NCBI GenBank assembly: GCA_037442105.1
Contig: JBBIQV010000007.1
Span: 1-64,000 of the forward strand
Reading direction: 5' to 3'
Origin: Nitrospiraceae bacterium
Lineage (GTDB): Bacteria > Nitrospirota > Nitrospiria > Nitrospirales > Nitrospiraceae
Length of the DNA: 64,000 nucleotides
Made by a program: the position numbers and the translations under genes. Below the pieces are notes generated by a model. The model saw only the letters and a program-made list of their open reading frames with translations, had not been told where the DNA came from and made no database searches. Numbering within the stretch: the stretch's first letter is position 1; every line of letters starts with the position of its first letter. Positions 1-64,000 of this stretch are shown piece by piece.

Positions 1-55
1 GAGCACCAGACTACGGATCTGGGGGTTACAGGTTCAAGTCCTGTCGGGCGCGCCA
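1..55 (+). tRNA. tRNA-Arg(ACG), 5'-truncated by the window edge
   Basis: Anticodon arm CCAGA-CT-ACG-GA-TCTGG (6-22), T-arm CAGG-TTCAAGT-CCTG, 3' end GCGCGCCA. Confidence 0.93.
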
Positions 56-149
56 CGAATGCAATCTACCCATGGGGAACAGATTGGACAGCGCCGTGTC
101 CTCGATGTATCATGCGGAGCGGATCGGTTGGTCTAAGAAAGGACACCAT

Positions 150-515
150 ATGGCTACGATTCTTGTCATCGACGATGAAGAATCGATCAGAACTCTGCTT
201 CGGGACGTGCTGGAGAAGGCCGGCCATCGCGTCCTCTTGGCTCGTGACGGACGCGAAGGGCTCACCATATATGATAAGAATCAGGTAGATCTGGTGATCA
301 TGGATATGCTGATGCCGGAGACCGACGGACTTGAAGCCACGCTGCAACTGACCCGCGAATACCTGGACACCAAAATCATTGCGATCACGGGAGCACAGGG
401 GGAACGGAACTTCCTGGACGTGGCCAAACTATTTGGCGCGCGCCGGACCTTCGAAAAACCGTTCGACTTGAAAGAACTCCTGGCCGCAGTCGAGGAAGAA
501 CTCGCTCGCGACTAG
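150..515 (+). CDS. Single-domain response regulator (CheY-like receiver)
   Basis: ILVIDDEE, DLVIMDMLMP, IIAITG and KPF motifs; AAGGA RBS before ATG 150. Confidence 0.92.
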   Translation: MATILVIDDEESIRTLLRDVLEKAGHRVLLARDGREGLTIYDKNQVDLVIMDMLMPETDGLEATLQLTREYLDTKIIAITGAQGERNFLDVAKLFGARRTFEKPFDLKELLAAVEEELARD

Positions 516-594
516 CCCTCTCTTCTCCGGCGCATAGAAATCTCCTTGTGGAAATAGGCCACGCGCATCGATGAGTCACGTTGACAACCGTGCC

Positions 595-1452
595 TCATCG
601 GCCGCCCGTGAGTTCTTTTCTCGCTAACGCGCGCATCATCACCGGATCGCTGTAGCCGACTTCGCTCAAGGCATCCATCAGGTGCATCCCTTTTGTCAGC
701 ACAAGGTCCTTGGCCTTGGCGTATTGCTTCGCATTGAATCTCGCCACCGCCGGCTGGCCGTTGACGATCTGGCAGGCCAGTACGTCGCCACTCACTTCAA
801 GGGCGCCGCCCTGCTCCACCAGCGTCTTCGCTTGTCCAACCGTTATGCCGTGGAGCTTGGCGAATTCGTCCAACCCGCCGGTTTCTACCAGCCGCCCGTC
901 CGGCATGATGCAGAGGCGCTTGAAGTAGGGAGACCAGTCTTTGCGGAAGTCGATGTACTTGAGGTCGCCTCCCTTGGCGACAGCGCGATCTATTGTCCGA
1001 TAGTCGAGGCCGAGGTTCTTCTGCTGGAGCTTGGCTTTCAATTCCTCCGGCAGCGCACGCTGGAACACTTCTGTGGCGGCATCTTCAAGTTGAATCGAAC
1101 GAGACCGCGCCAACTGTTCTGCTTCCGCAAACTGCATCAGATCCAGCACCCAGGTCTGTTTCGGTGTTGCGCCGGTAGGATCGACCTTGCAGGCAAAGAG
1201 TCCTCTCGTTAACAGACCGCCCTCCTGCGGATAGACATAGACTCCGCCTTCCGTCAGCAACCGCGTCATGGTCTCCAGCGGCACACTGTAACTTTCCGAC
1301 AGAACCTTTGCATGGCCTGGCAAGTCCTCTTTTTCCGTCATCGCGCAGACCGTCACATTCCCCGGCGCGTCGAACTCGGTGTAGTCCTCGATGATGTTGT
1401 AGAGGATTGGAGCCTTCTCGGCTTTTGCGGGCTTCCGTTTGATCTTGTACAT
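595..1452 (-). CDS. Hypothetical protein with internal two-fold repeat
   Basis: 285-aa ORF with purine-rich RBS; the two halves share ...GG..(F/L)AC..V and (F/Y)AxAxxL.....LxDAxxEV. Confidence 0.75.
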   Translation of the reverse strand: MYKIKRKPAKAEKAPILYNIIEDYTEFDAPGNVTVCAMTEKEDLPGHAKVLSESYSVPLETMTRLLTEGGVYVYPQEGGLLTRGLFACKVDPTGATPKQTWVLDLMQFAEAEQLARSRSIQLEDAATEVFQRALPEELKAKLQQKNLGLDYRTIDRAVAKGGDLKYIDFRKDWSPYFKRLCIMPDGRLVETGGLDEFAKLHGITVGQAKTLVEQGGALEVSGDVLACQIVNGQPAVARFNAKQYAKAKDLVLTKGMHLMDALSEVGYSDPVMMRALARKELTGGR

Positions 1453-1481
1453 CGCTACCCAACTTTCCTTTTCGATTGCTC

Positions 1482-1563
1482 TTAGCCTTCAGTAATCAGC
1501 CGTCAGCCATGAGTTGCAGAATCGTCTATTGGAGCTGACTGCTGAAAGCTGATGGCTGACAGC
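1482..1563. repeat. Inverted pair of heptamer tandem arrays (TCAGCNN / GCTGANN)
   Basis: TTAGCCT TCAGTAA TCAGCCG TCAGCCA (1482-1509) facing GCTGACT GCTGAAA GCTGATG GCTGACA (1534-1561). Confidence 0.75.
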
Positions 1564-1566
1564 TTA

Positions 1567-3324
1567 TCATCCATAGGGCGGCAGCGTCGTCAGGCGCGTG
1601 TCCTCGACCGGTCCGCCAATCGTGAAATGGTAAAGGGATTGGAACGACAGCCCCTTGATTCCGACAATCTCATGGACCGGATCGTCGAAGAAACAGCCGA
1701 TACCGGTGCCCCTCACTCCTGCAGCCTCCGCTTCGAGATACAGGACCTGCCCCAGCAGGCCAGCTTCCCAGTAAAGACGTGGATACCACCAAGCTCCCTC
1801 TTGCCGCAAGCGTCCATCGAATTCGGCGATCATGCCGAGCGAAAAGGCACTGTCCCCGGCAATCTCCTGGTGGCAACTGACCTGAGCCGCCGCCTTCCTC
1901 GCATCACCTTCGAACAACCAATACAGTGGGAGGTCCTCCGGACAGTCCGGCGCTGGAGCCCAATTCAGTTCGTCATTCATGGATCGTTGCAACAGCGGCA
2001 ACTTTTTTAGATCGCGGACCAGGAAATAAATGCCCGGCGTCAAACCGTCTACCCGATGGACGAACAACATCAGATGAATGGCCGGCTCCCAGGGCAACAC
2101 ATCCCACGGCATCGGCCGGTCCAATTGAGGTAGATCCACACGGGCCATCACTTTCTGCATCATTCGAAAGAAGGTCGAGGAGGGGATCGACGTCTTTCCG
2201 TTGAACGCCACGGCGCTCCGACGTTGCCTGATTACTTGTCCAGCGGTTAGTTTTCGCCCTTCACCCCCATCCTCTCCCCGCTGGGGAGAGGGAAGGGAGA
2301 GGGCGAGCGCAACAGTAGGCTTGTCGGTCTGTGTCTTCCAAGAGGCTTTGGCCGCTTCGTCGATGATATCCCAATGGACCCCGTGCTCACGACTCAGCCG
2401 ATTCGCCTTCCCATGCCACGGCATACCAGCAAGATCTTTCACGACCAGTGGATCGAGAAACAACGGCAGCTCGCCCACTTCAGACCGATTGACGTTTGAC
2501 GAATGACGGATGACGCCGTCTCTGGGCCAGACGATAGCCAAACAGTCAGGATGTTCAGGCTCCGCCTCGCGAAAGTCGTCGGTACGATGAGTGCCCAACA
2601 GCTTCGCAGTCGTGTCTTGGGAAACGCCGTCCAGCAGCGTCATGGTCCAGCCGAGCGTCGCAGCCGCGATCCGTGCCGTTCCAATCGCATGGCCCACGTC
2701 ATGGTTGCAGTAGCGAAACGCACGTTCCCCGTACTTCCACGCTTCCCGCCAATGAATCGAGGTGAGGCCAAACAGAAATGCACCAGGAGGAAATGGAGCC
2801 AGCAGACAAGCGGTTTGTTCGGCAGGGAACTCAGCTCGCAATTCCAATCCATGCTCCTTGGGAGCGTAATGGTAGAGGCCTGAAGGGAGATCGAGGCCTT
2901 CGATCTTGGGCAGCACCAGATAACCTTCGGTCGGATGGAGATTGCCGGACGAGGGATTGCTGCGCAGCGCCCATTGCGTGTTTCCAACCCGTTTCCACGC
3001 CGACAGGGCCAGCCCAAATTCGAGAAACCGCGAGAACGTCGGTACCGTGACCGGCTGGACCGGCACTACTCCCCGCTGGTAGATCGCGTCATACGGCGGA
3101 GAGACCGGCCCGTCATCCGGTTTCAGAAGCGGCAGCGAAAAGAATGGAGCCCCGTCGAAACGGCGAAATGGATCAGGCTGGTTGGCCCAATCCATGTGTC
3201 CAAGAGAACGGGCATACCGGTAGAAATGATGCTTGGTCTGGAGATGATAATGGATCACCCGTTCAATCGGGTCCGCCGGTACAGGCTCGGCTGCCGCTGC
3301 AGGAAGATAACCGTCGGTGCTCAT
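1567..3324 (-). CDS. SagB/ThcOx-family nitroreductase-like dehydrogenase (two FMN-binding domains)
   Basis: YHxxTKH, LRSNPSSGNLHPTEGY, WREAWKYGERAFRYCNHDVGHA, IRQRRS, GIGCFFDD; start placed at MSTDG (3324). Confidence 0.88.
   Translation of the reverse strand: MSTDGYLPAAAAEPVPADPIERVIHYHLQTKHHFYRYARSLGHMDWANQPDPFRRFDGAPFFSLPLLKPDDGPVSPPYDAIYQRGVVPVQPVTVPTFSRFLEFGLALSAWKRVGNTQWALRSNPSSGNLHPTEGYLVLPKIEGLDLPSGLYHYAPKEHGLELRAEFPAEQTACLLAPFPPGAFLFGLTSIHWREAWKYGERAFRYCNHDVGHAIGTARIAAATLGWTMTLLDGVSQDTTAKLLGTHRTDDFREAEPEHPDCLAIVWPRDGVIRHSSNVNRSEVGELPLFLDPLVVKDLAGMPWHGKANRLSREHGVHWDIIDEAAKASWKTQTDKPTVALALSLPSPQRGEDGGEGRKLTAGQVIRQRRSAVAFNGKTSIPSSTFFRMMQKVMARVDLPQLDRPMPWDVLPWEPAIHLMLFVHRVDGLTPGIYFLVRDLKKLPLLQRSMNDELNWAPAPDCPEDLPLYWLFEGDARKAAAQVSCHQEIAGDSAFSLGMIAEFDGRLRQEGAWWYPRLYWEAGLLGQVLYLEAEAAGVRGTGIGCFFDDPVHEIVGIKGLSFQSLYHFTIGGPVEDTRLTTLPPYG
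2257..2303. repeat. REP-like palindromic element inserted in frame in the SagB-family gene
   Basis: Hairpin CCTCTCCCC-GCT-GGGGAGAGG (2271-2291) within CCCTTCACCCCCAT...GGAAGGGAGAGGG; encodes LPSPQRGEDGGEG. Confidence 0.7.
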
Positions 3325-3583
3325 TGTAATGATACCTGCCAGTCTAGCGGGCCGGGGGAAGGGAAGTAAATGCGGCGCTGAACCCTTCCGGCAAGAACTT
3401 AACCGCTCGCGGTAATTCTTGCCCATGTCCCCTGCCCCCCGCGATCGCCCACGCTCACCCGTTCCCACCCTGCCCCCGTTCCTGGACAGTTCGCAAGCAT
3501 CTGCTACCTTTGAAAAGTCGCGGTTCTGATCCGATGTTTCTCAACATTGCATATACGTGAACGCTTTATGGCACGGCTATCGC

Positions 3584-4189
3584 ATGTGGCATGTGGCCCA
3601 TCGCATCCTCGCTCTTGTCATCACGATCATGGTCGGTGCTTTGGAAATCAGCCGGGCCGATGACGTCATGCCCAAATTCACCGTTGGCACACAAGAGGTC
3701 GGGCTCACCGCCGGCTATCTGCTCCCACACCGCCTCACTCGCGACCACGTGACCAAACAGCAAGGTCCCGCCTTGATGCCCTCATGGGGCATGGTGCTGA
3801 CCGATCCTGTGGGGCAAGGATGGTATCGAGGACAGACGACCGTCGGCGCAGAGATGGTCTATATCCAGTTTCGGGAACCGGTCTTGACGCACGGGGTCGG
3901 CTTCACGCCCAAGATCAAGTACACCTTCGTCGCGATGGAACGCGTCCGGCCATACATTGAATTCGCCGGCGGTCCGTTTTGGACCGATCTGGCCGGTCGC
4001 ATTCCTGAGGAATCATCCCAATTCAACTTCATCCTCACCGCCGGCTTCGGGGTGTCATACTTCTTCACAAATCAGACAGCGTTCAATGTCGGGTACCGGT
4101 TCCATCACATCTCGAACGCCGGGACACAATACCCGAATCTAGGCATCAACTCGAGCCTGCCGTTCGGCGGGTTCTCGTTCTTTTTCTAA
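3584..4189 (+). CDS. Acyloxyacyl hydrolase / PagL-like lipid A deacylase beta-barrel
   Basis: Signal peptide; C-terminal YRFHHISNAG..PNLGIN catalytic motif; terminal Phe. Confidence 0.85.
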   Translation: MWHVAHRILALVITIMVGALEISRADDVMPKFTVGTQEVGLTAGYLLPHRLTRDHVTKQQGPALMPSWGMVLTDPVGQGWYRGQTTVGAEMVYIQFREPVLTHGVGFTPKIKYTFVAMERVRPYIEFAGGPFWTDLAGRIPEESSQFNFILTAGFGVSYFFTNQTAFNVGYRFHHISNAGTQYPNLGINSSLPFGGFSFFF

Positions 4190-4190
4190 A

Positions 4191-4988
4191 ATGAGACACT
4201 GGAACTCACGCATGACAAACAGCGCGGGCGGTCGAATGCGGAACATGCCGTCTTGGCGCGATCGGGTCGTGTGGGCCGTCCTCCTCCTCATTCTTCCGGC
4301 CATGCCGGGATGCGCCCGCTGGACCGAGCTGTCCGACCGTTCGTACGTCGAGGAGAAGGCAGGTACCATCTCCATTGCAGCCGATGAACGAGTCCCCGTC
4401 ATTTTGAGCACAGTCCAGGTGAGCCAGAATGGGACGCCGGTCACTACGCCGGCCGAGTTCGAACAGCGGGTTCTGAACCTGCTACAAGACACGAATCTTT
4501 TTTCGCAACTGTTTCACGCCGGCTATACTCAGCCGGCGGAGGGACACAAATTTCTGACTGCCCGGTTATCCATACAGGAAACCGTTGATCCGCACCCGGG
4601 TGAGGCGGCGTGGAAAGGGTTCCTGATCAGCGCCTCGATGTTTCTCCTCGCTCCCGCAATTGCCCTTGAATACGAATACGGTGCGGAGATGACCTTGGAG
4701 ATGGAACGATGGGACGGCGCAATCAAGCACTACCGGGCCGCCTCGAACGGCGCCGCCTTTTATTACCTGTTCGGGGCGACGCCCCTGGCGGTCCAGGAAT
4801 TGAAGGGACAGGTGATCGACGCCTGCTTCACGGCTCTCGTCCAACAGGTCGTCCAAGACACGAATCACTATATGGCCAGCAGCGCGCCTGTGCCGGACAC
4901 AACCGTCCGGATGATTGCCGTGAAAGCCAAGACCGCAGCCCCGAGGATTTTGCCCGTCTCGACCATGCTTGAGCCCCCTATGCAGTGA
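4191..4988 (+). CDS. Hypothetical lipoprotein
   Basis: Hydrophobic stretch ending in lipobox-like MPGC; true start probably 4236 or 4245. Confidence 0.7.
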   Translation: MRHWNSRMTNSAGGRMRNMPSWRDRVVWAVLLLILPAMPGCARWTELSDRSYVEEKAGTISIAADERVPVILSTVQVSQNGTPVTTPAEFEQRVLNLLQDTNLFSQLFHAGYTQPAEGHKFLTARLSIQETVDPHPGEAAWKGFLISASMFLLAPAIALEYEYGAEMTLEMERWDGAIKHYRAASNGAAFYYLFGATPLAVQELKGQVIDACFTALVQQVVQDTNHYMASSAPVPDTTVRMIAVKAKTAAPRILPVSTMLEPPMQ

Positions 4989-5109
4989 CAACGCTCTCCT
5001 CTGAGATTTTGTGTTTCCTACTTCTCAATTCAGTCCCTCTCATCTCTCAATTTCCATCTGGCCGAACCGCCGTGCGCAGTGCTAGGATAGCGTTCCGCTG
5101 AGACCTGAG

Positions 5110-5310
5110 ATGCATCTCGACGAAGCCAGACGGCGGATTGAATCGGCGATGACCCAGTACGGCCGGCAAGCCGGAATGGCGATCGATCTCGTCATCAACG
5201 ACGTGCGGTCGGATCTCGGCGCAAAAGCCGTGAACGAGCTCATCGAGGAATTCGACTTGGAGCTGCTCTACAACATCGCGCCGATGGAATCGGACCACTC
5301 CAACTTTTGA
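5110..5310 (+). CDS. Small hypothetical protein (66 aa)
   Basis: Helical acidic ORF with normal codon usage, co-oriented with the downstream gene. Confidence 0.65.
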   Translation: MHLDEARRRIESAMTQYGRQAGMAIDLVINDVRSDLGAKAVNELIEEFDLELLYNIAPMESDHSNF

Positions 5311-5331
5311 TTCTCCAGGACGCCCTCGCAC

Positions 5332-6414
5332 GTGCCGCTCATCTGGTGTTCCATTTCCGGCCACGGCTTCGGCCATGCAGCACAGGTGGTGCCGGTGCTG
5401 AACGAACTGGCCCAACGAGTTCCCAACCTCAAGGTTATCCTGCGGACCACGGTTCCGCCATCCTTCTTTGCAGACCGTCTTCAGATGAACTGGGAGTTGA
5501 GTGCCGTCCAGCAGGACATCGGGTGCGTCCAGGACGGGCCATTGGCGATCGATGTCCGTGGGACATGGTTCGCGCACCAACGGTTCCACGAACAGTGGGA
5601 GACGAAGGTGCGAGAAGAAATGCAGGCCATTCAGGCCAGCCGGCCGACCGTGGTATTGTCGAATATCGCTTATCTCGCTATCGAGGCGGGGAACACAGCG
5701 CAGATTCCGACCGTGGCGTTAAGCAACCTGTCATGGGACTGCATCCTGGAGCTGCTGCATGAGCCGGGGAATGCGGAGCAGCGCGCGATCATTCAACACA
5801 TTCGACGTTCCTATGCCTTTGCTGATCGGATGCTGCGCCTTGCTCCGGCACTACCGATGTCCGCATTCAAAAAGCTCACCGACATCGCCCCTATCGCTCA
5901 ACCTGTCTCCTCTGAACGGACCTTGGTCAGAGAGATGATTAGGGCCGGCTCACAAGAACGGCTGGTCTTGGTCGGATTCGGCGGGGTTCCTCTCCGTTCG
6001 TTACCGCTCGATCGTATGGAGTCCATGAAGGGGTACCGGTTTCTTGTCGATGGAACCGTCCCAGCCTCCTTCAACCGTGTCCAATCCATGCGCACCCTGC
6101 CGTTTCGCTTCGGCGCCCTGCTCGCTTCAGCCGACCTCATCATGACTAAGCCCGGCTATGCCACTCTTGTCGAAGCGGTCGCCCAGCAGAAACCGGTGGT
6201 CTACGTCCGCCGGCACAATTTTGCCGACGAGCAATCGTTGGTCGATTACCTTCACCGGTATGGGCGAGGAGCGGAGCTCAAGATGGATAATTTCGTTGCC
6301 GGCCGGTGGGAGGACGCGCTGGAGCAGGCGTGGGCTGAGCCGTTACCATCGCAAGATCCGCCGGCACTGTCCGGCGCGCAGGAGACCGCAGCGGTGCTGG
6401 CAGAATATTTCTAG
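5332..6414 (+). CDS. GT-B fold glycosyltransferase-like protein
   Basis: ISGHGFGHA N-terminal motif; LVGFGG, ADLIMTKPGYATLVEA and F.DE C-terminal motifs. Confidence 0.8.
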   Translation: MPLIWCSISGHGFGHAAQVVPVLNELAQRVPNLKVILRTTVPPSFFADRLQMNWELSAVQQDIGCVQDGPLAIDVRGTWFAHQRFHEQWETKVREEMQAIQASRPTVVLSNIAYLAIEAGNTAQIPTVALSNLSWDCILELLHEPGNAEQRAIIQHIRRSYAFADRMLRLAPALPMSAFKKLTDIAPIAQPVSSERTLVREMIRAGSQERLVLVGFGGVPLRSLPLDRMESMKGYRFLVDGTVPASFNRVQSMRTLPFRFGALLASADLIMTKPGYATLVEAVAQQKPVVYVRRHNFADEQSLVDYLHRYGRGAELKMDNFVAGRWEDALEQAWAEPLPSQDPPALSGAQETAAVLAEYF

Positions 6415-6446
6415 CGGTCAAGTTGCGAAGAAGCTGAGGTCATCTC

Positions 6447-7253
6447 GTGCGTGTCGCCGGGTACTTGCTGCACCTGCTCGCCAAGTGGCTCGACGCGATC
6501 GGCAGTCTCTTCTTGCGGGTTGCCACGCTGTTGAACAACCTGTTGCCGGCATTGCTGTCTCCTGCCGATCTCATGAAGTTGATCAAGCAACACTATGAAA
6601 GGACTTACGCCCACGCTGCGCCACAGCTCACATCGGATGTTTACGACTGGACGCTGGAGAGCTGGGAGTTGGAAACGATCGAGCGGCATGGCATCGTCTC
6701 CGGCCGCATATTGGTACTAGGGGCGGGGGTCGGACGAGAGGCCATCGCCCTAGCGCAACGCGGGCTCACCGTGGTGGGGCTGGATGCGAACGGCATGGCC
6801 TTGCAAGTCGCAACGAAGACCGCCAGAACCTTGCAAATTCCTGCCCAGTTTGTGCAGGCGGACTTCCTTCGGTTGCCGTTCGCGTCCGTGCCTTTTCGGT
6901 ACGCCATCATGTCCGGCATCATGTACAGTGCCGTTCCAGGGCGGGCCCGGAGGCTGGCCTGGCTGGCCGACCTTGCGCGCGCTCTTGCACCAGGAGGGTT
7001 GGCTCTCCTCAACTTCCTTATCGACCAGCATCCGCCATCCAGAACGCAGCGGATAAGCCACGCGGCGAACCGGATTCTTGTTAGACTCCCAGGCGCAAAC
7101 CGTTCCTACCAAGCAGGCGATACCTGCGCGCAGAGCCATTTTCTGCATGCCTTCCGAGACGAATCCGAAATTCGGGAAGAATTGGAGCAAGCCAGCGTCC
7201 TGATTCAAGAGCTGAACTGGAGAAAAGGGTTCGCGGTCATCTCCTTTCCTTAA
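6447..7253 (+). CDS. Class I SAM-dependent methyltransferase
   Basis: Motif I ILVLGAGVGRE, then VVGLD, FVQADF and LAPGG. Confidence 0.85.
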   Translation: MRVAGYLLHLLAKWLDAIGSLFLRVATLLNNLLPALLSPADLMKLIKQHYERTYAHAAPQLTSDVYDWTLESWELETIERHGIVSGRILVLGAGVGREAIALAQRGLTVVGLDANGMALQVATKTARTLQIPAQFVQADFLRLPFASVPFRYAIMSGIMYSAVPGRARRLAWLADLARALAPGGLALLNFLIDQHPPSRTQRISHAANRILVRLPGANRSYQAGDTCAQSHFLHAFRDESEIREELEQASVLIQELNWRKGFAVISFP

Positions 7254-7289
7254 AGAAGGTCGTAGCAAACAGCACACGGCGCGCGGCGA

Positions 7290-7465
7290 ATAGCTCCATC
7301 AGCAAACAGCTAATAGCGAGCAGCCAGTAGCTTCAGACAGGCGGCCCGGAGCTTCACAGTTCTAGGCTATTCGCTATTAGCTATCAGCTATTTGTTCTGC
7401 TCGAGAGCTATACGAAGGCCGCTCTGGGCTTCCGGCTATCGGCTATCAGCTATTCGCTATCAGCT
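7290..7465. repeat. Heptamer tandem arrays (AGCNAAT / GCTATNN), inverted arms, upstream of the RiPP cluster
   Basis: AGCAAAC AGCTAAT AGCGAGC AGCCAGT ... GCTATTC GCTATTA GCTATCA GCTATTT ... GCTATCG GCTATCA GCTATTC GCTATCA. Confidence 0.8.
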
Positions 7466-7522
7466 TGGTCCTCTGAAATAGCTCTGGAAGGGCTTTCGGG
7501 GATTTGTTATCCTCACAGCGCC

Positions 7523-7816
7523 ATGGCGCCTGGCTCCATCTATAAGAAGAACCCCGACTTCGTACAGCGCGATGTCGCCGGGGAATGTATCCTGGTGCCG
7601 ATCCGCCGGCAACTCACCGACGTGAACAGCATCTATGTCTTGAACGAAACCGGTGCATCGCTGTGGAACCGCATTGACGGCCAACGTTCCACCAAGCAAA
7701 TCATGACGGACTTCTGTGAGGAGTTTGAAGTCAGCCTCGACCAATTGACGCAAGATTTCACCACACTGCTCAACGATCTTCTCTCGATCAACGCCATCGA
7801 GGAGGTCGTGCCGTGA
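7523..7816 (+). CDS. PqqD-family RiPP recognition element (RRE), stand-alone
   Basis: 97 aa: R.VAGE.ILVP, IYVLNETGASLWNRIDG, EF.V......D...LL..L typical of PqqD/RRE. Confidence 0.92.
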   Translation: MAPGSIYKKNPDFVQRDVAGECILVPIRRQLTDVNSIYVLNETGASLWNRIDGQRSTKQIMTDFCEEFEVSLDQLTQDFTTLLNDLLSINAIEEVVP

Positions 7817-7819
7817 CCG

Positions 7820-8731
7820 ATGGTTGAACGATATCAGCTACACCGCCTTCCCGACCGTTACCCCCTCTCCTGTCAGTGGGAGATAACCTGCCGTTGCAAC
7901 CTGCGCTGCGTGATGTGCTACACGGACTGCCTCAACCGCCCGGACAAGATTCGAGAGGAACTCGCCACACACGAAGTCCTCCGCATCATGGACGAACTGG
8001 GCAAGGCAGGTTGCCTCGAATTGTGCCTCACCGGAGGCGAACCGCTGGCACGACCGGATTTTTTCATCCTCTACGAGCAGGCGGTCAAGAGCGGGTTTCT
8101 GGTCACGCTCTTCACCAACGGAACACTGATCACGGAAACGGTGGCCGACCGGTTCACGCATTTCCCGCCCCATCGGATTGAAATCAGCCTTCATGGTGTG
8201 AACGAGCACACGTTTGAGACCGTGACCCAAACGCACGGCTCCTATCAGCGCTGCGCGGCTGCCATCAGGTTGCTCCGTGACCGCCGCCTGCCGCTCGTAC
8301 TGAAAACGACCGCCATGACTCTCAACCGCCGGGAAATCCTGGACATCAAGCGCTACGTTCAAGGTCTGGGTTCGGTCGGATACAAATTGGGTGAGGAGCT
8401 GCGCCCGGCACTCGACGGGACTGATGGCCCGCTCCGATTCGGTCTCCCGCCCGAGGACTTGAACGATCTCAATCGCGAGGACCCGCAGTTGTGGCAAGAG
8501 ACCTGCCGGAAGCAGAGCGCGCCGGCTCCGCCCTGCCGGAGCGGCATGCGCTCCTTCCATATCGACGCCTACGGATTCCTGCAGTTGTGTTCAGGGAATC
8601 GAAATCAGGGCTATGACCTGCGCAACGGGTCCTTCGAGGAAGGGTTCTACGAGTACCTGCCGGCCTTCGGCTGTCGATGGAAAGTGGACGCAACACCTGT
8701 CTTGCTTCACCCCAGCGTGACTCATGCCTGA
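7820..8731 (+). CDS. Radical SAM protein 1 (short, Twitch-like C-terminus)
   Basis: CNLRCVMC (CxxxCxxC), LTGGEPL, TNG, ISLHG; C-terminal CRSG..FHIDAYG..QLC with no CxxCxxxxxC. Confidence 0.92.
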   Translation: MVERYQLHRLPDRYPLSCQWEITCRCNLRCVMCYTDCLNRPDKIREELATHEVLRIMDELGKAGCLELCLTGGEPLARPDFFILYEQAVKSGFLVTLFTNGTLITETVADRFTHFPPHRIEISLHGVNEHTFETVTQTHGSYQRCAAAIRLLRDRRLPLVLKTTAMTLNRREILDIKRYVQGLGSVGYKLGEELRPALDGTDGPLRFGLPPEDLNDLNREDPQLWQETCRKQSAPAPPCRSGMRSFHIDAYGFLQLCSGNRNQGYDLRNGSFEEGFYEYLPAFGCRWKVDATPVLLHPSVTHA

Positions 8732-9857
8732 ACCACGCGTGCTTCCCACGATGGAGTACCGGGACTTCAGCCGACACGTCCATGACCGCGCAGCCGCTCG
8801 CCGGCATGTGATCAAGGCGCAGATGGAACTGACCTACCGCTGCAACCTTCATTGCCGCCATTGTTATACCGACCCGTACAACGGCAAAGCATGGCTCCCG
8901 CGCGAGCTGAGCCTGGCGGAGCTCATACGTCTCATAGATGAGATGGCTGATCTCGGCATCATGTGGCTCAACCTGACCGGCGGGGAAATTTTTCAACATC
9001 CACATTTCTGGACCATCTACGACCATGCCTACCGCCGAGGCTTTCTCTTGCAGCTCTATACCAACGGCACCCTCTTCACGAGAGGCATCGTCGAGCGGCT
9101 CCGGCAGACCCCACCGTTCACCATCGACATCTCGTGCCATTCCGTGAATGAAGAACGTTTCGACTGGTTCACGCAGGTTCCCGGCTCGTTCCGAGCCTTC
9201 TCACGAGGGCTGGAATTGTTGAAAGACAGTGGCCTGCCCTTCACGTTCAAAACCAAAGCCATGAATTGGAACAGGGACGAGATGCCGCAAATCAAGCAGT
9301 TCGTGGAATCGTTCGGACGGCGTTTCGGATTCACGACGTCGCTCTCGCCTCGGCTCAACGGCGATCTGTCTTCGCTCGGTTATCGTTTGGCTCCGGAAGC
9401 TGTTGTCGCTTTGCAACGAGAGGAACAACAGGCCGACGGGGAGGAGGAAAGCTGCGGTTTGTCCACTGACTTGCTGCCCCCTGCGACTGACCGGCTCTAT
9501 CGTTGCGGCTGTGGCACGGATACGATCCACATCAACGCCTGGGGCGAGCTCGGCACCTGTACCTTGCAATATGAGCGGCGTGTGTCGCTCCGCGAACATG
9601 CGCTCGGCGAAGCCATCGACAGCCTGTTTCGCAATATCAGGGCGATGCACTATCGGACCGAGTCTCCCTGCCGCACCTGCGACATCTATTCGTTCTGTGA
9701 GAAAACACCCTCGGATGCGCGCTGGGAGTGCGACGACGCCGAGGCCCCGATCCCTTATGATTGCAATGTCGCCCACGCGCGCGCGGAGTCCACGTCGCAT
9801 CAAACACTGATTCATCCGCTCCGCAGGACGTCCCATGGAAAGAGGACCCTTGCATGA
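8724..9857 (+). CDS. Radical SAM/SPASM protein 2
   Basis: CNLHCRHC, LTGGE, TNG; SPASM-like CGCG..INAWGELGTC ... CRTCDIYSFC ... YDC. Confidence 0.93.
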   Translation: MPEPRVLPTMEYRDFSRHVHDRAAARRHVIKAQMELTYRCNLHCRHCYTDPYNGKAWLPRELSLAELIRLIDEMADLGIMWLNLTGGEIFQHPHFWTIYDHAYRRGFLLQLYTNGTLFTRGIVERLRQTPPFTIDISCHSVNEERFDWFTQVPGSFRAFSRGLELLKDSGLPFTFKTKAMNWNRDEMPQIKQFVESFGRRFGFTTSLSPRLNGDLSSLGYRLAPEAVVALQREEQQADGEEESCGLSTDLLPPATDRLYRCGCGTDTIHINAWGELGTCTLQYERRVSLREHALGEAIDSLFRNIRAMHYRTESPCRTCDIYSFCEKTPSDARWECDDAEAPIPYDCNVAHARAESTSHQTLIHPLRRTSHGKRTLA

Positions 9858-10048
9858 CTGAGAAGAAACCATATTGCCCACCGCAACTCTTCCGCGTCGA
9901 ACTGAGCCAGGAACAGGCTATTTTGAGTGCCTGCAGCCTGATGTCCTCAAATCCAGCAGCCGGCGGGCTGGATCTGTATTGCCGGAGGGGCGGCTGTAAG
10001 CGGGCAACTTTCATGAGCATGTCCGACAGCGGGCTGCGGCCATCGTAA
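9854..10048 (+). CDS. Putative RiPP precursor peptide A1 (64 aa)
   Basis: MTEKKPYCPPQLFRVELSQEQAILSACSLMSSNPAAGGLDLYCRRGGCKRATFMSMSDSGLRPS; AGAGGA RBS; ATGA overlap with the rSAM2 stop; paralog follows. Confidence 0.88.
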   Translation: MTEKKPYCPPQLFRVELSQEQAILSACSLMSSNPAAGGLDLYCRRGGCKRATFMSMSDSGLRPS

Positions 10049-10065
10049 GCAGAAAAGTGGAAGCT

Positions 10066-10260
10066 ATGAGAATGAAGAAACCTTACAACGTGCCGCAACT
10101 GTTTCAAGTGGATTTAATGCATGAACAAGCTATTCTCAGTGCCTGCAGCTTGACCGCAGTGAACCCCCAGACAGGCGGTCTTGATCTCGCCTGCAGACCG
10201 CGCGGATGCAAGAAAGACAAAGATCCGAGAAAAGGGGACAGCGGCATGCGTCCCTCATAA
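10066..10260 (+). CDS. Putative RiPP precursor peptide A2 (64 aa)
   Basis: MRMKKPYNVPQLFQVDLMHEQAILSACSLTAVNPQTGGLDLACRPRGCKKDKDPRKGDSGMRPS; gapless alignment to A1 with 39/64 identities (start could be 10072). Confidence 0.88.
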   Translation: MRMKKPYNVPQLFQVDLMHEQAILSACSLTAVNPQTGGLDLACRPRGCKKDKDPRKGDSGMRPS

Positions 10261-10283
10261 AGGGCTCATGGCCGGTGAGCATC

Positions 10284-11186
10284 ATGTCTATCGATCTCCA
10301 CATCGCCGGGTTCAGAATTCGGCTTGATGAACCTTCCGGCGTTGCCCGTCTCGGCTGGCCATTGCGCCCTTTCGACCGATTCAGGGATCAGAGTGACATG
10401 CCTCCCGATATCGTCGCGCGCGTGACGGTGACAAAGGCTCTTCCCACCCATCCGAAAGGCCTTTTGCGTTTCGACGCGTGCCACGGCCTCTGGCAACTGT
10501 ATGAGACCGATGCCGGTTTGCTACTGGAAACTCTGGACACCAAAACTCACCAACCCTACAGCCGCTCTCTCATTAACGAAGACTTTTCGCGGATAGATGT
10601 CTGGACGCTTGGGGAAGAGATGAGCACGGCGTACGGCTGGGTTCCGATGAAAATCTTCAACCCCGTGATCGAAGTGTGCCTCCTCACCAGACTCGCGCGT
10701 GAGGGAGGGCTCCTCCTTCACTCGGCAGGGGTTCTTTCACGCAGAGGAGGCCATATCTTCACCGGCGCCTCGGGGACCGGCAAATCGACTCTGTCCAGCT
10801 TCTTTGCCGAGCGTGGCGCATCGGTGCTCAGCGATGAGCGCATGATCATCCGAAAGAACGGAGCTTCTTTTGTTGCTCACGGTACCCCGTGGGTCGGGAG
10901 CGGCGCCTACGCGAAGAACGAGTCCGGACCTGTGACGGGGCTGTTTTGTATTCGTCAGGCACAACGGCATCACACCGAAGCCCTGTCACCCGGTGCCGCC
11001 CTGTCTTTTATTCTCCCGCAATGTTTTCTTCCGCATTGGGACCGAACCGCAATGGAAGCCACGCTGGCGTTCCTCGGCGATCTTGTCCTGCATGTTCCCT
11101 GTAAGAGTCTGGCATTTGCCAAACACCCCGACGTTATCGATTTCGTCCACGACCAGCTCGCGTCAACAGCACTGGTGACATCATGA
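10284..11186 (+). CDS. HPr-kinase-like P-loop protein (putative peptide kinase)
   Basis: LLHSAGV, FTGASGTGKSTL (Walker A), VLSDE and GTPW motifs; start 10284 follows GGTGAG. Confidence 0.8.
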   Translation: MSIDLHIAGFRIRLDEPSGVARLGWPLRPFDRFRDQSDMPPDIVARVTVTKALPTHPKGLLRFDACHGLWQLYETDAGLLLETLDTKTHQPYSRSLINEDFSRIDVWTLGEEMSTAYGWVPMKIFNPVIEVCLLTRLAREGGLLLHSAGVLSRRGGHIFTGASGTGKSTLSSFFAERGASVLSDERMIIRKNGASFVAHGTPWVGSGAYAKNESGPVTGLFCIRQAQRHHTEALSPGAALSFILPQCFLPHWDRTAMEATLAFLGDLVLHVPCKSLAFAKHPDVIDFVHDQLASTALVTS

Positions 11187-12241
11187 ACAAGCTGGATGCC
11201 GGCGAGTTTCTGGAATCGCTTTCGACGAAAGCCGCTGCCTGTCGCCATCCAGAAAGCGTGACTTTTGAGCTGACGTACGGCTGCAACCTCCGGTGCCTCC
11301 ACTGCTACAACCCCACTCATCGCGTGTTGCCTCATGAACTGACGACTGTCGAGATCTACTCGATTCTGGACCAACTCGCAGACTTCGGCGTACTCAATGT
11401 CACATTTTCGGGCGGTGAACCGTCGATCCGTCCCGATATCGTTCAGATCCTGCGCCACGCACGCTCTCGTGGTCTCATGATCCAACTTCTGACCAACGCA
11501 ACGCGCATCACCCCTTCCTTCGCCGAACTCTTGGGCGAGGTCGGCATTGCACAGATCAACGTATCCATCTACGGCGCCTCCGAGACCACATATGAACACA
11601 TGACCGGTATCCCGGGCTCCTACACGGCATTCGCCCAGGGCCTCCGATGCCTTGCCGTTCACGGCCTCCCCATCACTGTCCGCATGCCGGTCACGACCGT
11701 GAACCAGGGAGACCTGGTTGCTTGCCGCGCACTGGTCGAAAACCACGGCTTCAAATTTCAATATTGTCTGGACGTGACGCCCAAAACGGATGGCGATTGC
11801 ACTCCGCTGCAGTACCGATTGAGTCCGCAGGAGAAGCACCGCATCGATCACACTCTGCTGCCGCATCTTGCGGATGTCTCGAACGAGGATTCGTGCTCGT
11901 CTCGCTCGACGTTCATCTCCTGCGCCTGTGGGAAGAACCGCTTCGCCATCACCCCCTATGGCGAGATGAATCTCTGCGTCGCCTTTCCGATTCCCAAGTA
12001 CGACCTCCGCGCAGGCACGGTCAGGGCCGGTTGGGAGCTGTTGAAGCGAACGGTAGACCACGCCGCTCCGAACGAACACGACCAGTGCCCCGCCTGCGAG
12101 GGTTACTCCTATTGCCGCCAGGGCCGGAGCGATGCGTGGCTCGAAACCGGCGATATGAGCCGCTGCTTGCCTCACTTCAAGGAATGGGCCTTCTTGGAGA
12201 AACAGTCCCATGCCCTCCTTCACCCTCGACGATCTCGTTGA
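11183..12241 (+). CDS. Radical SAM/SPASM protein 3
   Basis: CNLRCLHC, FSGGEP, TNA, VSIYG; CACG..AITPYGEMNLC ... CPACEGYSYC; ATGA-coupled to the kinase. Confidence 0.93.
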   Translation: MNKLDAGEFLESLSTKAAACRHPESVTFELTYGCNLRCLHCYNPTHRVLPHELTTVEIYSILDQLADFGVLNVTFSGGEPSIRPDIVQILRHARSRGLMIQLLTNATRITPSFAELLGEVGIAQINVSIYGASETTYEHMTGIPGSYTAFAQGLRCLAVHGLPITVRMPVTTVNQGDLVACRALVENHGFKFQYCLDVTPKTDGDCTPLQYRLSPQEKHRIDHTLLPHLADVSNEDSCSSRSTFISCACGKNRFAITPYGEMNLCVAFPIPKYDLRAGTVRAGWELLKRTVDHAAPNEHDQCPACEGYSYCRQGRSDAWLETGDMSRCLPHFKEWAFLEKQSHALLHPRRSR

Positions 12242-13184
12242 ATCCTATGTGCGCGTCAGTTCGCTCAACCACCGGGCGCTGGACCGCTTCGTGGAGATCG
12301 GCGCGCAGCTCCGCCGGCACGGGATCGACTTCCTGGTTCTGAAAGGCGCGGACCTGCTGTCCCGTCTCTATGGGACCAGAGGGACACGACCGATGACGGA
12401 TGTCGATTTGCTGGTTCACGAGCCGGACCTTCCGCTCATCGACCATCTACTCACCGAATGCGGCTATGCGCAAGAGATCGACGGCAATCCGGCCTACCGC
12501 TCACCGGACGGGAGCCTTTTGCTGGATATCACCTGTGACCTTTGGTACCTGGACCAGGCAGGCCTGGATGCGGTCTGGCGACACGCCATTCAGCGAACGA
12601 TCCACGAGCTTCCCATCCGCTGCATGGGCACGGACGACCTCGTGCTGTATCTGACTGCTTATGCCGTCATCCATCGCGGCGCGTGCTCCACGCCATTCGC
12701 CGGAGACCTTGCCCTGGTGACGAAACGGGAGTCGGTGAACTGGGAGTCTGTCTGCAAACAAGCCGCTCGATGGAACCTGAAAGTTCCTGTGTATCACGGG
12801 CTCTCATACCTGCAACCCCTGCAAACCGGGCAGCCGCAACTTGCCATCCCGCCCAAAGCGCTGGCCGATCTTGCCCCCGTGACCTTCGGCGAACGATGGC
12901 TGCTCCGTTTTCTGCGCAAGGCGGTGACCGACAAGCCGATCACCAACCTCGGACATCTGCTTCTGCTCCTGACGCGGCCGGCCGGTACCAGGTGGCCGTG
13001 GTTGAAACGAACGTTTTTCCCATCGCCTGCGTTTCTTGGGTACCGATACGGCTCCGTCAGCCAACGTCATCCCATCCGAACCAGGCTGATGCGCATCCTG
13101 TCGCTTGGCTTCCAAGCCTGTCTGCTGGCAGGACGGCTCGGCGTCATGTTGTGCACATCGACAGCGCAAAGGCTTCCTCGATGA
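12210..13184 (+). CDS. Nucleotidyltransferase family protein (NTP_transf_5-like)
   Basis: LVLKGADL..RLY....RPMTDVDLLV signature; later H and DL motifs. Confidence 0.88.
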   Translation: MPSFTLDDLVESYVRVSSLNHRALDRFVEIGAQLRRHGIDFLVLKGADLLSRLYGTRGTRPMTDVDLLVHEPDLPLIDHLLTECGYAQEIDGNPAYRSPDGSLLLDITCDLWYLDQAGLDAVWRHAIQRTIHELPIRCMGTDDLVLYLTAYAVIHRGACSTPFAGDLALVTKRESVNWESVCKQAARWNLKVPVYHGLSYLQPLQTGQPQLAIPPKALADLAPVTFGERWLLRFLRKAVTDKPITNLGHLLLLLTRPAGTRWPWLKRTFFPSPAFLGYRYGSVSQRHPIRTRLMRILSLGFQACLLAGRLGVMLCTSTAQRLPR

Positions 13185-13216
13185 TTCACTACGCCACGAT
13201 GATTCACTACGCCACG
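13181..13216 (+). repeat. Perfect 18-bp tandem duplication at the peptidase start
   Basis: ATGATTCACTACGCCACG x2, encoding MIHYAT-MIHYAT. Confidence 0.9.
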
Positions 13217-13996
13217 GGCCTCGTTCGCAGCCAGAAGTGGGGGACTGCCGATCGGCTCACCGGCCACGACCTGCTCCCCATTCTCCGGCACACCAGGCTT
13301 CTGGTGTCTTCATGGAGCATGTTTCCGACGATCCGCAAGGGTGACTACATTGAACTCGACCACGCATGCGAGGTGAACGTCGGCGACATCGTGGTCTACC
13401 GCCAATGCGGCGCGCTCGTCTGCCATCGCGTGAGATCGCTCACCCAGGACGGGCTCGTCATCACAGGCAGCGAGGACATGGCCACAGGCACGGACGCGGT
13501 TTTTCGGCGAGACATCATCGGTCGCGTGACCTGGATCATTCGAGGCCGCCGACGATTCGCGCCGGCGCATGGTATGCCGCCTACTCTGATGGCCTGCTTG
13601 CGCCGTCGCTTCGACCAATATCGCGCGTCCTATTCGAACAAGGCGCGATCGATCGCCGCCGCGATTCTGGCAGGTCTCACCCGGCGTCGAATTCCTCATC
13701 GCCTGCTGTCCAGGTTGTTCCTGAGTTGTCTCCGCTTCCGCATCATGGCAAAGATGCCGATCGAGTCGATCCCTGCCTACGACTTAGCCGACAATCCGAT
13801 CTGGTCCCACGGAACACGCCGTACCTCTATCCGGGTCCGTAAGATCGCAACAAGAGAGCGCCTCATCGTCTGTGCATACCTCGGGTCTCACCTCGTGGGC
13901 AGTGTGGACTTACGTTCAGGGGAGCAACGATTGCACCCGCTGATCGGCGGGCTCGGCCTAGAACTCTACTTTGCGGATCTGACGCATCTTCAATAG
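13181..13996 (+). CDS. S24/S26-family (signal-peptidase-like) peptidase, candidate leader peptidase
   Basis: SWSMFPTIRKGD (catalytic Ser box), VGDIVVY, VCHRV, DIIGRV; ATGA overlap with the upstream stop. Confidence 0.78.
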   Translation: MIHYATMIHYATGLVRSQKWGTADRLTGHDLLPILRHTRLLVSSWSMFPTIRKGDYIELDHACEVNVGDIVVYRQCGALVCHRVRSLTQDGLVITGSEDMATGTDAVFRRDIIGRVTWIIRGRRRFAPAHGMPPTLMACLRRRFDQYRASYSNKARSIAAAILAGLTRRRIPHRLLSRLFLSCLRFRIMAKMPIESIPAYDLADNPIWSHGTRRTSIRVRKIATRERLIVCAYLGSHLVGSVDLRSGEQRLHPLIGGLGLELYFADLTHLQ

Positions 13997-14139
13997 ATGC
14001 CTTACTGACACCGAACTGGATTTCCGCTTTCTTCTTCAGCACTTAAATGCACATCCTTTTGGCGGATTCGTCCGTAGAGTGATATAGTTGTGGCGTGTTG
14101 CACGCGAGTGATCCCGCTCGGTCGTAGAATCCCGGTTCT

Positions 14140-14745
14140 ATGGAAACCGCGCCTCGATACGCCGCATCGACGATCGATCCCAAGCTCTTGGCCCGCGTGG
14201 CCAAGGGCGACCAGCAGGCGTTCAGTCAGCTTTACGACCAATCGAGTGCGTTGCTGTACACCCTGGCCCTCCGCATCCTAAGCAACCGCGAGGAGGCCGC
14301 TGAGCTGTTACAGGAAGTGTATCTGGAGGTCTGGCGGAAGATCGCACGGTATGACGTTGGGCGAGGTACTCCTATCGCCTGGCTCGTGACACTCACACGC
14401 AGCCGGGCCCTCGATCGCCTGCGCTCACGAGCTGCGAAGGAACCCAACCATACGGCGACGCCGCTCGACGTCTCCTCGGCAGCTCAGGTTCCCGATCACG
14501 GGCCCAGCCCGTTCGAGTCGCACGCCGATATCGAAATGAGGACGTTAGTGACGAGCGCGCTGGCGGAACTCCCTGCCGCCCAGCAAGAAGCCATCGAAAT
14601 GGCTTACTACGAAGGACTGTCGCATACGGAAATCGCCGCGCGTCTGAATCAGCCGTTGGGCACCGTGAAGACGCGGATCAAACTCGGACTCACCAAGCTC
14701 CGAGCCGCGTTACGCAGCACCTGGGAACAGGGCGAGGCATCATGA
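14140..14745 (+). CDS. ECF sigma-70 factor (SigK-like)
   Basis: GDQQAFSQLYD, AELLQEVYLEVW, WLVTLTRSRALD, YYEGLSHTEIA..L..PLGTVKTRI. Confidence 0.93.
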   Translation: METAPRYAASTIDPKLLARVAKGDQQAFSQLYDQSSALLYTLALRILSNREEAAELLQEVYLEVWRKIARYDVGRGTPIAWLVTLTRSRALDRLRSRAAKEPNHTATPLDVSSAAQVPDHGPSPFESHADIEMRTLVTSALAELPAAQQEAIEMAYYEGLSHTEIAARLNQPLGTVKTRIKLGLTKLRAALRSTWEQGEAS

Positions 14746-15761
14746 CCCACGAAGAACTCGAAGAAGCGATCCCTTTATACGCGGTCGGTGCCATCGAGCG
14801 GCCGGAACGCCAGGTTCTGGAAGCCCATCTCTTGTCCGGCTGTGCGACTTGCCATGCAGCGTTGAAAGAATGCCAAGCCGTGGCGGCCGCGATCCCATTT
14901 GGCTTGTCTCCGGTGGCGCCTCCCCGCACACTCAAGGCCAAGATTATGGCGGCTCGCGATCCGGCCTCCATCCCGACGGAGGTCGTGCGGCAGCCAAATA
15001 AACCATCGCTCGAGCCGGGAGAGTGGATGAAACACCTCTTTCCCCCGGTTGCCCCCGCGCGATCCATACCCTTCCGCTTCGCGCTTGGTTTCGCGGCTCT
15101 CGCGCTCGTAACCGGGATCGGCTACTTCATATGGTCGTACACTTCCCGAATGGCTGAAGAATCGAGAAAACTCGAACAACTCCAGGCAACGCTCCAGAAG
15201 GAAAGCGCACAGCTTGCGGCGCTCCGCAGGAACCTCACCGAGCGCGACCAGTCGATTGCGCAATTACGCGATGAACTCCAGCAACGCACCGGCGAGATCG
15301 CCGACCTCCGAGACACCGTGATCCGCCGGGAAGCGGAGTTGGACGATGCCCGCCTTCAGTTGGCCCAGCGCGACGCTGCGGCCCTGCGAAGGGCCAAGTC
15401 CCAACAGGAAGAAATCGCTGCTTTGCTTCGATTGCCCGGCGTGAAAGTCGCCTCACTAACCGGTGCGGAGATGGCAAAAAGCGCCGGAGCCGTCGTGCTC
15501 TTCGACCCTGGGACCGGCAAGGCCTGGCTGTATGCCTACAATCTTCCCTTGCTCCCTGTCGGAAAGGTGTATCAGTTGTGGGTCATCGACGACAAACCGG
15601 TGAGTGCCGGCACGTTCTTCCTCGATGTGGGTCAAAAGGGCCGGCTGATGGTGAAGAATCTTCCCGATCTCTCCCACGCCAAGAAGTTCGCCGTGAGCGT
15701 GGAACCGGCTGGTGGCCGCCCCCAACCGACCGGCGCCATCTATCTCGTCGGGCAACTGTAA
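14742..15761 (+). CDS. Anti-sigma factor, RskA-like, with long coiled-coil
   Basis: N-terminal HLLSGCATC zinc motif, one TM, C-terminal YQLW..PVSAG..FAVSVEP.GG..QPTG; ATGA-coupled to the sigma factor. Confidence 0.88.
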   Translation: MTHEELEEAIPLYAVGAIERPERQVLEAHLLSGCATCHAALKECQAVAAAIPFGLSPVAPPRTLKAKIMAARDPASIPTEVVRQPNKPSLEPGEWMKHLFPPVAPARSIPFRFALGFAALALVTGIGYFIWSYTSRMAEESRKLEQLQATLQKESAQLAALRRNLTERDQSIAQLRDELQQRTGEIADLRDTVIRREAELDDARLQLAQRDAAALRRAKSQQEEIAALLRLPGVKVASLTGAEMAKSAGAVVLFDPGTGKAWLYAYNLPLLPVGKVYQLWVIDDKPVSAGTFFLDVGQKGRLMVKNLPDLSHAKKFAVSVEPAGGRPQPTGAIYLVGQL

Positions 15762-15876
15762 CCCTCCTCGTTTTCCCCTCACCTTTGATTGACAGGTCGT
15801 CACGGGATCGTTACAAGAGCCCGTCCATGTCTCAACTCGGATCAGTATCCGTTCTTCATCATCCCGATCTTGCGGA

Positions 15877-16794
15877 GTGACCGGCCCCCTCATGGTGCAT
15901 CGGAGTGTTGCAAGAGGTTTGCTGCCGATGATTATGCTCGCCGCAACTATCGGTCTGTCCATAGACGTCTGGGCTCTTGAAAAATACGGACGGCCGTTGC
16001 CCTCCTTCGAGGAACCTTCGCCACGAGATGCCGCCGGAACGGAAGAAGCACATTGGCTGCACGGCTACCTGCTGACCGGCGCCTTCGTGCATAACCCCAC
16101 CTTCGCCGCACGCCCGGACAACAGCGGTCTCGTGGGCCTGCGCCACATGGTGCACCTCGAAACCGATCTCTATAAGGAATATCTGCAGTTCTATACCGAC
16201 CAGAATTTTTTCTCAGATCGGCGGGAAGGGTGGGTCAGACTCTCAGAATGGGATGGGACCTATGCGCTCACTGGCTCTGTGGGAGCATGGGGTTGGCGGG
16301 TGCAGTACGAACGCGACGCGCCGTTGGATCGCAGCGGCGTTAAACAGATCTACGGAGACGCGCTGGTCACATACCGTGCGCAAGATGCCCGGCAGTGGAG
16401 CTGGTGGCGAAATCATTTTCCCGATCAGAATCTCAGCGTCTATGCCGGAGCGGGATGGCTTTTCCACAATCACGACTACTTCGCTCGGCCGAACAATACG
16501 GGCCGGGCGTTGTTCCGCTATGTGGCGCACGCCGACCTCGATCTGTACCGCAACCTGGTCGTACTCTTCACCGACATGAATTTCTTCAGTGACCGGAGCG
16601 AGCGCAACGCCGTGCGCCCGTCCGAACTGGACCTGCTCGTGGGAGTCGCGGTCAGACATGGCGATGTTGAGCTGGCCTTGATCCATGAACAGGACATGCC
16701 CTTGGACCGATCGGGCCTCGTGCAGCGCTATGTGGCCCTTCAGCTCCGGTACGAATTTGAATGGCTGCGGAGGCCCTCACAGACAAAACCGTGA
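15877..16794 (+). CDS. Exported hypothetical protein, probable beta-barrel built from two repeats
   Basis: Signal peptide; duplicated ARP.N.G, DLY, TD.NFFSDR, SE.D and D.PLDRSG motifs; start uncertain. Confidence 0.72.
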   Translation: MTGPLMVHRSVARGLLPMIMLAATIGLSIDVWALEKYGRPLPSFEEPSPRDAAGTEEAHWLHGYLLTGAFVHNPTFAARPDNSGLVGLRHMVHLETDLYKEYLQFYTDQNFFSDRREGWVRLSEWDGTYALTGSVGAWGWRVQYERDAPLDRSGVKQIYGDALVTYRAQDARQWSWWRNHFPDQNLSVYAGAGWLFHNHDYFARPNNTGRALFRYVAHADLDLYRNLVVLFTDMNFFSDRSERNAVRPSELDLLVGVAVRHGDVELALIHEQDMPLDRSGLVQRYVALQLRYEFEWLRRPSQTKP

Positions 16795-16918
16795 CCAATC
16801 GCAGAGCGAAAGAAAGAGAGGGCGGATAGGCATCCGTGCTAAGATGGGGCCCGCTGCGTCGAGTCGAGGGAACCGGACGCGGCTGAGTGATTGAAATGTC
16901 GATAAAAGGAACCTTGCT

Positions 16919-17428
16919 ATGAAAGAGTGGGAAGACAAAGACGTCGAGTTTATGCAGTTGGCGTTGGAACAGGCCAAGCTGGCTCCTTCTTCGGGAGAAG
17001 TGCCTATCGCCGCGGTGTTGGTGCTCGACGGGCAGGTGCTCGCACAGGTGCATAACTATCGAGAAATCTGGCAGGACCCCACGGCCCATGCGGAAGTCGT
17101 GGCGATCCGGGAAGCAGCCGCCCGATTAGGTACGTGGCGTTTAACCGGCACCACGCTTTACGTCACCGTCGAACCGTGCCCTATGTGCGCCGGCGCCATC
17201 ATCCAATCTCGTATCGCACGGCTGGTGTTCGGGGCATGGGACCCGAAGGCGGGCGCCTGTGGGTCGGTCTTCAACATTCCGGCCGAGCGCCGGTTGAACC
17301 ATCGGGTCGACGTGATCGGGGGGTTGCTGGAGCAAGAGAGTCAGGAACTGGTGCAGAGTTTTTTCCGGCGGCTCCGGATGGAGATCGGAAACTCTACGCC
17401 CTGGCCTTCCCCTGCCCCACTGGCGTAA
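16919..17428 (+). CDS. tadA: tRNA adenosine(34) deaminase
   Basis: GEVPIAAV, DPTAHAE, LYVTVEPCPMCAGA, DPKAGACGS, LNH. Confidence 0.95.
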   Translation: MKEWEDKDVEFMQLALEQAKLAPSSGEVPIAAVLVLDGQVLAQVHNYREIWQDPTAHAEVVAIREAAARLGTWRLTGTTLYVTVEPCPMCAGAIIQSRIARLVFGAWDPKAGACGSVFNIPAERRLNHRVDVIGGLLEQESQELVQSFFRRLRMEIGNSTPWPSPAPLA

Positions 17429-17437
17429 CAGAGAGGT

Positions 17438-18205
17438 TCATCTATTCGTCGGTTCCCACCGCCACCACTTCACGGGCAGGTTCATCCCTTCCACCGCCAG
17501 GGCGCCGACGAAGTCCTGCAACGGAACGAACCGGCGAAGAAAACATCGGCCCGTTTCGATGCCTGTCGAGGGACCATGTATCTCCGCCTCATCGCCATCG
17601 ATCGGCAGAGATACTTGCAGTTCATTCAAGGGGAACCGCAGGCCGGTTCCCAACGCTTTGAGAAATGCCTCGCGGCAGGTCCAATACTCGAAAAACCGGT
17701 GAGCCTGGGACTCCCCGGACAGGGCAGCCAGCGTGTCGTATTCCCGCTGTGAAAAGAACCGCCGGGCGAGTCCTGCGCCGTCCACGGCTCGACGGATATA
17801 TTCGAGGTCGATCCCAACCTCCCTGTTCAGGGCGACGGCATACGCCGCACAACCGTTAGAATGCGACATGTTGAAACGGAGATCTGCCGCGCGCTCACCC
17901 GCCCAAGCCAGCTTCGGCTTCCCCTGTGCCTCGTTCTCAAAGGCAAGGAATGCCGATTCCGTTCCGAGGTACCGACTGAGAATGTCTCGCAGAATACCGT
18001 GGGCAGCCACGAACCACGCTTGATCTGTCCGGCGGACCAGCCGTGCCGATCGATCGAGTTCGTCTTGTGATAGGGTACGGCAGAACCGGTTCAGTTCTTC
18101 ATCCGACCTCGTCAGCGATGCCAGCCAGACATGAACCTGACTTGCTTGGCAATCGAGCGTGCCCTCGGCGACGGCCCATTCCACTTCATGCAACGGCACG
18201 CGCAC
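17438..18205 (-). CDS. 4'-phosphopantetheinyl transferase (Sfp type)
   Basis: GKP, FNMSHS, EVGIDLE, WTCREAFLKALGTG. Confidence 0.92.
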   Translation of the reverse strand: MRVPLHEVEWAVAEGTLDCQASQVHVWLASLTRSDEELNRFCRTLSQDELDRSARLVRRTDQAWFVAAHGILRDILSRYLGTESAFLAFENEAQGKPKLAWAGERAADLRFNMSHSNGCAAYAVALNREVGIDLEYIRRAVDGAGLARRFFSQREYDTLAALSGESQAHRFFEYWTCREAFLKALGTGLRFPLNELQVSLPIDGDEAEIHGPSTGIETGRCFLRRFVPLQDFVGALAVEGMNLPVKWWRWEPTNR

Positions 18206-18267
18206 TCACTCCTCTGTCGATTGAAAAACGATCGCGCACACGGTAAGCTGCGCCATCGTTCACGGCC

Positions 18268-18357
<90 letters not shown>

Positions 18358-18478
18358 TACAAGTAGTGCTGAGCAACGAGTGCTGAGGACTGAGTAGCAA
18401 CTCACTGCACCTTAGAACCCGTGGCCAGTGACAGATGATGGGCGACGAGTGTAAGAACGTCGCCCATCGAAACCGGCA

Positions 18479-19990
18479 TTACCCCGTCGGACGTTTCTGC
18501 GCTAAGACCCTTCGCAGCTCCAGCATGGCAAGCGTATCCCGGCCGCAATACTGAAGCAGCGCCTCACGGAGGCGGAGCCGCTCAATCCAATCCGATTCCT
18601 CAAACACCATCCGGTAATAGGCACGAGCCGCCAAGCCGCCTTCCTTAATCTCCAAATCGTCATAGGTAAGCGAAGGAACCACGGCCGGCAAGACATCCTT
18701 GATGGAATAAGACCCCTTGAATCCGGGATGATAGTAGTGCTCCTTAATGACCTCGTATAGATCCCAGAGCCGTAAGATCACCTGCTTCAACTGCGCGTGG
18801 AAACGAGGCACTGCCTCGGTCAGCCGTTCCAAGACCGCCCGTTCGTAGCCGGAGTATACGCAGATGCTTCCTGCTTCCCCAACAGACTTCAGTAAGCTGG
18901 ACGCCAGTTCCTCTCGCGGATCGAGCGGATCGCCGCAGAGATACTCATCGTGGCGTACGGTACCATCCACGAATTCAATATGATTCGACCACTGAGTAGG
19001 AATAGTTTGATAGGGGCGTGTTTGGGGAAACCGGGGCACCGCCGGCATGAAGGTTTCAAAGTCCAGATGGTGTACCGGGTACGCGATGCGGCGGATCGCG
19101 TCCGCCAACCTTGGGCCGACCCATTCCCGATTGTCCTTCATTCGCCGTTGTACGGGTGAGAGCTTCACCGTGTCGGGAATCTCGTCGATCGTCTCGATCC
19201 CTTTCTGCGCCAACACCCGGTAGACTCGGTCCCCTCCCGGCAGATGGAATACCCAGCGCGCAGGCTTGGCGTTCGTGCAGTGGGCCCAAAAGGAGCACTC
19301 GTAGGGTATATGGCAATGGCCATCCGGTTCGATTGCGGGTGGGGTCGCTTCAGCGAGCATCTTCTTCATGGCGGCAAGCTGGTCGGGTATCTCCTCACAC
19401 CGCTGTGTCACTCGTTCGGTCAACTCGACCATCGTGAAGAGCTGCGTCACATCGACCTCACCGCCCGGATAAACGTACTGCGTGTTGACGTGCAACAGAC
19501 ATACGCTCGTGAGCGGGATGCCGGCTCCTTTCAGCACAATGCTTTGAATCGCCAAATCAGCCACATGAACGTCTTTTACTCTCGATGACGATTTCACTTC
19601 GATGAGGCGCCAACCTCCGGCACGTCCATCCGATCCTGCGACACGCTCCAAGACATCCACCCGCACCAGCACTCCATCCCATCGAAAGGCTCCTTCGAAG
19701 ATTGCGGGAACTTGCGGGTTGTTCACCAGTTCCGCCGTGCGTTGCAGCGCCTCGCTAGAATGCCGATGACCGGTTTCGACCAACACGCCTCCAGGAAACC
19801 TCTGACGGGCCAGCGCGCCTACATCTGTGCCCATATCCAGAATGGCTTGGGTCGAATCGTCGGGAGCCGTCGCAAGTTCCGGAGCGTGAATGTCCAGATA
19901 GAGCCGTTTGTGACACTGCAAGCCGGCGAGGAACTTCGACTTGGAGAGCCGATGCAAATTCGTGGTCGGCAAAGGGAGGTCTTCGTTCAT
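18479..19990 (-). CDS. DUF2779 domain-containing protein (nuclease-like N-terminus, RNase H-like C-terminus)
   Basis: LSKSKF..GLQC.KRLYL, RVDVL..LIEVKSS, HLDFET, PYQTIP.QWS.H, GSYSIK.VLP, YC..DT. Confidence 0.8.
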   Translation of the reverse strand: MNEDLPLPTTNLHRLSKSKFLAGLQCHKRLYLDIHAPELATAPDDSTQAILDMGTDVGALARQRFPGGVLVETGHRHSSEALQRTAELVNNPQVPAIFEGAFRWDGVLVRVDVLERVAGSDGRAGGWRLIEVKSSSRVKDVHVADLAIQSIVLKGAGIPLTSVCLLHVNTQYVYPGGEVDVTQLFTMVELTERVTQRCEEIPDQLAAMKKMLAEATPPAIEPDGHCHIPYECSFWAHCTNAKPARWVFHLPGGDRVYRVLAQKGIETIDEIPDTVKLSPVQRRMKDNREWVGPRLADAIRRIAYPVHHLDFETFMPAVPRFPQTRPYQTIPTQWSNHIEFVDGTVRHDEYLCGDPLDPREELASSLLKSVGEAGSICVYSGYERAVLERLTEAVPRFHAQLKQVILRLWDLYEVIKEHYYHPGFKGSYSIKDVLPAVVPSLTYDDLEIKEGGLAARAYYRMVFEESDWIERLRLREALLQYCGRDTLAMLELRRVLAQKRPTG

Positions 19991-20078
19991 AACGATCCCT
20001 GGTGTGCTCAGGCTACCGATCGGGCCGTCAATTGTCTAGCCCGTCGAAGGCATGCCCATTCTGATAGGATAGCCGGCT

Positions 20079-21407
20079 ATGTCATTCCGCACGACACAGA
20101 TTCGTAAAGCGGTGTTCGCGCTGGCGCTTCCCGTAACGGTGAGCAGTCTACTGCAACGGACCGAAGGTATCGTAGCCGTCTTTCTCGTTGGGGGCCTCGG
20201 TGCCACATCGATCGCGTCCGTGGGGCTGGGACAACTGCTGGCCTTCATCGGCACCACGCTGGTCTCAGGACTCTCCGTCGGAGCGAATGTGATCATCGCC
20301 CAACTCTGGGGCGCTCGTCGCTATCGCGATGCCGGAGACGCCGCAATCCATTTCGTGGGCCTGGCAACCATGCTATCCCTTCTGCTCATGGCGATGGGGC
20401 TGTGGCTCAATCGCCGGGCCATGGTCTTACTGGGCGTGGAACCAGAGGTCATCGCGCTGGCAGGTCCCTACTCGGATATCATCTTCCTCGTCATTCCCTT
20501 CACGGTATTCTTACAAGTCTTGTCGTCCATCCTGCAAGGCACCGCAGATACGCGCTCGCCGATGTTCGCCATGATCGGGGTGAACCTGCTGCATATCTTC
20601 GTGGCCTACCCGCTCATTTATGGATCATGGGGTTTGCCGGCACTCGGAGTCAAAGGCGCCGGTATCGCCGTGGGTCTTGCCGAAGCGGCAGGGGCAGCGT
20701 TTCTGCTCCTACGATCTTGGCCGCTGCTGTCATCGCCGACTAACTTGCGCCGCGATTTGGTCCGTGCGGTTTGGCAAGTGGGCGCACCGGTGTCCGGCGA
20801 ACGGATCGTTCAGCAGGGCGGGATCATGCTTTATACGAAAATCGTTTTCCTCTACGGCACCGTATCCTACGCCGCGCACCAGGTCGGGCTGTCCATCGAG
20901 GCGTTTTCGTTTCTGCCGGGCTACGGTTTTGCAGTGGCGGCAGCCACCATGGTCGGTCAGAGCATCGGCGCCGGCAAGTACATTCGCGCGAAGATCGAAA
21001 ACTGGGAAGCGAATCGCATGGCCGCCGTCATCATGGCCGGCATGGGTGTCGTCTTCTTTGTCTTCCCCTATGGATTGCTCCGAGCCTTCACGAGCGACGA
21101 GACGGTGATCGCGTTGGGGACGCTGTTCCTGAAGATTGTCGCCGTGCTTCAGATTCCGCTCGCCTTGACGATGGTGCTGGCCGGGTCGTTGCGTGGCGCG
21201 GGCGATACGCGCGCGATCATGTGGGCGACCTTCGTCGGCATGTGGGGCGTCCGCGTGCCGATGGCTTGTGTGGCGGCGCTCTGGTTCAACGCAGCACTCG
21301 TATATGTTTGGAGCGCCATGATCGCCGACTGGACGGTGCGGATGGGGCTGCTACTCTGGCGCTATCAGTCGGAGCGGTGGCGGATGATTCAGGTGATTCG
21401 AGATTGA
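20079..21407 (+). CDS. MATE family efflux transporter
   Basis: About 12 TMs; LALP, AQLWGA, LQGTADTRSP, LGVKGAGIA, VGQSIGA, LRGAGDT. Confidence 0.92.
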   Translation: MSFRTTQIRKAVFALALPVTVSSLLQRTEGIVAVFLVGGLGATSIASVGLGQLLAFIGTTLVSGLSVGANVIIAQLWGARRYRDAGDAAIHFVGLATMLSLLLMAMGLWLNRRAMVLLGVEPEVIALAGPYSDIIFLVIPFTVFLQVLSSILQGTADTRSPMFAMIGVNLLHIFVAYPLIYGSWGLPALGVKGAGIAVGLAEAAGAAFLLLRSWPLLSSPTNLRRDLVRAVWQVGAPVSGERIVQQGGIMLYTKIVFLYGTVSYAAHQVGLSIEAFSFLPGYGFAVAAATMVGQSIGAGKYIRAKIENWEANRMAAVIMAGMGVVFFVFPYGLLRAFTSDETVIALGTLFLKIVAVLQIPLALTMVLAGSLRGAGDTRAIMWATFVGMWGVRVPMACVAALWFNAALVYVWSAMIADWTVRMGLLLWRYQSERWRMIQVIRD

Positions 21408-21410
21408 TCG

Positions 21411-22757
21411 TCACCCGTGCGTCCTGGTTGACGGCCTGGTGTCCCGACCAGGCCCTTGCGTGATCTCGATTCTCCCGACCCCCTTCACATTCGCACAGAG
21501 GTCGCCCAGACCGGGAGTCATGAGGCGGAATGGACCTCCCTTAGCTTCCGGCAAAGGTTGGCCGTCCACTTCATAGATCAAGATGCCGTGATCAACTGCT
21601 TGCTTCAGCGTAAGGCTGGCGGAGAATTTGCCGTCTTGAGAATGGAAAGTCGCATGGTCGGCATCGATCGCAAGCGCCGGTACCTCTAGCAGCCCTTTGA
21701 TCCTGATGCCCCGCCCCTTCATTCCCGGCATCACCGCACCGACATCCGGCACATGATGTTCCGCCGGTAGCGCCGCAAGGGCCGCCCGATCCATCGTAAC
21801 CGGTTGCACGACGGCTCCGTCGATCCGCAAAACGCCCAGGCCGCTTTTCTCCTTCTCTGTGATCGCTTTGATCATGGCGGTAAGCGCCTCGTTCACCGGC
21901 GTGGGGATGCTGTGCTCCCGCCCCAGTCGTACGATCATCCCGTTCAAGGCGTCGATCTCCGTCGGCCTGCCCGCTTTCCAATCGTCGTACATCGAGGTGT
22001 GAATGTCGCGGATCTCCTGCGTCCAGCGCACAACCTTGTCCGCCATCTCCGGTGCCAAGGGCACTTTGACCGCCGCTGAGACGGCTGCCACTTCGCCGAC
22101 AATCTGATGGATCACTCCCAACATCTCCGGATGATCGAGCGCCTTCGCGACCTTGTCGTCGACGATGACGGTCAGCGGATTGAAGACGCAGTTCCAGCAC
22201 ATCTTCTCCCATTTGCTGCGTCGTATGTCCTTCGACACCTGACAGGGAATTCCGGATGAGACAAACAAGTCGCGAATCTTCAGTAGCCGTTCGCTCTCGT
22301 GCCCCATGAGTTCCCCGATCGCTACCGAGCCTTTTTTGTAATGGTCGATTACGCCTGGCTCGGCGATCTTGGAGTAGATGAAGGCGACGCCACCGACCAC
22401 GCAATCCCGCTTGAGCCTGGCGATGATGCGATCTTCTGTATCCACCCCGTTCTGGAGCGTGAGGATGACTGTGCGCTCCGTGAGAATCGGTTCGAGCTGG
22501 GTCAATGTGGCATCGAGATCGTAGGCCTTGACCCCCAAGATGATCAAATCGGGTCCGGGCAACTCACGCGGATCGGCAGCCGCCGGCGGCCGAACCGTGA
22601 AGGTTCCGCTCGCGCTTCTGATCGTGAGTCCCCACTGCCGGACGGCTGCCAACGTTCGCGGTCTCAGCAAGAACGAGACATTCGGATTGTGTTTCGCGAG
22701 GTGGGCGCCGAAAAATCCTCCGACGGACCCGGCCCCGACCATCATGACCTGTTCCAT
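21411..22757 (-). CDS. panE: 2-dehydropantoate 2-reductase fused to a C-terminal molybdopterin-oxidoreductase-like domain
   Basis: VGAGSVGG, VKAYD, LQNG, KWEK..WN..FN, SMYDD..GRPTEID..NG; tail GQPLP...GGPFRL..PG...NVK. Confidence 0.85.
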   Translation of the reverse strand: MEQVMMVGAGSVGGFFGAHLAKHNPNVSFLLRPRTLAAVRQWGLTIRSASGTFTVRPPAAADPRELPGPDLIILGVKAYDLDATLTQLEPILTERTVILTLQNGVDTEDRIIARLKRDCVVGGVAFIYSKIAEPGVIDHYKKGSVAIGELMGHESERLLKIRDLFVSSGIPCQVSKDIRRSKWEKMCWNCVFNPLTVIVDDKVAKALDHPEMLGVIHQIVGEVAAVSAAVKVPLAPEMADKVVRWTQEIRDIHTSMYDDWKAGRPTEIDALNGMIVRLGREHSIPTPVNEALTAMIKAITEKEKSGLGVLRIDGAVVQPVTMDRAALAALPAEHHVPDVGAVMPGMKGRGIRIKGLLEVPALAIDADHATFHSQDGKFSASLTLKQAVDHGILIYEVDGQPLPEAKGGPFRLMTPGLGDLCANVKGVGRIEITQGPGRDTRPSTRTHG

Positions 22758-22775
22758 CGAGAAGACTCCAAATAT

Positions 22776-22830
22776 GCAGTCAGCTCTCAGCTATCAGCAT
22801 TCAGCCCCATTGCTGACAGCCGATAGTCTG
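22776..22830. repeat. Heptamer array pair (CAGCNNT / GCTGANN) between divergent genes
   Basis: CAGCTCT CAGCTAT CAGCATT CAGCCCC ... GCTGACA GCCGATA. Confidence 0.65.
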
Positions 22831-22899
22831 TTACATTGACGGCCACAAGTGCTGCGCACCCGTAAGAGTAGTGTAGAATGCGCGGTGAAGCAACCGGCC

Positions 22900-23643
22900 A
22901 TGTCCTTCGCCACCGACCTCGAACGTGTTCGCACCGCTTTGGGCAACGCCTGCGCCGTAACCGTGCTCACCGGCGCCGGTATCTCCGCCGACAGCGGAGT
23001 CCCGACGTTTCGTGGCGCAGACGGACTGTGGAAGAATTTCCGGGCGGAGGACCTCGCCACGCCGGAGGCTTTCGCGCGCGATCCCCGGTTGGTCTGGGAA
23101 TGGTACAACTGGCGGCGGGAGTTGATCGCGACCAAACAGCCTAATCCGGCGCATCACACCGTCGCTCAGATGGAACGGCAGTTCCCACGGTTCTGGCTGA
23201 TCACGCAAAACGTGGATGGATTGCACCGCGATGCCGGTTCCCAGCAACTCTCGGAAATCCACGGCAACATCTGGATGGTCCGTTGTACCCGCTGCGGCCG
23301 CGTGACTGAGAACCGTGACGTGCCGATCCATATCCTTCCCTTATGTCGTTCGTGCGATGGGCTCCTTCGCCCCCACATCGTCTGGTTCGGGGAATCCCTG
23401 GATTCGGCAGACACCGAGCAAAGCTACCGCGCACTCTCCGAGACGGAGGTGTTGCTGGTGATCGGAACGTCAGGAGTGGTGTATCCGGCTGCCGGCTTTG
23501 CCTCCGTGGCGAAACATGCGGGGGCGTTTGTCGCAGAGATCAACCCGGATATCACGCCCAACTCCGGCGTGGCAGATGTATCCCTGCAGGGCCGCGCGCG
23601 CGACATTGTTCCGTTGCTACTCGAAGGTCTCCAGCAGGGGTAA
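22900..23643 (+). CDS. cobB: NAD-dependent protein deacylase (sirtuin)
   Basis: TGAGISADSGVPTFRG, TQNVDGLH, HG, CxxC..CxxC, RP.IVWFGE, GTSG.VYPAA. Confidence 0.95.
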   Translation: MSFATDLERVRTALGNACAVTVLTGAGISADSGVPTFRGADGLWKNFRAEDLATPEAFARDPRLVWEWYNWRRELIATKQPNPAHHTVAQMERQFPRFWLITQNVDGLHRDAGSQQLSEIHGNIWMVRCTRCGRVTENRDVPIHILPLCRSCDGLLRPHIVWFGESLDSADTEQSYRALSETEVLLVIGTSGVVYPAAGFASVAKHAGAFVAEINPDITPNSGVADVSLQGRARDIVPLLLEGLQQG

Positions 23644-24396
23644 CAGTTCGTCCAGTGTGTGAATGGTGGGAGCAGTTGATGTGGGCGCAGATCGAGTCTC
23701 CCTTTCAATCAGCAGTCCGTGGAGCCCTGCCGCCCTGGCTCCTTCCACGTCCTCTTTCATGTTGTCTCCGATATGAAGAGCTTCGCATGGCTCCACCGCG
23801 TGTTTTTCCAGCGCATGGATGAAAATCAGTGGAGCCGGCTTTGCAGAGTGCGCCAGGCTGGCGATCGTGACCGTGTCGAAGAAATCCAGCAGACCGAGCG
23901 AGCGCAAGACGTTGAAGAGCCGGGAGTCGAAGTTCGAGATGATGCCCAACTCAAAACCATGCTCCCGCAACTGTTTCAAGGCGCCGAGCGTATCCGGGTA
24001 GAGCATCCACCAATCGGGGCCGTCGAAGGCGTGAAAGACCTCTTCAAAAAATTCATCGAATCCCTCGAACATCCCGACCCGATAGAATACGTTGTGCACG
24101 ATGTCGAACCACCAAAGACGTTCGCACTGCTTGATCTTGACTGGGTCCATTGTGGCAAACACCGGTGGAGGAGCTTCCTGAAAAGCGCGGGCAAAGGCGG
24201 TCTTGATCGCCGCCTGTGAATCAGCAGTCCTTCTGAATCCGTGCTTCTCCGCGTACCGGAGGTAAATATCGGCGACGGACCCTCTGACCTGGAAGAGTGT
24301 CCCCGCCGCGTCGAAAAAGATCACCTGAATGGACGCCAGCTTCTTCAAATCCGCCACGGTCCTCCCCTTACACTCTGGCGCGGGGATTGTATTCAT
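23617..24396 (-). CDS. HAD-IA family hydrolase
   Basis: FFDAAGTL, IISNFD, KP.P.IF, HIGD...DV.GA. Confidence 0.9.
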   Translation of the reverse strand: MNTIPAPECKGRTVADLKKLASIQVIFFDAAGTLFQVRGSVADIYLRYAEKHGFRRTADSQAAIKTAFARAFQEAPPPVFATMDPVKIKQCERLWWFDIVHNVFYRVGMFEGFDEFFEEVFHAFDGPDWWMLYPDTLGALKQLREHGFELGIISNFDSRLFNVLRSLGLLDFFDTVTIASLAHSAKPAPLIFIHALEKHAVEPCEALHIGDNMKEDVEGARAAGLHGLLIERETRSAPTSTAPTIHTLDELLPLLETFE

Positions 24397-24435
24397 GGTC
24401 AAAAAGCGAAGTCAAAACACCCTGCGCCCCGTTTC

Positions 24436-24464
24436 TTGACAAAGCCACCCCCCTTTGCTACGGT
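24436..24464 (+). promoter_or_regulatory. Putative sigma70 promoter for the receiver-domain gene
   Basis: TTGACA, 17-nt spacer, TG-n-TACGGT. Confidence 0.4.
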
Positions 24465-24496
24465 TTTCAATAAATCCAATGAAATTGGAGACTTAG

Positions 24497-25564
24497 ATGC
24501 CGACTCGCATCTTCGTGGTGGATAGCAGTCCAGCCGTTCGTCGCATTGTCGAGCAGATCTCGACCCCTGAAGGTTTTGAAGTGGTTGGGTTTCAGGACGG
24601 CCCTGCCGCCCTAGAAGCGGCCAAGCGCATGAGTCCGCAACTTATCATTGCCGATTATCATCTCGACAACATGACGTTTTCCGGATTCTGCAAGGAAGTC
24701 AACAAACTTGATAATCTCTCTGAGACCTTCATCGTTTCCCTGATCAATTCCAGCGACCGGCCTGATGAACAGCATCTCCGTACCCTCGGCGTGAAGGCCT
24801 TCTTGAAGAAACCGTTTCAATCCGAGCATCTTTTGGATGTCATCAAATCTCTAGAGACAAATGGTCATCAGGCCGGCATGAATGGCGCATCGGGTATGCG
24901 GCGGAACTGGCCACCAGAATCCGCTGCTACCGATACCGAAGAGCTGGAAATGGAGCCGACCACTGCAGAGGATGACAATCTCGCCGGCGAGCAGGAAGAA
25001 GGCTCCTCCACGGAACAACCAGCTCCTGCCCCTGCATTCTCGATAACGCCGAGCGCTTCCGAAGCAGGAGAGGCGGCTGGAAACGAAGGCCAGGCGAGCG
25101 AAGTGGCGGAACTCTTGCCGGACGTCGTTTCCCGCGCGCCGGCGGCACTCTCATCCGAGCATATGGCGACGTTGCTTCACGACTTTGTTCACCAAGAACT
25201 ACCTGTGGTGCTGAACCAGGAGATTGCTCAGCAGGAACCGGCAGTCCGTCACTTGGTCGAAGAAATGGTTACTTTGCAGGTGCAAAGCATCGTGGCCCCT
25301 CTCGTTCGCGAGCTCGTCGAATCCTCCGTGCGCAAGCAGCTCGCGGAGGTTGTCCGCGAACAACTTGGCGCCATCGAACTGCTGGTGAAAGACGAAATTC
25401 AGCGCGCCGCCTCCACCCACGCTCACGAAGTAGCCGAGCATACCGTCAGAGAGGTCGCACAAGAAAAGATTGCCCAGGCGGTGAAACAACTCGTACCAGA
25501 AATCGCTGAAACTCAAATCAAAGAAGAAATCAAGAGATTGAGTTCGGACACGCCTTCTGCCTAA
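24497..25564 (+). CDS. RomR-like response regulator (receiver, acidic Pro-rich linker, helical C-terminus)
   Basis: Receiver (VVDSS, IIAD, KPF), low-complexity E/P/A linker, C-terminal VPEIAETQIKEEIKRL. Confidence 0.72.
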   Translation: MPTRIFVVDSSPAVRRIVEQISTPEGFEVVGFQDGPAALEAAKRMSPQLIIADYHLDNMTFSGFCKEVNKLDNLSETFIVSLINSSDRPDEQHLRTLGVKAFLKKPFQSEHLLDVIKSLETNGHQAGMNGASGMRRNWPPESAATDTEELEMEPTTAEDDNLAGEQEEGSSTEQPAPAPAFSITPSASEAGEAAGNEGQASEVAELLPDVVSRAPAALSSEHMATLLHDFVHQELPVVLNQEIAQQEPAVRHLVEEMVTLQVQSIVAPLVRELVESSVRKQLAEVVREQLGAIELLVKDEIQRAASTHAHEVAEHTVREVAQEKIAQAVKQLVPEIAETQIKEEIKRLSSDTPSA

Positions 25565-25588
25565 CGCCCCCCATCGGCCTTTTCGCCG

Positions 25589-25702
25589 CTATTTTTTCTT
25601 TCCTCGTTTGCTGCGATGCGCTTTCGCGAGAGCCTTCATGCGCTGAACGTTCTTCCGGTGTTTCTTGCGTGTCTTACGATCTTTCTCGCGTCCTCTCGCC
25701 AT
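25589..25702 (-). CDS. Small highly basic protein (37 aa)
   Basis: MARGREKDRKTRKKHRKNVQRMKALAKAHRSKRGKKK preceded by GGAGAAAGGA. Confidence 0.6.
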   Translation of the reverse strand: MARGREKDRKTRKKHRKNVQRMKALAKAHRSKRGKKK

Positions 25703-25813
25703 AATGACTCGTCCTTTCTCCAGGCAGGTGAAAGTCGTCGGCTCCGTGTAAAACCTCGCGCGGGGCGCATGTATAGCACAATGCCGGACCAGCCACAAGC
25801 GGACATCGGACAC

Positions 25814-25864
25814 ATGTCGTACGTGATTGAGTACTCGCCTGATGCTCAGGAGCATCCGAGGGCC
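25814..25864 (+). pseudogene. RelE/ParE-like toxin N-terminal remnant
   Basis: MSYVIEYSPDAQEHPRA resembles RelE-family N-termini; the similarity then stops. Confidence 0.45.
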
Positions 25865-25944
25865 AGTACCCTGTACAGGTTCTTGCCGTCCGTTCCTGAC
25901 GCGATTGCGATGCGGCAACTGCTCTCGTAAGCGTTTCGAGGTGC

Positions 25945-26050
25945 GAAGAGGGACGAAACGATCCGCAACTTCCTAAAGCGACGATCGGGCAGATTCCCGG
26001 CCTCTGAGCACGTCGATAAAGACACCGGTATCCAGCACAATCTTGGTCAC
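25945..26050 (-). pseudogene. VapC (PIN-domain) toxin remnant
   Basis: GTG start, MTKIVLDTGVFIDVLRGRESARSSL, in-frame TAG, then EVADRFVPL. Confidence 0.7.
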
Positions 26051-26224
26051 CGGATACCCAACCGCCTCAAGCGGGTCGACTTACGAAGCGATCCGCTTGT
26101 CCTCATGACGCAATGCGTCTCCCACGACCTTGCTCTGCCTCCCCCTTGGAACCGTTTTCTTCAATTCTTCGAGCAGATCTTCGGGCAACGTAAGATTCGC
26201 CTGTCTCGTTGCACTCGCCACCAT
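26047..26224 (-). pseudogene. RHH/CopG-type antitoxin, frameshifted or internally deleted
   Basis: GGAGG RBS; MVASATRQANLTLPEDLLEELKKTVPRGRQSKVVGDALR stops at 26081; an alternate-frame tail SLRKSTRLRRLGIR* ends in a GTGA overlap with the vapC start. Confidence 0.65.
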
Positions 26225-26276
26225 GGTCCTCCCTCAACCTATAGAATCACCTTGCTGAAAGGGAGGGATTTGTCGC

Positions 26277-26417
26277 ATGGTTGATCTGAAATATTCGTTG
26301 ATCATCGAAGCAACTGCCGATCCGAATTTCTTTGGATTTTATTCTCCCGATCTCGAAGGCTTCACTGGGATCGGTCATTCGATCGAAGATTGCCTCTACA
26401 AGGCGAAATGGGGGTGA
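26277..26417 (+). pseudogene. Truncated HicB-family antitoxin
   Basis: GGGAGGG RBS; MVDLKYSLIIEATADPNFFGFYSPDLEGFTGIGHSIEDCLYKAKWG* (HicB PDL.G...G.S.E motif), only 46 aa. Confidence 0.7.
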
Positions 26418-26595
26418 GAATTGGGGTCAGAGTCCAATTTCTGAGCGATCCGCCCTTTTCGGGCCTCCTCGCGCTTCCCCTTTGAGCCGTCTCCCAACTC
26501 TGCTGCCGGCCTCCAGTCCTTCCCCCACATCGCCTTGTGAGGCTCCGGTGAGCATGTTAAGATGGCGCCCTGCCGCCGTATGGCCATGATCATCC

Positions 26596-29360
<2,765 letters not shown>

Positions 29361-29364
<4 letters not shown>

Positions 29365-30248
29365 TTCCCCTTCCGCACCAGGCTGCGAAAGCGGCCATCC
29401 AGCAAGCGTTGCAGGAAGACGCGGGCTCCGGTGATGTCACCACCGCCGCCCTCTTTCCGACTCCCTGCGCCGCCCGTGCCACACTCGTCGCTCGCCAGCA
29501 TGCGGTCGCCGCAGGAGTGATCATTGCGCGCGACACGTTTCTCGCGGTCGATCCGACATTGCGCATCACCCATGTTGCCGAGGAAGGGACGCCGGTGCGG
29601 GAAGGAGTGCCCTTGCTGGAGGTCACAGGCGATGGCCGCTCACTCTTGATGGCGGAACGGGTGGCGCTCAATTTCCTGCAGAGGCTCTCCGGCATCGCCA
29701 CGCTCACCGCGCAATTTTGTCATGCCGTGCGCGGGTATCGCACGAAGATTTTCGACACCAGGAAGACGACGCCGGGACTGAGGCTCCTCGAAAAATGGGC
29801 CGTGCGAATCGGGGGCGGCCACAACCATCGCCAGAATCTGAGCGACGGCATCCTCATCAAAGACAACCATCTGGCCCTGCTCCGTGCAATGGGCCGCTCG
29901 GTCGCCGACGCGTGCCGGATAGCCAGGGAGCGGGCTCCGCACGGACTTCGCATCATCGTCGAAGTCGATCGCCTGGCTCAGGTGCGGGACGCGTTGGAAG
30001 GCAAAGCGGATATCATCCTCTTGGACAACATGACTCCTGAAGAAGTGCACCACGCAGTCGATCTCATTAAAGGCCGGGCCCTGGTTGAAGTCTCCGGAGG
30101 TATTACGCTGGGCAACGTGCGTGAGATGGCCGCCGCCGGCGCCGACTTTATTTCGATCGGAGCATTGACGCACTCCGCTCCAGCCGTGGACATCAGCATG
30201 GAACTCGTGCCACATCGGCAGAAAACCGCGCGGCGGCGCCGCCCATGA
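29361..30248 (+). CDS. nadC: Nicotinate-nucleotide pyrophosphorylase (carboxylating)
   Basis: ED.G.GDVTT, ER.ALN, DTRKT.PG, HR..L.D..LIKDNH, LLDNM, SGG, GALTHS. Confidence 0.96.
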
Positions 30249-31099
30249 CCCTCTCTTCCGCCACGGAGACGCTGACGATCCGAGCCGTTCGCGCTTTCTT
30301 GCAAACCCAAGTACTGGGACGGCAGCTTTCCATCGTGGAGGAAACCGCTTCCACCAACCGCGATGCGTTTGTCCGTGCTCAGGCCGGAGCAGAGAGCGGC
30401 ACCGTGGTGGTCGCGCGATCCCAGACCGCAGGCCGTGGTCGCCGCGGCAGAACCTGGTACTCACCGCCGGGAGAAAATCTCTACTGCTCGATCATCTTTG
30501 CGCCTCCATTGCTCCAACGAGTCACGACACCGGTGCTTCCATGGATCCCGCTTCTGGCGGGAGTTGCAGTCGTCACAGCCGTTCGACAATTGACCGGGCT
30601 TCAGCCCTGCCTGAAATGGCCGAACGACTTGCTTCTGAACGACAAGAAATGCGGCGGGATCTTATGTGAGAGCGGCTACCGCGGCAAAGACCAGCCCTTT
30701 ACCATAATCGGAATCGGCCTTAATGTAAACTCGGACCCTGACAGTTTTCCTGATGAGTTAAAGGCGACGAGCACTTCTCTCCATGCCGGTTCCCACAGCG
30801 TCATCGACCGTGCAGTCCTATTGGCACAGATATTAAATCGGCTGGAACAGCACTTGGCGCTTCTCGCCACGGCTGCGCCGGACCGGTGGCGTGAGGAATA
30901 TGTGGCACACTGTTCGACCGTGGGTCGGCGGGTCCGTGTGGAATGTGCAAACGGCGAACGTCTCGAAGGGCTCGCCGGCGCCATCGGCGAAGACGGCTGT
31001 TTGAAGATTCAAACGGAGCAGTTACGCGCTGATGACGGCTCAAGACGTATAATCGAAGTGCGAGAAGGAGATGTGGTTCATCTGCGTCCTGTTCTGTAG
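30245..31099 (+). CDS. birA: Biotin--[acetyl-CoA-carboxylase] ligase
   Basis: STN, QTAGRGRRGRTW, KWPND, K..GIL.E, GIGLNVN. Confidence 0.94.
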   Translation: MTLSSATETLTIRAVRAFLQTQVLGRQLSIVEETASTNRDAFVRAQAGAESGTVVVARSQTAGRGRRGRTWYSPPGENLYCSIIFAPPLLQRVTTPVLPWIPLLAGVAVVTAVRQLTGLQPCLKWPNDLLLNDKKCGGILCESGYRGKDQPFTIIGIGLNVNSDPDSFPDELKATSTSLHAGSHSVIDRAVLLAQILNRLEQHLALLATAAPDRWREEYVAHCSTVGRRVRVECANGERLEGLAGAIGEDGCLKIQTEQLRADDGSRRIIEVREGDVVHLRPVL

Positions 31100-31131
31100 C
31101 AGCCGCATCTTCCGTATCCGTGGGCACGCAT

Positions 31132-31917
31132 ATGCTACTCTGCATCGACATCGGCAATACCAACATCGTATGGGGAGTTTTCGATCAACGCACTTTGAAG
31201 GGACATTGGCGGATTGCCACCGATCCGCGGAAAACCGCGGACGAATATGGCGCGCTGTTTCTGAGCCTGCTCAACAATGCCGGGATCAGCGCCCACCTTA
31301 TCTCTGATGTGATCCTGTCGAGCGTGGTACCCACCCTGACAGGTACCTTCGAATCAATGGCAGCCTCGCTGTTTGACCGGCCCCCCCTGGTCGCTTCATC
31401 CGAAATGGACAGCGGACTTAAGCTCCGTTACAAGAACCCGGCGGAAATCGGGAGCGATCGGATCGTCAACGCGGCGGCCGCCTATGATAGGTACAAAACC
31501 GACCTCATCATCGTTGATTTCGGTACGGCAACGACATTTTGCGCCGTTTCCAAGGCTGGGGAATATCTCGGCGGCGTGATTGCTCCAGGCCTCGGCATTT
31601 CCGCCGATGCTCTGTTTACGAGAACGGCGAAGTTACCAAAAGTAGAATTCGTGCGTCCTAAGACCGTGATCGGACAAGACACCGGCAGCAGTATTCAATC
31701 CGGCCTTCTCTATGGGTATGCAGGACTGGTCGATGCCATTGTCCGCCGGATGGAGCAAGAGTTAGGGCGCAAAGCAACCGTCGTGGCTACAGGGGGCCTT
31801 AGCTCAATCATCGCGCGCGAAACCCAAACAATCCAGGAGGTGCTTCCTCTCTTGACCTTAGATGGGCTGGAGTTCCTCTACAGGCGAAATGCGAACCGAC
31901 GAAGCGATAGAACATAA
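31132..31917 (+). CDS. coaX: Type III pantothenate kinase
   Basis: DIGNTN, SSVVP, G.DR, VDFGTATT, GG.IAPG, ATGG. Confidence 0.96.
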   Translation: MLLCIDIGNTNIVWGVFDQRTLKGHWRIATDPRKTADEYGALFLSLLNNAGISAHLISDVILSSVVPTLTGTFESMAASLFDRPPLVASSEMDSGLKLRYKNPAEIGSDRIVNAAAAYDRYKTDLIIVDFGTATTFCAVSKAGEYLGGVIAPGLGISADALFTRTAKLPKVEFVRPKTVIGQDTGSSIQSGLLYGYAGLVDAIVRRMEQELGRKATVVATGGLSSIIARETQTIQEVLPLLTLDGLEFLYRRNANRRSDRT

Positions 31918-32033
31918 CGATCCAATTCTCTTCTCACGCCAGCCCTCCTCCGTCACGTGCCAGAACAAATCTCATTGACCCAGTTGACTTTATATTCAGG
32001 GTGGCTATCTCCCCTCCCGAATAGGCATATTGC

Positions 32034-32672
32034 GTGTCACAAGAAGAACAAAAGACGCATACAATCAGCGGGTTAGACTCGGAAACCCCTCAAAGTGGAG
32101 AGGTTTCCGCTCTTTCCGATCAGCGAGAGCCAGAACAGGCAAGCGAGTTGCAAAAGCTCCTGACCGCAAAAGCTGACGAGTGCAATGCCCTGAATGATAA
32201 ATTTCTCCGATTAGCTGCAGAGTTCGAGAATTACAAGCGGTTAAGTCTGCGCGAACAGCGCGACCAAGTCCGTTATGGCAACGAACAGATACTGAAAGAA
32301 TTACTCCCCGTCGTTGACAACCTGGAGCGGGCGATTCAGTCGGCAAAAGACAGCCAAAGTCAGGATGCGCTGATCCAAGGTGTCAATTTGACCCTCAAGC
32401 AGCTCACCGGCGCGTTGACCAAGTTCGGTGTTCGTCCGGTTACAAGCGTCGGGCAGTTATTCGATCCCAAGTGCCATCAGGCTGTTTCACAGGTAGAATC
32501 AGCAATCGTCCCGGAGAACATGATTGTGGAGGAATTTCAGAAAGGCTATCTCTTGCACGACCGAATCTTGCGGGCCGCGATGGTCAGTGTCTCGACCGGC
32601 CAGGCGCAGGGAGCGATCGACGGTTCTTCCTTGCCCGATGGCGACAGACCTCAAGCGGAATGTGAGAGTTAG
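32034..32672 (+). CDS. grpE: Nucleotide exchange factor GrpE
   Basis: LRLAAEFENYKR, LLPVVDNLERA, FDP..HQA, QKGY.L.DR.LR.AMV.V. Confidence 0.97.
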   Translation: MSQEEQKTHTISGLDSETPQSGEVSALSDQREPEQASELQKLLTAKADECNALNDKFLRLAAEFENYKRLSLREQRDQVRYGNEQILKELLPVVDNLERAIQSAKDSQSQDALIQGVNLTLKQLTGALTKFGVRPVTSVGQLFDPKCHQAVSQVESAIVPENMIVEEFQKGYLLHDRILRAAMVSVSTGQAQGAIDGSSLPDGDRPQAECES

Positions 32673-32712
32673 GCACTGAATGCAGTGACTTCATTTACGA
32701 AGGAGCGCACAC

Positions 32713-34638
32713 ATGGGTAAGGTCATCGGCATCGATCTTGGAACCACCAACTCCTGCGTTGCCATTATGAGCGGCGGAGATCCCGTGGTCATCGCAAATG
32801 CGGAGGGCAGTCGAACGACTCCATCCGTAGTCGCTCTGACCGATAAGAGCGAACGCTTGGTCGGCCAGATTGCCAAGCGTCAGGCAATCACCAATCCTGA
32901 AAATACGATCTTCTCCGTCAAACGGCTCATGGGACGAAAGTTCAGGAGCCGCGAGGTGCAGGAAGCGGCAAAGCGCCTCCCCTACAAAGTTGTGGAAGCT
33001 GATAACGGGGATGCTCATGTCGAGTTGCGTGGCAAACGATACAGCCCGCCGGAAATCTCGGCAATGATCCTGCAAAAGATGAAGCAGACGGCGGAGGACT
33101 ACCTGGGTGAGAAAGTGACGGAAGCCGTCATTACCGTGCCGGCCTACTTCGACGACAGCCAGCGCCAGGCAACCAAGGACGCGGGGCAGATCGCCGGCTT
33201 GAACGTGCTCCGGATCATCAACGAGCCTACCGCCGCGTCCCTCGCCTACGGCTTGGACAAGAAGAAAGATGAGCGGATCGCAGTCTATGACCTTGGCGGC
33301 GGCACCTTCGATATCTCCATTCTCGAGATCGGCGACGGCGTGTTCGAGGTCAAGTCCACGAACGGCGATACTTATCTGGGCGGCGACGACTTCGACCTCC
33401 GCGTCATGGATTGGCTGGTCGATGAGTTCAAAAGAGACCAGGGCATCGACCTCCGCAAGGACCGGATGGCGCTGCAGCGGCTCAAGGAGGCGGCCGAGCG
33501 GGCAAAGATCGAGCTGTCTTCGTCGCAGGAGACAGAGATCAATCTGCCGTTCATCACGGCTGATGCCAGCGGACCCAGGCACTTGGTCACCAAACTTACG
33601 CGCGCCAAACTGGAACAACTGGTGGATGATCTTGTTCAACGGACGATCGATCCATGCAAGAAAGCGTTGTCCGATGCAGGCGTCACCTCCAAGGACATCA
33701 ATGAAGTGGTGCTCGTCGGAGGCATGACGCGCATGCCGAAGGTTATCGAGAAAGTCCGCGAGTTTTTCGGGAAAGAGCCGCATCGTGGAGTGAACCCGGA
33801 CGAAGTCGTGGCAATCGGCGCAGGCATTCAAGGCGGTGTTCTGAAAGGCGAGGTCAAGGACGTCCTGCTTCTCGACGTCACGCCGCTGACCCTCGGCATC
33901 GAAACCCTGGGCGGAATTTTCACGCACTTGATCGAGCGGAATACCACCATCCCGACAAAGAAGGGCCAGATTTTCAGTACGGCTTCGGATAGCCAGACTG
34001 CAGTCACCATTCGCGTCTTCCAAGGCGAACGCGAAATGGCCAATGACAACAAACTGCTGGGCCAGTTCGATCTAGTGGGCATCCCCCCGGCTCCCCGCGG
34101 CATGCCGCAAATCGAAGTCACGTTCGACATCGACGCAAACGGCATCGTCCATGTCTCCGCGAAAGACCTGGGAACCGGCAAGGAGCAGTCCATCAAGATC
34201 ACGGCTTCCAGCGGGCTCAGCAAAGAGGAAGTCGAGAAACTGGTCAAGGATGCCCAGTCCCATACCGATGAGGACAAGAAGCGAAGGAAGCTGGCCGAAG
34301 CCCGCAACCAGGCCGACAGCCTCATCTACAACACTGAAAAGAACCTTGCCGAGCACGGGGACAAGGTTGCCGAAGGGGACAAGACGAAGATCACGGACGC
34401 GATCGCCGCGTTACGCAAAGCGATGGAGGGCAGCGACACCGACGCCATCGAAGCAGCTACCAAAACCTTGACGACTGCGTCGTACAAACTCGCCGAGGAA
34501 ATGTATAAGAAGGCTTCCGCTGCCGGTGCGTCATCAGGACCGGCTGATGGAGCCGGCAGCCCAGGGAGCGAGCAGGCCAGGACCGATGAAAAGGTGGTCG
34601 ATGCAGAGTTCGAAGAAGTGGACAAAGACAAAAAGTAG
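32713..34638 (+). CDS. dnaK: Chaperone DnaK
   Basis: [31 protein letters not shown]. Confidence 0.99.
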
Positions 34639-34663
34639 GTTAGAATACGCCATATCAAGAAGA

Positions 34664-34698
34664 CCGAGTTCCGCGCCATGCGGGACTCGGCTTTTTTG
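34664..34698 (+). terminator. Intrinsic terminator/attenuator between dnaK and dnaJ
   Basis: Stem CCGAGTTCCGC / GCGGGACTCGG followed by CTTTTTT. Confidence 0.75.
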
Positions 34699-34714
34699 CA
34701 CCTAACGAGTTCGC

Positions 34715-35842
34715 ATGGCACCGGCATCAAAACGCGATTACTACGATATCCTAGGAGTCGACCGCAACGCCTCCGACGACGAGCTGAAGAAAGCCTATAG
34801 AAAGCTCGCCCGCCAGTACCATCCCGATCTCCAAGCCGGCGACCACCAGAAGAAATCATCCGAAGAAAAATTCAAAGAGGTCAACGAAGCATACGAAGTC
34901 CTGAGCGATCAGGAAAAGCGGAAGCGTTATGACATGTTCGGTCACGCCGGCGCGCAGCAGGGTCAAGGCGGATTCGAAGGCTTTGATTTCGGCCGCGGCG
35001 GGTTCGGCGATGTCTTCAACGACATCTTCGAGGACTTCTTCGGCGCACCGAGAGGAAGAAGCCGGGCCGAGCGAGGCAACGATCTCCAGTACAACCTCGA
35101 ACTCAGCTTCGAAGAAGCGATCTACGGCAAAGAGGCACAGCTCAAGATTCCTCGTTGGGAGGTCTGTCAAGACTGCAAAGGCACCGGTGCACGATCACCC
35201 GGAGCGGTCAAGACTTGCCCGAGCTGCAAAGGGGCCGGCCAGCTTCGGTTCCAGCAAGGATTCTTCAGCGTCAGCCGGCCGTGCGGGCAATGCGACGGCG
35301 CAGGACAGATCATTACCGAACCGTGTAGTGCCTGCCAAGGCCGCCAACGGATCTATCGGGAACGCACCATTTCCGTCCAGATTCCGGCCGGTGTCGAAAC
35401 GGGCATGCGCCTACGCTTGTCCAATGAAGGCGAGCACGGAGTCAACTCCGGCCCGCCGGGTGATCTCTACGTCGCGATCACCGTCAAGCCCCACCCTGTG
35501 TTTACCAGGAAAGGGAACGACATCGCCTGCGACGTGCCGATCAGTTTCGTCACAGCCGTATTGGGAGGAAAGGTAGAGGTCCCCACGCTGAAGGGATCCA
35601 CCGTGATAAAGGTCCCCCCCGGCACGCAGCATGATAAAGTCTTGCGACTCAAAGGACTCGGCGTGCCGAGCTTGAAGGGCCATCAGACCGGCGACCAGAT
35701 CTTCAACATCAAAGTAGAAATTCCCACAAAGCTCACGCCGCGTCAAAAAGAGCTGTTGAGCGAATTTGCCAAAGAATGCGGCATGACCGCCGAAACAGAC
35801 GGCGATGGATTTTTCGACAAGATGAAGACGTTCTTCGAGTAA
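34715..35842 (+). CDS. dnaJ: Chaperone DnaJ
   Basis: J-domain HPD, G/F-rich region, four CxxCxGxG-type repeats. Confidence 0.98.
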
Positions 35843-35885
35843 CGCCGTTTTCAGAGGCCGCCTCCTACCCGCCGACGGCCACCCC

Positions 35886-36626
35886 ATGCCGGTTTTCTTC
35901 ATCACCTCCCAGCAGGTTCGGAACGGAACGGTCACGATCACCGGCCCTTTACTGGACCATCTGCGAGCGAGTCTCCGGACTCAGGTCGGAGAGCGTCTCT
36001 GGCTGTGCGATGAACGTCAACGCCGCTATTGCGTCCTCGTCTCGCAGCTAAGCAACCGCTTGCTCACCGGCACCGTGTTGGAAGAGCGATCGGCTGCACC
36101 TCTACAGAACCCATCTATCATACTGGCCCAGGCGATTCTGAAGGGGGACCGCATGGACTGGGTCATCCAGAAAGCCACCGAACTGGGGGTCCGTACCATC
36201 ATTCCTTTACAGACCAGACACGGGGTGGTGCGGCCGCGTGCCGCACGGGTAGATGCCCAACATGCCCGATGGCAACGGATTGCGTGGGAGGCCGCCCAGC
36301 AATCAGAACAGTGGGCGGCGCCGTCAATCCAACTCCCGATAGATGTCGAAGCCTTCTTTGCCCAGCCCGGCAATGTGACCGCGAAACTCATTCTGTGTGA
36401 ACGAGCGGCTGGCCAAAGCCTCAGTTCTGTGCCACTGCCGCACGGTCCGGAATCATCGATCGCGGTCGTGATCGGCCCTGAAGGGGGATGGACATCGGAG
36501 GAGCTCGCGCTGGCAGAACAAGCCGGTTTCACCGGCGTGACGCTGGGGGCACGTATTCTGCGAGCCGAGACAGCAGCCGTGGCATCGGTCAGCGTGTTAC
36601 AGAGCCGTCTGGGTGAACTCGGGTGA
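35886..36626 (+). CDS. rsmE: 16S rRNA m3U1498 methyltransferase
   Basis: K.DRMD...QKATELG, EAAQQ, IGPEGG, LG.RILRAETA. Confidence 0.95.
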   Translation: MPVFFITSQQVRNGTVTITGPLLDHLRASLRTQVGERLWLCDERQRRYCVLVSQLSNRLLTGTVLEERSAAPLQNPSIILAQAILKGDRMDWVIQKATELGVRTIIPLQTRHGVVRPRAARVDAQHARWQRIAWEAAQQSEQWAAPSIQLPIDVEAFFAQPGNVTAKLILCERAAGQSLSSVPLPHGPESSIAVVIGPEGGWTSEELALAEQAGFTGVTLGARILRAETAAVASVSVLQSRLGELG

Positions 36627-36633
36627 CAGGCTC

Positions 36634-37635
36634 CTATGGCGAGCCATTGATGTGGACGATCGTGCCCTTTTCCCCCACCGCCCACCCGTGAGCACGCTCC
36701 GGGAAAGACAAGCCCAATAACGACACCTTGGCGGCGGAGTCATACTCGCCCCAATTGAATCCCGCATCCGTTGTTCGGAAAATCACGCCTCGTTCGCCAA
36801 CGATCCAGCCGGTTTGTGGAGCCGTGAACCGGATGCGGATGAGATCAGTCAGCTTCTTGCAGGTCTTGGTACAGGGCAACGTACGATCCACCCAATGCTG
36901 TCCGCCGTCGGTGGTCTGAAACAAGGCGCCCGCATTGCCGACGGCCCAGCCCGTCGAGGGATCCGTAAAGGAGACATCGAAGAATGTCGCAGAACTTTGC
37001 GTGTCTTGAATCGTCCAGGTTTTTCCCCCGTCCTCGGTGGCAACGATGGCGCCAAGCGCGCCGACAGCGGTCCCACGTCGCTCATTCACGAAATGCACCG
37101 CGTACAGCGCGGCATTCGTCCCGCTGGTCTGATCCGTCCAGTTGGCGCCACCGTCCTCTGTGTACAACACAGTTCCGCCTCCGCCCACAACCCAACCGGT
37201 CGAAGCAGAAACGAACGCGACTCCATACAATGGAACTTGGGTATCGGTTGACTGAGCCGCCCAGCTCTCGCCGCCGTCTTTGGTGTGCCTGATCGTTCCT
37301 CCTGCGCCGACGACCCAGCCTCGCTGGGAATCGGCAAAAGAAACGTTGGTCAGGAGCGTCGAGGTCCCACTGGCGAGCCGCCGCCATTTTTTTCCACCGT
37401 CAACGGTCTTGAGGATCGTGCCACCGGCGCCGACAGCCCAGCCCATCTGCGCATCGCGGAAAAAGACACCCATCAGGGTGACCTCTGTCCCGCTCTTCTG
37501 AGACGTGGCAATCGCCGTCGCCGCTGCTGCATACGAAGCCGGCTGGGTGAACGGATCTCCAAGGATGCAAGAGATTGACAGCACCCCGGCAAAGAGCATT
37601 CCGACACGGCTCACTGTTTCAGCAAAGCTCTTCAC
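36634..37635 (-). CDS. YCF48/BNR-repeat beta-propeller exported protein
   Basis: About seven repeats of V.F....GW.VG..G.I..T.DGG..W; GTG 37635 overlaps the upstream stop. Confidence 0.88.
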   Translation of the reverse strand: MKSFAETVSRVGMLFAGVLSISCILGDPFTQPASYAAAATAIATSQKSGTEVTLMGVFFRDAQMGWAVGAGGTILKTVDGGKKWRRLASGTSTLLTNVSFADSQRGWVVGAGGTIRHTKDGGESWAAQSTDTQVPLYGVAFVSASTGWVVGGGGTVLYTEDGGANWTDQTSGTNAALYAVHFVNERRGTAVGALGAIVATEDGGKTWTIQDTQSSATFFDVSFTDPSTGWAVGNAGALFQTTDGGQHWVDRTLPCTKTCKKLTDLIRIRFTAPQTGWIVGERGVIFRTTDAGFNWGEYDSAAKVSLLGLSFPERAHGWAVGEKGTIVHINGSP

Positions 37636-39317
37636 TGGTTGGTATCCGCCGCTCCTCCGGACGGCTGGTTCCAGTAGCTCTGGTCGGGAAGGCCCTGCGC
37701 GCGGATGGTAAACTGACCGGCTTCCAGCGTGAGCCATTTTTTCGGCGTACAGCACGCACCGTCAGGCAACAGATCCCACGAACCGCGACGCACAATCAGC
37801 GGGCCTGTCGCGAGATCAGGAGAAAACTCCGCCTTCTTGCCGATGCCGAAGATGTGCCGGCGCGGCACCCGCGCCTTGATTTCATCATCCGTCCATGAGA
37901 GGACCACCGCCGCCACATTGTTGAACAGCACCTCCGTTCGAGAGACATTCTCGCCGAGTTCGATGGCGGCATCATCGTGCCCGCCTTCATTCAACCCCGG
38001 CTGAGTTGCTTCCGTGGTTTTGATAAATGCGCCGAACCCGGAGCCCTTGATCGTCACAACCTCATCCAATCCGGCGGTCGGCGGCGAAAAAGACTCGATG
38101 GTGGGAGTGATCACCGTGAAGGCGCCCGCCTCCGTCGCAATGATCTCCTTCTCGGCGCAGCAGGAGCCGTCGGGATTGGGCTTGGTGCCGCCGCGCTTCA
38201 CCACCACCGGACCGCTCTTCGCACTGAAGGGGACCCACACATCGATCCGGTCGTCATGCCAGCGATAAATGATCGCCGGTACCCCGCCGATCTCGACACG
38301 GTTCTCGCCCTTATTAAAGTCCGCAAATGCATAGGGGGTGGAACCGCTTTCCGAGTAGAACCCGAAATGCTCTCCAGTGATCTTGATCAACGTGCCGATG
38401 GGCGCACTCGCAGGCGTCACCGCCGTCGCTTTCGGCGTATGGACGGTAAAGTTTCCCACCGTCCGCTCCACACCCCGGTTCTTGAGCACGATCGGACCGC
38501 TGCCAGCATTCAGTGGGACGTGGGCGACAATCAAGTTATCAACCCAGCGTGCCACGGTGGCCGGATGTCCGTTAAACAGGACGGCATCATTGGCTCCCTT
38601 GGCGGAGCCGAACCCTTGACCGAACAACACCACCTTGGTTCCAACCGGCCCACTGAGCGGATCGACGCGGACGGAGGGAATCAAATTGAACGGCATAGCG
38701 TTACTGACGATGTAACGGACCGGCGCGCAGCAGGACCCGTCCGGTAAGGGGTCTGACGACGCCAGTCGCACCACAACGTCGCCTGACGTGGCGTTGGCCG
38801 GGACATCCACCTCAATCTTATCGTCTTTCCAGCGGCGAGGACGAACCTGTATGCCTCCGACGACTACCTCGTTGACGCCGAACATCGAGTTGGGATCGCG
38901 GGGACCGGCCGTATTGCCGAAGTGCTCGCCAGTAATCTGCAACATGCCCCCCGGTTCTACCTCGCTCGGTGTCAGGGCTTTGATGGCAGGCCGTTGAACC
39001 GTAAAGGTTCCGGCTGAAAAGTTCTTTTTTCCGGCCACCACCAGTACCGGACCGTTCGACGCTTGAAACGGGACCTTGACCTCAATAAACTCCGGTTCCC
39101 ACCGTTGGATCAGCGCTGGGACGCCGTTGAAGGTGACCTTATTGAATTGAGCCGACTTGAACGGACCAAATCCTTTCCCCGTGATCGAGACCGTCGCGCC
39201 GGGCGACGCAGCATCAGGAGTGAGGTGTACGGAACGCACCGCCGGCGCCGCCGGCGCCAATCCTTCAGCCGCCAGGAACAGGATCCCGGCACAGAGCAGA
39301 CTCACAAACTCCTTCAT
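37632..39317 (-). CDS. Secreted IPT/TIG-repeat protein with three PDGxCC motifs
   Basis: Signal peptide; five P....G..V.I.G..FG...V.FNG....I..W....I.V.VP repeats. Confidence 0.85.
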   Translation of the reverse strand: MKEFVSLLCAGILFLAAEGLAPAAPAVRSVHLTPDAASPGATVSITGKGFGPFKSAQFNKVTFNGVPALIQRWEPEFIEVKVPFQASNGPVLVVAGKKNFSAGTFTVQRPAIKALTPSEVEPGGMLQITGEHFGNTAGPRDPNSMFGVNEVVVGGIQVRPRRWKDDKIEVDVPANATSGDVVVRLASSDPLPDGSCCAPVRYIVSNAMPFNLIPSVRVDPLSGPVGTKVVLFGQGFGSAKGANDAVLFNGHPATVARWVDNLIVAHVPLNAGSGPIVLKNRGVERTVGNFTVHTPKATAVTPASAPIGTLIKITGEHFGFYSESGSTPYAFADFNKGENRVEIGGVPAIIYRWHDDRIDVWVPFSAKSGPVVVKRGGTKPNPDGSCCAEKEIIATEAGAFTVITPTIESFSPPTAGLDEVVTIKGSGFGAFIKTTEATQPGLNEGGHDDAAIELGENVSRTEVLFNNVAAVVLSWTDDEIKARVPRRHIFGIGKKAEFSPDLATGPLIVRRGSWDLLPDGACCTPKKWLTLEAGQFTIRAQGLPDQSYWNQPSGGAADTNQ

Positions 39318-39534
39318 GGTGTGACTCCAATGTTACGGACACCCCCGCACAGACAAGATCCGGCGTGGGTGCATACCGGCAACTATGCAGAACTTGCGAA
39401 GGCAATTGCCCCGCGCGCGGCACGGAAACCCCACGCATCTGAGGCATGCAGGCCAAAACGGGGATGCAGCGTCAGCGAAGGGACGGAAGGACTATAACAA
39501 GCAGATTTTTTTGATGTCAAGGCGCTTGGAGCCG

Positions 39535-39993
39535 TTAATGGACCTGGACGATCAGCTCCAGTTCTATCGGCGCGTTGAGTGGCAGTTCCGCCGCCCCGAG
39601 TGCCACCCGCGCGTGCCGACCGGCCTCCCCGAAGATCCGGACGAGAAGATCGGACGCACCATTGATGACCATCGGATGTTGGACAAATCCTTCAGCGGAA
39701 GCAACATGTCCCACCATACGGACGATGCGTGTCACCCGGTCAAGCGTACCCAGTTCCTGGCGCACGATGGCCAGCGCGTTGAGCAAGGCCACCCGCGCGG
39801 CTTCCATCCCCTGCTCGACAGACAAGTTTCGTCCCAACTTGCCCACACACGTCAATTGTCCGTCACGGAAAGGAAGCACCCCGCTCAGAAACAACAACTC
39901 GCCGACTTGCACGGCCGGGATGTAGGTAGCGACCGGCTTCGGTGGGCCCGGCAGCTCGATGCCGAGATCCTTGAGTCGTGCTTCGTAGTCCAT
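39535..39993 (-). CDS. RidA/YjgF family protein
   Basis: Y.P, LFLSG.LP, NGAS.L...FG..G.HAR.A.G...LP. Confidence 0.92.
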   Translation of the reverse strand: MDYEARLKDLGIELPGPPKPVATYIPAVQVGELLFLSGVLPFRDGQLTCVGKLGRNLSVEQGMEAARVALLNALAIVRQELGTLDRVTRIVRMVGHVASAEGFVQHPMVINGASDLLVRIFGEAGRHARVALGAAELPLNAPIELELIVQVH

Positions 39994-40030
39994 TGAGCCT
40001 GCTCACCTTTCAGGTTTGACGTCTCACGTC

Positions 40031-41188
40031 TTACCCTGACCTGAGCACGTCCAGGAAACTCTCGCCGTAGGGCAACCGATCAGCTTTCAACGCTTCCGCA
40101 ATGGTTTGTCCCAGATCAGCCGCTGTGGCACGTTTCCCCAGATTGACTCCGTGGGCCAACTTCGATCCGCTCACCAGAATCGGCACGTACTCGCGCGAGT
40201 GGGTAGGAACTGGCCTTCTTGGATCGTGTCCATGATCCGCCGTGACGCACAACAGATCGTCCGACCGAAATTTGTCGCGCAGATCCGGAAGACGGCGATC
40301 AAACTCCTGCAATATCGCGGCAGCCGCGGCTGGATCATCGCCAATAACGTCAATGCTCACCCAGATCAACCCACGCGGAACCTTGCTTAGGGTCTTGTCC
40401 GCTTCAGTGAGAGCCGCGGCTAAGGAGCCGGCCTGGGCAGACTTCGTCAGCCCCCGCCCTCCGAAAAGGTCGTGCACCTTTCCAATCCCCACCACAAGTT
40501 GCCCGGCTCGGTTCAAGGCATCCAATAAGGTCTGGCCGGGCGGCTCCCCGGCAAAATCGCGCCGGCGTTCCGATAGAACAAACCCGCCGGCTTTGCCGAT
40601 GAACGGATGCGCGATAACCCGCACTCGCGAGTCCGCCCCTTTAACGATGCGTCGCGCGTCGCGACAGAGTTGGTACAACTCTTCCGGTCGGATCGCCGAT
40701 TCGTGTGCCGCCAGGTGGAACGTGCCGGCTGAATCCATCCAGACGATCGGTGCGCCGGTAGCCACGTGTTCCGCGCCCAACTCGTGGATCGGTGTCATCC
40801 CGGTAGCTTGCCGATTCCCCAGCGTCTTCCGGCCGCATACGGACTGAAAGGTCTCCAGGAACTGCCGGGGGAAATCGTTCCTGACGGTCTGCATAGTGGA
40901 ATCGACGGACAACCCCGCAATCTCCCAACAACCGACCAGCGAGTTCTTTCCGGGCGAGACAAACCCCATGATCCCAAAACACCCTTCGGGCTGTTCCATC
41001 GCCCGGACCCCTCTGAACCGGCCGATGTGCCCAAGACCAAGAGATTCGAGATTTGGAAGCGTCAGTCCGCCTGACGCGTCCGCCACGGACGCCAGCGTGT
41101 TGCAGCCCGCATCCCCGTACGCCGCCGCATCCGGCAACGATCCGACGCCAAGTCCATCCAGCACGATGAGCAGGATCCGATTAATCAT
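40031..41188 (-). CDS. deoB: Phosphopentomutase-like protein with divergent active site
   Basis: IVLDG.G.G..PDA..YGD, LPNL..LGLG, RVIA.PF, GIGK..D.F, TADHG.DP, HSREYVP. Confidence 0.8.
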   Translation of the reverse strand: MINRILLIVLDGLGVGSLPDAAAYGDAGCNTLASVADASGGLTLPNLESLGLGHIGRFRGVRAMEQPEGCFGIMGFVSPGKNSLVGCWEIAGLSVDSTMQTVRNDFPRQFLETFQSVCGRKTLGNRQATGMTPIHELGAEHVATGAPIVWMDSAGTFHLAAHESAIRPEELYQLCRDARRIVKGADSRVRVIAHPFIGKAGGFVLSERRRDFAGEPPGQTLLDALNRAGQLVVGIGKVHDLFGGRGLTKSAQAGSLAAALTEADKTLSKVPRGLIWVSIDVIGDDPAAAAAILQEFDRRLPDLRDKFRSDDLLCVTADHGHDPRRPVPTHSREYVPILVSGSKLAHGVNLGKRATAADLGQTIAEALKADRLPYGESFLDVLRSG

Positions 41189-41329
41189 GCGCGCACTATA
41201 CCAGAAGAAGAGTAGCTCTCAAAGATGGCTAGAGAAACGCTCCGGATATATTGCGGCCCTTTTGATCGTCCTGCTAGGATGCGCCGCCGATTATCCGGCC
41301 GCGCACGATCTCAGAAAGGAGCATGTATT

Positions 41330-42388
41330 GTGACCGCACGATGTGACTTGAAAACAGGTGTTTTTCTCCGGACCCTGTTTGTGATCCTAGCCTGTGCACA
41401 ACTCGCACACGTCGGCAGACCAGATCCTCTCCACGCTTGGAGCTGGACACCTTCCGACGAAGAGATCCGGAAATACCGGCAGAGTTGGAATCCCTTTTCA
41501 CATGGCCCGATCCTCCACACCGCAGTCGATCTCCAACCAGAAGGCCAGTATCTTCTCCGCCCGTTTATTTTTTCCCAGATCGGAGAGCATTCGTTCGACA
41601 ATCGCCTCCGGTTCTTCTCGGATCGCAAAAGCGGACCGGTGCACCTGTACAGCGTGCAGGAGCCATCATTGGAGTTTGCCTATGGGGTGACCGACCATAT
41701 CCAGTTTGGAGCCACGACGTCGGTCCAATCGTTCTGGGCACGAGAAAACGGCAAGATGGACACAGACACCGGTCCCGGCGACACCTCCTTTGCCCTCAAA
41801 TATCGTCCGATCGTTCAAGACCCGGACTCTTGGATTCCGTCGGTCACGTTCTTTCAACACATGGTGGTCCCTACAGGCAAGTGGCTCGGAACCAGCAAAC
41901 CGCCCGGCGGGTTTGCTCCGATCGGACGCTTTCCGACGACTCGATTCGGAGAAATTGCCATTACTGAGGGAGTGATGATCCGGAAAAATCTCCAGCCCTT
42001 CCGCTTCCAAGCCGGGGTGTTCTACACCTATGCGGCGCCGGGGAGCCAGGGCCAGCAAACCACCTATACGGGAGACCTTGTGAATACCCGCGTGTCGTTC
42101 GAGCATATTGTGGACGACAAGAGCGGGTTCGGCTATGGGCTGGAGCTGGTCACGCTCCACGGGCTCACGTGGCGGGCCGATGGCCACAGAATCAATCAGG
42201 GCCAACAGAACGGCTTCAGCGTGATTGGTGTGGAACCGACCATCCAATGGCGCTTCTGGGATACCAACTTCGTCGGCGCGTTCGGTGTGCTGTTCACTGG
42301 CGCCGGACAAAACGCACAAGAGGCAATCTATCCGAACCTCTCCATCTTTTATTATTGGAGCCAGACCGGCAAGGTGTTGATGCGATAG
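41330..42388 (+). CDS. Putative outer-membrane beta-barrel protein (paralog 1)
   Basis: AAGGAG then GTG 41330; signal peptide; G.GD....KYR; amphipathic strands; paralog of 44135-45181. Confidence 0.7.
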   Translation: MTARCDLKTGVFLRTLFVILACAQLAHVGRPDPLHAWSWTPSDEEIRKYRQSWNPFSHGPILHTAVDLQPEGQYLLRPFIFSQIGEHSFDNRLRFFSDRKSGPVHLYSVQEPSLEFAYGVTDHIQFGATTSVQSFWARENGKMDTDTGPGDTSFALKYRPIVQDPDSWIPSVTFFQHMVVPTGKWLGTSKPPGGFAPIGRFPTTRFGEIAITEGVMIRKNLQPFRFQAGVFYTYAAPGSQGQQTTYTGDLVNTRVSFEHIVDDKSGFGYGLELVTLHGLTWRADGHRINQGQQNGFSVIGVEPTIQWRFWDTNFVGAFGVLFTGAGQNAQEAIYPNLSIFYYWSQTGKVLMR

Positions 42389-42496
42389 CGGTCGGCCTTG
42401 GAAAGGAGGAGTGCCTTGACAATGTTCTCGAGGAAAGAGTAATGGCAGGAGGGGCGACAGACACTGTGATCATCCTCTCGGACTGCGGAGGCTCCC

Positions 42497-43045
42497 ATGA
42501 AACAACGAGCGAGGATCAAGACACACGTTGTGACACTGGCGTTGGCGATCGGCGTGGCCGTTCCACTCGTGTTTGCAGCCGACGCGCCTCAAGAACTGGC
42601 TGTCCGCTACCTTCTCGAAGCGGCCAAAGCCTTCCGTACCGTCTATTCGAAAACGATCGTCGAGCGGGCCGACAAGGTGGGAGTGAAACCGAACGAGAAC
42701 TGGATGACAGAGGATCACGCCATCATGTTGCCGGCGCAGTTCGTAAAGGCGGCCGGTGCAGAGATCAGAAGTTTCGAGTTGGGGTTAATCGGCCTGACGC
42801 CGATTTATCAATCCAATCTGCCGAAAACGCAGGCGGAAACCGATGCGTTAAAGAAGATGCTGGCGGACCAGGATCTCAAGGTAGTGACCTTCACAGATGG
42901 GAATCAGTATAAAGGGCTGGCCGCCGACTATGCCATCGTCCAGGCTTGCGCGGATTGTCACAACCGCCATCCGAACAGCCCGAAAAAGGATTTCCGGCAG
43001 GGCGATCTGATGGGTGCGATTGTAGTCCGGTTGAACACGAAATGA
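42497..43045 (+). CDS. Periplasmic c-type heme protein (Tll0287/DUF3365-like)
   Basis: Signal peptide; C-terminal CADCH followed by F..GD..GA. Confidence 0.85.
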   Translation: MKQRARIKTHVVTLALAIGVAVPLVFAADAPQELAVRYLLEAAKAFRTVYSKTIVERADKVGVKPNENWMTEDHAIMLPAQFVKAAGAEIRSFELGLIGLTPIYQSNLPKTQAETDALKKMLADQDLKVVTFTDGNQYKGLAADYAIVQACADCHNRHPNSPKKDFRQGDLMGAIVVRLNTK

Positions 43046-43087
43046 TCCGATTGCGGTTCATACGGTCGTCATGTCCGGCGCATCAGA

Positions 43088-43978
43088 CTAGTCGCTGACT
43101 TCCGGTTTCGACGCGAGCGTGCTCTTAAAAGTTCCGTCGCCGAGCTGACCGTCTTCGTTCTCTCCCCAACAGAGCACAGTGCCTTTCGCCAACGCGCAAG
43201 CGTGCTGTCCTCCTGCGGCAATCGCCGTGACCCCGCTTGAAACCGCTACAACATCGACGGGAGCATTCCTGTCCCTGCCGGTTCCATCTCCCAACTGCCC
43301 TTCGTGGTTGCTTCCCCAGCATTTCACTCCGCCGTCGGTCATCAGGGCGCAGACATGCCGCCACCCGCTCGCGATCGCTTTCACTCCGCTGGTCAGCCCC
43401 ACGACATCCACCGGGGTGTTTCTGTCGGTCCTTGTACCATCGCCGATCTCTCCATGGTGATTGCCTCCCCAACACTTGACGCCACCGGCGCTCGTGAGAG
43501 CGCAGGTGTGCCGCCATCGAGCGGAAATCGCCGAGACTCCCTGTGTCAGCCCAGGCACATCAGCCGGCGTTGGTCGATCGTTATCCGTTCCATCACCGAG
43601 CTGGCCATCGTGATTGTTCCCCCAACACTTCACGCCTCCCCCAGAGGTGATTGCGCAGGTATGGCGCCACCCGGCAGCGATGGCCTTCACCCCGCTTGCC
43701 AACTCCGCGACATCCCCCGGCGTACTCCGATCAGCTTCTTTGCCATCACCCAACTGGCCATCGTGATTGAATCCCCAACATTTGACGCCGCCGCTTGAAG
43801 TCAAGACACAGGTATGGCGCTCACCAGCCTTGACCTCGACCACGTCGGTGAGGAGCCTCGTCGGGACGCTGATCTCAGCGCAGGCGGACAGGACCAGAAC
43901 GGGCAGCAACAACGAACCGACTTTCAGCCGACGTTCGGTCTGGACAGTGAGGCCTGAGGATAGATCGTGATGAGTCAT
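43088..43978 (-). CDS. RCC1-repeat lipoprotein
   Basis: Lipobox VLSAC; five AG..HTCA.T..GGVKCWG.N..GQLGDG repeats; GGAGG RBS. Confidence 0.88.
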   Translation of the reverse strand: MTHHDLSSGLTVQTERRLKVGSLLLPVLVLSACAEISVPTRLLTDVVEVKAGERHTCVLTSSGGVKCWGFNHDGQLGDGKEADRSTPGDVAELASGVKAIAAGWRHTCAITSGGGVKCWGNNHDGQLGDGTDNDRPTPADVPGLTQGVSAISARWRHTCALTSAGGVKCWGGNHHGEIGDGTRTDRNTPVDVVGLTSGVKAIASGWRHVCALMTDGGVKCWGSNHEGQLGDGTGRDRNAPVDVVAVSSGVTAIAAGGQHACALAKGTVLCWGENEDGQLGDGTFKSTLASKPEVSD

Positions 43979-44134
43979 AACCGTCCTCCGTTCTTGTCGG
44001 CATTCCTCGCAGACTGCGATCCGCCTCATCTTTTATGTTAAGCTCCTTCCTACACACTATTCTAGATGCTATGTTAACAAAATGACCGTCACGAGACATG
44101 AAGATTCTCCGCGCACTTGACCGAGAGCAAGAGC

Positions 44135-45181
44135 ATGAATCGGCGCATCTTTCTATTGACCCTCCTCTTACTGGCTCCGTCAGGACCGGCATCCGGAGCC
44201 GAGGTGTTCGATTGGGTATCGAACGTCCACTGGGTTCCCACAGAAGAGGAAATCAGGAAATACCGCAAGAGCTGGAATCCGCTTTCCCATGGACCGATGT
44301 TGATTTCCTCTCCGGATATTCAGCCGGAAGGTCAATGGTACATCCGCCCGCTCGTCTTTACTCAAATCGGCGAGAGCAGTTTCGGCAACGAGTTTCGTCT
44401 TGCAACGGACGCCAACCGAGGCCCCCTTCACATCTACAACATTCAGTCACCCTTCATTCAAAGCGCCTACGGCATCACCAATCACCTTGAGCTGGTCGGA
44501 CAAACGTCGATCGGTGGATTCTGGGCCAGACAAAACGGTAAGGTGGAGAATGACTTTGGGCTCGGCGATTCCTCCATCATCCTCAAATACCGGCCCATCG
44601 TGCAAGACCCGGACTCCTGGGTGCCCAGTATCAATTGGTTCAATCAAGTTTCCCTCCCCACCGGAAAATGGGCTGGAACGGAGAAGACCCCCGGCGGATT
44701 TTCTCCCATCGGCCGGTTTCCTTCGACTCGCTCCGGCGAGGTCAGCCTGACAAGCGGGATCGCCTTTCGGAAGAACCTGGAACCCTTTCGCTGGAGCGGC
44801 GGCGTCTACTACACCTACTCCGCTCCCGGACTGAAAAATTCGAAAGGCGAAGCGACTTATTTCGGGGACTTGGTCAATACCCGCCTGATTTTTGAGCACA
44901 TTCTGAGCGACAAGCACGGGTTTGGGTATAATCTTGAGTTTGTGACCTTACACGGGGTCACCCACCGTATCGACGGACACGACATTAACTCCGGACAGAA
45001 AAGCGGCTTTTCCGTCGTCGGCGTGGAACCATCCGTCCAATGGCGGATCGGCGACACGAATTTCCTGTGCGCGGCCGGCGTCCTCTTCACCGCAGCCGGC
45101 CAGAATGCCACCAACTCGATTTACCCGAACTTCTCGATCTTTTATTATTGGAGCAAGAGCGGTAAGGTGATGATGCGATGA
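44135..45181 (+). CDS. Putative outer-membrane beta-barrel protein (paralog 2)
   Basis: Signal peptide; shares EEIRKYR.SWNP.SHGP ... YPN.SIFYYWS..GKV.MR with paralog 1. Confidence 0.72.
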   Translation: MNRRIFLLTLLLLAPSGPASGAEVFDWVSNVHWVPTEEEIRKYRKSWNPLSHGPMLISSPDIQPEGQWYIRPLVFTQIGESSFGNEFRLATDANRGPLHIYNIQSPFIQSAYGITNHLELVGQTSIGGFWARQNGKVENDFGLGDSSIILKYRPIVQDPDSWVPSINWFNQVSLPTGKWAGTEKTPGGFSPIGRFPSTRSGEVSLTSGIAFRKNLEPFRWSGGVYYTYSAPGLKNSKGEATYFGDLVNTRLIFEHILSDKHGFGYNLEFVTLHGVTHRIDGHDINSGQKSGFSVVGVEPSVQWRIGDTNFLCAAGVLFTAAGQNATNSIYPNFSIFYYWSKSGKVMMR

Positions 45182-45269
45182 CGTCGAACATCGCCGGCTT
45201 GATCCCAACAGCCCACGGTTGTTACAAGGAGTAAGCTTATCCTTTAACCGAATATTAAGGAGTCCGCCT

Positions 45270-45593
45270 GTGGACAAGAGTGTGCCGGTCAAAATGGTGA
45301 TGCTGATCTTTCGTGATTCCCTCGATGATGACATCGTGAGCCTGCTGAAACAGTCCGGGGTCAAAGCCTTCACGGAAATGCACAATGTGGAAGGGCTTGG
45401 TGAAACGGGAGCCGCCTTTCATTCGTTTACGTGGCCAGGGAGAAACGCCATGATTTTGGCCGCCATGCCGGAGGATCGTGCCGATCGACTGGTCAAAATG
45501 TTGAGGGAGTTTCGTGACGAGCGAGTCAAGCAACAACATGGGCTCAAGTTCCCTCTGCGAGTGTTTGTTCTGTCCGGCCTGGAATCGGTATAG
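45270..45593 (+). CDS. P-II-like transporter-associated small protein
   Basis: AAGGAG RBS; G.G.TG.....WPG.N motif; directly upstream of the RND operon. Confidence 0.7.
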   Translation: MDKSVPVKMVMLIFRDSLDDDIVSLLKQSGVKAFTEMHNVEGLGETGAAFHSFTWPGRNAMILAAMPEDRADRLVKMLREFRDERVKQQHGLKFPLRVFVLSGLESV

Positions 45594-45695
45594 TCTCGGT
45601 ACAGAAAGCAGACCGCGTGGGGTAATGGCACATCGGGCAGAACTCCTGGCTATTAGCTATTCGCTATTCGCCGTCCGCTGTCTGCGAGAACAGCA

Positions 45696-48600
45696 ATGAT
45701 TCATGCAGCCCTGCATAATCCTTACGCGGTGGTGGCGATCAGCCTGATCGTCGTGATCCTGGGCGTGGTGTCCTTCCAGAACATGGTGGTGGACATCTTC
45801 CCGGAGATCAACATCCCCGTCGTAGCCGTGGCCACTTTCTATAAGGGCATGGGTCCCTCTGAGATCGAAGGAGCCATCACCTTGCGACTGGAGCAGCTCT
45901 ACCTGCAAGCGTCGTATGTCGAGCACATCGAGTCCCGCTCCCTGCCCGGCGTGAGTCTGATTAAGATCTATTTTCATCCGTCTTACGACGTGAACGCGGG
46001 CATGGCCGAGATCACCAGCCTCACCTACTCGGCCCTGCGCTATCTGCCCCAGGGTGTCTTCCCGCCCGTGATCATCAAGTTCGGCGCGGCCAGCCTGCCG
46101 ATCGGCACGCTGACAGTCAGCAGCGAAACGTTGGGGGAGAAAGACGTGCGGGACCTCGCCCAGCGAAGCCTGCTGCCTCAGGTGGCTCTGAGCGAAAAAG
46201 AAGTGCGGGACCTCGCCTATTACGGCGTGCGGCCCCAGTTAGCCAACGTGCCCGGCGTCTTCGTCGCCCCGAGCTTCGGCGGGACCGTCCGCCAGATCAC
46301 AGTGTTTCTGGACCGGGAGCGGATGTTGGCACGAGGCCTCTCGACGAACGACGTGGTCAGCGCCGTCAATGCCCAGAGCCTGCTGCTGCCGGCCGGCAAC
46401 GTGAAGATCGGCGAGTTCGACTACAACGTCTACACCAACAGTATGATCAAGTTCGTCGAGCAGATGAACGACATCCCGCTCAAGGTGGTCAACGGCGTAC
46501 CGGTCATGCTGAAGGACGTGGGGCGGGCCGCGGACTCCACGATGATCCAAGGCAATGTCGTGCGGATCAACAGCCGGCGGGCAGTGTACCTGCCGATCAT
46601 GAAGCAGGCGGGGGCGAACACGATTCAGGTCATCGATGGGATCAAGAAAACCCTGCACAAGCTGCTGGGCCTGCCCAAAGAACTGACCGTCAAGTTGATC
46701 TTCGACCAGTCGCTGTACATCCGCCAGGCAATCCAGACATTGGAGCACGAGGGTCTCCTGGGCGGCGGCCTCGCCTGTCTCATGGTCTTCTTGTTCCTCG
46801 GGAGCCTCCGCTATACGTTCATCATTGCTCTCGCCATCCCCATCTCAATCCTGGCCGCCTTTGTGCTGCTGTACTTCACGGGCCACACCGTAAACGTGAT
46901 GACCCTCGGAGGACTTGCGCTCGTCATCGGGACCCTGCTCGATAACAACATCGTCGTGCTGGAAAACGTCCATCGTCACCTGGGAATGGGCAAGACCTCT
47001 CATCAAGCAGCCGGCGACGGAGTCTCCGAAGTAGCGCTGCCGATGTTCGTCTCGACCATCAGTATCCTGATCGTGTACTTGCCCATCGTGTTCTTTACGG
47101 GAATCATCAAGTTCCTCTTCGTGCCCCTCGCATTAGCCGTCGCCTACGCCATGGTGGCTTCTTATGTGTCTTCCATGACGGTGGCACCGGTCGCTATGGC
47201 CGCTCTCATCAAGCACGACGGTCATTCCTCAGGTGAAGGTGTCGACGATTCTTCCCGATTGTTCGACCGGCTATTCGGCTCTGTCGTCGCCGGTTATGTC
47301 CACACCTTGCGTTGGTGTCTCCAACGCAAGGTGTTTGTGGTGGCGAGCGTGGCGGCCATCTTTGTCGGCTCCGTGCTCATGGCCCCCCGCTTAGCCACGG
47401 AGTTTTTCCCCAAGGTTGACGCCGGCCAGTTCATCCTCAACGTCGCCGCCCCCGAAGGCACGCGCGTCGAATCCACCGAGGCGATCATCGGCCAGATCGA
47501 AGAAGTCGTTCGGCAGGAAATTCCCGCTGCCGAACTCGATCAGATCGTCGCCAACATCGGGCTCCCCCATGGTTGGATGGTGCTCTTTACCCCGGTCAAC
47601 GGCCCCCATCAAGCCTTTCTACTTGTGAGCCTCACCCGCGATCACAGGGTCCGTACAGACGATCTCATCGCCCGGCTCCGCGTTCGCTTAGCCCGGCAGT
47701 TCCCGGGCCTGAAGCTCTCTTTTCAGAGCGGCGGGATCGTCAGCGACGTGATCAATTTCGGGCTCCCGGCCCCGATCGACATCAAAGTGAGCGGCCCCAA
47801 CTTGACTGAGGTGGCTGAGGCGGCCGGTCGCATTCGGGAGGTGGCGGCCCACGTGGCGGGCACGGCAGATGTGCAAGTGCGACAGGGTATGAACTATCCG
47901 GAGCTCCACCTCGATGTGAACCGGGCCAAGTCCGCCTATGTGGGTTTGAGCCAGCAACGGGTGGTCATGGATCTGGTCACGGGGCTCAGCTCCAACATGA
48001 CGCTGAACCCCGGCTACTGGATCGATCCGAAATCCAACAATGCTTACTTCGTCGTGGCGCAGTATCCGGAGCAGACGCTCATTACCTTCGAAGACTTTTT
48101 GAATACGCCGCTCGTCGGCGCCAAAGTCGAGCAGCCGGCGGTCGCCAGCGCGGTCGCTGCTGCGGGACGAGGGAGCGCTCTGGCACTCCAGCAGACTCCC
48201 TTTCCGGAGCGTCCCACCCTTCCACAGGCACCGACGATTAATGCGCCGGTGCTCCTTCGCGACCTGGCCGACATCACCCGAAAGACCGGGCCGGAGACGG
48301 TGGACCATTACAATCTCCAACGGACGATGGATGTGCTCGTCAGCGTGCCTGGCAACGACCTCGGTCGGGTCGCCGGCCAGGTGGAGGAGGCGCTGAGCAA
48401 CCTCACGCTGCCCAGGGACGTCAAGGTGATGTTTATGGGAGAGGTAGACGGGATGCGCGCGGCGCTCAAAGGATTCAGTGGTGTCCTTCCGCTGGCTGTG
48501 CTATTGATTTACCTGGTCATGGTCGGATTGTTTCGCTCCTATCTCGATCCGTTGATCATCTTGTTCTCGGTTCCGTTGGGGTTCATCGGCGTCATCTGGA

Positions 48601-48974
48601 TGTTGCTCCTCACCGGCACGTCGGTGAACGTCGAGTCCCTGATCGGCACACTCATGATGATCGGCATCGTAGTGGCGAACGGCGTGTTACTCGTGGATTT
48701 TGCCAACCGGCTGATACAGGAGGGGATGAATGTAGAACAGGCAGTGGTGGCGGCGGCGCGGCTCCGTATCCGTCCGATTCTCATGACTTCATTGGCGACA
48801 GTATTGGGCCTGGCTCCCATGGCGCTCGGCATCGGCGAGGGCAGCGAGGCCAACATGCCGCTCGCGCGCGCCGTGATCGGCGGCTTGCTCGTCTCGACCT
48901 TCATGACCCTGCTGTTCATTCCTGTTCTTCATGTGATCGCCCATCAGAGAAGCGAGCAGCGAATGGCTGGATGA
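45696..48974 (+). CDS. RND efflux permease subunit 1 (AcrB/CusA superfamily)
   Basis: VDIFPEI..P, NVMTLGGLAL.IG.LLDN.IVV.EN, FFP.VD.G, R.RPILMT. Confidence 0.95.
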   Translation: MIHAALHNPYAVVAISLIVVILGVVSFQNMVVDIFPEINIPVVAVATFYKGMGPSEIEGAITLRLEQLYLQASYVEHIESRSLPGVSLIKIYFHPSYDVNAGMAEITSLTYSALRYLPQGVFPPVIIKFGAASLPIGTLTVSSETLGEKDVRDLAQRSLLPQVALSEKEVRDLAYYGVRPQLANVPGVFVAPSFGGTVRQITVFLDRERMLARGLSTNDVVSAVNAQSLLLPAGNVKIGEFDYNVYTNSMIKFVEQMNDIPLKVVNGVPVMLKDVGRAADSTMIQGNVVRINSRRAVYLPIMKQAGANTIQVIDGIKKTLHKLLGLPKELTVKLIFDQSLYIRQAIQTLEHEGLLGGGLACLMVFLFLGSLRYTFIIALAIPISILAAFVLLYFTGHTVNVMTLGGLALVIGTLLDNNIVVLENVHRHLGMGKTSHQAAGDGVSEVALPMFVSTISILIVYLPIVFFTGIIKFLFVPLALAVAYAMVASYVSSMTVAPVAMAALIKHDGHSSGEGVDDSSRLFDRLFGSVVAGYVHTLRWCLQRKVFVVASVAAIFVGSVLMAPRLATEFFPKVDAGQFILNVAAPEGTRVESTEAIIGQIEEVVRQEIPAAELDQIVANIGLPHGWMVLFTPVNGPHQAFLLVSLTRDHRVRTDDLIARLRVRLARQFPGLKLSFQSGGIVSDVINFGLPAPIDIKVSGPNLTEVAEAAGRIREVAAHVAGTADVQVRQGMNYPELHLDVNRAKSAYVGLSQQRVVMDLVTGLSSNMTLNPGYWIDPKSNNAYFVVAQYPEQTLITFEDFLNTPLVGAKVEQPAVASAVAAAGRGSALALQQTPFPERPTLPQAPTINAPVLLRDLADITRKTGPETVDHYNLQRTMDVLVSVPGNDLGRVAGQVEEALSNLTLPRDVKVMFMGEVDGMRAALKGFSGVLPLAVLLIYLVMVGLFRSYLDPLIILFSVPLGFIGVIWMLLLTGTSVNVESLIGTLMMIGIVVANGVLLVDFANRLIQEGMNVEQAVVAAARLRIRPILMTSLATVLGLAPMALGIGEGSEANMPLARAVIGGLLVSTFMTLLFIPVLHVIAHQRSEQRMAG

Positions 48975-49098
48975 AATAGCGAATAGAGAACAGCGGGTAG
49001 CGAGTAGCCAGAAAGGAAGGGCCTGCCTCTCCCTGGTTTCGGACTATTCGCTATTCGCTGTTTCTAGCTATTCACTGCCCGCTATCAGCTATTCGCTT
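48950..49098. repeat. Inverted heptamer arrays between the RND paralogs, extending into the RND1 3' end
   Basis: GCGAGCA GCGAATG GCTGGAT ... GCGAATA GAGAACA GCGGGTA GCGAGTA facing CTATTCG CTATTCG CTGTTT ... GCTATCA GCTATTC. Confidence 0.75.
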
Positions 49099-49111
49099 TT
49101 CTAGGTGATCA

Positions 49112-52100
49112 ATGGTCCGTGCCTCCCTCCATAATCCCTACGCCGTCGTGGCGATCAGTCTGATCGTCGTGATCCTGGGGGTGGTGTCCTTCCAGAACAT
49201 GGTGGTGGACATTTTCCCGGAGATCAACCTGCCTGTTGTCGCCGTGGCCACCTTCTATAAGGGCATGGGCCCCTCCGAAATCGAAGGCGCCATCACTCTG
49301 AGGCTTGAGCAACTCTACCTGCAGGCCTCCTATGTGGAGCATATCGAGTCTCGCTCTCTGGCTGGTGTTAGTCTCATCAAGATCTATTTTCACCCCTCCT
49401 ACGACGTGAATGCCGGCATGGCCGAAATTACCAGCTTGACCTATTCGGCCTTGCGCTATCTGCCCCAGGGCGTCTTCCCGCCCATTATCATCAAGTTCGG
49501 CGCAGCCAGCCTGCCGATTGGGACCCTCACCGTCAACAGCGAGACCTTGGGAGAAAAAGAAGTGCGCGACCTCGCCTACTACGGCGTGCGGCCTCAACTG
49601 GCCAACGTGCCCGGCGTGTTCGTCGCCCCCAGCTTCGGCGGGACCGTCCGCCAGATCACAGTGTTTCTGGACCGGGAACGGATGCTCGCGCGGGGGCTCT
49701 CCACGAACGAGGTTGTCAGCGCGGTCAACGCCGAGAGTCTCCTGCTGCCGGCCGGCAATGTGAAGATCGGCGACTTTGACTACAACGTCTACACCAACAG
49801 CCTGATCCAGTTCGTCGAGCAGATGAACGACATCCCGATCAAGGTCGTCAACGGCGTGCCGGTCTTGCTGAAAGACGTAGGGAAGGCGGCGGATTCCACG
49901 ATGATCCAAGGCAACGTCGTGCGAATCAACAGCCGGCGGGCGGCGTATCTGCCGATCATGAAACAGGCGGGGGCGAACACCATCCAAGTGATCGACGGGA
50001 TCAAGGAGACCTTGCCGAAGCTGCTGGGCCTGCCCAAGGAACTGACCGTCAAGTTGATCTTCGACCAGTCGCTGTACATTCGGCAGGCGATCCAGACGTT
50101 GGAGCACGAGGGCCTCTTAGGCGGCGGGCTCGCCTGCCTGATGGTCCTCCTGTTCCTCGGAAGCCTACGTTCGACGCTCATTATTGCCTTGGCCATTCCA
50201 CTCTCCATCACCGCCGCATTTATCGGACTCTACTTCACAGGCCATACGGTCAACATCATGACCTTGGGCGGCCTGGCCCTGGCGGTAGGTCGGCTCGTCG
50301 ACGACGCGATCGTGGTGGTCGAGAACACGCACCGGCATCTGGCGATGGGCAAATCGTCGATGCAGGCGGCGCAGGATGCAGTCACCGAAGTGGCGCTGCC
50401 GATGCTGGTGATCACGGTCACCGTGTTTCTCGTGTTCTTGCCCATCGTCTTTTTCACCGGCGTCATCAAGTTTCTGTTCGTTCCGCTCGCCCTGGCCGTC
50501 GCCTATTCGATGATGGCGTCCTATGTTGTGGCGCTGACCGGCGCACCGGTCGCCATGGAATGGTTGCTCCGCAGGCATGGCCATACTTCTGCCTCTCACC
50601 ACGGCCCCCTCCCCCATCCAGGTGGAGAGGGAAGAAGATGGGGTCTCACAGGATGGTGGAATCGCGTGAACCTCTTCGAACCTTTCGTTGAGTCTTATGT
50701 CATCCTCCTCCGTTGGTGCTTGCGGCACAAGGCGGTGGTGGTGGTCGGCGTCACCGCCATCTTTGTCGGCTCCTTGCTGATGGCCCCGCGCATGGCCACA
50801 GAGTTTTTCCCCAAAGTTGACGCAGGCCAGTTCATCCTCAATGTGGCCGCGCCGGAAGGAACTCGCGTTGAGACGACCGAAGCGATCATCGGCCAAATCG
50901 AGGACCTCATTCGGGAGGAGATCCCATCAGATCAGCTCGACCAGATTGTCGCCAACATCGGCCTGCCTCACGGCTGGATGGTGCTGTTCACCCCGGTCAG
51001 CGGCCCCCATCAAGCCTTTCTGCTCGTGAGTCTTACCCACGTCCATACGGTCCGCACGGACGACCTCATCGCCGAGCTGCGCACACGCCTGGTCGAGGCC
51101 TTTCCGGGCTTGAAGTTTTCCTTTCAGAGCGGCGGGATCGTCAGCGACGTGATCAATTTCGGGTTGCCGGCCCCGATCGACATCAAGGTGAGCGGACCCA
51201 AGCTGACCGAGGTGGCCGAGGCAGCCTATCGTATTCGGGAGGTGGCGGCCCATGTGCCGGGCACGGCCGACGTGCAGGTGCGGCAGGGCATGAACTACCC
51301 TGAACTGTATCTCGATGTGGACCGATCCAAATCCGCCTATCTGGGCCTGAACGAGAAAGGGGTGGTCATGGATCTGGTCACGGGGCTCAGCTCCAACATG
51401 ACGCTGAACCCCGGCTACTGGATCGATCCGAAATCCAACAATGCTTACTTCGTCGTGGCGCAGTATCCGGAGCAGACGCTCATTACCTTCGAAGACTTTT
51501 TGAATACGCCGCTCGTCGGCGCCAAAGTCGAGCAGCCGGCGGTCGCCAGCGCGGTCGCTGCTGCGGGACGAGGGAGCGCTCTGGCACTCCAGCAGACCCC
51601 CTTTCCCGAACGTCCGACAATTCCGCAAACAGGGTCGGTGAACAGCGCGCCGGTGCTCCTCAGGGACCTGGTCGACGTCAGCCGAGAGACAGGCCCAGAA
51701 ACCGTGGACCATTACAATCTCCAGCGGACCATTGACGTGCTCGTCAGCGTGCCAGGCAATGATTTGGGCCGAGTAGCCGGCCAGGTTGAAAAAGCGCTGA
51801 AGAGGTTGACGTTCCCAAAGGACGTCATGCTGACGATCAAGGGGGAAGCCGACAGCTTGCGCGCGGCTCTGAGCGGGTTCAGCGGCACGCTACCGCTGGC
51901 CATGGTGTTGATCTACCTGGTGATGGTCGGGCTGTTTCGGTCTTATTTGGACCCCTTCGTGATTATGTTTGCCGTACCCTTGGGATTCATCGGCGTGATC
52001 TGGATGCTGCTCCTCACCAACACGTCGGTGAACCTCGAATCTCTCATCGGCACGTTGATGATGATCGGAATTGTGGTATCCAACAGCGTGTTACTGGTAG

Positions 52101-52390
52101 ACTTTGCTAACAACCGATTGCGGGAGGGCTTGCCCTTGGAAGAGGCCGTGGTGGAGGCTGGGAGACTTCGCATTCGCCCTATCTTAATGACCTCCCTGGC
52201 CACCGTGTTGGGACTGGCGCCGATGGCGCTCGGCATCGGCGAAGGCAGCGAAGCCAACATGCCGTTGGCACGCGCGGTCATCGGAGGACTGTTGGTCTCC
52301 ACATTTATGACGCTGCTGTTCATTCCCGTTCTGCACGTGATCGCCCGCGGAAGGCAAATGGATAGCGAACAGCGAATAGCTGGCAGCTAG
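49112..52390 (+). CDS. RND efflux permease subunit 2
   Basis: Close paralog of subunit 1; TM4 GRLVDDAIVVVEN. Confidence 0.95.
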   Translation: MVRASLHNPYAVVAISLIVVILGVVSFQNMVVDIFPEINLPVVAVATFYKGMGPSEIEGAITLRLEQLYLQASYVEHIESRSLAGVSLIKIYFHPSYDVNAGMAEITSLTYSALRYLPQGVFPPIIIKFGAASLPIGTLTVNSETLGEKEVRDLAYYGVRPQLANVPGVFVAPSFGGTVRQITVFLDRERMLARGLSTNEVVSAVNAESLLLPAGNVKIGDFDYNVYTNSLIQFVEQMNDIPIKVVNGVPVLLKDVGKAADSTMIQGNVVRINSRRAAYLPIMKQAGANTIQVIDGIKETLPKLLGLPKELTVKLIFDQSLYIRQAIQTLEHEGLLGGGLACLMVLLFLGSLRSTLIIALAIPLSITAAFIGLYFTGHTVNIMTLGGLALAVGRLVDDAIVVVENTHRHLAMGKSSMQAAQDAVTEVALPMLVITVTVFLVFLPIVFFTGVIKFLFVPLALAVAYSMMASYVVALTGAPVAMEWLLRRHGHTSASHHGPLPHPGGEGRRWGLTGWWNRVNLFEPFVESYVILLRWCLRHKAVVVVGVTAIFVGSLLMAPRMATEFFPKVDAGQFILNVAAPEGTRVETTEAIIGQIEDLIREEIPSDQLDQIVANIGLPHGWMVLFTPVSGPHQAFLLVSLTHVHTVRTDDLIAELRTRLVEAFPGLKFSFQSGGIVSDVINFGLPAPIDIKVSGPKLTEVAEAAYRIREVAAHVPGTADVQVRQGMNYPELYLDVDRSKSAYLGLNEKGVVMDLVTGLSSNMTLNPGYWIDPKSNNAYFVVAQYPEQTLITFEDFLNTPLVGAKVEQPAVASAVAAAGRGSALALQQTPFPERPTIPQTGSVNSAPVLLRDLVDVSRETGPETVDHYNLQRTIDVLVSVPGNDLGRVAGQVEKALKRLTFPKDVMLTIKGEADSLRAALSGFSGTLPLAMVLIYLVMVGLFRSYLDPFVIMFAVPLGFIGVIWMLLLTNTSVNLESLIGTLMMIGIVVSNSVLLVDFANNRLREGLPLEEAVVEAGRLRIRPILMTSLATVLGLAPMALGIGEGSEANMPLARAVIGGLLVSTFMTLLFIPVLHVIARGRQMDSEQRIAGS

Positions 52391-52518
52391 CAGCAAAGGA
52401 AAATACACGACGTTCTACGGCGCACTTGGTCTTGCGCTTCACTCTTAGCTACTCGCTACCTGCTATTCGCTATACGCTGTGTTTTAGCTGTTCGCTCTCA
52501 GCTACCCGCTACTCGCTC
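52361..52518. repeat. Inverted heptamer arrays after RND2
   Basis: GCGAACA GCGAATA GCTGGCA GCTAGCA ... GCTACTC GCTACCT GCTATTC GCTATAC ... GCTGTTC GCTCTCA GCTACCC GCTACTC. Confidence 0.8.
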
Positions 52519-52537
52519 GAAGGAGTTGAAGGACTCG

Positions 52538-53707
52538 ATGGAGCAGAGACCGCATCGAACAGGACGTTTCAAGTTATTGGCCTTTGCTGGAATCGCGGTC
52601 GGACTGTTGATCGCGATTGCGATTGCGTTCCAGAAGGAACCGACTACTGTTCCGCAGCCGGAGTCGGAAGGAAAGAGCCCTGCACCTGTTCATCAAGCTG
52701 TTGGTGCGATCCCGGTCCAAGTCTTGAAACTACAGCGACGAGACATCGCCCAAACCCTCACGTTACCGGCGAACGTTTCACCCTGGTATCAAGCCACCCT
52801 CTATGCCAAGACTCCGGGCTATCTGAAATGGATCGGCTTCGACAAGGGCGACACCGTGAAGAAAGGGCAACTGCTGGCGGAGATCGACTCCCCAGAAGTT
52901 GAGCAGCAATTTCGGCAGGCGGAAGCGGATTACAGAATTAAGCAGGTCACCTATCAACGCCTCTTGAATGTCTGGAAGGAAAACCCCGATGTCATAGCTA
53001 AACAAGACGTGGATGTGGCGGAAGCTGCGGCCAAAGGCGCCAAGCATTTGATGGAAAACCACCGGACGCTGCTCGCCTATACCAAAGTCTCTGCTCCCTT
53101 CTCAGGCGTGATCACAGCCCGGTTTGCCGATCCCGGCGCCCTCATTCAGGCAGCGACTGGGTCGGCCACCCAAGCAGCGCCACTGTACACTCTCATGGAC
53201 CTGGACACGGTTCGGGTCTATGCCAGCGTTCCCCAGGAAGCAGCCTTGCTGGCCAAGCCAAGTGTTCCTGTGATCATTACCTCCAGGGAACTGCCGGGAC
53301 AGGAATTACGCGCCACGATCACACGAACGACCCAGGCGCTTGATCCAGCCACAAGAACGCTCCTGGTGGAGATCGACCTCCCCAATCCGGATCATCGGCT
53401 TCAGCCTGGGATGTTCGTCACCACCACCCTGATTCTCAAGGAGCATCCTCAGGTCTTGACTTTGCCCCCCGCTGCCCTCGTGACCAGGGCGAACGGCAAG
53501 TCCGTCTTCATCGTGGAAGGAGGCCGTGCGAAGCAGGTATCGGTCAAAACCGGTCTTGACGACGGTGTCTGGATCGAAATTACCGAAGGACTCCAGGAAG
53601 GAATGGATGTGGTGGTCGTCGGCAAGTCAGGCCTCACCGATGGCCAAGCAGTCCAAGCTTCCCCCTCCACCCTCCCAGCCGGCAAACCGGCCAGCCAGAA
53701 ACTCTGA
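52538..53707 (+). CDS. RND periplasmic adaptor (membrane fusion protein)
   Basis: N-terminal TM; GD.VKKGQLLAEI, APFSGVIT.R, TRTL.VEI..PN....LQPGMF. Confidence 0.93.
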   Translation: MEQRPHRTGRFKLLAFAGIAVGLLIAIAIAFQKEPTTVPQPESEGKSPAPVHQAVGAIPVQVLKLQRRDIAQTLTLPANVSPWYQATLYAKTPGYLKWIGFDKGDTVKKGQLLAEIDSPEVEQQFRQAEADYRIKQVTYQRLLNVWKENPDVIAKQDVDVAEAAAKGAKHLMENHRTLLAYTKVSAPFSGVITARFADPGALIQAATGSATQAAPLYTLMDLDTVRVYASVPQEAALLAKPSVPVIITSRELPGQELRATITRTTQALDPATRTLLVEIDLPNPDHRLQPGMFVTTTLILKEHPQVLTLPPAALVTRANGKSVFIVEGGRAKQVSVKTGLDDGVWIEITEGLQEGMDVVVVGKSGLTDGQAVQASPSTLPAGKPASQKL

Positions 53708-53732
53708 GTTCACCAGAGAAAGGAGACGTTTG

Positions 53733-55133
53733 ATGCGGTATCAACCTCTCACCTCTGTTGCTGTCATTTCTGCGTGTCTTTCCATGCTCTGCCTTTCGGT
53801 ATCAACCGAGATCGGCTTCGCCCAGATGAGCAAATCACCGGGAAAGGAGCCTCCCAAGGAAAGTCTGGTCCAGGGTCGCTTTCTCGCCCTGAAGGAGGCG
53901 ATAGAGCTGGCGCTGCAGCAACATCCGCTGGTCCAAGCAGCCAACGCCAACCTGAAGGCGGCACAAGCCCGTACGGAGCAGACACGCTCTCTCTACTATC
54001 CGCAAGTCTATGCCGACTTTGCGACGGCAGGCGGCGTCGGCGGTATCAACCCTCGCTTCGTGACCCCGGCCGGCTCCATGCTGCGGCAAAACCTAAGCCA
54101 GTACACAGGCGGCGTCATCGCGAGCCAGCGGCTTTATGACTTTGGGTTCACGAAAGATCTCGTAGAGTCATCGGATAAGGCGGCTGTTGCACAGGAACAA
54201 GATGTCAATGCGCGACGGGCTTTGGTCGAATTGAATGTTCAGCGGGTGTATCTGACCAGTCTCAAACAGCGGCGCCTTGTTCAAATCGCGGAAGACACCA
54301 TCCGCGTGCGCGGCACGATCAGGTCTCAGGTCGAAGCGCTGTATCGGCAGCAGCTCAAATCCAAGCTGGACCTTGATTTTGTCCAGGTGGAACTGACCAA
54401 CGCAGAATCGGCCCTCGTCAAGGCGCGCAACAACCTCAAGGCCGGTTTTGCCGACTTGAATCGCGCCATGGGCGTCCCCGGTTCAGACGACTACGTACTG
54501 GAAGATGTCTCGACCGAGGTCCGCTCCCTTCCCCCACTCGATACGTTCCTGACGAGCAGCCGTTCCCACCCGGAATTGAAACGGGCTCAAGAACAGCTCC
54601 GTTCGGCTGAAGCCAAAGTGCGCGCGACCCAGAAACAATACCTTCCCACTGTGAACGCGATCGGAAGCGCCGGAGATTTTGAGACGTTCGACTCAAGCCG
54701 GCCTGAACGGACCGGCGGGTGGTGGGCCGCCAGTGCGGTCTTATCGTTTCCGCTCTTTACCGGTTTCTTGATCGAAAACCAGGTTGTGGAAGCGAAGGCC
54801 CAGCAGGCCGCCGCCGGCGCAACCACGGAAGACATCGGACAGGCTCTTACCCAACAGGTCACCGCCTCATATCTGGACCTGATCTCGCTGGCCCAACAGA
54901 TCAAGCTGAACGAAGAGCTCGTGAAGACCGCCACGGAGGGGCTGCAGCTCGCGCGCGAACGGTACAAGCTGGGCCTCGGCTCTGTCGTGGAAGTGACCCA
55001 ATCCGAGGTCGCCTTGACTGCCGCTCAGACCAAGCTGGCGGAAGCTCAATACGACTATAAAATCGCGGAAGTGACGTTGGCCTATGCCGCAGGCGGCTCA
55101 GCTCTATTGACGGTGGAGCCCGCTGTCCGCTGA
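53733..55133 (+). CDS. TolC-family outer membrane efflux protein
   Basis: AAGGAG RBS; L.EAI..AL..HP, YYP, LYDFG, PLFTG, A.ERY..G. Confidence 0.93.
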   Translation: MRYQPLTSVAVISACLSMLCLSVSTEIGFAQMSKSPGKEPPKESLVQGRFLALKEAIELALQQHPLVQAANANLKAAQARTEQTRSLYYPQVYADFATAGGVGGINPRFVTPAGSMLRQNLSQYTGGVIASQRLYDFGFTKDLVESSDKAAVAQEQDVNARRALVELNVQRVYLTSLKQRRLVQIAEDTIRVRGTIRSQVEALYRQQLKSKLDLDFVQVELTNAESALVKARNNLKAGFADLNRAMGVPGSDDYVLEDVSTEVRSLPPLDTFLTSSRSHPELKRAQEQLRSAEAKVRATQKQYLPTVNAIGSAGDFETFDSSRPERTGGWWAASAVLSFPLFTGFLIENQVVEAKAQQAAAGATTEDIGQALTQQVTASYLDLISLAQQIKLNEELVKTATEGLQLARERYKLGLGSVVEVTQSEVALTAAQTKLAEAQYDYKIAEVTLAYAAGGSALLTVEPAVR

Positions 55134-55829
55134 CCAGGATGGAAGCGACACTGAAGGACCGGGGAAGACTTTCTTCAGATCGATGACAAGCTCGTCCTTC
55201 TCGTTGGCCAGCACGACGTCCCAGATACTGGCTTCGTGCTTCACGACCGCATGTCCGAGGTCGAAAAAGAGATCGAAGCCTTTCGGACCGGTCGGACTCA
55301 TGGGATAACGACGATCGTAGATCATGCCGTAGGCCGGAATCCCGTACACGATCTGCCAGTTGCCGAGCAGGAAATGCAACTCGGTTCCCTGCACGTACAA
55401 CCCGCCGGAGGTGACAATACGTTTGACCGATGTTTGAGGCTTACTGAGGTAATAGGTTACTCGTTCGTTTTGCCGCACTTGAGCGAGCGCTTCCGAAAGT
55501 CGCGGCGCTAAGAGCGCAATCTCCTCCTCTCCGAACGCCGGCACCTTGGGCGCCTCACCTTGAAACCACCGTTGAATGCTGATGCGGTGTTCCTGAACCG
55601 CCAGACCCTTCAGGATGCGCGTCATCTCCTCGACGCTGATGAAAGCCGGGTGATCGTGCGCGCTTGGCGGCCACTCCGGCAGAACAGCCGCGTCGATTTC
55701 CAACCGGACATAATTGACGGGATCTTCGTAGACCGTTCGGGAAGGGATTTGCGGAATGGCACAGCCGGCGGCGATTGCCGCCAGTGATAAATTAAAAATG
55801 AAAAATGCAAATTTGGTGGTACATACCAT
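55104..55829 (-). CDS. Hypothetical lipoprotein
   Basis: Phe-rich h-region and lipobox AAGC. Confidence 0.7.
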   Translation of the reverse strand: MVCTTKFAFFIFNLSLAAIAAGCAIPQIPSRTVYEDPVNYVRLEIDAAVLPEWPPSAHDHPAFISVEEMTRILKGLAVQEHRISIQRWFQGEAPKVPAFGEEEIALLAPRLSEALAQVRQNERVTYYLSKPQTSVKRIVTSGGLYVQGTELHFLLGNWQIVYGIPAYGMIYDRRYPMSPTGPKGFDLFFDLGHAVVKHEASIWDVVLANEKDELVIDLKKVFPGPSVSLPSWSADSGLHRQ

Positions 55830-55867
55830 TTTGTTGAGTTTTCATTTTGAATTTTACATTTTGCATT
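55786..55867. repeat. AT-rich inverted heptamer arrays flanking a start codon
   Basis: Minus strand: AATGCAA AATGTAA AATTCAA AATGAAA ... ATG ... TTTGCAT TTTTCAT TTTTAAT. Confidence 0.8.
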
Positions 55868-55874
55868 GTGACGG

Positions 55875-56387
55875 TCAGCCTTCGCTGACCGTCACCGTCA
55901 TCTCCACCCGTTCCAGCGGGTTGTCTCGCCCATCGCGCTTCATGTTAACGACCTTGTCGGCCACCTCCATTCCGCTGGCGACCTCGCCGAAGACCGTATA
56001 TTGCCAATCGAGGAAATTCGAATCGGCCACGCAGATGAAGAACTGTGAACCGGCGCTGTCGGGATCGTTGGACCGTGCCATGGACAACGTGCCGCGTTTG
56101 TGAGGCCGGCTGTTGAACTCGGCCTTGACGCGGTAACCGGGCCCGCCCATCCCATGCGAAGCCCGGTCGGGATTCTTGCTGTTCGGATCGCCGCCTTGAA
56201 TCATGAAGCCGGGGATCACCCGATGAAAAGTCGTGCCGTTGTAGAAACCGTCCTTCGCCAGCTTCGTAAAGTTCTTCACATGCCCCGGCGCCACATCGGA
56301 AAAGAACCGGAGCACGATATCACCCAGCGATTCGCCTTTGCTGGTCACTCGAATCGTTGCGCGTGTCTTGTCGCTCGTCTCTGACAT
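55875..56387 (-). CDS. Cyclophilin-type peptidyl-prolyl isomerase
   Basis: FYNGTTFHRVIPGFMIQGGDP, SMAR..DPDSAGSQFFI, YTVFG.V. Confidence 0.96.
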   Translation of the reverse strand: MSETSDKTRATIRVTSKGESLGDIVLRFFSDVAPGHVKNFTKLAKDGFYNGTTFHRVIPGFMIQGGDPNSKNPDRASHGMGGPGYRVKAEFNSRPHKRGTLSMARSNDPDSAGSQFFICVADSNFLDWQYTVFGEVASGMEVADKVVNMKRDGRDNPLERVEMTVTVSEG

Positions 56388-56398
56388 GCCACATCCTT

Positions 56399-57502
56399 TC
56401 AGTTCATGGGAAATTGAAATGGTGACACCATCCCGCCTTGCAACCCCTCGCTGACGGACACCCAGGTCCCTCCATCGTCGTCGCTGCGGAACACCCCCGA
56501 ACTCGTTCCCGCATAGAGCGCCCCTCCGTGGGATTCCACCAGCACCTGGACGGCCAGATTGCCGAGCCCCTTGTTCAGAGGCGTCCACTGCCTCCCTTTG
56601 TCCACCGTCTTATAGATTCCTCGGCCGGTCGCCACGAACAGTCCTCGTTCGTTGCTCACGATTCCGCGGATAGAATCGTTCGGGAGCGCACGGCTGATCT
56701 GCCGCCAGGTCTCTCCCCCGTCTGCGCTTCGGAATACCCCACCGTCGAAGGTGCCGGCATAGACTCCCTGATCCTTGTCGATTGCCAACACACGGATGAA
56801 ATTTACCACCATGCCTTCATGATCCTTGAGTCCATGGCGCATGCGCGCCCACCCTGGCGCATGTTCCTTGTAACGCAACACGCCCTTTCCCGAGGTGCCG
56901 GCAAACAGCGTCCCATCCGCCGAACGGACAAGCGCATGTACCAGGATTTCGTCGAGCCCTTCTGTCACAACAACCCATCGATCCTCCGGCTGACTTAGAC
57001 GGTACACACCGTCGCCGGTCCCGGCATAAATCACATCGCTCGTGATAAGCAGGGTCTTGACTTCGAGGCGTTTCAGACCGGCATTGATCACTTTCCAGGT
57101 CTTTCCGTGATCGCGCGTGCGGAACACGCCTCCGCGGAACGTTCCCGCGTAGACCACTCCATCGCGGCCGGTGGCCAGGGACAGTATGAATGGGTCTGTG
57201 ACGCCCTCGCTGGCCGGAGCCCAGAAGCCCCCCCGATCTTCGCTGCGGAAAATGCCCATCCCGAACGACCCGGCATAGATCGTGTCCTTCCCCACAGTCG
57301 TCAAAGCTTGAATGCTGGCACCGGATTGCGCAGCGACATCGGGCAACCCCGTACTTTCACTCCCTGTCCCGCCCTCAGGAGAACGAAGCCCGCCGGCATA
57401 AAAGGCCGGCTCCTCCGGCTCAGCAGACATCACAGGGATGGGCAAGCCGAAGCAGGCAAAAGATAATAGGCAAAAGGAACAATGGAGGAGAGGATTCTTC
57501 AA
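56399..57502 (-). CDS. Exported BNR/Asp-box beta-propeller protein
   Basis: Repeated YAGT..GVFRS.D.G.TW; TTG start uncertain. Confidence 0.85.
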   Translation of the reverse strand: MKNPLLHCSFCLLSFACFGLPIPVMSAEPEEPAFYAGGLRSPEGGTGSESTGLPDVAAQSGASIQALTTVGKDTIYAGSFGMGIFRSEDRGGFWAPASEGVTDPFILSLATGRDGVVYAGTFRGGVFRTRDHGKTWKVINAGLKRLEVKTLLITSDVIYAGTGDGVYRLSQPEDRWVVVTEGLDEILVHALVRSADGTLFAGTSGKGVLRYKEHAPGWARMRHGLKDHEGMVVNFIRVLAIDKDQGVYAGTFDGGVFRSADGGETWRQISRALPNDSIRGIVSNERGLFVATGRGIYKTVDKGRQWTPLNKGLGNLAVQVLVESHGGALYAGTSSGVFRSDDDGGTWVSVSEGLQGGMVSPFQFPMN

Positions 57503-57544
57503 TTTGAACTGTTCCTTTTTTACTCTTGTCTTCTTGTTTTGACC

Positions 57545-58321
57545 CTACCGCACCCGATGGCCGGCGGTTTCTATGGGGATGTCTGGATCCATGGGCAGCT
57601 CGACCGGCGATCCCGGCATTTCACGCCCGAAAAGGCGCGCTCCGAGGATTCCGATCTCGTACAAAACCATCAACGGCACCGCCATGAGCAACATCGTAAA
57701 CAGCGTCGCGTCCGGCGTGACCACTGCCGATAGGATCAAACAAGCGAGGATGGCATGCTTCCGGTAGCGGGCCAGGACCTGCGCTGAGATGACCCCGACG
57801 CGCGCGAGCAGGGTCAGCACGAGCGGCAACTCGAACGCGCATCCGAAGATCAGCAGAAACTTCACATTGAAATCGATATAGGTTCCGACTCCCAGCGCCG
57901 GCGTGATGTCCCGATCCATACCGAAACTGACGAAGAAGTCGATGACGAGCGGCAGGATGACGAGGTTACAAAACACCAATCCCAGCGCGAAGAGACCCCC
58001 CGCCAGCAGAAACAACGGAATCGCCCAGCGCTGCTCGTTGGGGAGCAGCGCCGGCTCGATGAACTTCCAGAAGTGGTAGAACATCACAGGCAGAGTGAGC
58101 ACGATCCCGGCAAGGAACGACACCTTGATTGCCGCAAAGAGGGCTTCCGTCGGCCCATAGAATACCAACTGATTGGGGAAGGGCCGGTTCAGCCAGGCCA
58201 CCATCTCAGCCGAGTAGGCAAACGTAAAGGCGAAAGCCGCGATCAGCGTCGCCCCGATAATATACAGTCGTCGCTTGACCGTGCACAGATGGGCAGCCAG
58301 GGGATGGATCATTGCGGCCAT
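57545..58321 (-). CDS. tatC: Twin-arginine translocase subunit TatC
   Basis: PL..HL...RRL, W.FI.PAL...E, FELP, SAVVTP.A. Confidence 0.94.
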   Translation of the reverse strand: MAAMIHPLAAHLCTVKRRLYIIGATLIAAFAFTFAYSAEMVAWLNRPFPNQLVFYGPTEALFAAIKVSFLAGIVLTLPVMFYHFWKFIEPALLPNEQRWAIPLFLLAGGLFALGLVFCNLVILPLVIDFFVSFGMDRDITPALGVGTYIDFNVKFLLIFGCAFELPLVLTLLARVGVISAQVLARYRKHAILACLILSAVVTPDATLFTMLLMAVPLMVLYEIGILGARLFGREMPGSPVELPMDPDIPIETAGHRVR

Positions 58322-58382
58322 AGGTCAGACGATTACTCTTGATCTCTTGATCAGATCGCTGGAACCGGCTCGTTCAAGTCGC

Positions 58383-58622
58383 TCAGTGTGTGGACACAGG
58401 ATCCTGCTGTCGATACAGACGGATCAGTTCTGCCATCTTATCTTTCTTCTGTAGTTTTTCCTTCTGAAGCTGCTTCTTCAACGTCTCTTCCGCCGGCGTG
58501 AGCACATGGCGTTTCTGCAATTCGTTCAACTCATTGTCCAGACGATGGTGAGACTCCTCCAGCTCTCGGAATTCGGTGCTGGATTGGCGTAACCGCTCCA
58601 CAATCGAACTGTCCGTCAGCAT
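58383..58622 (-). CDS. DUF465/YdcH-family small coiled-coil protein
   Basis: F..L...H..LD.EL......L...E....K.L.KEKL..KD. Confidence 0.8.
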   Translation of the reverse strand: MLTDSSIVERLRQSSTEFRELEESHHRLDNELNELQKRHVLTPAEETLKKQLQKEKLQKKDKMAELIRLYRQQDPVSTH

Positions 58623-58693
58623 GCCGCACCTCCTCTGGTGAAAGGGTGACCGGAGCCCAGCGCTTTACTCTGTCCAATATCCGCATGATCAGT

Positions 58694-59206
58694 TCATGCA
58701 GGTGATTGTACGCCAATCGGTTCCATCTCCATCAACACGGCATCCTCGGTCGGATTCGTGTAATACTTGGCGCGGATCGCCATCCGCCGGAAGCCGAGCT
58801 TCTCATACAGGGCGATCGCTGCCTCGTTGGAAGCGCGCACCTCCAGCAAGGCTCTCACGGCTCCCTGCTCACGGCCGGCTTGGAGCGCGCGCCTTACGAA
58901 TTGGGTCGCGATACCCCGGCGGCGCGCCGATTCCACCACCGCCAGATTCATCACGCGCACCTCTTCGAATACGATCCAGAAGCAGAGATACCCCACGGTC
59001 GCCATGGTTGAAGCGTCAGGGTCCCGCCGTCTGGCGATGAGGAAACGAGCAAATTGATTGGCCCTCAGTTCCGCCTCCAACATTTTGCGCGTCCAGGGCG
59101 CAGAGAAGCAAGCCTCCTCAATACGAAGCAAGTCAGGCAAATCGGCCGGCGTAGCCGGCTCGATGATCTCCTCGCAGGCCATCTCCTCTCGCATCACATC
59201 CTTCAT
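58694..59206 (-). CDS. rimI: Ribosomal-protein-alanine N-acetyltransferase
   Basis: IE..CF..PW, NLAV....RRRG, LEVRASN..A..LY..LGF, R..YY...EDA. Confidence 0.92.
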   Translation of the reverse strand: MKDVMREEMACEEIIEPATPADLPDLLRIEEACFSAPWTRKMLEAELRANQFARFLIARRRDPDASTMATVGYLCFWIVFEEVRVMNLAVVESARRRGIATQFVRRALQAGREQGAVRALLEVRASNEAAIALYEKLGFRRMAIRAKYYTNPTEDAVLMEMEPIGVQSPA

Positions 59207-59209
59207 AAG

Positions 59210-60007
59210 CTATCGTTCTCGCCTCGGAGCCGCAGCGGGATATCTCCGCCTCGGTTTCCCGGCCAACTTCTGCTCCACACGCTGCCGCCGCCGTTCTGTC
59301 GCAGAGACTTCGCCGAGTCGTTCATGAGTCAACTCCGCTTCGGTCCGTTGGACGTAGCGCGGAGCGATTCCCAGTCCCGCCACCTCCCCACGTGCCAGCC
59401 GCGGCAATGCAGCCAGCCCGATGCTGACCGCCGAGGGCCGCATGGCCGCTGCATCGGCTTGCGCGAGCATCCGCGCATCGGCGCCTAATGCGGCACGAAT
59501 GTCCTTTTCATAGGCCTCCCAACCTTCGCCGCAGACCAACAGAGGCTTCTGAACGGTCTGAGCCAGCGCGTGGGGGCTTCCCACCTGCTCACCGAGAAGC
59601 TGAACCAACGTTCGACGATCCGTCCATTGATACTGAGCCCAATACACTTCACCGGCGCGGCTCTTTAGAATGGGACAGATCGGCAAAGAAGTCCCGCGAA
59701 GACTCCAGGCCATTCCTTCCAACGTCGGCACAACGACGAGCGGAAGCTTCGTCGCGGTCCGGAAGCCCAACATCGTCGCCAATCCCACGCGCAAACCGGT
59801 AAACGAGCCGGGGCCGATCGACACCGCCAGCCCGGTCAGATCGGTCAGTGTCAGCTTGGCCTCTCCCAGGAGACGGTCGATCGCCGGCAGCAACGTTCGC
59901 GCGTGGGAACCTTTCGCATCCTGTTCAACGTGGGCAAGGGTCGTTTCTCCATCGAGGATTGCCACGCTCTGCCACGATGTTGCAGTGTCCACTGCCAAGA
60001 GCTTCAT
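59210..60007 (-). CDS. tsaB: t6A biosynthesis protein TsaB
   Basis: LAVDTAT, H...LLP.I, GPGSFTGLRVG, P.Y. Confidence 0.93.
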   Translation of the reverse strand: MKLLAVDTATSWQSVAILDGETTLAHVEQDAKGSHARTLLPAIDRLLGEAKLTLTDLTGLAVSIGPGSFTGLRVGLATMLGFRTATKLPLVVVPTLEGMAWSLRGTSLPICPILKSRAGEVYWAQYQWTDRRTLVQLLGEQVGSPHALAQTVQKPLLVCGEGWEAYEKDIRAALGADARMLAQADAAAMRPSAVSIGLAALPRLARGEVAGLGIAPRYVQRTEAELTHERLGEVSATERRRQRVEQKLAGKPRRRYPAAAPRRER

Positions 60008-60840
60008 GACACGTGCCCTAACTCGCCCGGCTTAAGCGGTGCATTCGGCACGATTTCATGGAACGTCAACTGGATACTGCCCCGGCCCTGCCCATCTTCC
60101 ATGGAGACTTTGAACGGTCGAAGCAGCCGCTGAGTCACGCGATCCCCGGTCTTTTCCGCCACGGCGACCGCATCATCGCCGATGAAGCGATAGTCGTCGA
60201 ACTGCATCACCGCCTCGACGTCACCACTAGGGGACAACCGATCTTCCTGCACCACGAGGAGCGTCCGCCGATCAAACCAAATTCGCCGTATCACCTTCGA
60301 TCGCCCGGCCTCTGGCTCCTGAGTCGAGACGTCAAGTCGATACCGATTCCCTTCTTCAACCAACGCCACTCGTTCATGCTTCCCGACCGAGGATGCCCCC
60401 ACGACTCCGTTCAACGCCCAGACGCTGAGTTGAAACGGACGGGCGAGCTTTCCCAATTGATCGGGTACGGAATGCCGACCGGTCAACGTCCTGCCCATTG
60501 TCGGCAACCGCAATTTATATTGATCTTCCGTTACAACGAATTCGAACAGTTCACTTCCCACCGCACTGAACCCCTGTAAACGCATCACATTGGGCCGCCG
60601 ATAGTACATTGCCCCTTCCACACGTTGGCTAATGGGGAGAATGCCGCCCTTGATCTTCGCGCTGAACAGGCCTTTCATGGTCTGAATCGCAGCTTCTCGC
60701 TCTTGCAACAACGCCGTCAACTCCTCGGCCGTGACCTGCTTGAGCGGCGCTTCTTCGCGTGATGGCAAGAGAGCGCAGCCTGAGATTACCGCGAATGCAA
60801 AAGGAAAAATGAAAAATGCAAAATTGAAGAGCCGGACCAT
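60004..60840 (-). CDS. Lipoprotein, LolA/LolB-like fold (uncertain)
   Basis: Lipobox ISGC; beta-rich mature region; likely start ATG 60840. Confidence 0.6.
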   Translation of the reverse strand: MVRLFNFAFFIFPFAFAVISGCALLPSREEAPLKQVTAEELTALLQEREAAIQTMKGLFSAKIKGGILPISQRVEGAMYYRRPNVMRLQGFSAVGSELFEFVVTEDQYKLRLPTMGRTLTGRHSVPDQLGKLARPFQLSVWALNGVVGASSVGKHERVALVEEGNRYRLDVSTQEPEAGRSKVIRRIWFDRRTLLVVQEDRLSPSGDVEAVMQFDDYRFIGDDAVAVAEKTGDRVTQRLLRPFKVSMEDGQGRGSIQLTFHEIVPNAPLKPGELGHVS

Positions 60841-60883
60841 TTTTAATTTTGAATTTTTCATTTTGAATTTTTCATTTTGCATT
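60793..60883. repeat. AT-rich inverted heptamer arrays flanking a start codon
   Basis: Minus strand: AATGCAA AATGAAA AATTCAA AATGAAA AATTCAA AATTAAA AATG ... TTTGCAT TTTTCAT TTTTCCT TTTGCAT. Confidence 0.85.
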
Positions 60884-60897
60884 CTTAAATCCTGGCC

Positions 60898-62262
60898 TTA
60901 CGCCAGTGCCACATCCAACGCCTCTCCCACTTCTTGAATTCCGATCAACTCGATCCCGTCGACCGCGTCCAGCTTGGCCAAATTACGCTCGGGCAGCAAA
61001 CACCGCTTGAATCCCATCTTAGCCGCCTCTCGAATCCGGAGATCGGCCTGGCTGATCGCCCGCACTTCCCCGCCCAGACCCACTTCTCCCATCACCATCG
61101 TGGTGTGATCGATCGGAGACTCCCGCAGACTCGACGTCACGGCCGTAACGATCCCCAAATCGATGGCCGGTTCATCCACCTGCATCCCACCGACCACGTT
61201 CACGTACACATCCTGCCCGGAGAGATGCAGACCCAGCCGCTTTTCCATCACGGCCAGGAGCAGCGACACGCGGTTCAATTCGACGCCGTTGGCCATGCGC
61301 TTGGGCATTGCGTAGCTCGTCGGCGATACCAACGCTTGCAGCTCGACCAGGATCGGGCGGGTTCCTTCCAGACTGGACACCACCACCGATCCTGTGCTCT
61401 GCTGCGGACGTTCCGCTAGGAACAGCTCGGAAGGATTGCCGACCTCTTCCAGCCCCGTGTCCTTCATCTCGAAGACGCCGATCTCGTTCGTCGAGCCGAA
61501 GCGATTTTTCACCGCGCGGAGAATACGGTAACTATGCCCCTTGTCGCCCTCGAAATAGAGCACGGTGTCCACGATATGTTCCAGCAAGCGCGGCCCGGCA
61601 ATCGCCCCCTCCTTGGTTACATGCCCGATGATGAAGACCGGCACGCTGCTCCGCTTGGCGAACCACATGAGCTGGCCGGCCACTTCCTGCACCTGGCTGA
61701 TGCTGCCGGGCGCGGACGTGAGCTGTTCGGTGTAGACGGTCTGAATCGAATCCACCACCACCGCAGCCGGTTCCACTTCCTGCACCGCTTTCAGAATCTG
61801 TTCCAGCGACGTCTCGGCCAGGATCAGGAGATTCGGACTTTCGATTCCCAACCGTTGCCCCCGCATTTTGATCTGGCGGGGCGACTCCTCGCCGGAGACA
61901 TAGAGCGCCTGATCCCCGGCTCCGCCCAGCTTCGGAAGAGCCTGCAAGAGGAGCGTGGTCTTCCCGATGCCGGGATCGCCGCCAATGAGGACGACCGAGC
62001 CGGGAATTACGCCTCCGCCAAGCACGCGATCGAATTCACCGATGCCGGTACAACGGCGGTGCTCGCCAACCACTTCGATGTCGCCGATGGGAGTTGGCTT
62101 AGAGGCGGTCACGTGCTTGAGCGCAGCAGGACGGCCTTTGCCGCTGGCGGGCAGCCGCTCTTCTTTCATGGTGTTCCAGCCGCCGCAGTCTGGGCAGCGC
62201 CCGATCCACCGCGGAGCCTGGTGGCCGCATGCCTGGCAGGAAAAACTGGTCTTGGCCCGCAT
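60898..62262 (-). CDS. radA: DNA repair protein RadA/Sms
   Basis: C..CG.....W.GRCP.C..WN zinc finger, GGDPGIGKTT, KNRFG, Lon-like C-terminus. Confidence 0.97.
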   Translation of the reverse strand: MRAKTSFSCQACGHQAPRWIGRCPDCGGWNTMKEERLPASGKGRPAALKHVTASKPTPIGDIEVVGEHRRCTGIGEFDRVLGGGVIPGSVVLIGGDPGIGKTTLLLQALPKLGGAGDQALYVSGEESPRQIKMRGQRLGIESPNLLILAETSLEQILKAVQEVEPAAVVVDSIQTVYTEQLTSAPGSISQVQEVAGQLMWFAKRSSVPVFIIGHVTKEGAIAGPRLLEHIVDTVLYFEGDKGHSYRILRAVKNRFGSTNEIGVFEMKDTGLEEVGNPSELFLAERPQQSTGSVVVSSLEGTRPILVELQALVSPTSYAMPKRMANGVELNRVSLLLAVMEKRLGLHLSGQDVYVNVVGGMQVDEPAIDLGIVTAVTSSLRESPIDHTTMVMGEVGLGGEVRAISQADLRIREAAKMGFKRCLLPERNLAKLDAVDGIELIGIQEVGEALDVALA

Positions 62263-62350
62263 CCGCCCGAGCCTCTGAGTCAAGAGATATGGACGAACCC
62301 TATTGTAGAGGAAGAAGGGGTGAAAAGGAAGGAGAGCGGGATAGGTGGCT

Positions 62351-63895
62351 TTAACTCGGAGAGGGAACAGGATGGGTTTTGCATAGGCCGTCGTAGACAC
62401 GTATGTAGTGCTGAACAGAAGGTCCCCAGGAGACGTCCGTGCGCATTCCTGTTTGGATGAGATGGTCCCATTCGTTCTTGTGCTTGTGAACCGAGAGGGC
62501 CAACAGGATAACCGAGAGGAGCGACTCTGATGACATGTCTGTGAAACGGAATCCATTTGCGCGACGGTTGCGAGTGCTTCCCGGCGAGAATGGGACAACG
62601 GTGTCGGCCAATCCTCCTGTCTTTCGGACAATGGGGATCGTCCCATAGCGAAGACCATGTAACTGAGTCAGTCCGCAGGGTTCATATCGGGAGGGAATGA
62701 GCAACATGTCGCTCCCCGCCTGGATCCTGTGAGCCAGACCTTCGTCAAATCCCAGACGCAGGGCGACCTTTTTCGGATAGCGATTCTGAAAGGAGGAAAA
62801 CTCCTGTTCGTAGCGGCGCTCCCCGCTGCCGAGAATGATCAATTGGAGATCCACCTCCATCAATTCAGGGAGGATATCTACGACGAGGTCAAGCCCTTTC
62901 TGGTTGACCAAGCGTGAGACGATCCCAAGGACCGGCGCCTCCTTCACCGGGAGCTTCATCTCTCGTTGGAGCTCCTGCTTGCAAACTCTCTTGCCCGTAA
63001 GATCCGAGGCTGAATAGGTGCGTGGAAGGAACGGGTCTGTGGATGGATCCCAGACCCCGGTGTCGATCCCGTTCACAATGCCGACGAGACGATCTTTCCG
63101 CTGGGCGAGGACTCCCTCAAGGCCGAACCCGAAATCGGGCGTCTGAATCTCTCGACTGTACGTTGGGCTGACCGTGGTGAGCATATCGGCGAAGAGGATA
63201 CCGCCCTTGAGCAAATTCACGGATCCGTAGAATTCAAGTCCGGCAGGCGTGAACACATCCGCCGGGAGCCCCGTTTTCTCAAACTCGGATTTCGGGAATT
63301 GTCCCTGATAACCCACGTTGTGCAGAGTCAGAATCGTCTGCAGGCCGGTGAATTCCGGTTGCCTTGCGTAGAGCGTTTTGAGATACACCGCGCATAACGC
63401 CGTCTGCCAGTCATGGAGATGGAGGATGTCCGGTCGCCACTGTTCTGCGGAAGCGAAGTGTGTCAACAGCGCCAGAACCCCGCGGCAGAAGAAACTGAAC
63501 CGATCGAGGTTATCAGGGTAGTCTCGGCCCTGCTCTTGATACAGGCCGGCACGAGCAAAAAACAAGTCGTGCCGAATGGCGAAGATCGACATGCGACCCG
63601 CCGTCTTGCCAGGGAACGAAGAAACCGGCCCCTGCTCGATGATCGCCTGGATAGGGCCGGCCACGGTAGGCACCGGTAGCTCGGCGACCTGCTGAAAGGG
63701 GTGCTCGGAGTCGTCGATACAGCCATACTTGGGGATGATCAGTCTGACCTCGTGCCCCAGTTTTGCCAATTCAAAGGGCAAGGTTCCTGCCACATCGGCC
63801 AGTCCTCCTGTCTTGGCATAGGGCACCGCCTCCGGGGAGACCATCGCAATCTTGAGCGTTGAGCGAACTGTGGCTGAAGGAGAAGACATCGTCAC
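62351..63895 (-). CDS. glgA: Glycogen synthase
   Basis: E..P.AKTGGLADV, HLHDWQ, TVS.TY, SRL..QKG, PSRYEPCGL.Q, TGGLADTV. Confidence 0.96.
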   Translation of the reverse strand: MTMSSPSATVRSTLKIAMVSPEAVPYAKTGGLADVAGTLPFELAKLGHEVRLIIPKYGCIDDSEHPFQQVAELPVPTVAGPIQAIIEQGPVSSFPGKTAGRMSIFAIRHDLFFARAGLYQEQGRDYPDNLDRFSFFCRGVLALLTHFASAEQWRPDILHLHDWQTALCAVYLKTLYARQPEFTGLQTILTLHNVGYQGQFPKSEFEKTGLPADVFTPAGLEFYGSVNLLKGGILFADMLTTVSPTYSREIQTPDFGFGLEGVLAQRKDRLVGIVNGIDTGVWDPSTDPFLPRTYSASDLTGKRVCKQELQREMKLPVKEAPVLGIVSRLVNQKGLDLVVDILPELMEVDLQLIILGSGERRYEQEFSSFQNRYPKKVALRLGFDEGLAHRIQAGSDMLLIPSRYEPCGLTQLHGLRYGTIPIVRKTGGLADTVVPFSPGSTRNRRANGFRFTDMSSESLLSVILLALSVHKHKNEWDHLIQTGMRTDVSWGPSVQHYIRVYDGLCKTHPVPSPS

Positions 63896-64000
63896 CGAGA
63901 GGGAGGATGCGGGGTCAGAGGGGGCAGTTCAAGTCTGGTCTTGAACTCCGCTTCTCGCTTCCACTGCGTGCCAAGAGCGTGCAATTGTTGTGGAGGAAAC
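63892..64000 (-). CDS. 3' end of an unidentified gene cut by the window edge
   Basis: Open frame FPPQQLHALGTQWKREAEFKTRLELPPLTPHPPSR* ending in a GTGA overlap with the glgA start. Confidence 0.4.
   Translation of the reverse strand, partial: FPPQQLHALGTQWKREAEFKTRLELPPLTPHPPSR

What the first reader, a model, noticed from the sequence alone, without database searches (positions are those of the whole stretch)
7523..13996. Candidate novel RiPP system: RRE, three radical SAM enzymes, twin precursors, kinase, nucleotidyltransferase and S24/S26 peptidase
Seen: nine co-oriented genes, most overlapping or a few bases apart (ATGA overlaps at 9854, 11183 and 13181). They are a stand-alone PqqD/RRE, three CxxxCxxC radical SAM proteins, two paralogous 64-aa peptides, an HPrK-like P-loop protein, an NTP_transf_5-like nucleotidyltransferase and a signal-peptidase-like protein. 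Known: RREs deliver leader peptides to rSAM/SPASM maturases; HPrK-like kinases and nucleotidyltransferases tailor paeninodin/pseudomycoidin-type lasso peptides; the uncharacterised SynChlorMet and GeoRSP cassettes have overlapping gene content. Inference: this is a hybrid pathway using lasso-type tailoring enzymes on an rSAM-crosslinked scaffold. No lasso cyclase, transglutaminase-like B2, YcaO, LanC/M or ABC exporter is present. I recognise no characterised product for this architecture.
Basis: partly seen in the sequence, partly recalled or inferred. Interest (0 to 1): 0.93.

Follow-up and report, generated by a model that had tools for sequence, protein, structure and literature searches.

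The report
Uncharacterised Nitrospira triple radical-SAM peptide pathway
A real, conserved ten-gene operon of Nitrospira-type bacteria most likely turns a small ribosomal peptide into a sulfur-cross-linked, phosphorylated and methylated product; I found no description of that product, and comparing relatives points to the exact residues the enzymes probably change.

Summary
The nine genes are real, and a tenth, an upstream methyltransferase (6447-7253), belongs to the system: it occurs in exactly the 12 of 36 family genomes that carry the radical-SAM trio. Precursors from 29 loci keep a YxxP leader, three cysteines and a C-terminal serine. No family cut-off is met for SynChlorMet, GeoRSP or HprK-rel models. 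The closest described system is the 2026 LPP family (RRE, HprK-like kinase, signal-peptidase-like protease, NTP transferase; PMC13381572), which has no radical-SAM enzyme in the sections I read. New clue: the residue after the third cysteine is Lys, except in the three genomes whose cluster adds a peptide-arginase-like gene, where it is Arg. This echoes enteropeptin (Cys thioether to the adjacent residue, ornithine, N-methylation). Best reading: an RRE-dependent RiPP with Cys thioethers, phosphorylated/glycosylated Ser and a methylated basic residue. The chemistry is inferred, not shown. A one-radical-SAM version is widespread in other families. This scan noted the same cluster before in another Nitrospira genome (e1-3026936) and related cassettes elsewhere.

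The parts
6447..7253 (+).
   Evidence: PF13649 5e-13; in exactly the 12 of 36 family genomes with the rSAM trio; directly upstream of the RRE in 26 of 26 standard-order loci whose upstream DNA is held; homologues move with the cluster in Acidobacteria and Elusimicrobia loci and head a lasso cluster in another family
7254..7522 (.). Intergenic stretch holding a short dispersed repeat; probably an insertion, not part of the pathway
   Evidence: Direct and inverted repeats; 7347-7392 also lies on other contigs of three runs; this gap is shorter in most relatives
7523..7816 (+). Stand-alone RiPP recognition element (PqqD/B1-like)
   Evidence: PF05402; best PDB matches TbiB1 and LppB 9x8z; D78 invariant in 41 rows and aligned with LppB D70, which binds the YxxP tyrosine
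7820..8731 (+). rSAM1, radical SAM enzyme with Twitch-type C-terminal domain (three invariant Cys: C239, C257, C285)
   Evidence: PF04055; Cys counts 25/25 and alignment A3; AlphaFold pLDDT 83.7, top Foldseek hit SkfB 6efn, 22% identity
8724..9857 (+). rSAM2, radical SAM/SPASM enzyme (8 conserved C-terminal Cys)
   Evidence: C261, C263, C279, C316, C319, C325, C347 29/29; C244 27/29; lacks the canonical fourth Cys after CX2CX5C
9854..10048 (+). Precursor peptide 1 (64 aa): YxxP leader, C27-S28, C43-R44, C48-K49, C-terminal DSGxRxS64
   Evidence: Alignments A1 (39 rows) and A10 (121 rows)
10066..10260 (+). Precursor peptide 2 (64 aa), paralogue with the same conserved residues
   Evidence: 61% identical to peptide 1; row 2 of A1
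10284..11186 (+). HprK-like kinase (300 aa from the ATG at 10284)
   Evidence: H146, K167, D184 invariant in 26 rows; HprK 1jb1 among best PDB matches, E 1e-4; HprK_rel_B 35 bits against cut-off 200
11183..12241 (+). rSAM3, radical SAM/SPASM enzyme (8 conserved C-terminal Cys)
   Evidence: C247, C249, C265 31/31; C302, C305, C311, C328 30/30; C238 30/31
12210..13184 (+). NTP_transf_5 nucleotidyltransferase (PsmN/LppN-like)
   Evidence: PF14907 5e-27; D64 and D66 28/28, the DxD pattern shown essential in PsmN
13181..13996 (+). Signal-peptidase-I-like leader peptidase (likely start 13199) with a truncated GNAT-like C-terminal part
   Evidence: Catalytic Ser and His-Arg invariant in 27 rows; TIGR02228 40 bits against 51.85, 58 bits in a relative; full S24-GNAT fusions in L031, L047, L050; the window's C-terminal part has no Pfam hit

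Best explanation
An RRE-dependent RiPP pathway. The RRE binds the YxxPxL leader of the precursor(s) and presents them to the enzymes (inferred from LppB/lasso B1 likeness). The three radical-SAM enzymes form Cys thioether cross-links; most likely each serves one conserved Cys-X pair (C27-S28, C43-R44, C48-K49), possibly as short enteropeptin-like rings to the next residue (inferred). The kinase (poly)phosphorylates the C-terminal Ser64 and the NTP transferase caps the phosphate with a sugar or nucleotide (inferred from PadeK/PsmK/PsmN). The methyltransferase methylates the amine at position 49 (Lys here; ornithine made from Arg in arginase-bearing relatives) or a peptide terminus (inferred, weakest step). 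The signal-peptidase-like protease removes the leader, probably after I23-L24-S25 (inferred from LppS). Shown: gene content, conservation, catalytic motifs, co-occurrence. Not shown: any chemistry, expression, export route or biological role.
For: Order and content conserved: 12 of 36 family genomes, each with all three rSAMs (loci). C27, C43, C48, S64, Y7, P10 invariant in 39 rows; S28, K49, R62 also invariant in 121 rows. An odd number of Cys: the two extra Cys of long precursors come together in 12 of 12 such rows, which fits a disulfide on top of three modified Cys. One-rSAM cassettes keep just one fixed Cys-X pair, C-K in 19 of 19, while three-rSAM clusters keep three. Position 49 is Arg in the 3 genomes whose cluster has an arginase-like gene (G026, G030, G437; NF052474 38 bits) and Lys in G438, G439 and the 11 other cluster-bearing genomes of the family sample, where that gene was not found (0 of 75 family genomes). 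Enteropeptin uses Cys-to-adjacent-Arg thioether, arginase and N-methylation (PMC12703449 passage). rSAM1 has three invariant auxiliary Cys and SkfB as top fold hit; single-rSAM relatives have the seven-Cys SPASM pattern. C-terminal Ser is kept in all 39 A1 rows, 18 of 19 A2 rows (Thr in one) and in the three precursors from other phyla; it is the paeninodin/pseudomycoidin kinase site.
Against: rSAM2 and rSAM3 have eight conserved C-terminal Cys, enough for fully ligated clusters as in SuiB or anSME, which do not make thioethers; PMC6231123 says function is hard to predict from sequence in this subfamily. The Foldseek lead of SkfB over PqqE and MoaA is small (TM 0.66, 0.63, 0.65). The Cys-X pairs are not strict outside Nitrospira: after C27 come Thr (L026) or Glu (L109), after C43 Lys, Gln, Asn or Ala, and the L103 precursor lacks the first Cys (that locus shows apparent frameshifts). 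The arginase/Arg link rests on three genomes, two of them related, and the arginase match is far below cut-off (38 of 350 bits). Ser28 is an equally placed kinase site by LPP logic. I left five broken or unpicked precursor copies out of A1 (L025b, L028b, L030a, L057, L063); four lack the normal C-terminus, so Ser64 invariance is among intact copies. A10 rows were selected by the A1 profile. The methyltransferase has no specific structural match (best TM 0.5-0.58). No exporter lies in the operon.
Confidence: 0.55

Rival explanations
1. Same pathway, but an LPP proper with added rSAMs: the kinase polyphosphorylates Ser28 (core residue 3 after cleavage at I-L-S|A-C-S), not the C-terminal Ser.
For: LPP leader ends F-E-T and S3 is the sole phosphorylation site (PMC13381572 sections 6, 7, 11). 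I23-L24-S25|A26-C27-S28 has the same hydrophobic(-3)/small(-1)/Ser(+3) pattern; S28 is invariant in 121 rows. The gene set shares RRE, kinase, SpI-like peptidase and NTP transferase with LPP.
Against: The match needs a three-residue insertion (Tyr at -19, not -16). S28 is Thr in 2 of 39 A1 rows, Glu in L109 and has no Ser equivalent in one-rSAM precursors, which keep the same kinase and a C-terminal Ser; LppK did not accept S3T.
Confidence: 0.2
2. The radical-SAM enzymes do non-thioether chemistry (C-C, C-O or C-N cross-links, oxidation or epimerisation at Lys49, Arg44, Arg62, Asp58, Gly or Ser), and the cysteines form disulfides or bind metal.
For: rSAM2 and rSAM3 can be fully ligated (8 Cys). 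Best NCBIfam matches are heme d1/AhbD/MftC/PqqE-type models, all far below cut-off. K49, R62, D58 and G60 are as conserved as the Cys.
Against: Three Cys cannot all pair; extra Cys arrive as a pair; rSAM1 and the single-rSAM relatives show an unfilled auxiliary site pattern.
Confidence: 0.27
3. The end product is not a free peptide but a small cofactor-like fragment or a surface/matrix-linked glycopeptide cut from the scaffold.
For: No exporter in the operon; one-rSAM cassettes sit beside giant Peptidase_C25 surface proteins in 5 of 5 such neighbours scanned and beside polysaccharide-export genes; LPP clusters lie in capsular loci and their final product is unknown.
Against: Conserved residues are spread over 38 core residues with variable spacers and one to three precursor copies per locus, which is typical of peptide products; the three-rSAM loci have no such neighbours.
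Confidence: 0.12
4. The small ORFs are not substrates and the genes are a chance assembly.
For: No expression data were available.
Against: Precursor homologues sit in the cluster in every intact locus read, across three phyla, with residue-level conservation.
Confidence: 0.02

Closest known systems
Linear polyphosphorylated peptides (LPP; Popov et al. 2026, PMC13381572; abstract and sections 6, 7, 8, 11, 12 read, supplements not seen)
   Same: Discrete RRE with the Tyr-binding Asp, YxxP leader, HprK-like kinase, archaeal-type signal peptidase with Ser/His/acid, NTP transferase, one to three precursors, no macrolactam cyclase.
   Different: Three radical-SAM enzymes and a methyltransferase added; no MsbA-like exporter; leader lacks the HQxIxFET motif; three invariant Cys and an invariant C-terminal Ser, whereas LPP C-termini are variable; Nitrospirota, not Bacillota.
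Paeninodin / pseudomycoidin phosphorylated lasso peptides (PMC9266682 and PMC6993621, passages read)
   Same: Kinase with His-Lys-Asp-acid motif, conserved C-terminal Ser, NTP_transf-type enzyme with DxD, discrete RRE.
   Different: No lasso cyclase or B2 protease; kinase has Asp-Glu rather than Asp-Asp; Cys-rich core of about 39 residues.
Enteropeptin (KGR) sactipeptides (passages in PMC12703449 and PMC13361665; primary paper not read)
   Same: Radical SAM + methyltransferase (+ arginase in three relatives) around a conserved Cys-basic-residue pair.
   Different: Three rSAMs, class I methyltransferase instead of an Fe-S one, PF12640-like rather than PF00491 arginase, plus kinase, NTP transferase and SpI-like peptidase; the thiomorpholine is only hypothesised here.
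SynChlorMet and GeoRSP cassettes (NCBIfam models; no relevant paper found)
   Same: PqqD-family protein, several rSAM/SPASM proteins and, for SynChlorMet, an HprK-like protein (ScmC).
   Different: All scores far below cut-offs; precursor models ScmA and geopeptide do not match the peptides.
Sactipeptide/ranthipeptide maturases SkfB and CteB (PMC6231123, passages read)
   Same: Twitch domain with three Cys (rSAM1) and seven-Cys SPASM (single-rSAM relatives).
   Different: 18-22% identity, RRE is stand-alone, rSAM2/3 have a CxC before the hairpin and lack the canonical later Cys.

Membership tests
LPP | Discrete RRE, HprK-like kinase, SpI-like peptidase, NTP transferase in one cluster | tested here: met
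LPP | MsbA-like exporter in the core | tested here: not met
   None between 6447 and 13996 or among adjacent genes scanned; the rest of the genome was not searched for a distant exporter
LPP | Leader motif YxxPxVLxHQxIxFETxxS | tested here: not met
   Only YxxPxL is shared; consensus continues FRVxLxQEQAILSACS
LPP | Linear core polyphosphorylated at Ser3 | not testable with these tools
   S28 could be core residue 3; needs MS/MS
Lasso peptide (paeninodin type) | Macrolactam cyclase and B2 protease | tested here: not met
   Only 53-64-position PF00733 fragments of 354 and one sub-cut-off PF13471 match elsewhere in the 87% complete genome
Lasso peptide (paeninodin type) | Kinase with conserved C-terminal Ser on the precursor | tested here: met
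   S64 39/39 intact copies; H146, K167, D184 26/26
SynChlorMet | ScmC/ScmD/ScmE/ScmF and ScmA above cut-off | tested here: not met
   23/125, 21/100, at most 84/400, at most 79/400 bits; TIGR04252 does not hit the peptides
GeoRSP | TIGR04302, TIGR04303, geopeptide TIGR04229 above cut-off | tested here: not met
   21/100, at most 77/400 bits; no peptide hit
Sactipeptide / ranthipeptide | SPASM/Twitch radical SAM enzyme with Cys-containing precursor | tested here: met
Sactipeptide / ranthipeptide | Open coordination site on auxiliary cluster I | tested here: inconclusive
   Three Cys in rSAM1, but eight conserved Cys in rSAM2 and rSAM3
Sactipeptide / ranthipeptide | S-to-carbon thioether in the product | not testable with these tools
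   Needs heterologous expression, MS and NMR
Enteropeptin (KGR) | Cys-Arg thiomorpholine, arginase, Fe-S methyltransferase | tested here: not met
   No arginase-like gene found in the window's genome; methyltransferase is class I; homology to Kgr proteins was not tested

The most novel reading that the evidence does not exclude
A new RiPP class in which three dedicated radical-SAM enzymes each close a thioether from one cysteine to its neighbouring residue (Cys-Ser, Cys-Arg, Cys-Lys/Orn), on a peptide that is also N-methylated at the Lys/Orn and carries a phospho-sugar or phospho-nucleotide cap on its C-terminal Ser; it arose by triplication of the single enzyme of a cross-phylum one-rSAM Cys-Lys cassette, with Lys and arginase-made ornithine as interchangeable solutions.
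Probability: 0.25. Interest if true: 0.85.

Novelty: new variant of a known kind. Interest (0 to 1): 0.66.

Why it matters
About a third of the sampled genomes in the window's family (12 of 36; kinase in 20 of 75), named Nitrospira/Nitrospiraceae in the public records, carry this iron-sulfur-rich pathway, and I found no product described. It extends the 2026 LPP toolkit with radical chemistry and offers three divergent, uncharacterised radical-SAM enzymes on one substrate, a direct way to study division of labour among paralogous maturases. It is also a further setting for the open question of what PF14907 NTP transferases install. The residue-level predictions (C27, C43, C48, K49, S28 versus S64) are testable in one E. 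coli co-expression series.

Tried and rejected
Complex prediction of RRE + leader + peptidase domain: no answer, score 0.01 against a mark of 0.32; not evidence either way. Sequencing runs: no RNA holder listed. Upstream glycosyltransferase 5332-6414 rejected as a member: present in 30 of 36 family genomes, including those without the cluster; SagB-like nitroreductase 1567-3468 likewise, 19 of 22. Promoter/terminator scan gave chance-level counts (2 versus 2.6; 8 versus 7.4). NCBIfam gives no meaningful hit for any of 39 + 19 precursors. Methyltransferase fold and sequence searches gave only generic class I matches, CypM ranking second without a clear margin; no PIMT family hit. More arginase-bearing clusters with readable precursors were sought and not found: 3 metagenome loci, of which I read one, cut before any precursor; 1 of 251 genomes in the class of G437; 0 of 5 further Nitrospirota genomes; 8 of 401 phylum genomes hold only distant homologues, not read, two of them on other contigs than their cassette. 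Literature: 10 searches; one search was swamped by an unrelated acronym; none listed a paper on this cluster; term look-ups in PMC10288494, PMC7470986 and PMC12710340 found no kinase or nucleotidyltransferase mention. No tree of the rSAMs was built because the script machine was lost, so 'triplication' rests on pairwise identities only (29-36% among the three).

Full report
Observation. Pfam gives PqqD for 7523-7816, Radical_SAM for three genes, NTP_transf_5 for 12210-13184 and Peptidase_S24 for 13181-13996; the kinase has only weak P-loop hits and the two 64-aa peptides, 61% identical, none. Of the nine, none reaches an NCBIfam cut-off, SynChlorMet, GeoRSP and HprK-rel models included. The genome (87% complete) holds no second copy of the RRE, precursors, kinase, NTP transferase or peptidase and no full-length lasso cyclase or B2 match.

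Distribution and boundaries. With rSAM1 as query, 12 of 36 same-family genomes and 0 of 24 other genomes of the order match at E<=1e-30, each with three rSAMs. I fetched all 12 loci and the 18 further family loci found by the kinase in a 401-genome phylum sample (20 of 75 family genomes). Where contigs allow, the order is methyltransferase, RRE, rSAM1, rSAM2, one to three precursors, kinase, rSAM3, NTP transferase, peptidase; two loci (L031, L032) are a variant. The methyltransferase at 6447-7253 is found in exactly the same 12 of 36 genomes, lies directly before the RRE in 26 of 26 standard loci with upstream DNA (one copy, L061, has an internal stop), keeps company with the cluster at other positions in an Acidobacteria and an Elusimicrobia record (31% and 28% identity), and a 46-48% homologue heads an RRE-B2-cyclase lasso cluster in another family. 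It is therefore a peptide-tailoring gene of this system. The glycosyltransferase and the nitroreductase further upstream occur in 30 of 36 and 19 of 22 family genomes and are resident neighbours. The public records with the closest rSAM1 relatives are named Nitrospira or Nitrospiraceae, with three from other phyla that I read (L101, L103, L109, best 80 of 526 kept).

A simpler relative. Of 32 kinase hits in other families of the phylum I fetched 22. They are RRE, one rSAM, one precursor, kinase and usually a short peptidase; precursors were picked up in 19 by pattern and one more by hand. They are homologous to the window's precursors (hhalign 97%, E 4e-11), have three invariant Cys, a fixed Cys-Lys (19 of 19) and a C-terminal Ser (18 of 19, Thr in one). 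One such precursor also turned up in the class of G437.

The precursor. In 39 intact copies from 29 loci the invariant residues are Y7, P10, L17, Q21, A22, L24, C27, C43, C48 and the last residue S64. Five copies were left out: four truncated or frameshifted (second copies in L025 and L028, first in L030, L057) and one missed by the pattern (L063, which has C-K and ends in Ser). An A1 profile finds 289 proteins; in the best 120 plus peptide 1, S28, K49 and R62 are invariant too (selected by the profile, so partly by construction). Twelve longer precursors carry two extra Cys, always both; one row (L032) has a single extra Cys. The simplest reading is a disulfide added to three otherwise modified Cys (inference).

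The enzymes. The RRE's best solved relatives are lasso B1 proteins and LppB; its invariant D78 aligns with LppB D70, which fixes the YxxP tyrosine. The kinase keeps His, Lys and Asp of the His-Lys-Asp-Asp motif of lasso kinases, with Glu at the last place. The NTP transferase keeps a DxD (28 of 28), the pattern needed in PsmN. The peptidase keeps the catalytic Ser and His in 27 of 27 rows, as LppS does; its C-terminal part aligns with full GNAT domains fused to the peptidase in three relatives but is cut short here. rSAM1 ends in a Twitch-sized domain with three invariant Cys, and its model's top Foldseek hit is the sactisynthase SkfB, narrowly ahead of PqqE and MoaA. Single-rSAM relatives have seven SPASM Cys, the count linked to an open site in AlbA and CteB; rSAM2 and rSAM3 have lost one canonical Cys but gained a CxC and a linker Cys, eight in all, so they may be fully ligated. 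The methyltransferase folds confidently (pLDDT 92) but matches only generic class I enzymes.

The arginase clue. Three clusters (G026, G030, G437) add a TPR protein with a peptide-arginase-like domain (PF12640 E 6e-5, NF052474 38 bits, both below cut-off). In all three the residue after the third Cys is Arg. It is Lys in the other 37 A1 rows, in all A10 rows and in the G438 and G439 precursors, and the arginase-like gene was not found in those two genomes, in the window's genome, in the 10 other cluster-bearing genomes of the family sample, or in any of 75 family genomes of the phylum sample. Arg-to-ornithine conversion would give the same primary amine as Lys, so position 49 is probably a modified site. 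Enteropeptin biosynthesis runs Cys thioether to the alpha carbon of the adjacent Arg, arginase, then N-methylation (passage in PMC12703449). With three conserved Cys-X pairs beside three rSAMs, and one fixed pair beside one rSAM, I propose one enzyme per pair. Against this: only three genomes, two of them kin; the first two pairs vary outside Nitrospira; one precursor (L103) lacks the first Cys; attempts to find more cases failed.

Mechanism, with odds. RRE-dependent RiPP: about 0.95, shown by conservation. Leader removal by the SpI-like peptidase, likely after I23-L24-S25: inferred from LPP, about 0.75 for the enzyme, 0.5 for the site. Kinase on a Ser, then capping by the NTP transferase: about 0.8; Ser64 favoured about 2:1 over Ser28 because it alone is kept in both cassette types and all phyla. 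At least one Cys thioether: about 0.65. One rSAM per adjacent Cys-X ring with methylated Lys49: about 0.25-0.3. These odds are my judgement. Export and biological role are unknown; no exporter is in the operon.

Comparison. The nearest described family is LPP (PMC13381572; lead from earlier notes of this scan, then read: abstract, sections 6, 7, 8, 11, 12). Its core is SpI-like peptidase, discrete RRE, HprK-like kinase, NTP transferase and MsbA-like exporter; 'radical SAM' and 'rSAM' do not occur in its main text. The window's system works like an LPP or paeninodin tailoring line but fails LPP membership on exporter and leader motif, fails lasso membership on cyclase and B2, and fails SynChlorMet and GeoRSP on every model. 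Ten literature searches listed no paper on it; subscription papers and supplementary tables were out of reach, so absence from print is not proven. An earlier agent of this scan described the same cluster in another Nitrospira genome (e1-3026936); that is a repeat, not independent support.

Verdict. Real, conserved, uncharacterised; a new variant of the RRE/kinase/SpI toolkit with three radical-SAM enzymes and a methyltransferase, possibly a new RiPP class.

Noticed in passing
window 13176-13211: 18-bp tandem duplication giving the peptidase a doubled start; absent from close-strain contigs of runs X2 and X3, which look like one data set.
   Followed up: yes
window 7264-7514: Short repeated element with direct and inverted arms between methyltransferase and RRE; part of it recurs on other contigs.
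   Followed up: partly
L031:5291-7216, L032:1050-2783 and 4875-7043, L101:7919-9601, L161:7938-9104: Peptide-arginase-like domain fused to TPR repeats and, in L101 and by tblastn in L031 and L032, a C-terminal RRE; sits beside a stand-alone RRE.
   Followed up: partly
L031:13442-14431, L047:10241-11275, L050:8623-9618: Signal-peptidase-like protease fused to a full GNAT domain, suggesting leader cleavage coupled to acetylation in some relatives; the window keeps only a remnant.
   Followed up: partly
L154:3-1780 (G055), L153:3981-5150 (G050): The same methyltransferase family heads a lasso cluster (RRE, B2 above cut-off, start of a cyclase) in another family: a candidate new lasso-tailoring methyltransferase.
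   Followed up: partly
L035, L037, L039, L049, L071: One-rSAM cassettes lie next to 1300-2000-aa Peptidase_C25 proteins, several also near polysaccharide-export genes.
   Followed up: partly
window 1567-3468 (-): Two-domain nitroreductase above the SagB peptide-dehydrogenase cut-off (96 versus 78 bits) with no YcaO seen nearby; common across the order (31 of 37 genomes); function unexplained.
   Followed up: partly
G030:C260 (L032, L155): Four tandem copies of the methyltransferase and two arginase-TPR genes ahead of one cluster.
   Followed up: no
window 14140-15761: ECF sigma/anti-sigma (RskA-type) pair directly downstream in most family loci; whether it regulates the cluster was not tested.
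   Followed up: no
L025, L028, L030, L057: Truncated or frameshifted precursor copies, suggesting turnover of duplicated precursor genes; L063 has a partly doubled leader.
   Followed up: no

Follow-up and report, generated by a model that had tools for sequence, protein, structure and literature searches.

The window analyzed here (64,000 nucleotides of contig JBBIQV010000007.1 from Nitrospiraceae bacterium, GCA_037442105.1) contains a run of tightly packed genes on the + strand that encode, in order, a methyltransferase, an RRE, two radical SAM enzymes (rSAM1 and rSAM2), two precursor peptides (A1 and A2), an HprK-like kinase, a third radical SAM enzyme (rSAM3), an NTP_transf_5 nucleotidyltransferase and an S24/S26 peptidase. 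From the RRE gene to the S26 gene the intergenic gaps span -32 to +23 nt. The RRE (7523..7816; PF05402, E 4e-14) is a stand-alone protein with a PqqD fold. rSAM1 (7820..8731; PF04055) retains an intact CX3CX2C motif and, by its Cys motifs, is Twitch-like, the second auxiliary-cluster motif being absent; rSAM2 (8724..9857; PF04055) is a radical SAM/SPASM enzyme with CxxCx5C present and the fourth Cys lacking. Downstream of the precursor genes, the HprK-like peptide kinase (10284..11186, a start inferred from homologs) was identified from an invariant motif and a profile match to HprK structures (E 3e-4), and is followed by the radical SAM/SPASM enzyme rSAM3 (11183..12241; PF04055) and the nucleotidyltransferase (12210..13184; PF14907, E 5e-27). 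The last gene encodes an archaeal-type, signal-peptidase-like S24/S26 protease (13199..13996, with the start at 13181 or 13199; PF00717 above cut-off), the C-terminal half of which has no assignment. A scan of 25 window ORFs found no exporter in the cassette, and an ABC transporter adjoins only the homologous locus L223 (20 neighbor ORFs scanned).

The upstream border of the cassette was set by co-occurrence. Across 201 Nitrospiraceae genomes, a sample in which kin are not independent, many genomes are incomplete and one is flagged as unpublished (G075), 53 have the precursor, 51 the kinase (49 of these along with the precursor) and 53 a class I SAM methyltransferase (50 of them among the precursor-bearing genomes); the methyltransferase (6447..7253, start uncertain; + strand; PF13649, E 5e-13) is therefore a cassette member. 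The glycosyltransferase encoded at 5332-6414 was rejected as a member because it is found in 186 of the 201 genomes (a count that includes G006 and G052, likewise flagged as unpublished, besides G075).

Three other features of the window were noted. The intergenic region between the methyltransferase and RRE genes (7254-7522) contains a dispersed repeat rich in GCTATCAGCT, with 23 further blastn matches in the genome; this 10-mer occurs 56 times, versus ∼5 expected under uniform composition. A nitroreductase of the SagB family, scoring above the cut-off of TIGR03605, is encoded 4 kb upstream (1567-3468, - strand) and is syntenic in many relatives. Between 32001 and 36000 the AT skew is strongly positive (0.15-0.24) relative to the remaining window.

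Two tandem precursor genes

A1 (9854-10048) and A2 (10066-10260), both on the + strand and 64 aa long, are tandem paralogs forming a DNA repeat with a spacing of 212 nt. A1 carries a YxxPxL leader (Y7, P10, L12), an EQAIL segment, Cys27, Cys43, Cys48, Asp58 and a C-terminal Ser64. According to the original prediction, the two peptides align without gaps at 39/64 identities, share the three Cys residues and differ completely over residues 50-57; translation and alignment bear this out on every point, and 100,000 shuffles of A2 gave at most 14 identities, versus 39 for the real pair. A fourth Cys in A1, Cys8, is present in 1 of the 120 homologs listed. A coding signal is also seen, with codon positions 1, 2 and 3 differing at 0.27, 0.19 and 0.56 among 139 distinct leader DNAs. 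A1 and A2 are real small genes.

The longer starts that the prediction had flagged in the ORF track (9761 and 10057) are indeed there. For A1 the start at 9854 is supported, because it overlaps the rSAM2 stop by 4 nt and homologs begin MTEKKPY; that of A2 is uncertain, with a 62-aa form from 10072 standing in the database (P0001). The concern that automated annotation would miss such genes does not apply in general, since 184 homologs stand in the protein collection, the named ones as "hypothetical protein". The genome from which the window comes (G000, 86.7% complete) holds two precursor copies only, and one each of the RRE, kinase, nucleotidyltransferase and S26 genes.

Searches of Pfam, NCBIfam and the PDB with the precursor matched no family, the nearest match being the TfuA lasso leader (E 0.22). 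The ESM Atlas returned unnamed clusters with a best score of 0.87, which we treat as a lead only, and an AlphaFold2 model of the precursor (mean pLDDT 59.6, pTM 0.19) was too weak for use. A scan for promoters and terminators gave hits at chance level.

Conservation in the precursor family

Of 187 candidates from a word-seeded search, 184 proteins were retained. Among the 120 homologs listed, the leader positions Y7 (118), P10 (120) and L12 (114) are conserved together with Cys27 (120), Ser28 (120), Cys43 (119), Cys48 (117), Asp58 (116) and Ser64 (116), and a D-S-G-x-R-x-S tail motif is conserved in the close family. Three acceptors for cross-links to Cys had been proposed: Asn33 (58/120) and Asp40 (50/120) prove unconserved, and Asp58 is conserved but limited to the three-enzyme cassettes described below.

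A full profile search yielded 246 representatives at E <= 0.001; among the 149 new ones listed, 129 are Ser-terminal, and exactly three Cys are present in 119 of the 143 that are no longer than 95 aa. Pooling gave 406 sequences; filtering by length and motif removed 60, and the other 346 are represented at 70% identity by 171 sequences. Because the profiles used to collect these sets derive from the precursor family itself, conservation figures are somewhat inflated. Among the 171 representatives the distance from Tyr/Trp to Cys1 is 20 in every case (the filter allowed 19-21), three Cys are present in 153, and a C-terminal Ser is present in 159, versus a core Ser frequency of 0.12. The Cys1-Cys2 spacing is 15-16 in 129/153, the Cys2-Cys3 spacing runs from 3 to 18 and Cys3-Asp from 7 to 14; Lys or Arg directly follows Cys3 in 135/153, and aromatic residues make up 3.5% of the core. 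The near-invariant frame of the family consists of the YxxP leader, EQA[IV]LxxC, two further Cys and the C-terminal Ser. Residues 50-57, predicted to be a hypervariable block, are variable (2.49 bits) but are not a single block, since all inter-Cys spacers vary (2.49 bits at 39-42, 1.87 at 30-36 and 1.84 at 45-47). The original prediction overlooked both the near-invariant C-terminal Ser and the module of kinase, nucleotidyltransferase and S26 peptidase, features that tie the locus to LPPs and phosphorylated lasso peptides.

A related subfamily (L161, L163, L164 and L167) has WxxP leaders, an EQAVLSCCD segment with adjacent Cys residues and up to 4 copies in 2 kb; enzymes were not seen within these short loci.

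Distribution of the cassette

Named relatives belong to the Nitrospiraceae/Nitrospirota and include one Rokubacteria MAG, and the precursor family extends to other phyla beyond Nitrospirota. Across 14 named-relative loci the precursor lies amid cassette genes in 12 and is a stand-alone copy in 2, and gene order is conserved from locus to locus. Homologs near radical SAM and PqqD genes, on whose absence the prediction would have fallen, were clearly found; a lasso/LPP-type YxxP leader beside RRE and radical SAM genes supports its reading of A1 and A2 as RiPP precursors. The cassette is carried by about one in four genomes sampled from a major nitrifier family and appears to encode a widespread peptide-modification pathway in a nitrifier-type bacterium.

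Precursor genes that stand alone, apart from any cassette and often behind a promoter-like stretch of their own, occur in genome G454 (L088, L093, L225-L229) and at L076, L079, L080, L082, L091, L094, L099, L102, L119 and L140. The 7 precursor matches in G454 lie on 7 contigs; three carry a frameshift, and two are within near-identical 3.2-kb stretches. A mobile element carrying the stand-alone copies was considered and rejected, no flank being common across genomes (15 copies).

One-enzyme and three-enzyme cassettes

Ten loci of 11.5-18 kb (L213-L217, L219-L223) encode an RRE, one radical SAM enzyme, a precursor, a kinase and an S26 peptidase, and L068 is similar; some of these loci stop near a contig end, and L215, L219, L220, L221 and L223 have several kb on either side. 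At L218 the precursor, kinase and S26 genes are present and the radical SAM gene is absent. The 11 single-enzyme loci gave peptides in 10 cases (the atypical L221 peptide was missed) and 10 representatives, and the 59 three-enzyme loci gave peptides in 50 cases and 36 representatives. All 10 single-enzyme representatives have 3 Cys, Lys after Cys1 and a short tail; a tail Asp is found in 0/10, and the last residue is Ser in nine and Thr in one. The three-enzyme representatives have Asp or Asn 5-6 residues before the end in 36/36 (Asp in 33), Ser as the last residue in 36/36 and Ser after Cys1 in 31/36. Their Cys counts are 3 (31 representatives), 5 (4) and 7 (1), with one extra Cys in the Cys2-Cys3 loop and one ahead of the Asp. 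The longer, Asp-bearing tail travels with the extra enzymes, a pattern that amounts to only one or two evolutionary events and not 46 independent ones.

This comparison bears directly on the original proposal of one cross-linked Cys for every radical SAM enzyme, three in all, with Asn33, Asp40 or Asp58 as the acceptor. Three near-invariant Cys residues, three stable paralogs and the conservation of Asp58 in three-enzyme cassettes all speak for such a scheme. The 3-Cys frame, however, also occurs with a single enzyme (10/10 representatives), and three genomes (G115, G177 and G161) combine three enzymes with 5-Cys precursors only, so three Cys for three enzymes is not a rule; with two of its acceptors unconserved, we regard this proposal as quite unlikely, though the paralogs may have divided their labor later.

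Two further arrangements were observed. The three-enzyme cassettes L224, L230, L231 and L232 (also L095, L096, L120, L135 and L150) have a TPR protein with an RRE on either side, along with several methyltransferases and a fusion of S26 to GNAT. In the single-enzyme cassette L220, a protein of 1480 aa that carries a C25 (gingipain-type) peptidase domain is encoded between the kinase and S26 genes (L220:10271-14713).

Radical SAM enzymes

A quickly built tree (84 rows, one long outgroup, unreliable root) groups the radical SAM paralogs by cassette position and not by genome. Position 3 is set apart by a branch with support 91, two changes each are required for positions 1 and 2, and the single-type enzymes form their own group (97); given the quick method and the outgroup, any order of evolutionary events read from this tree would be tentative. 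The CxxCx5CxxC motif is retained in 9/9 single-type enzymes and in all paralogs scored from one three-enzyme subgroup (L107, L111, L114, L127 and L128). The second auxiliary motif is missing from enzyme 1 (15/15), and the fourth Cys from enzymes 2 and 3, in the Nitrospira and two-RRE subgroups. At E <= 1e-30, 2512 proteins match the single-enzyme form.

A profile search of the PDB gave the thioether-forming SkfB as the best match (E 9e-30) and PqqE as the second. None of the radical SAM proteins reached the cut-off of a known maturase among the NCBIfam models (SkfB 55-63 of 300 bits, AlbA 70 of 850, PapB 42-62 of 340, StsB 67-102 of 625), and the heme-biosynthesis models NirJ2 and AhbD, as well as mycofactocin models, outscored those for sactipeptides and ranthipeptides; thioether chemistry is therefore not shown by homology.

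Could the precursor be sacrificial, with a small cofactor or signal of the PQQ or mycofactocin kind cut from its invariant tail? The PqqD-type RRE, the presence of MftC and PqqE models among the top matches and the conserved D-S-G-x-R-x-S tail would suit such a role. We consider it very unlikely, as the tail Asp is found in 0/10 of the single-enzyme cassettes, just one protease is encoded in the cassette, and the presence of several divergent copies in one genome sits better with a diversified product.

The RRE, kinase and peptidase

The best PDB sequence match of the RRE is a lasso RRE (9x90, E 0.026), with the LPP RRE (9x8z) at E 0.81. A predicted complex of the RRE, the S26 domain and A1(1-40) scored 0.76 versus 0.58 for a control, and was not counted as evidence. 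In the kinase, the residues H146-G161-G164-G166-K167-S168-D184 are invariant in 18/18 sequences and have the spacing of the BsfK motif (PMC10368454), with Glu in 17/18 where BsfK has its second Asp; a single-sequence PDB search with the kinase gave no significant match. Ser40 and His76 of the S26 peptidase are invariant in 24/24; the catalytic Asp of LppS was not securely mapped, the window protein having Glu92 in the conserved Asp column. The window S26 scores 39.8 bits against TIGR02228, below the cut-off of 51.85, and its homolog at L221 lies above it. Fusions of S26 with the nucleotidyltransferase or with a GNAT domain occur in some relatives.

Cleavage had been predicted near Ala26|Cys27. 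Four candidate sites come into question, and at this one P1 varies (A 73, T 27, V 22, Q 19 of 171). The best-fitting site appears to be I23-L24-S25|A26, a plausible if tentative choice at which P3 is Ile or Val in 169/171 and P1 is small in 166/171, matching the -3/-1 preference of SPase I given in PMC2259416, and which would make Ser28 "Ser3". As S25|A26 fits only 5/10 of the single-enzyme precursors, cleavage after Cys27, Ala26 or Ala22 is kept as an alternative, each with a low probability.

Proposed pathway and product

A1 and A2 are probably precursors of an uncharacterized RiPP pathway that joins an LPP/paeninodin-type module (RRE, HprK kinase, NTP transferase and SpI-like leader peptidase) to radical SAM enzymes. 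Most likely, the RRE would guide Cys thioether cross-linking, Ser phosphorylation with the C-terminal Ser favored, and leader removal by the S26 protease. By analogy with the LPP and lasso systems, the RRE would bind the Y7-x-x-P10-x-L12 leader and present the precursor both to the kinase and to the S26 protease, and the latter would remove the leader with the help of the RRE, as LppS cleavage is reported to be RRE-dependent (PMC13381572). The kinase would (poly)phosphorylate a Ser, most likely Ser64, otherwise, in three-enzyme cassettes, Ser28. There are reported precedents for both: PsmK phosphorylates a C-terminal Ser (PMC6993621), and Ser3 is phosphorylated by LppK (PMC13381572) and BsfK (PMC10368454). 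Three-enzyme (36/36) and single-enzyme (10/10) precursors alike retain Ser/Thr at the C-terminus and differ in the residue after Cys1, which favors the C-terminal Ser; a target common to both types can only be the C-terminal Ser/Thr. The NTP transferase may decorate the phosphate afterwards; PsmN is reported to be required for the hexose on that phosphate (PMC6993621), and deleting lppN is reported to have caused no visible change in LPP work (PMC13381572).

The step that we put forward most cautiously is the installation of Cys thioether cross-links by the radical SAM enzymes. Thioether formation is the likeliest reaction because the Cys residues are conserved and aromatic residues are rare, and this rarity argues against aryl cross-links; the lack of a fixed Cys-acceptor spacing, with Cys2-Cys3 and Cys3-Asp as variable as described above, counts against the scheme. 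The core Cys could instead form disulfides or bind metal, with Cys27 serving as a recognition residue for the protease (P1) or an enzyme and the radical SAM enzymes acting elsewhere, by epimerization or side-chain chemistry at Asp58, Lys49 or a Ser. The extra Cys are mostly paired (counts of 3, 5 and 7, added in the Cys2-Cys3 loop and before the Asp), as disulfides would be, which keeps a disulfide model alive; Cys27, at its fixed distance from the Tyr, would be the only invariantly small P1 in both cassette types, and the frequent Lys/Arg after Cys3 points the same way. Against this, 4-Cys members exist (3/171), Cys is absent from the P1 residues given in PMC2259416, and SkfB is the best structural relative by sequence; we judge the disulfide or metal arrangement unlikely.

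Under the preferred thioether scheme, the basic 3-Cys frame would need no more than one radical SAM enzyme, the additional paralogs would have come with the longer tail, whose conserved Asp/Asn is their likeliest additional target, and the variable spacers and extra gene copies would diversify the product. We also entertain, with considerable doubt, a new RiPP class in which three specialized radical SAM paralogs act in sequence and with different chemistries on one 3-Cys scaffold, at least one of them on the tail Asp, to give a product that also bears a phospho- or phosphoglycosyl-serine and a methyl group and is released by a signal-peptidase-like enzyme. If this were true, the series of single full-SPASM, three intact and three diverged enzymes would offer a stepwise test of how radical chemistry is gained. 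The precursors give a so far unstudied radical SAM enzyme group (the 2512 proteins above) its likely substrates, and the comparison of one- and three-enzyme cassettes yields testable predictions for Ser64, Ser28, Asp58 and the cleavage site.

Comparison with known systems

The SynChlorMet cassette (ScmC/D/E/F; TIGR04248-04251) combines a PqqD-like protein with several radical SAM/SPASM genes. The kinase weakly matches ScmC, but identity with this system was rejected, the scores being 23 of 125 bits for ScmC, 20.6 of 100 for ScmD, 83.8 of 400 for ScmE and 78.7 of 400 for ScmF, with distant relatives also below the cut-offs; the name SynChlorMet was not found in the literature searched. Sactipeptide and ranthipeptide systems (SkfB, AlbA, CteB, PapB) share a Cys-containing precursor, an RRE and radical SAM enzymes with SPASM/Twitch domains, and SkfB is the best PDB match. 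The present cassette differs: all its scores fall well short of the cut-offs for those families, its RRE is a separate protein, the spacing from Cys to acceptor is not fixed, and a kinase, nucleotidyltransferase and S26 module is present.

The closest known systems are the LPP clusters (2026) and the phosphorylated lasso clusters. The latter (paeninodin, pseudomycoidin with PsmK/PsmN, PMC6993621, and Bsf, PMC10368454) are reported to share the YxxPxL leader, the RRE, the nucleotidyltransferase, a kinase with the same motif spacing and a conserved C-terminal Ser. No lasso macrolactam cyclase or B2 protease domain was found among the cassette ORFs, which encode radical SAM enzymes and an S26 protease in their place.

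Linear polyphosphorylated peptides are made by LppA/K/B/S/D/N (Popov et al. 2026, PMC13381572). In common with LPP, the cassette has a discrete RRE (PF05402), an HprK-like kinase, an NTP transferase (PF14907), a candidate SpI-like peptidase with conserved Ser and His, a YxxP leader, one to three precursor genes and no macrolactam cyclase. It differs in its three radical SAM enzymes and methyltransferase, LPP being without radical SAM, in three conserved Cys and a C-terminal Ser, and in lacking the MsbA-like exporter of the LPP cluster. The leaders, YxxPxLFRVELxxEQAILxxC here versus YxxPxVLxHQxIxFETxxS in LPP, have YxxP alone in common, and cleavage at S25|A26 would place the Tyr at -19 versus -16 in LPP. 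LPP is from Bacillota, whereas the present cassette is from Nitrospirota and other phyla. The main text of PMC13381572 makes no mention of radical SAM/rSAM, SPASM or Nitrospir-; its SpI table gives Acidobacteriota SpI+RRE loci outside the LPP cluster, without an assigned precursor, whose RREs resemble window-type RREs by eye. LPP loci are reported to be associated with capsule/polysaccharide genes (PMC13381572), which is echoed by cassettes L213, L214, L221 and L230, adjoining genes for Wza/SLBB, Wzc-like, GT4, O-antigen ligase, GT2 and DegT proteins. A description of the cassette was not found in the literature searched, a scope outside which lie most subscription journals and bioRxiv supplements, and within that literature it would represent an undescribed RiPP variant that unites radical SAM enzymes, of chemistry predicted by analogy, with the LPP module. 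Gene content thus shows that the maturation module known since 2026 from LPP is also paired with radical SAM enzymes.
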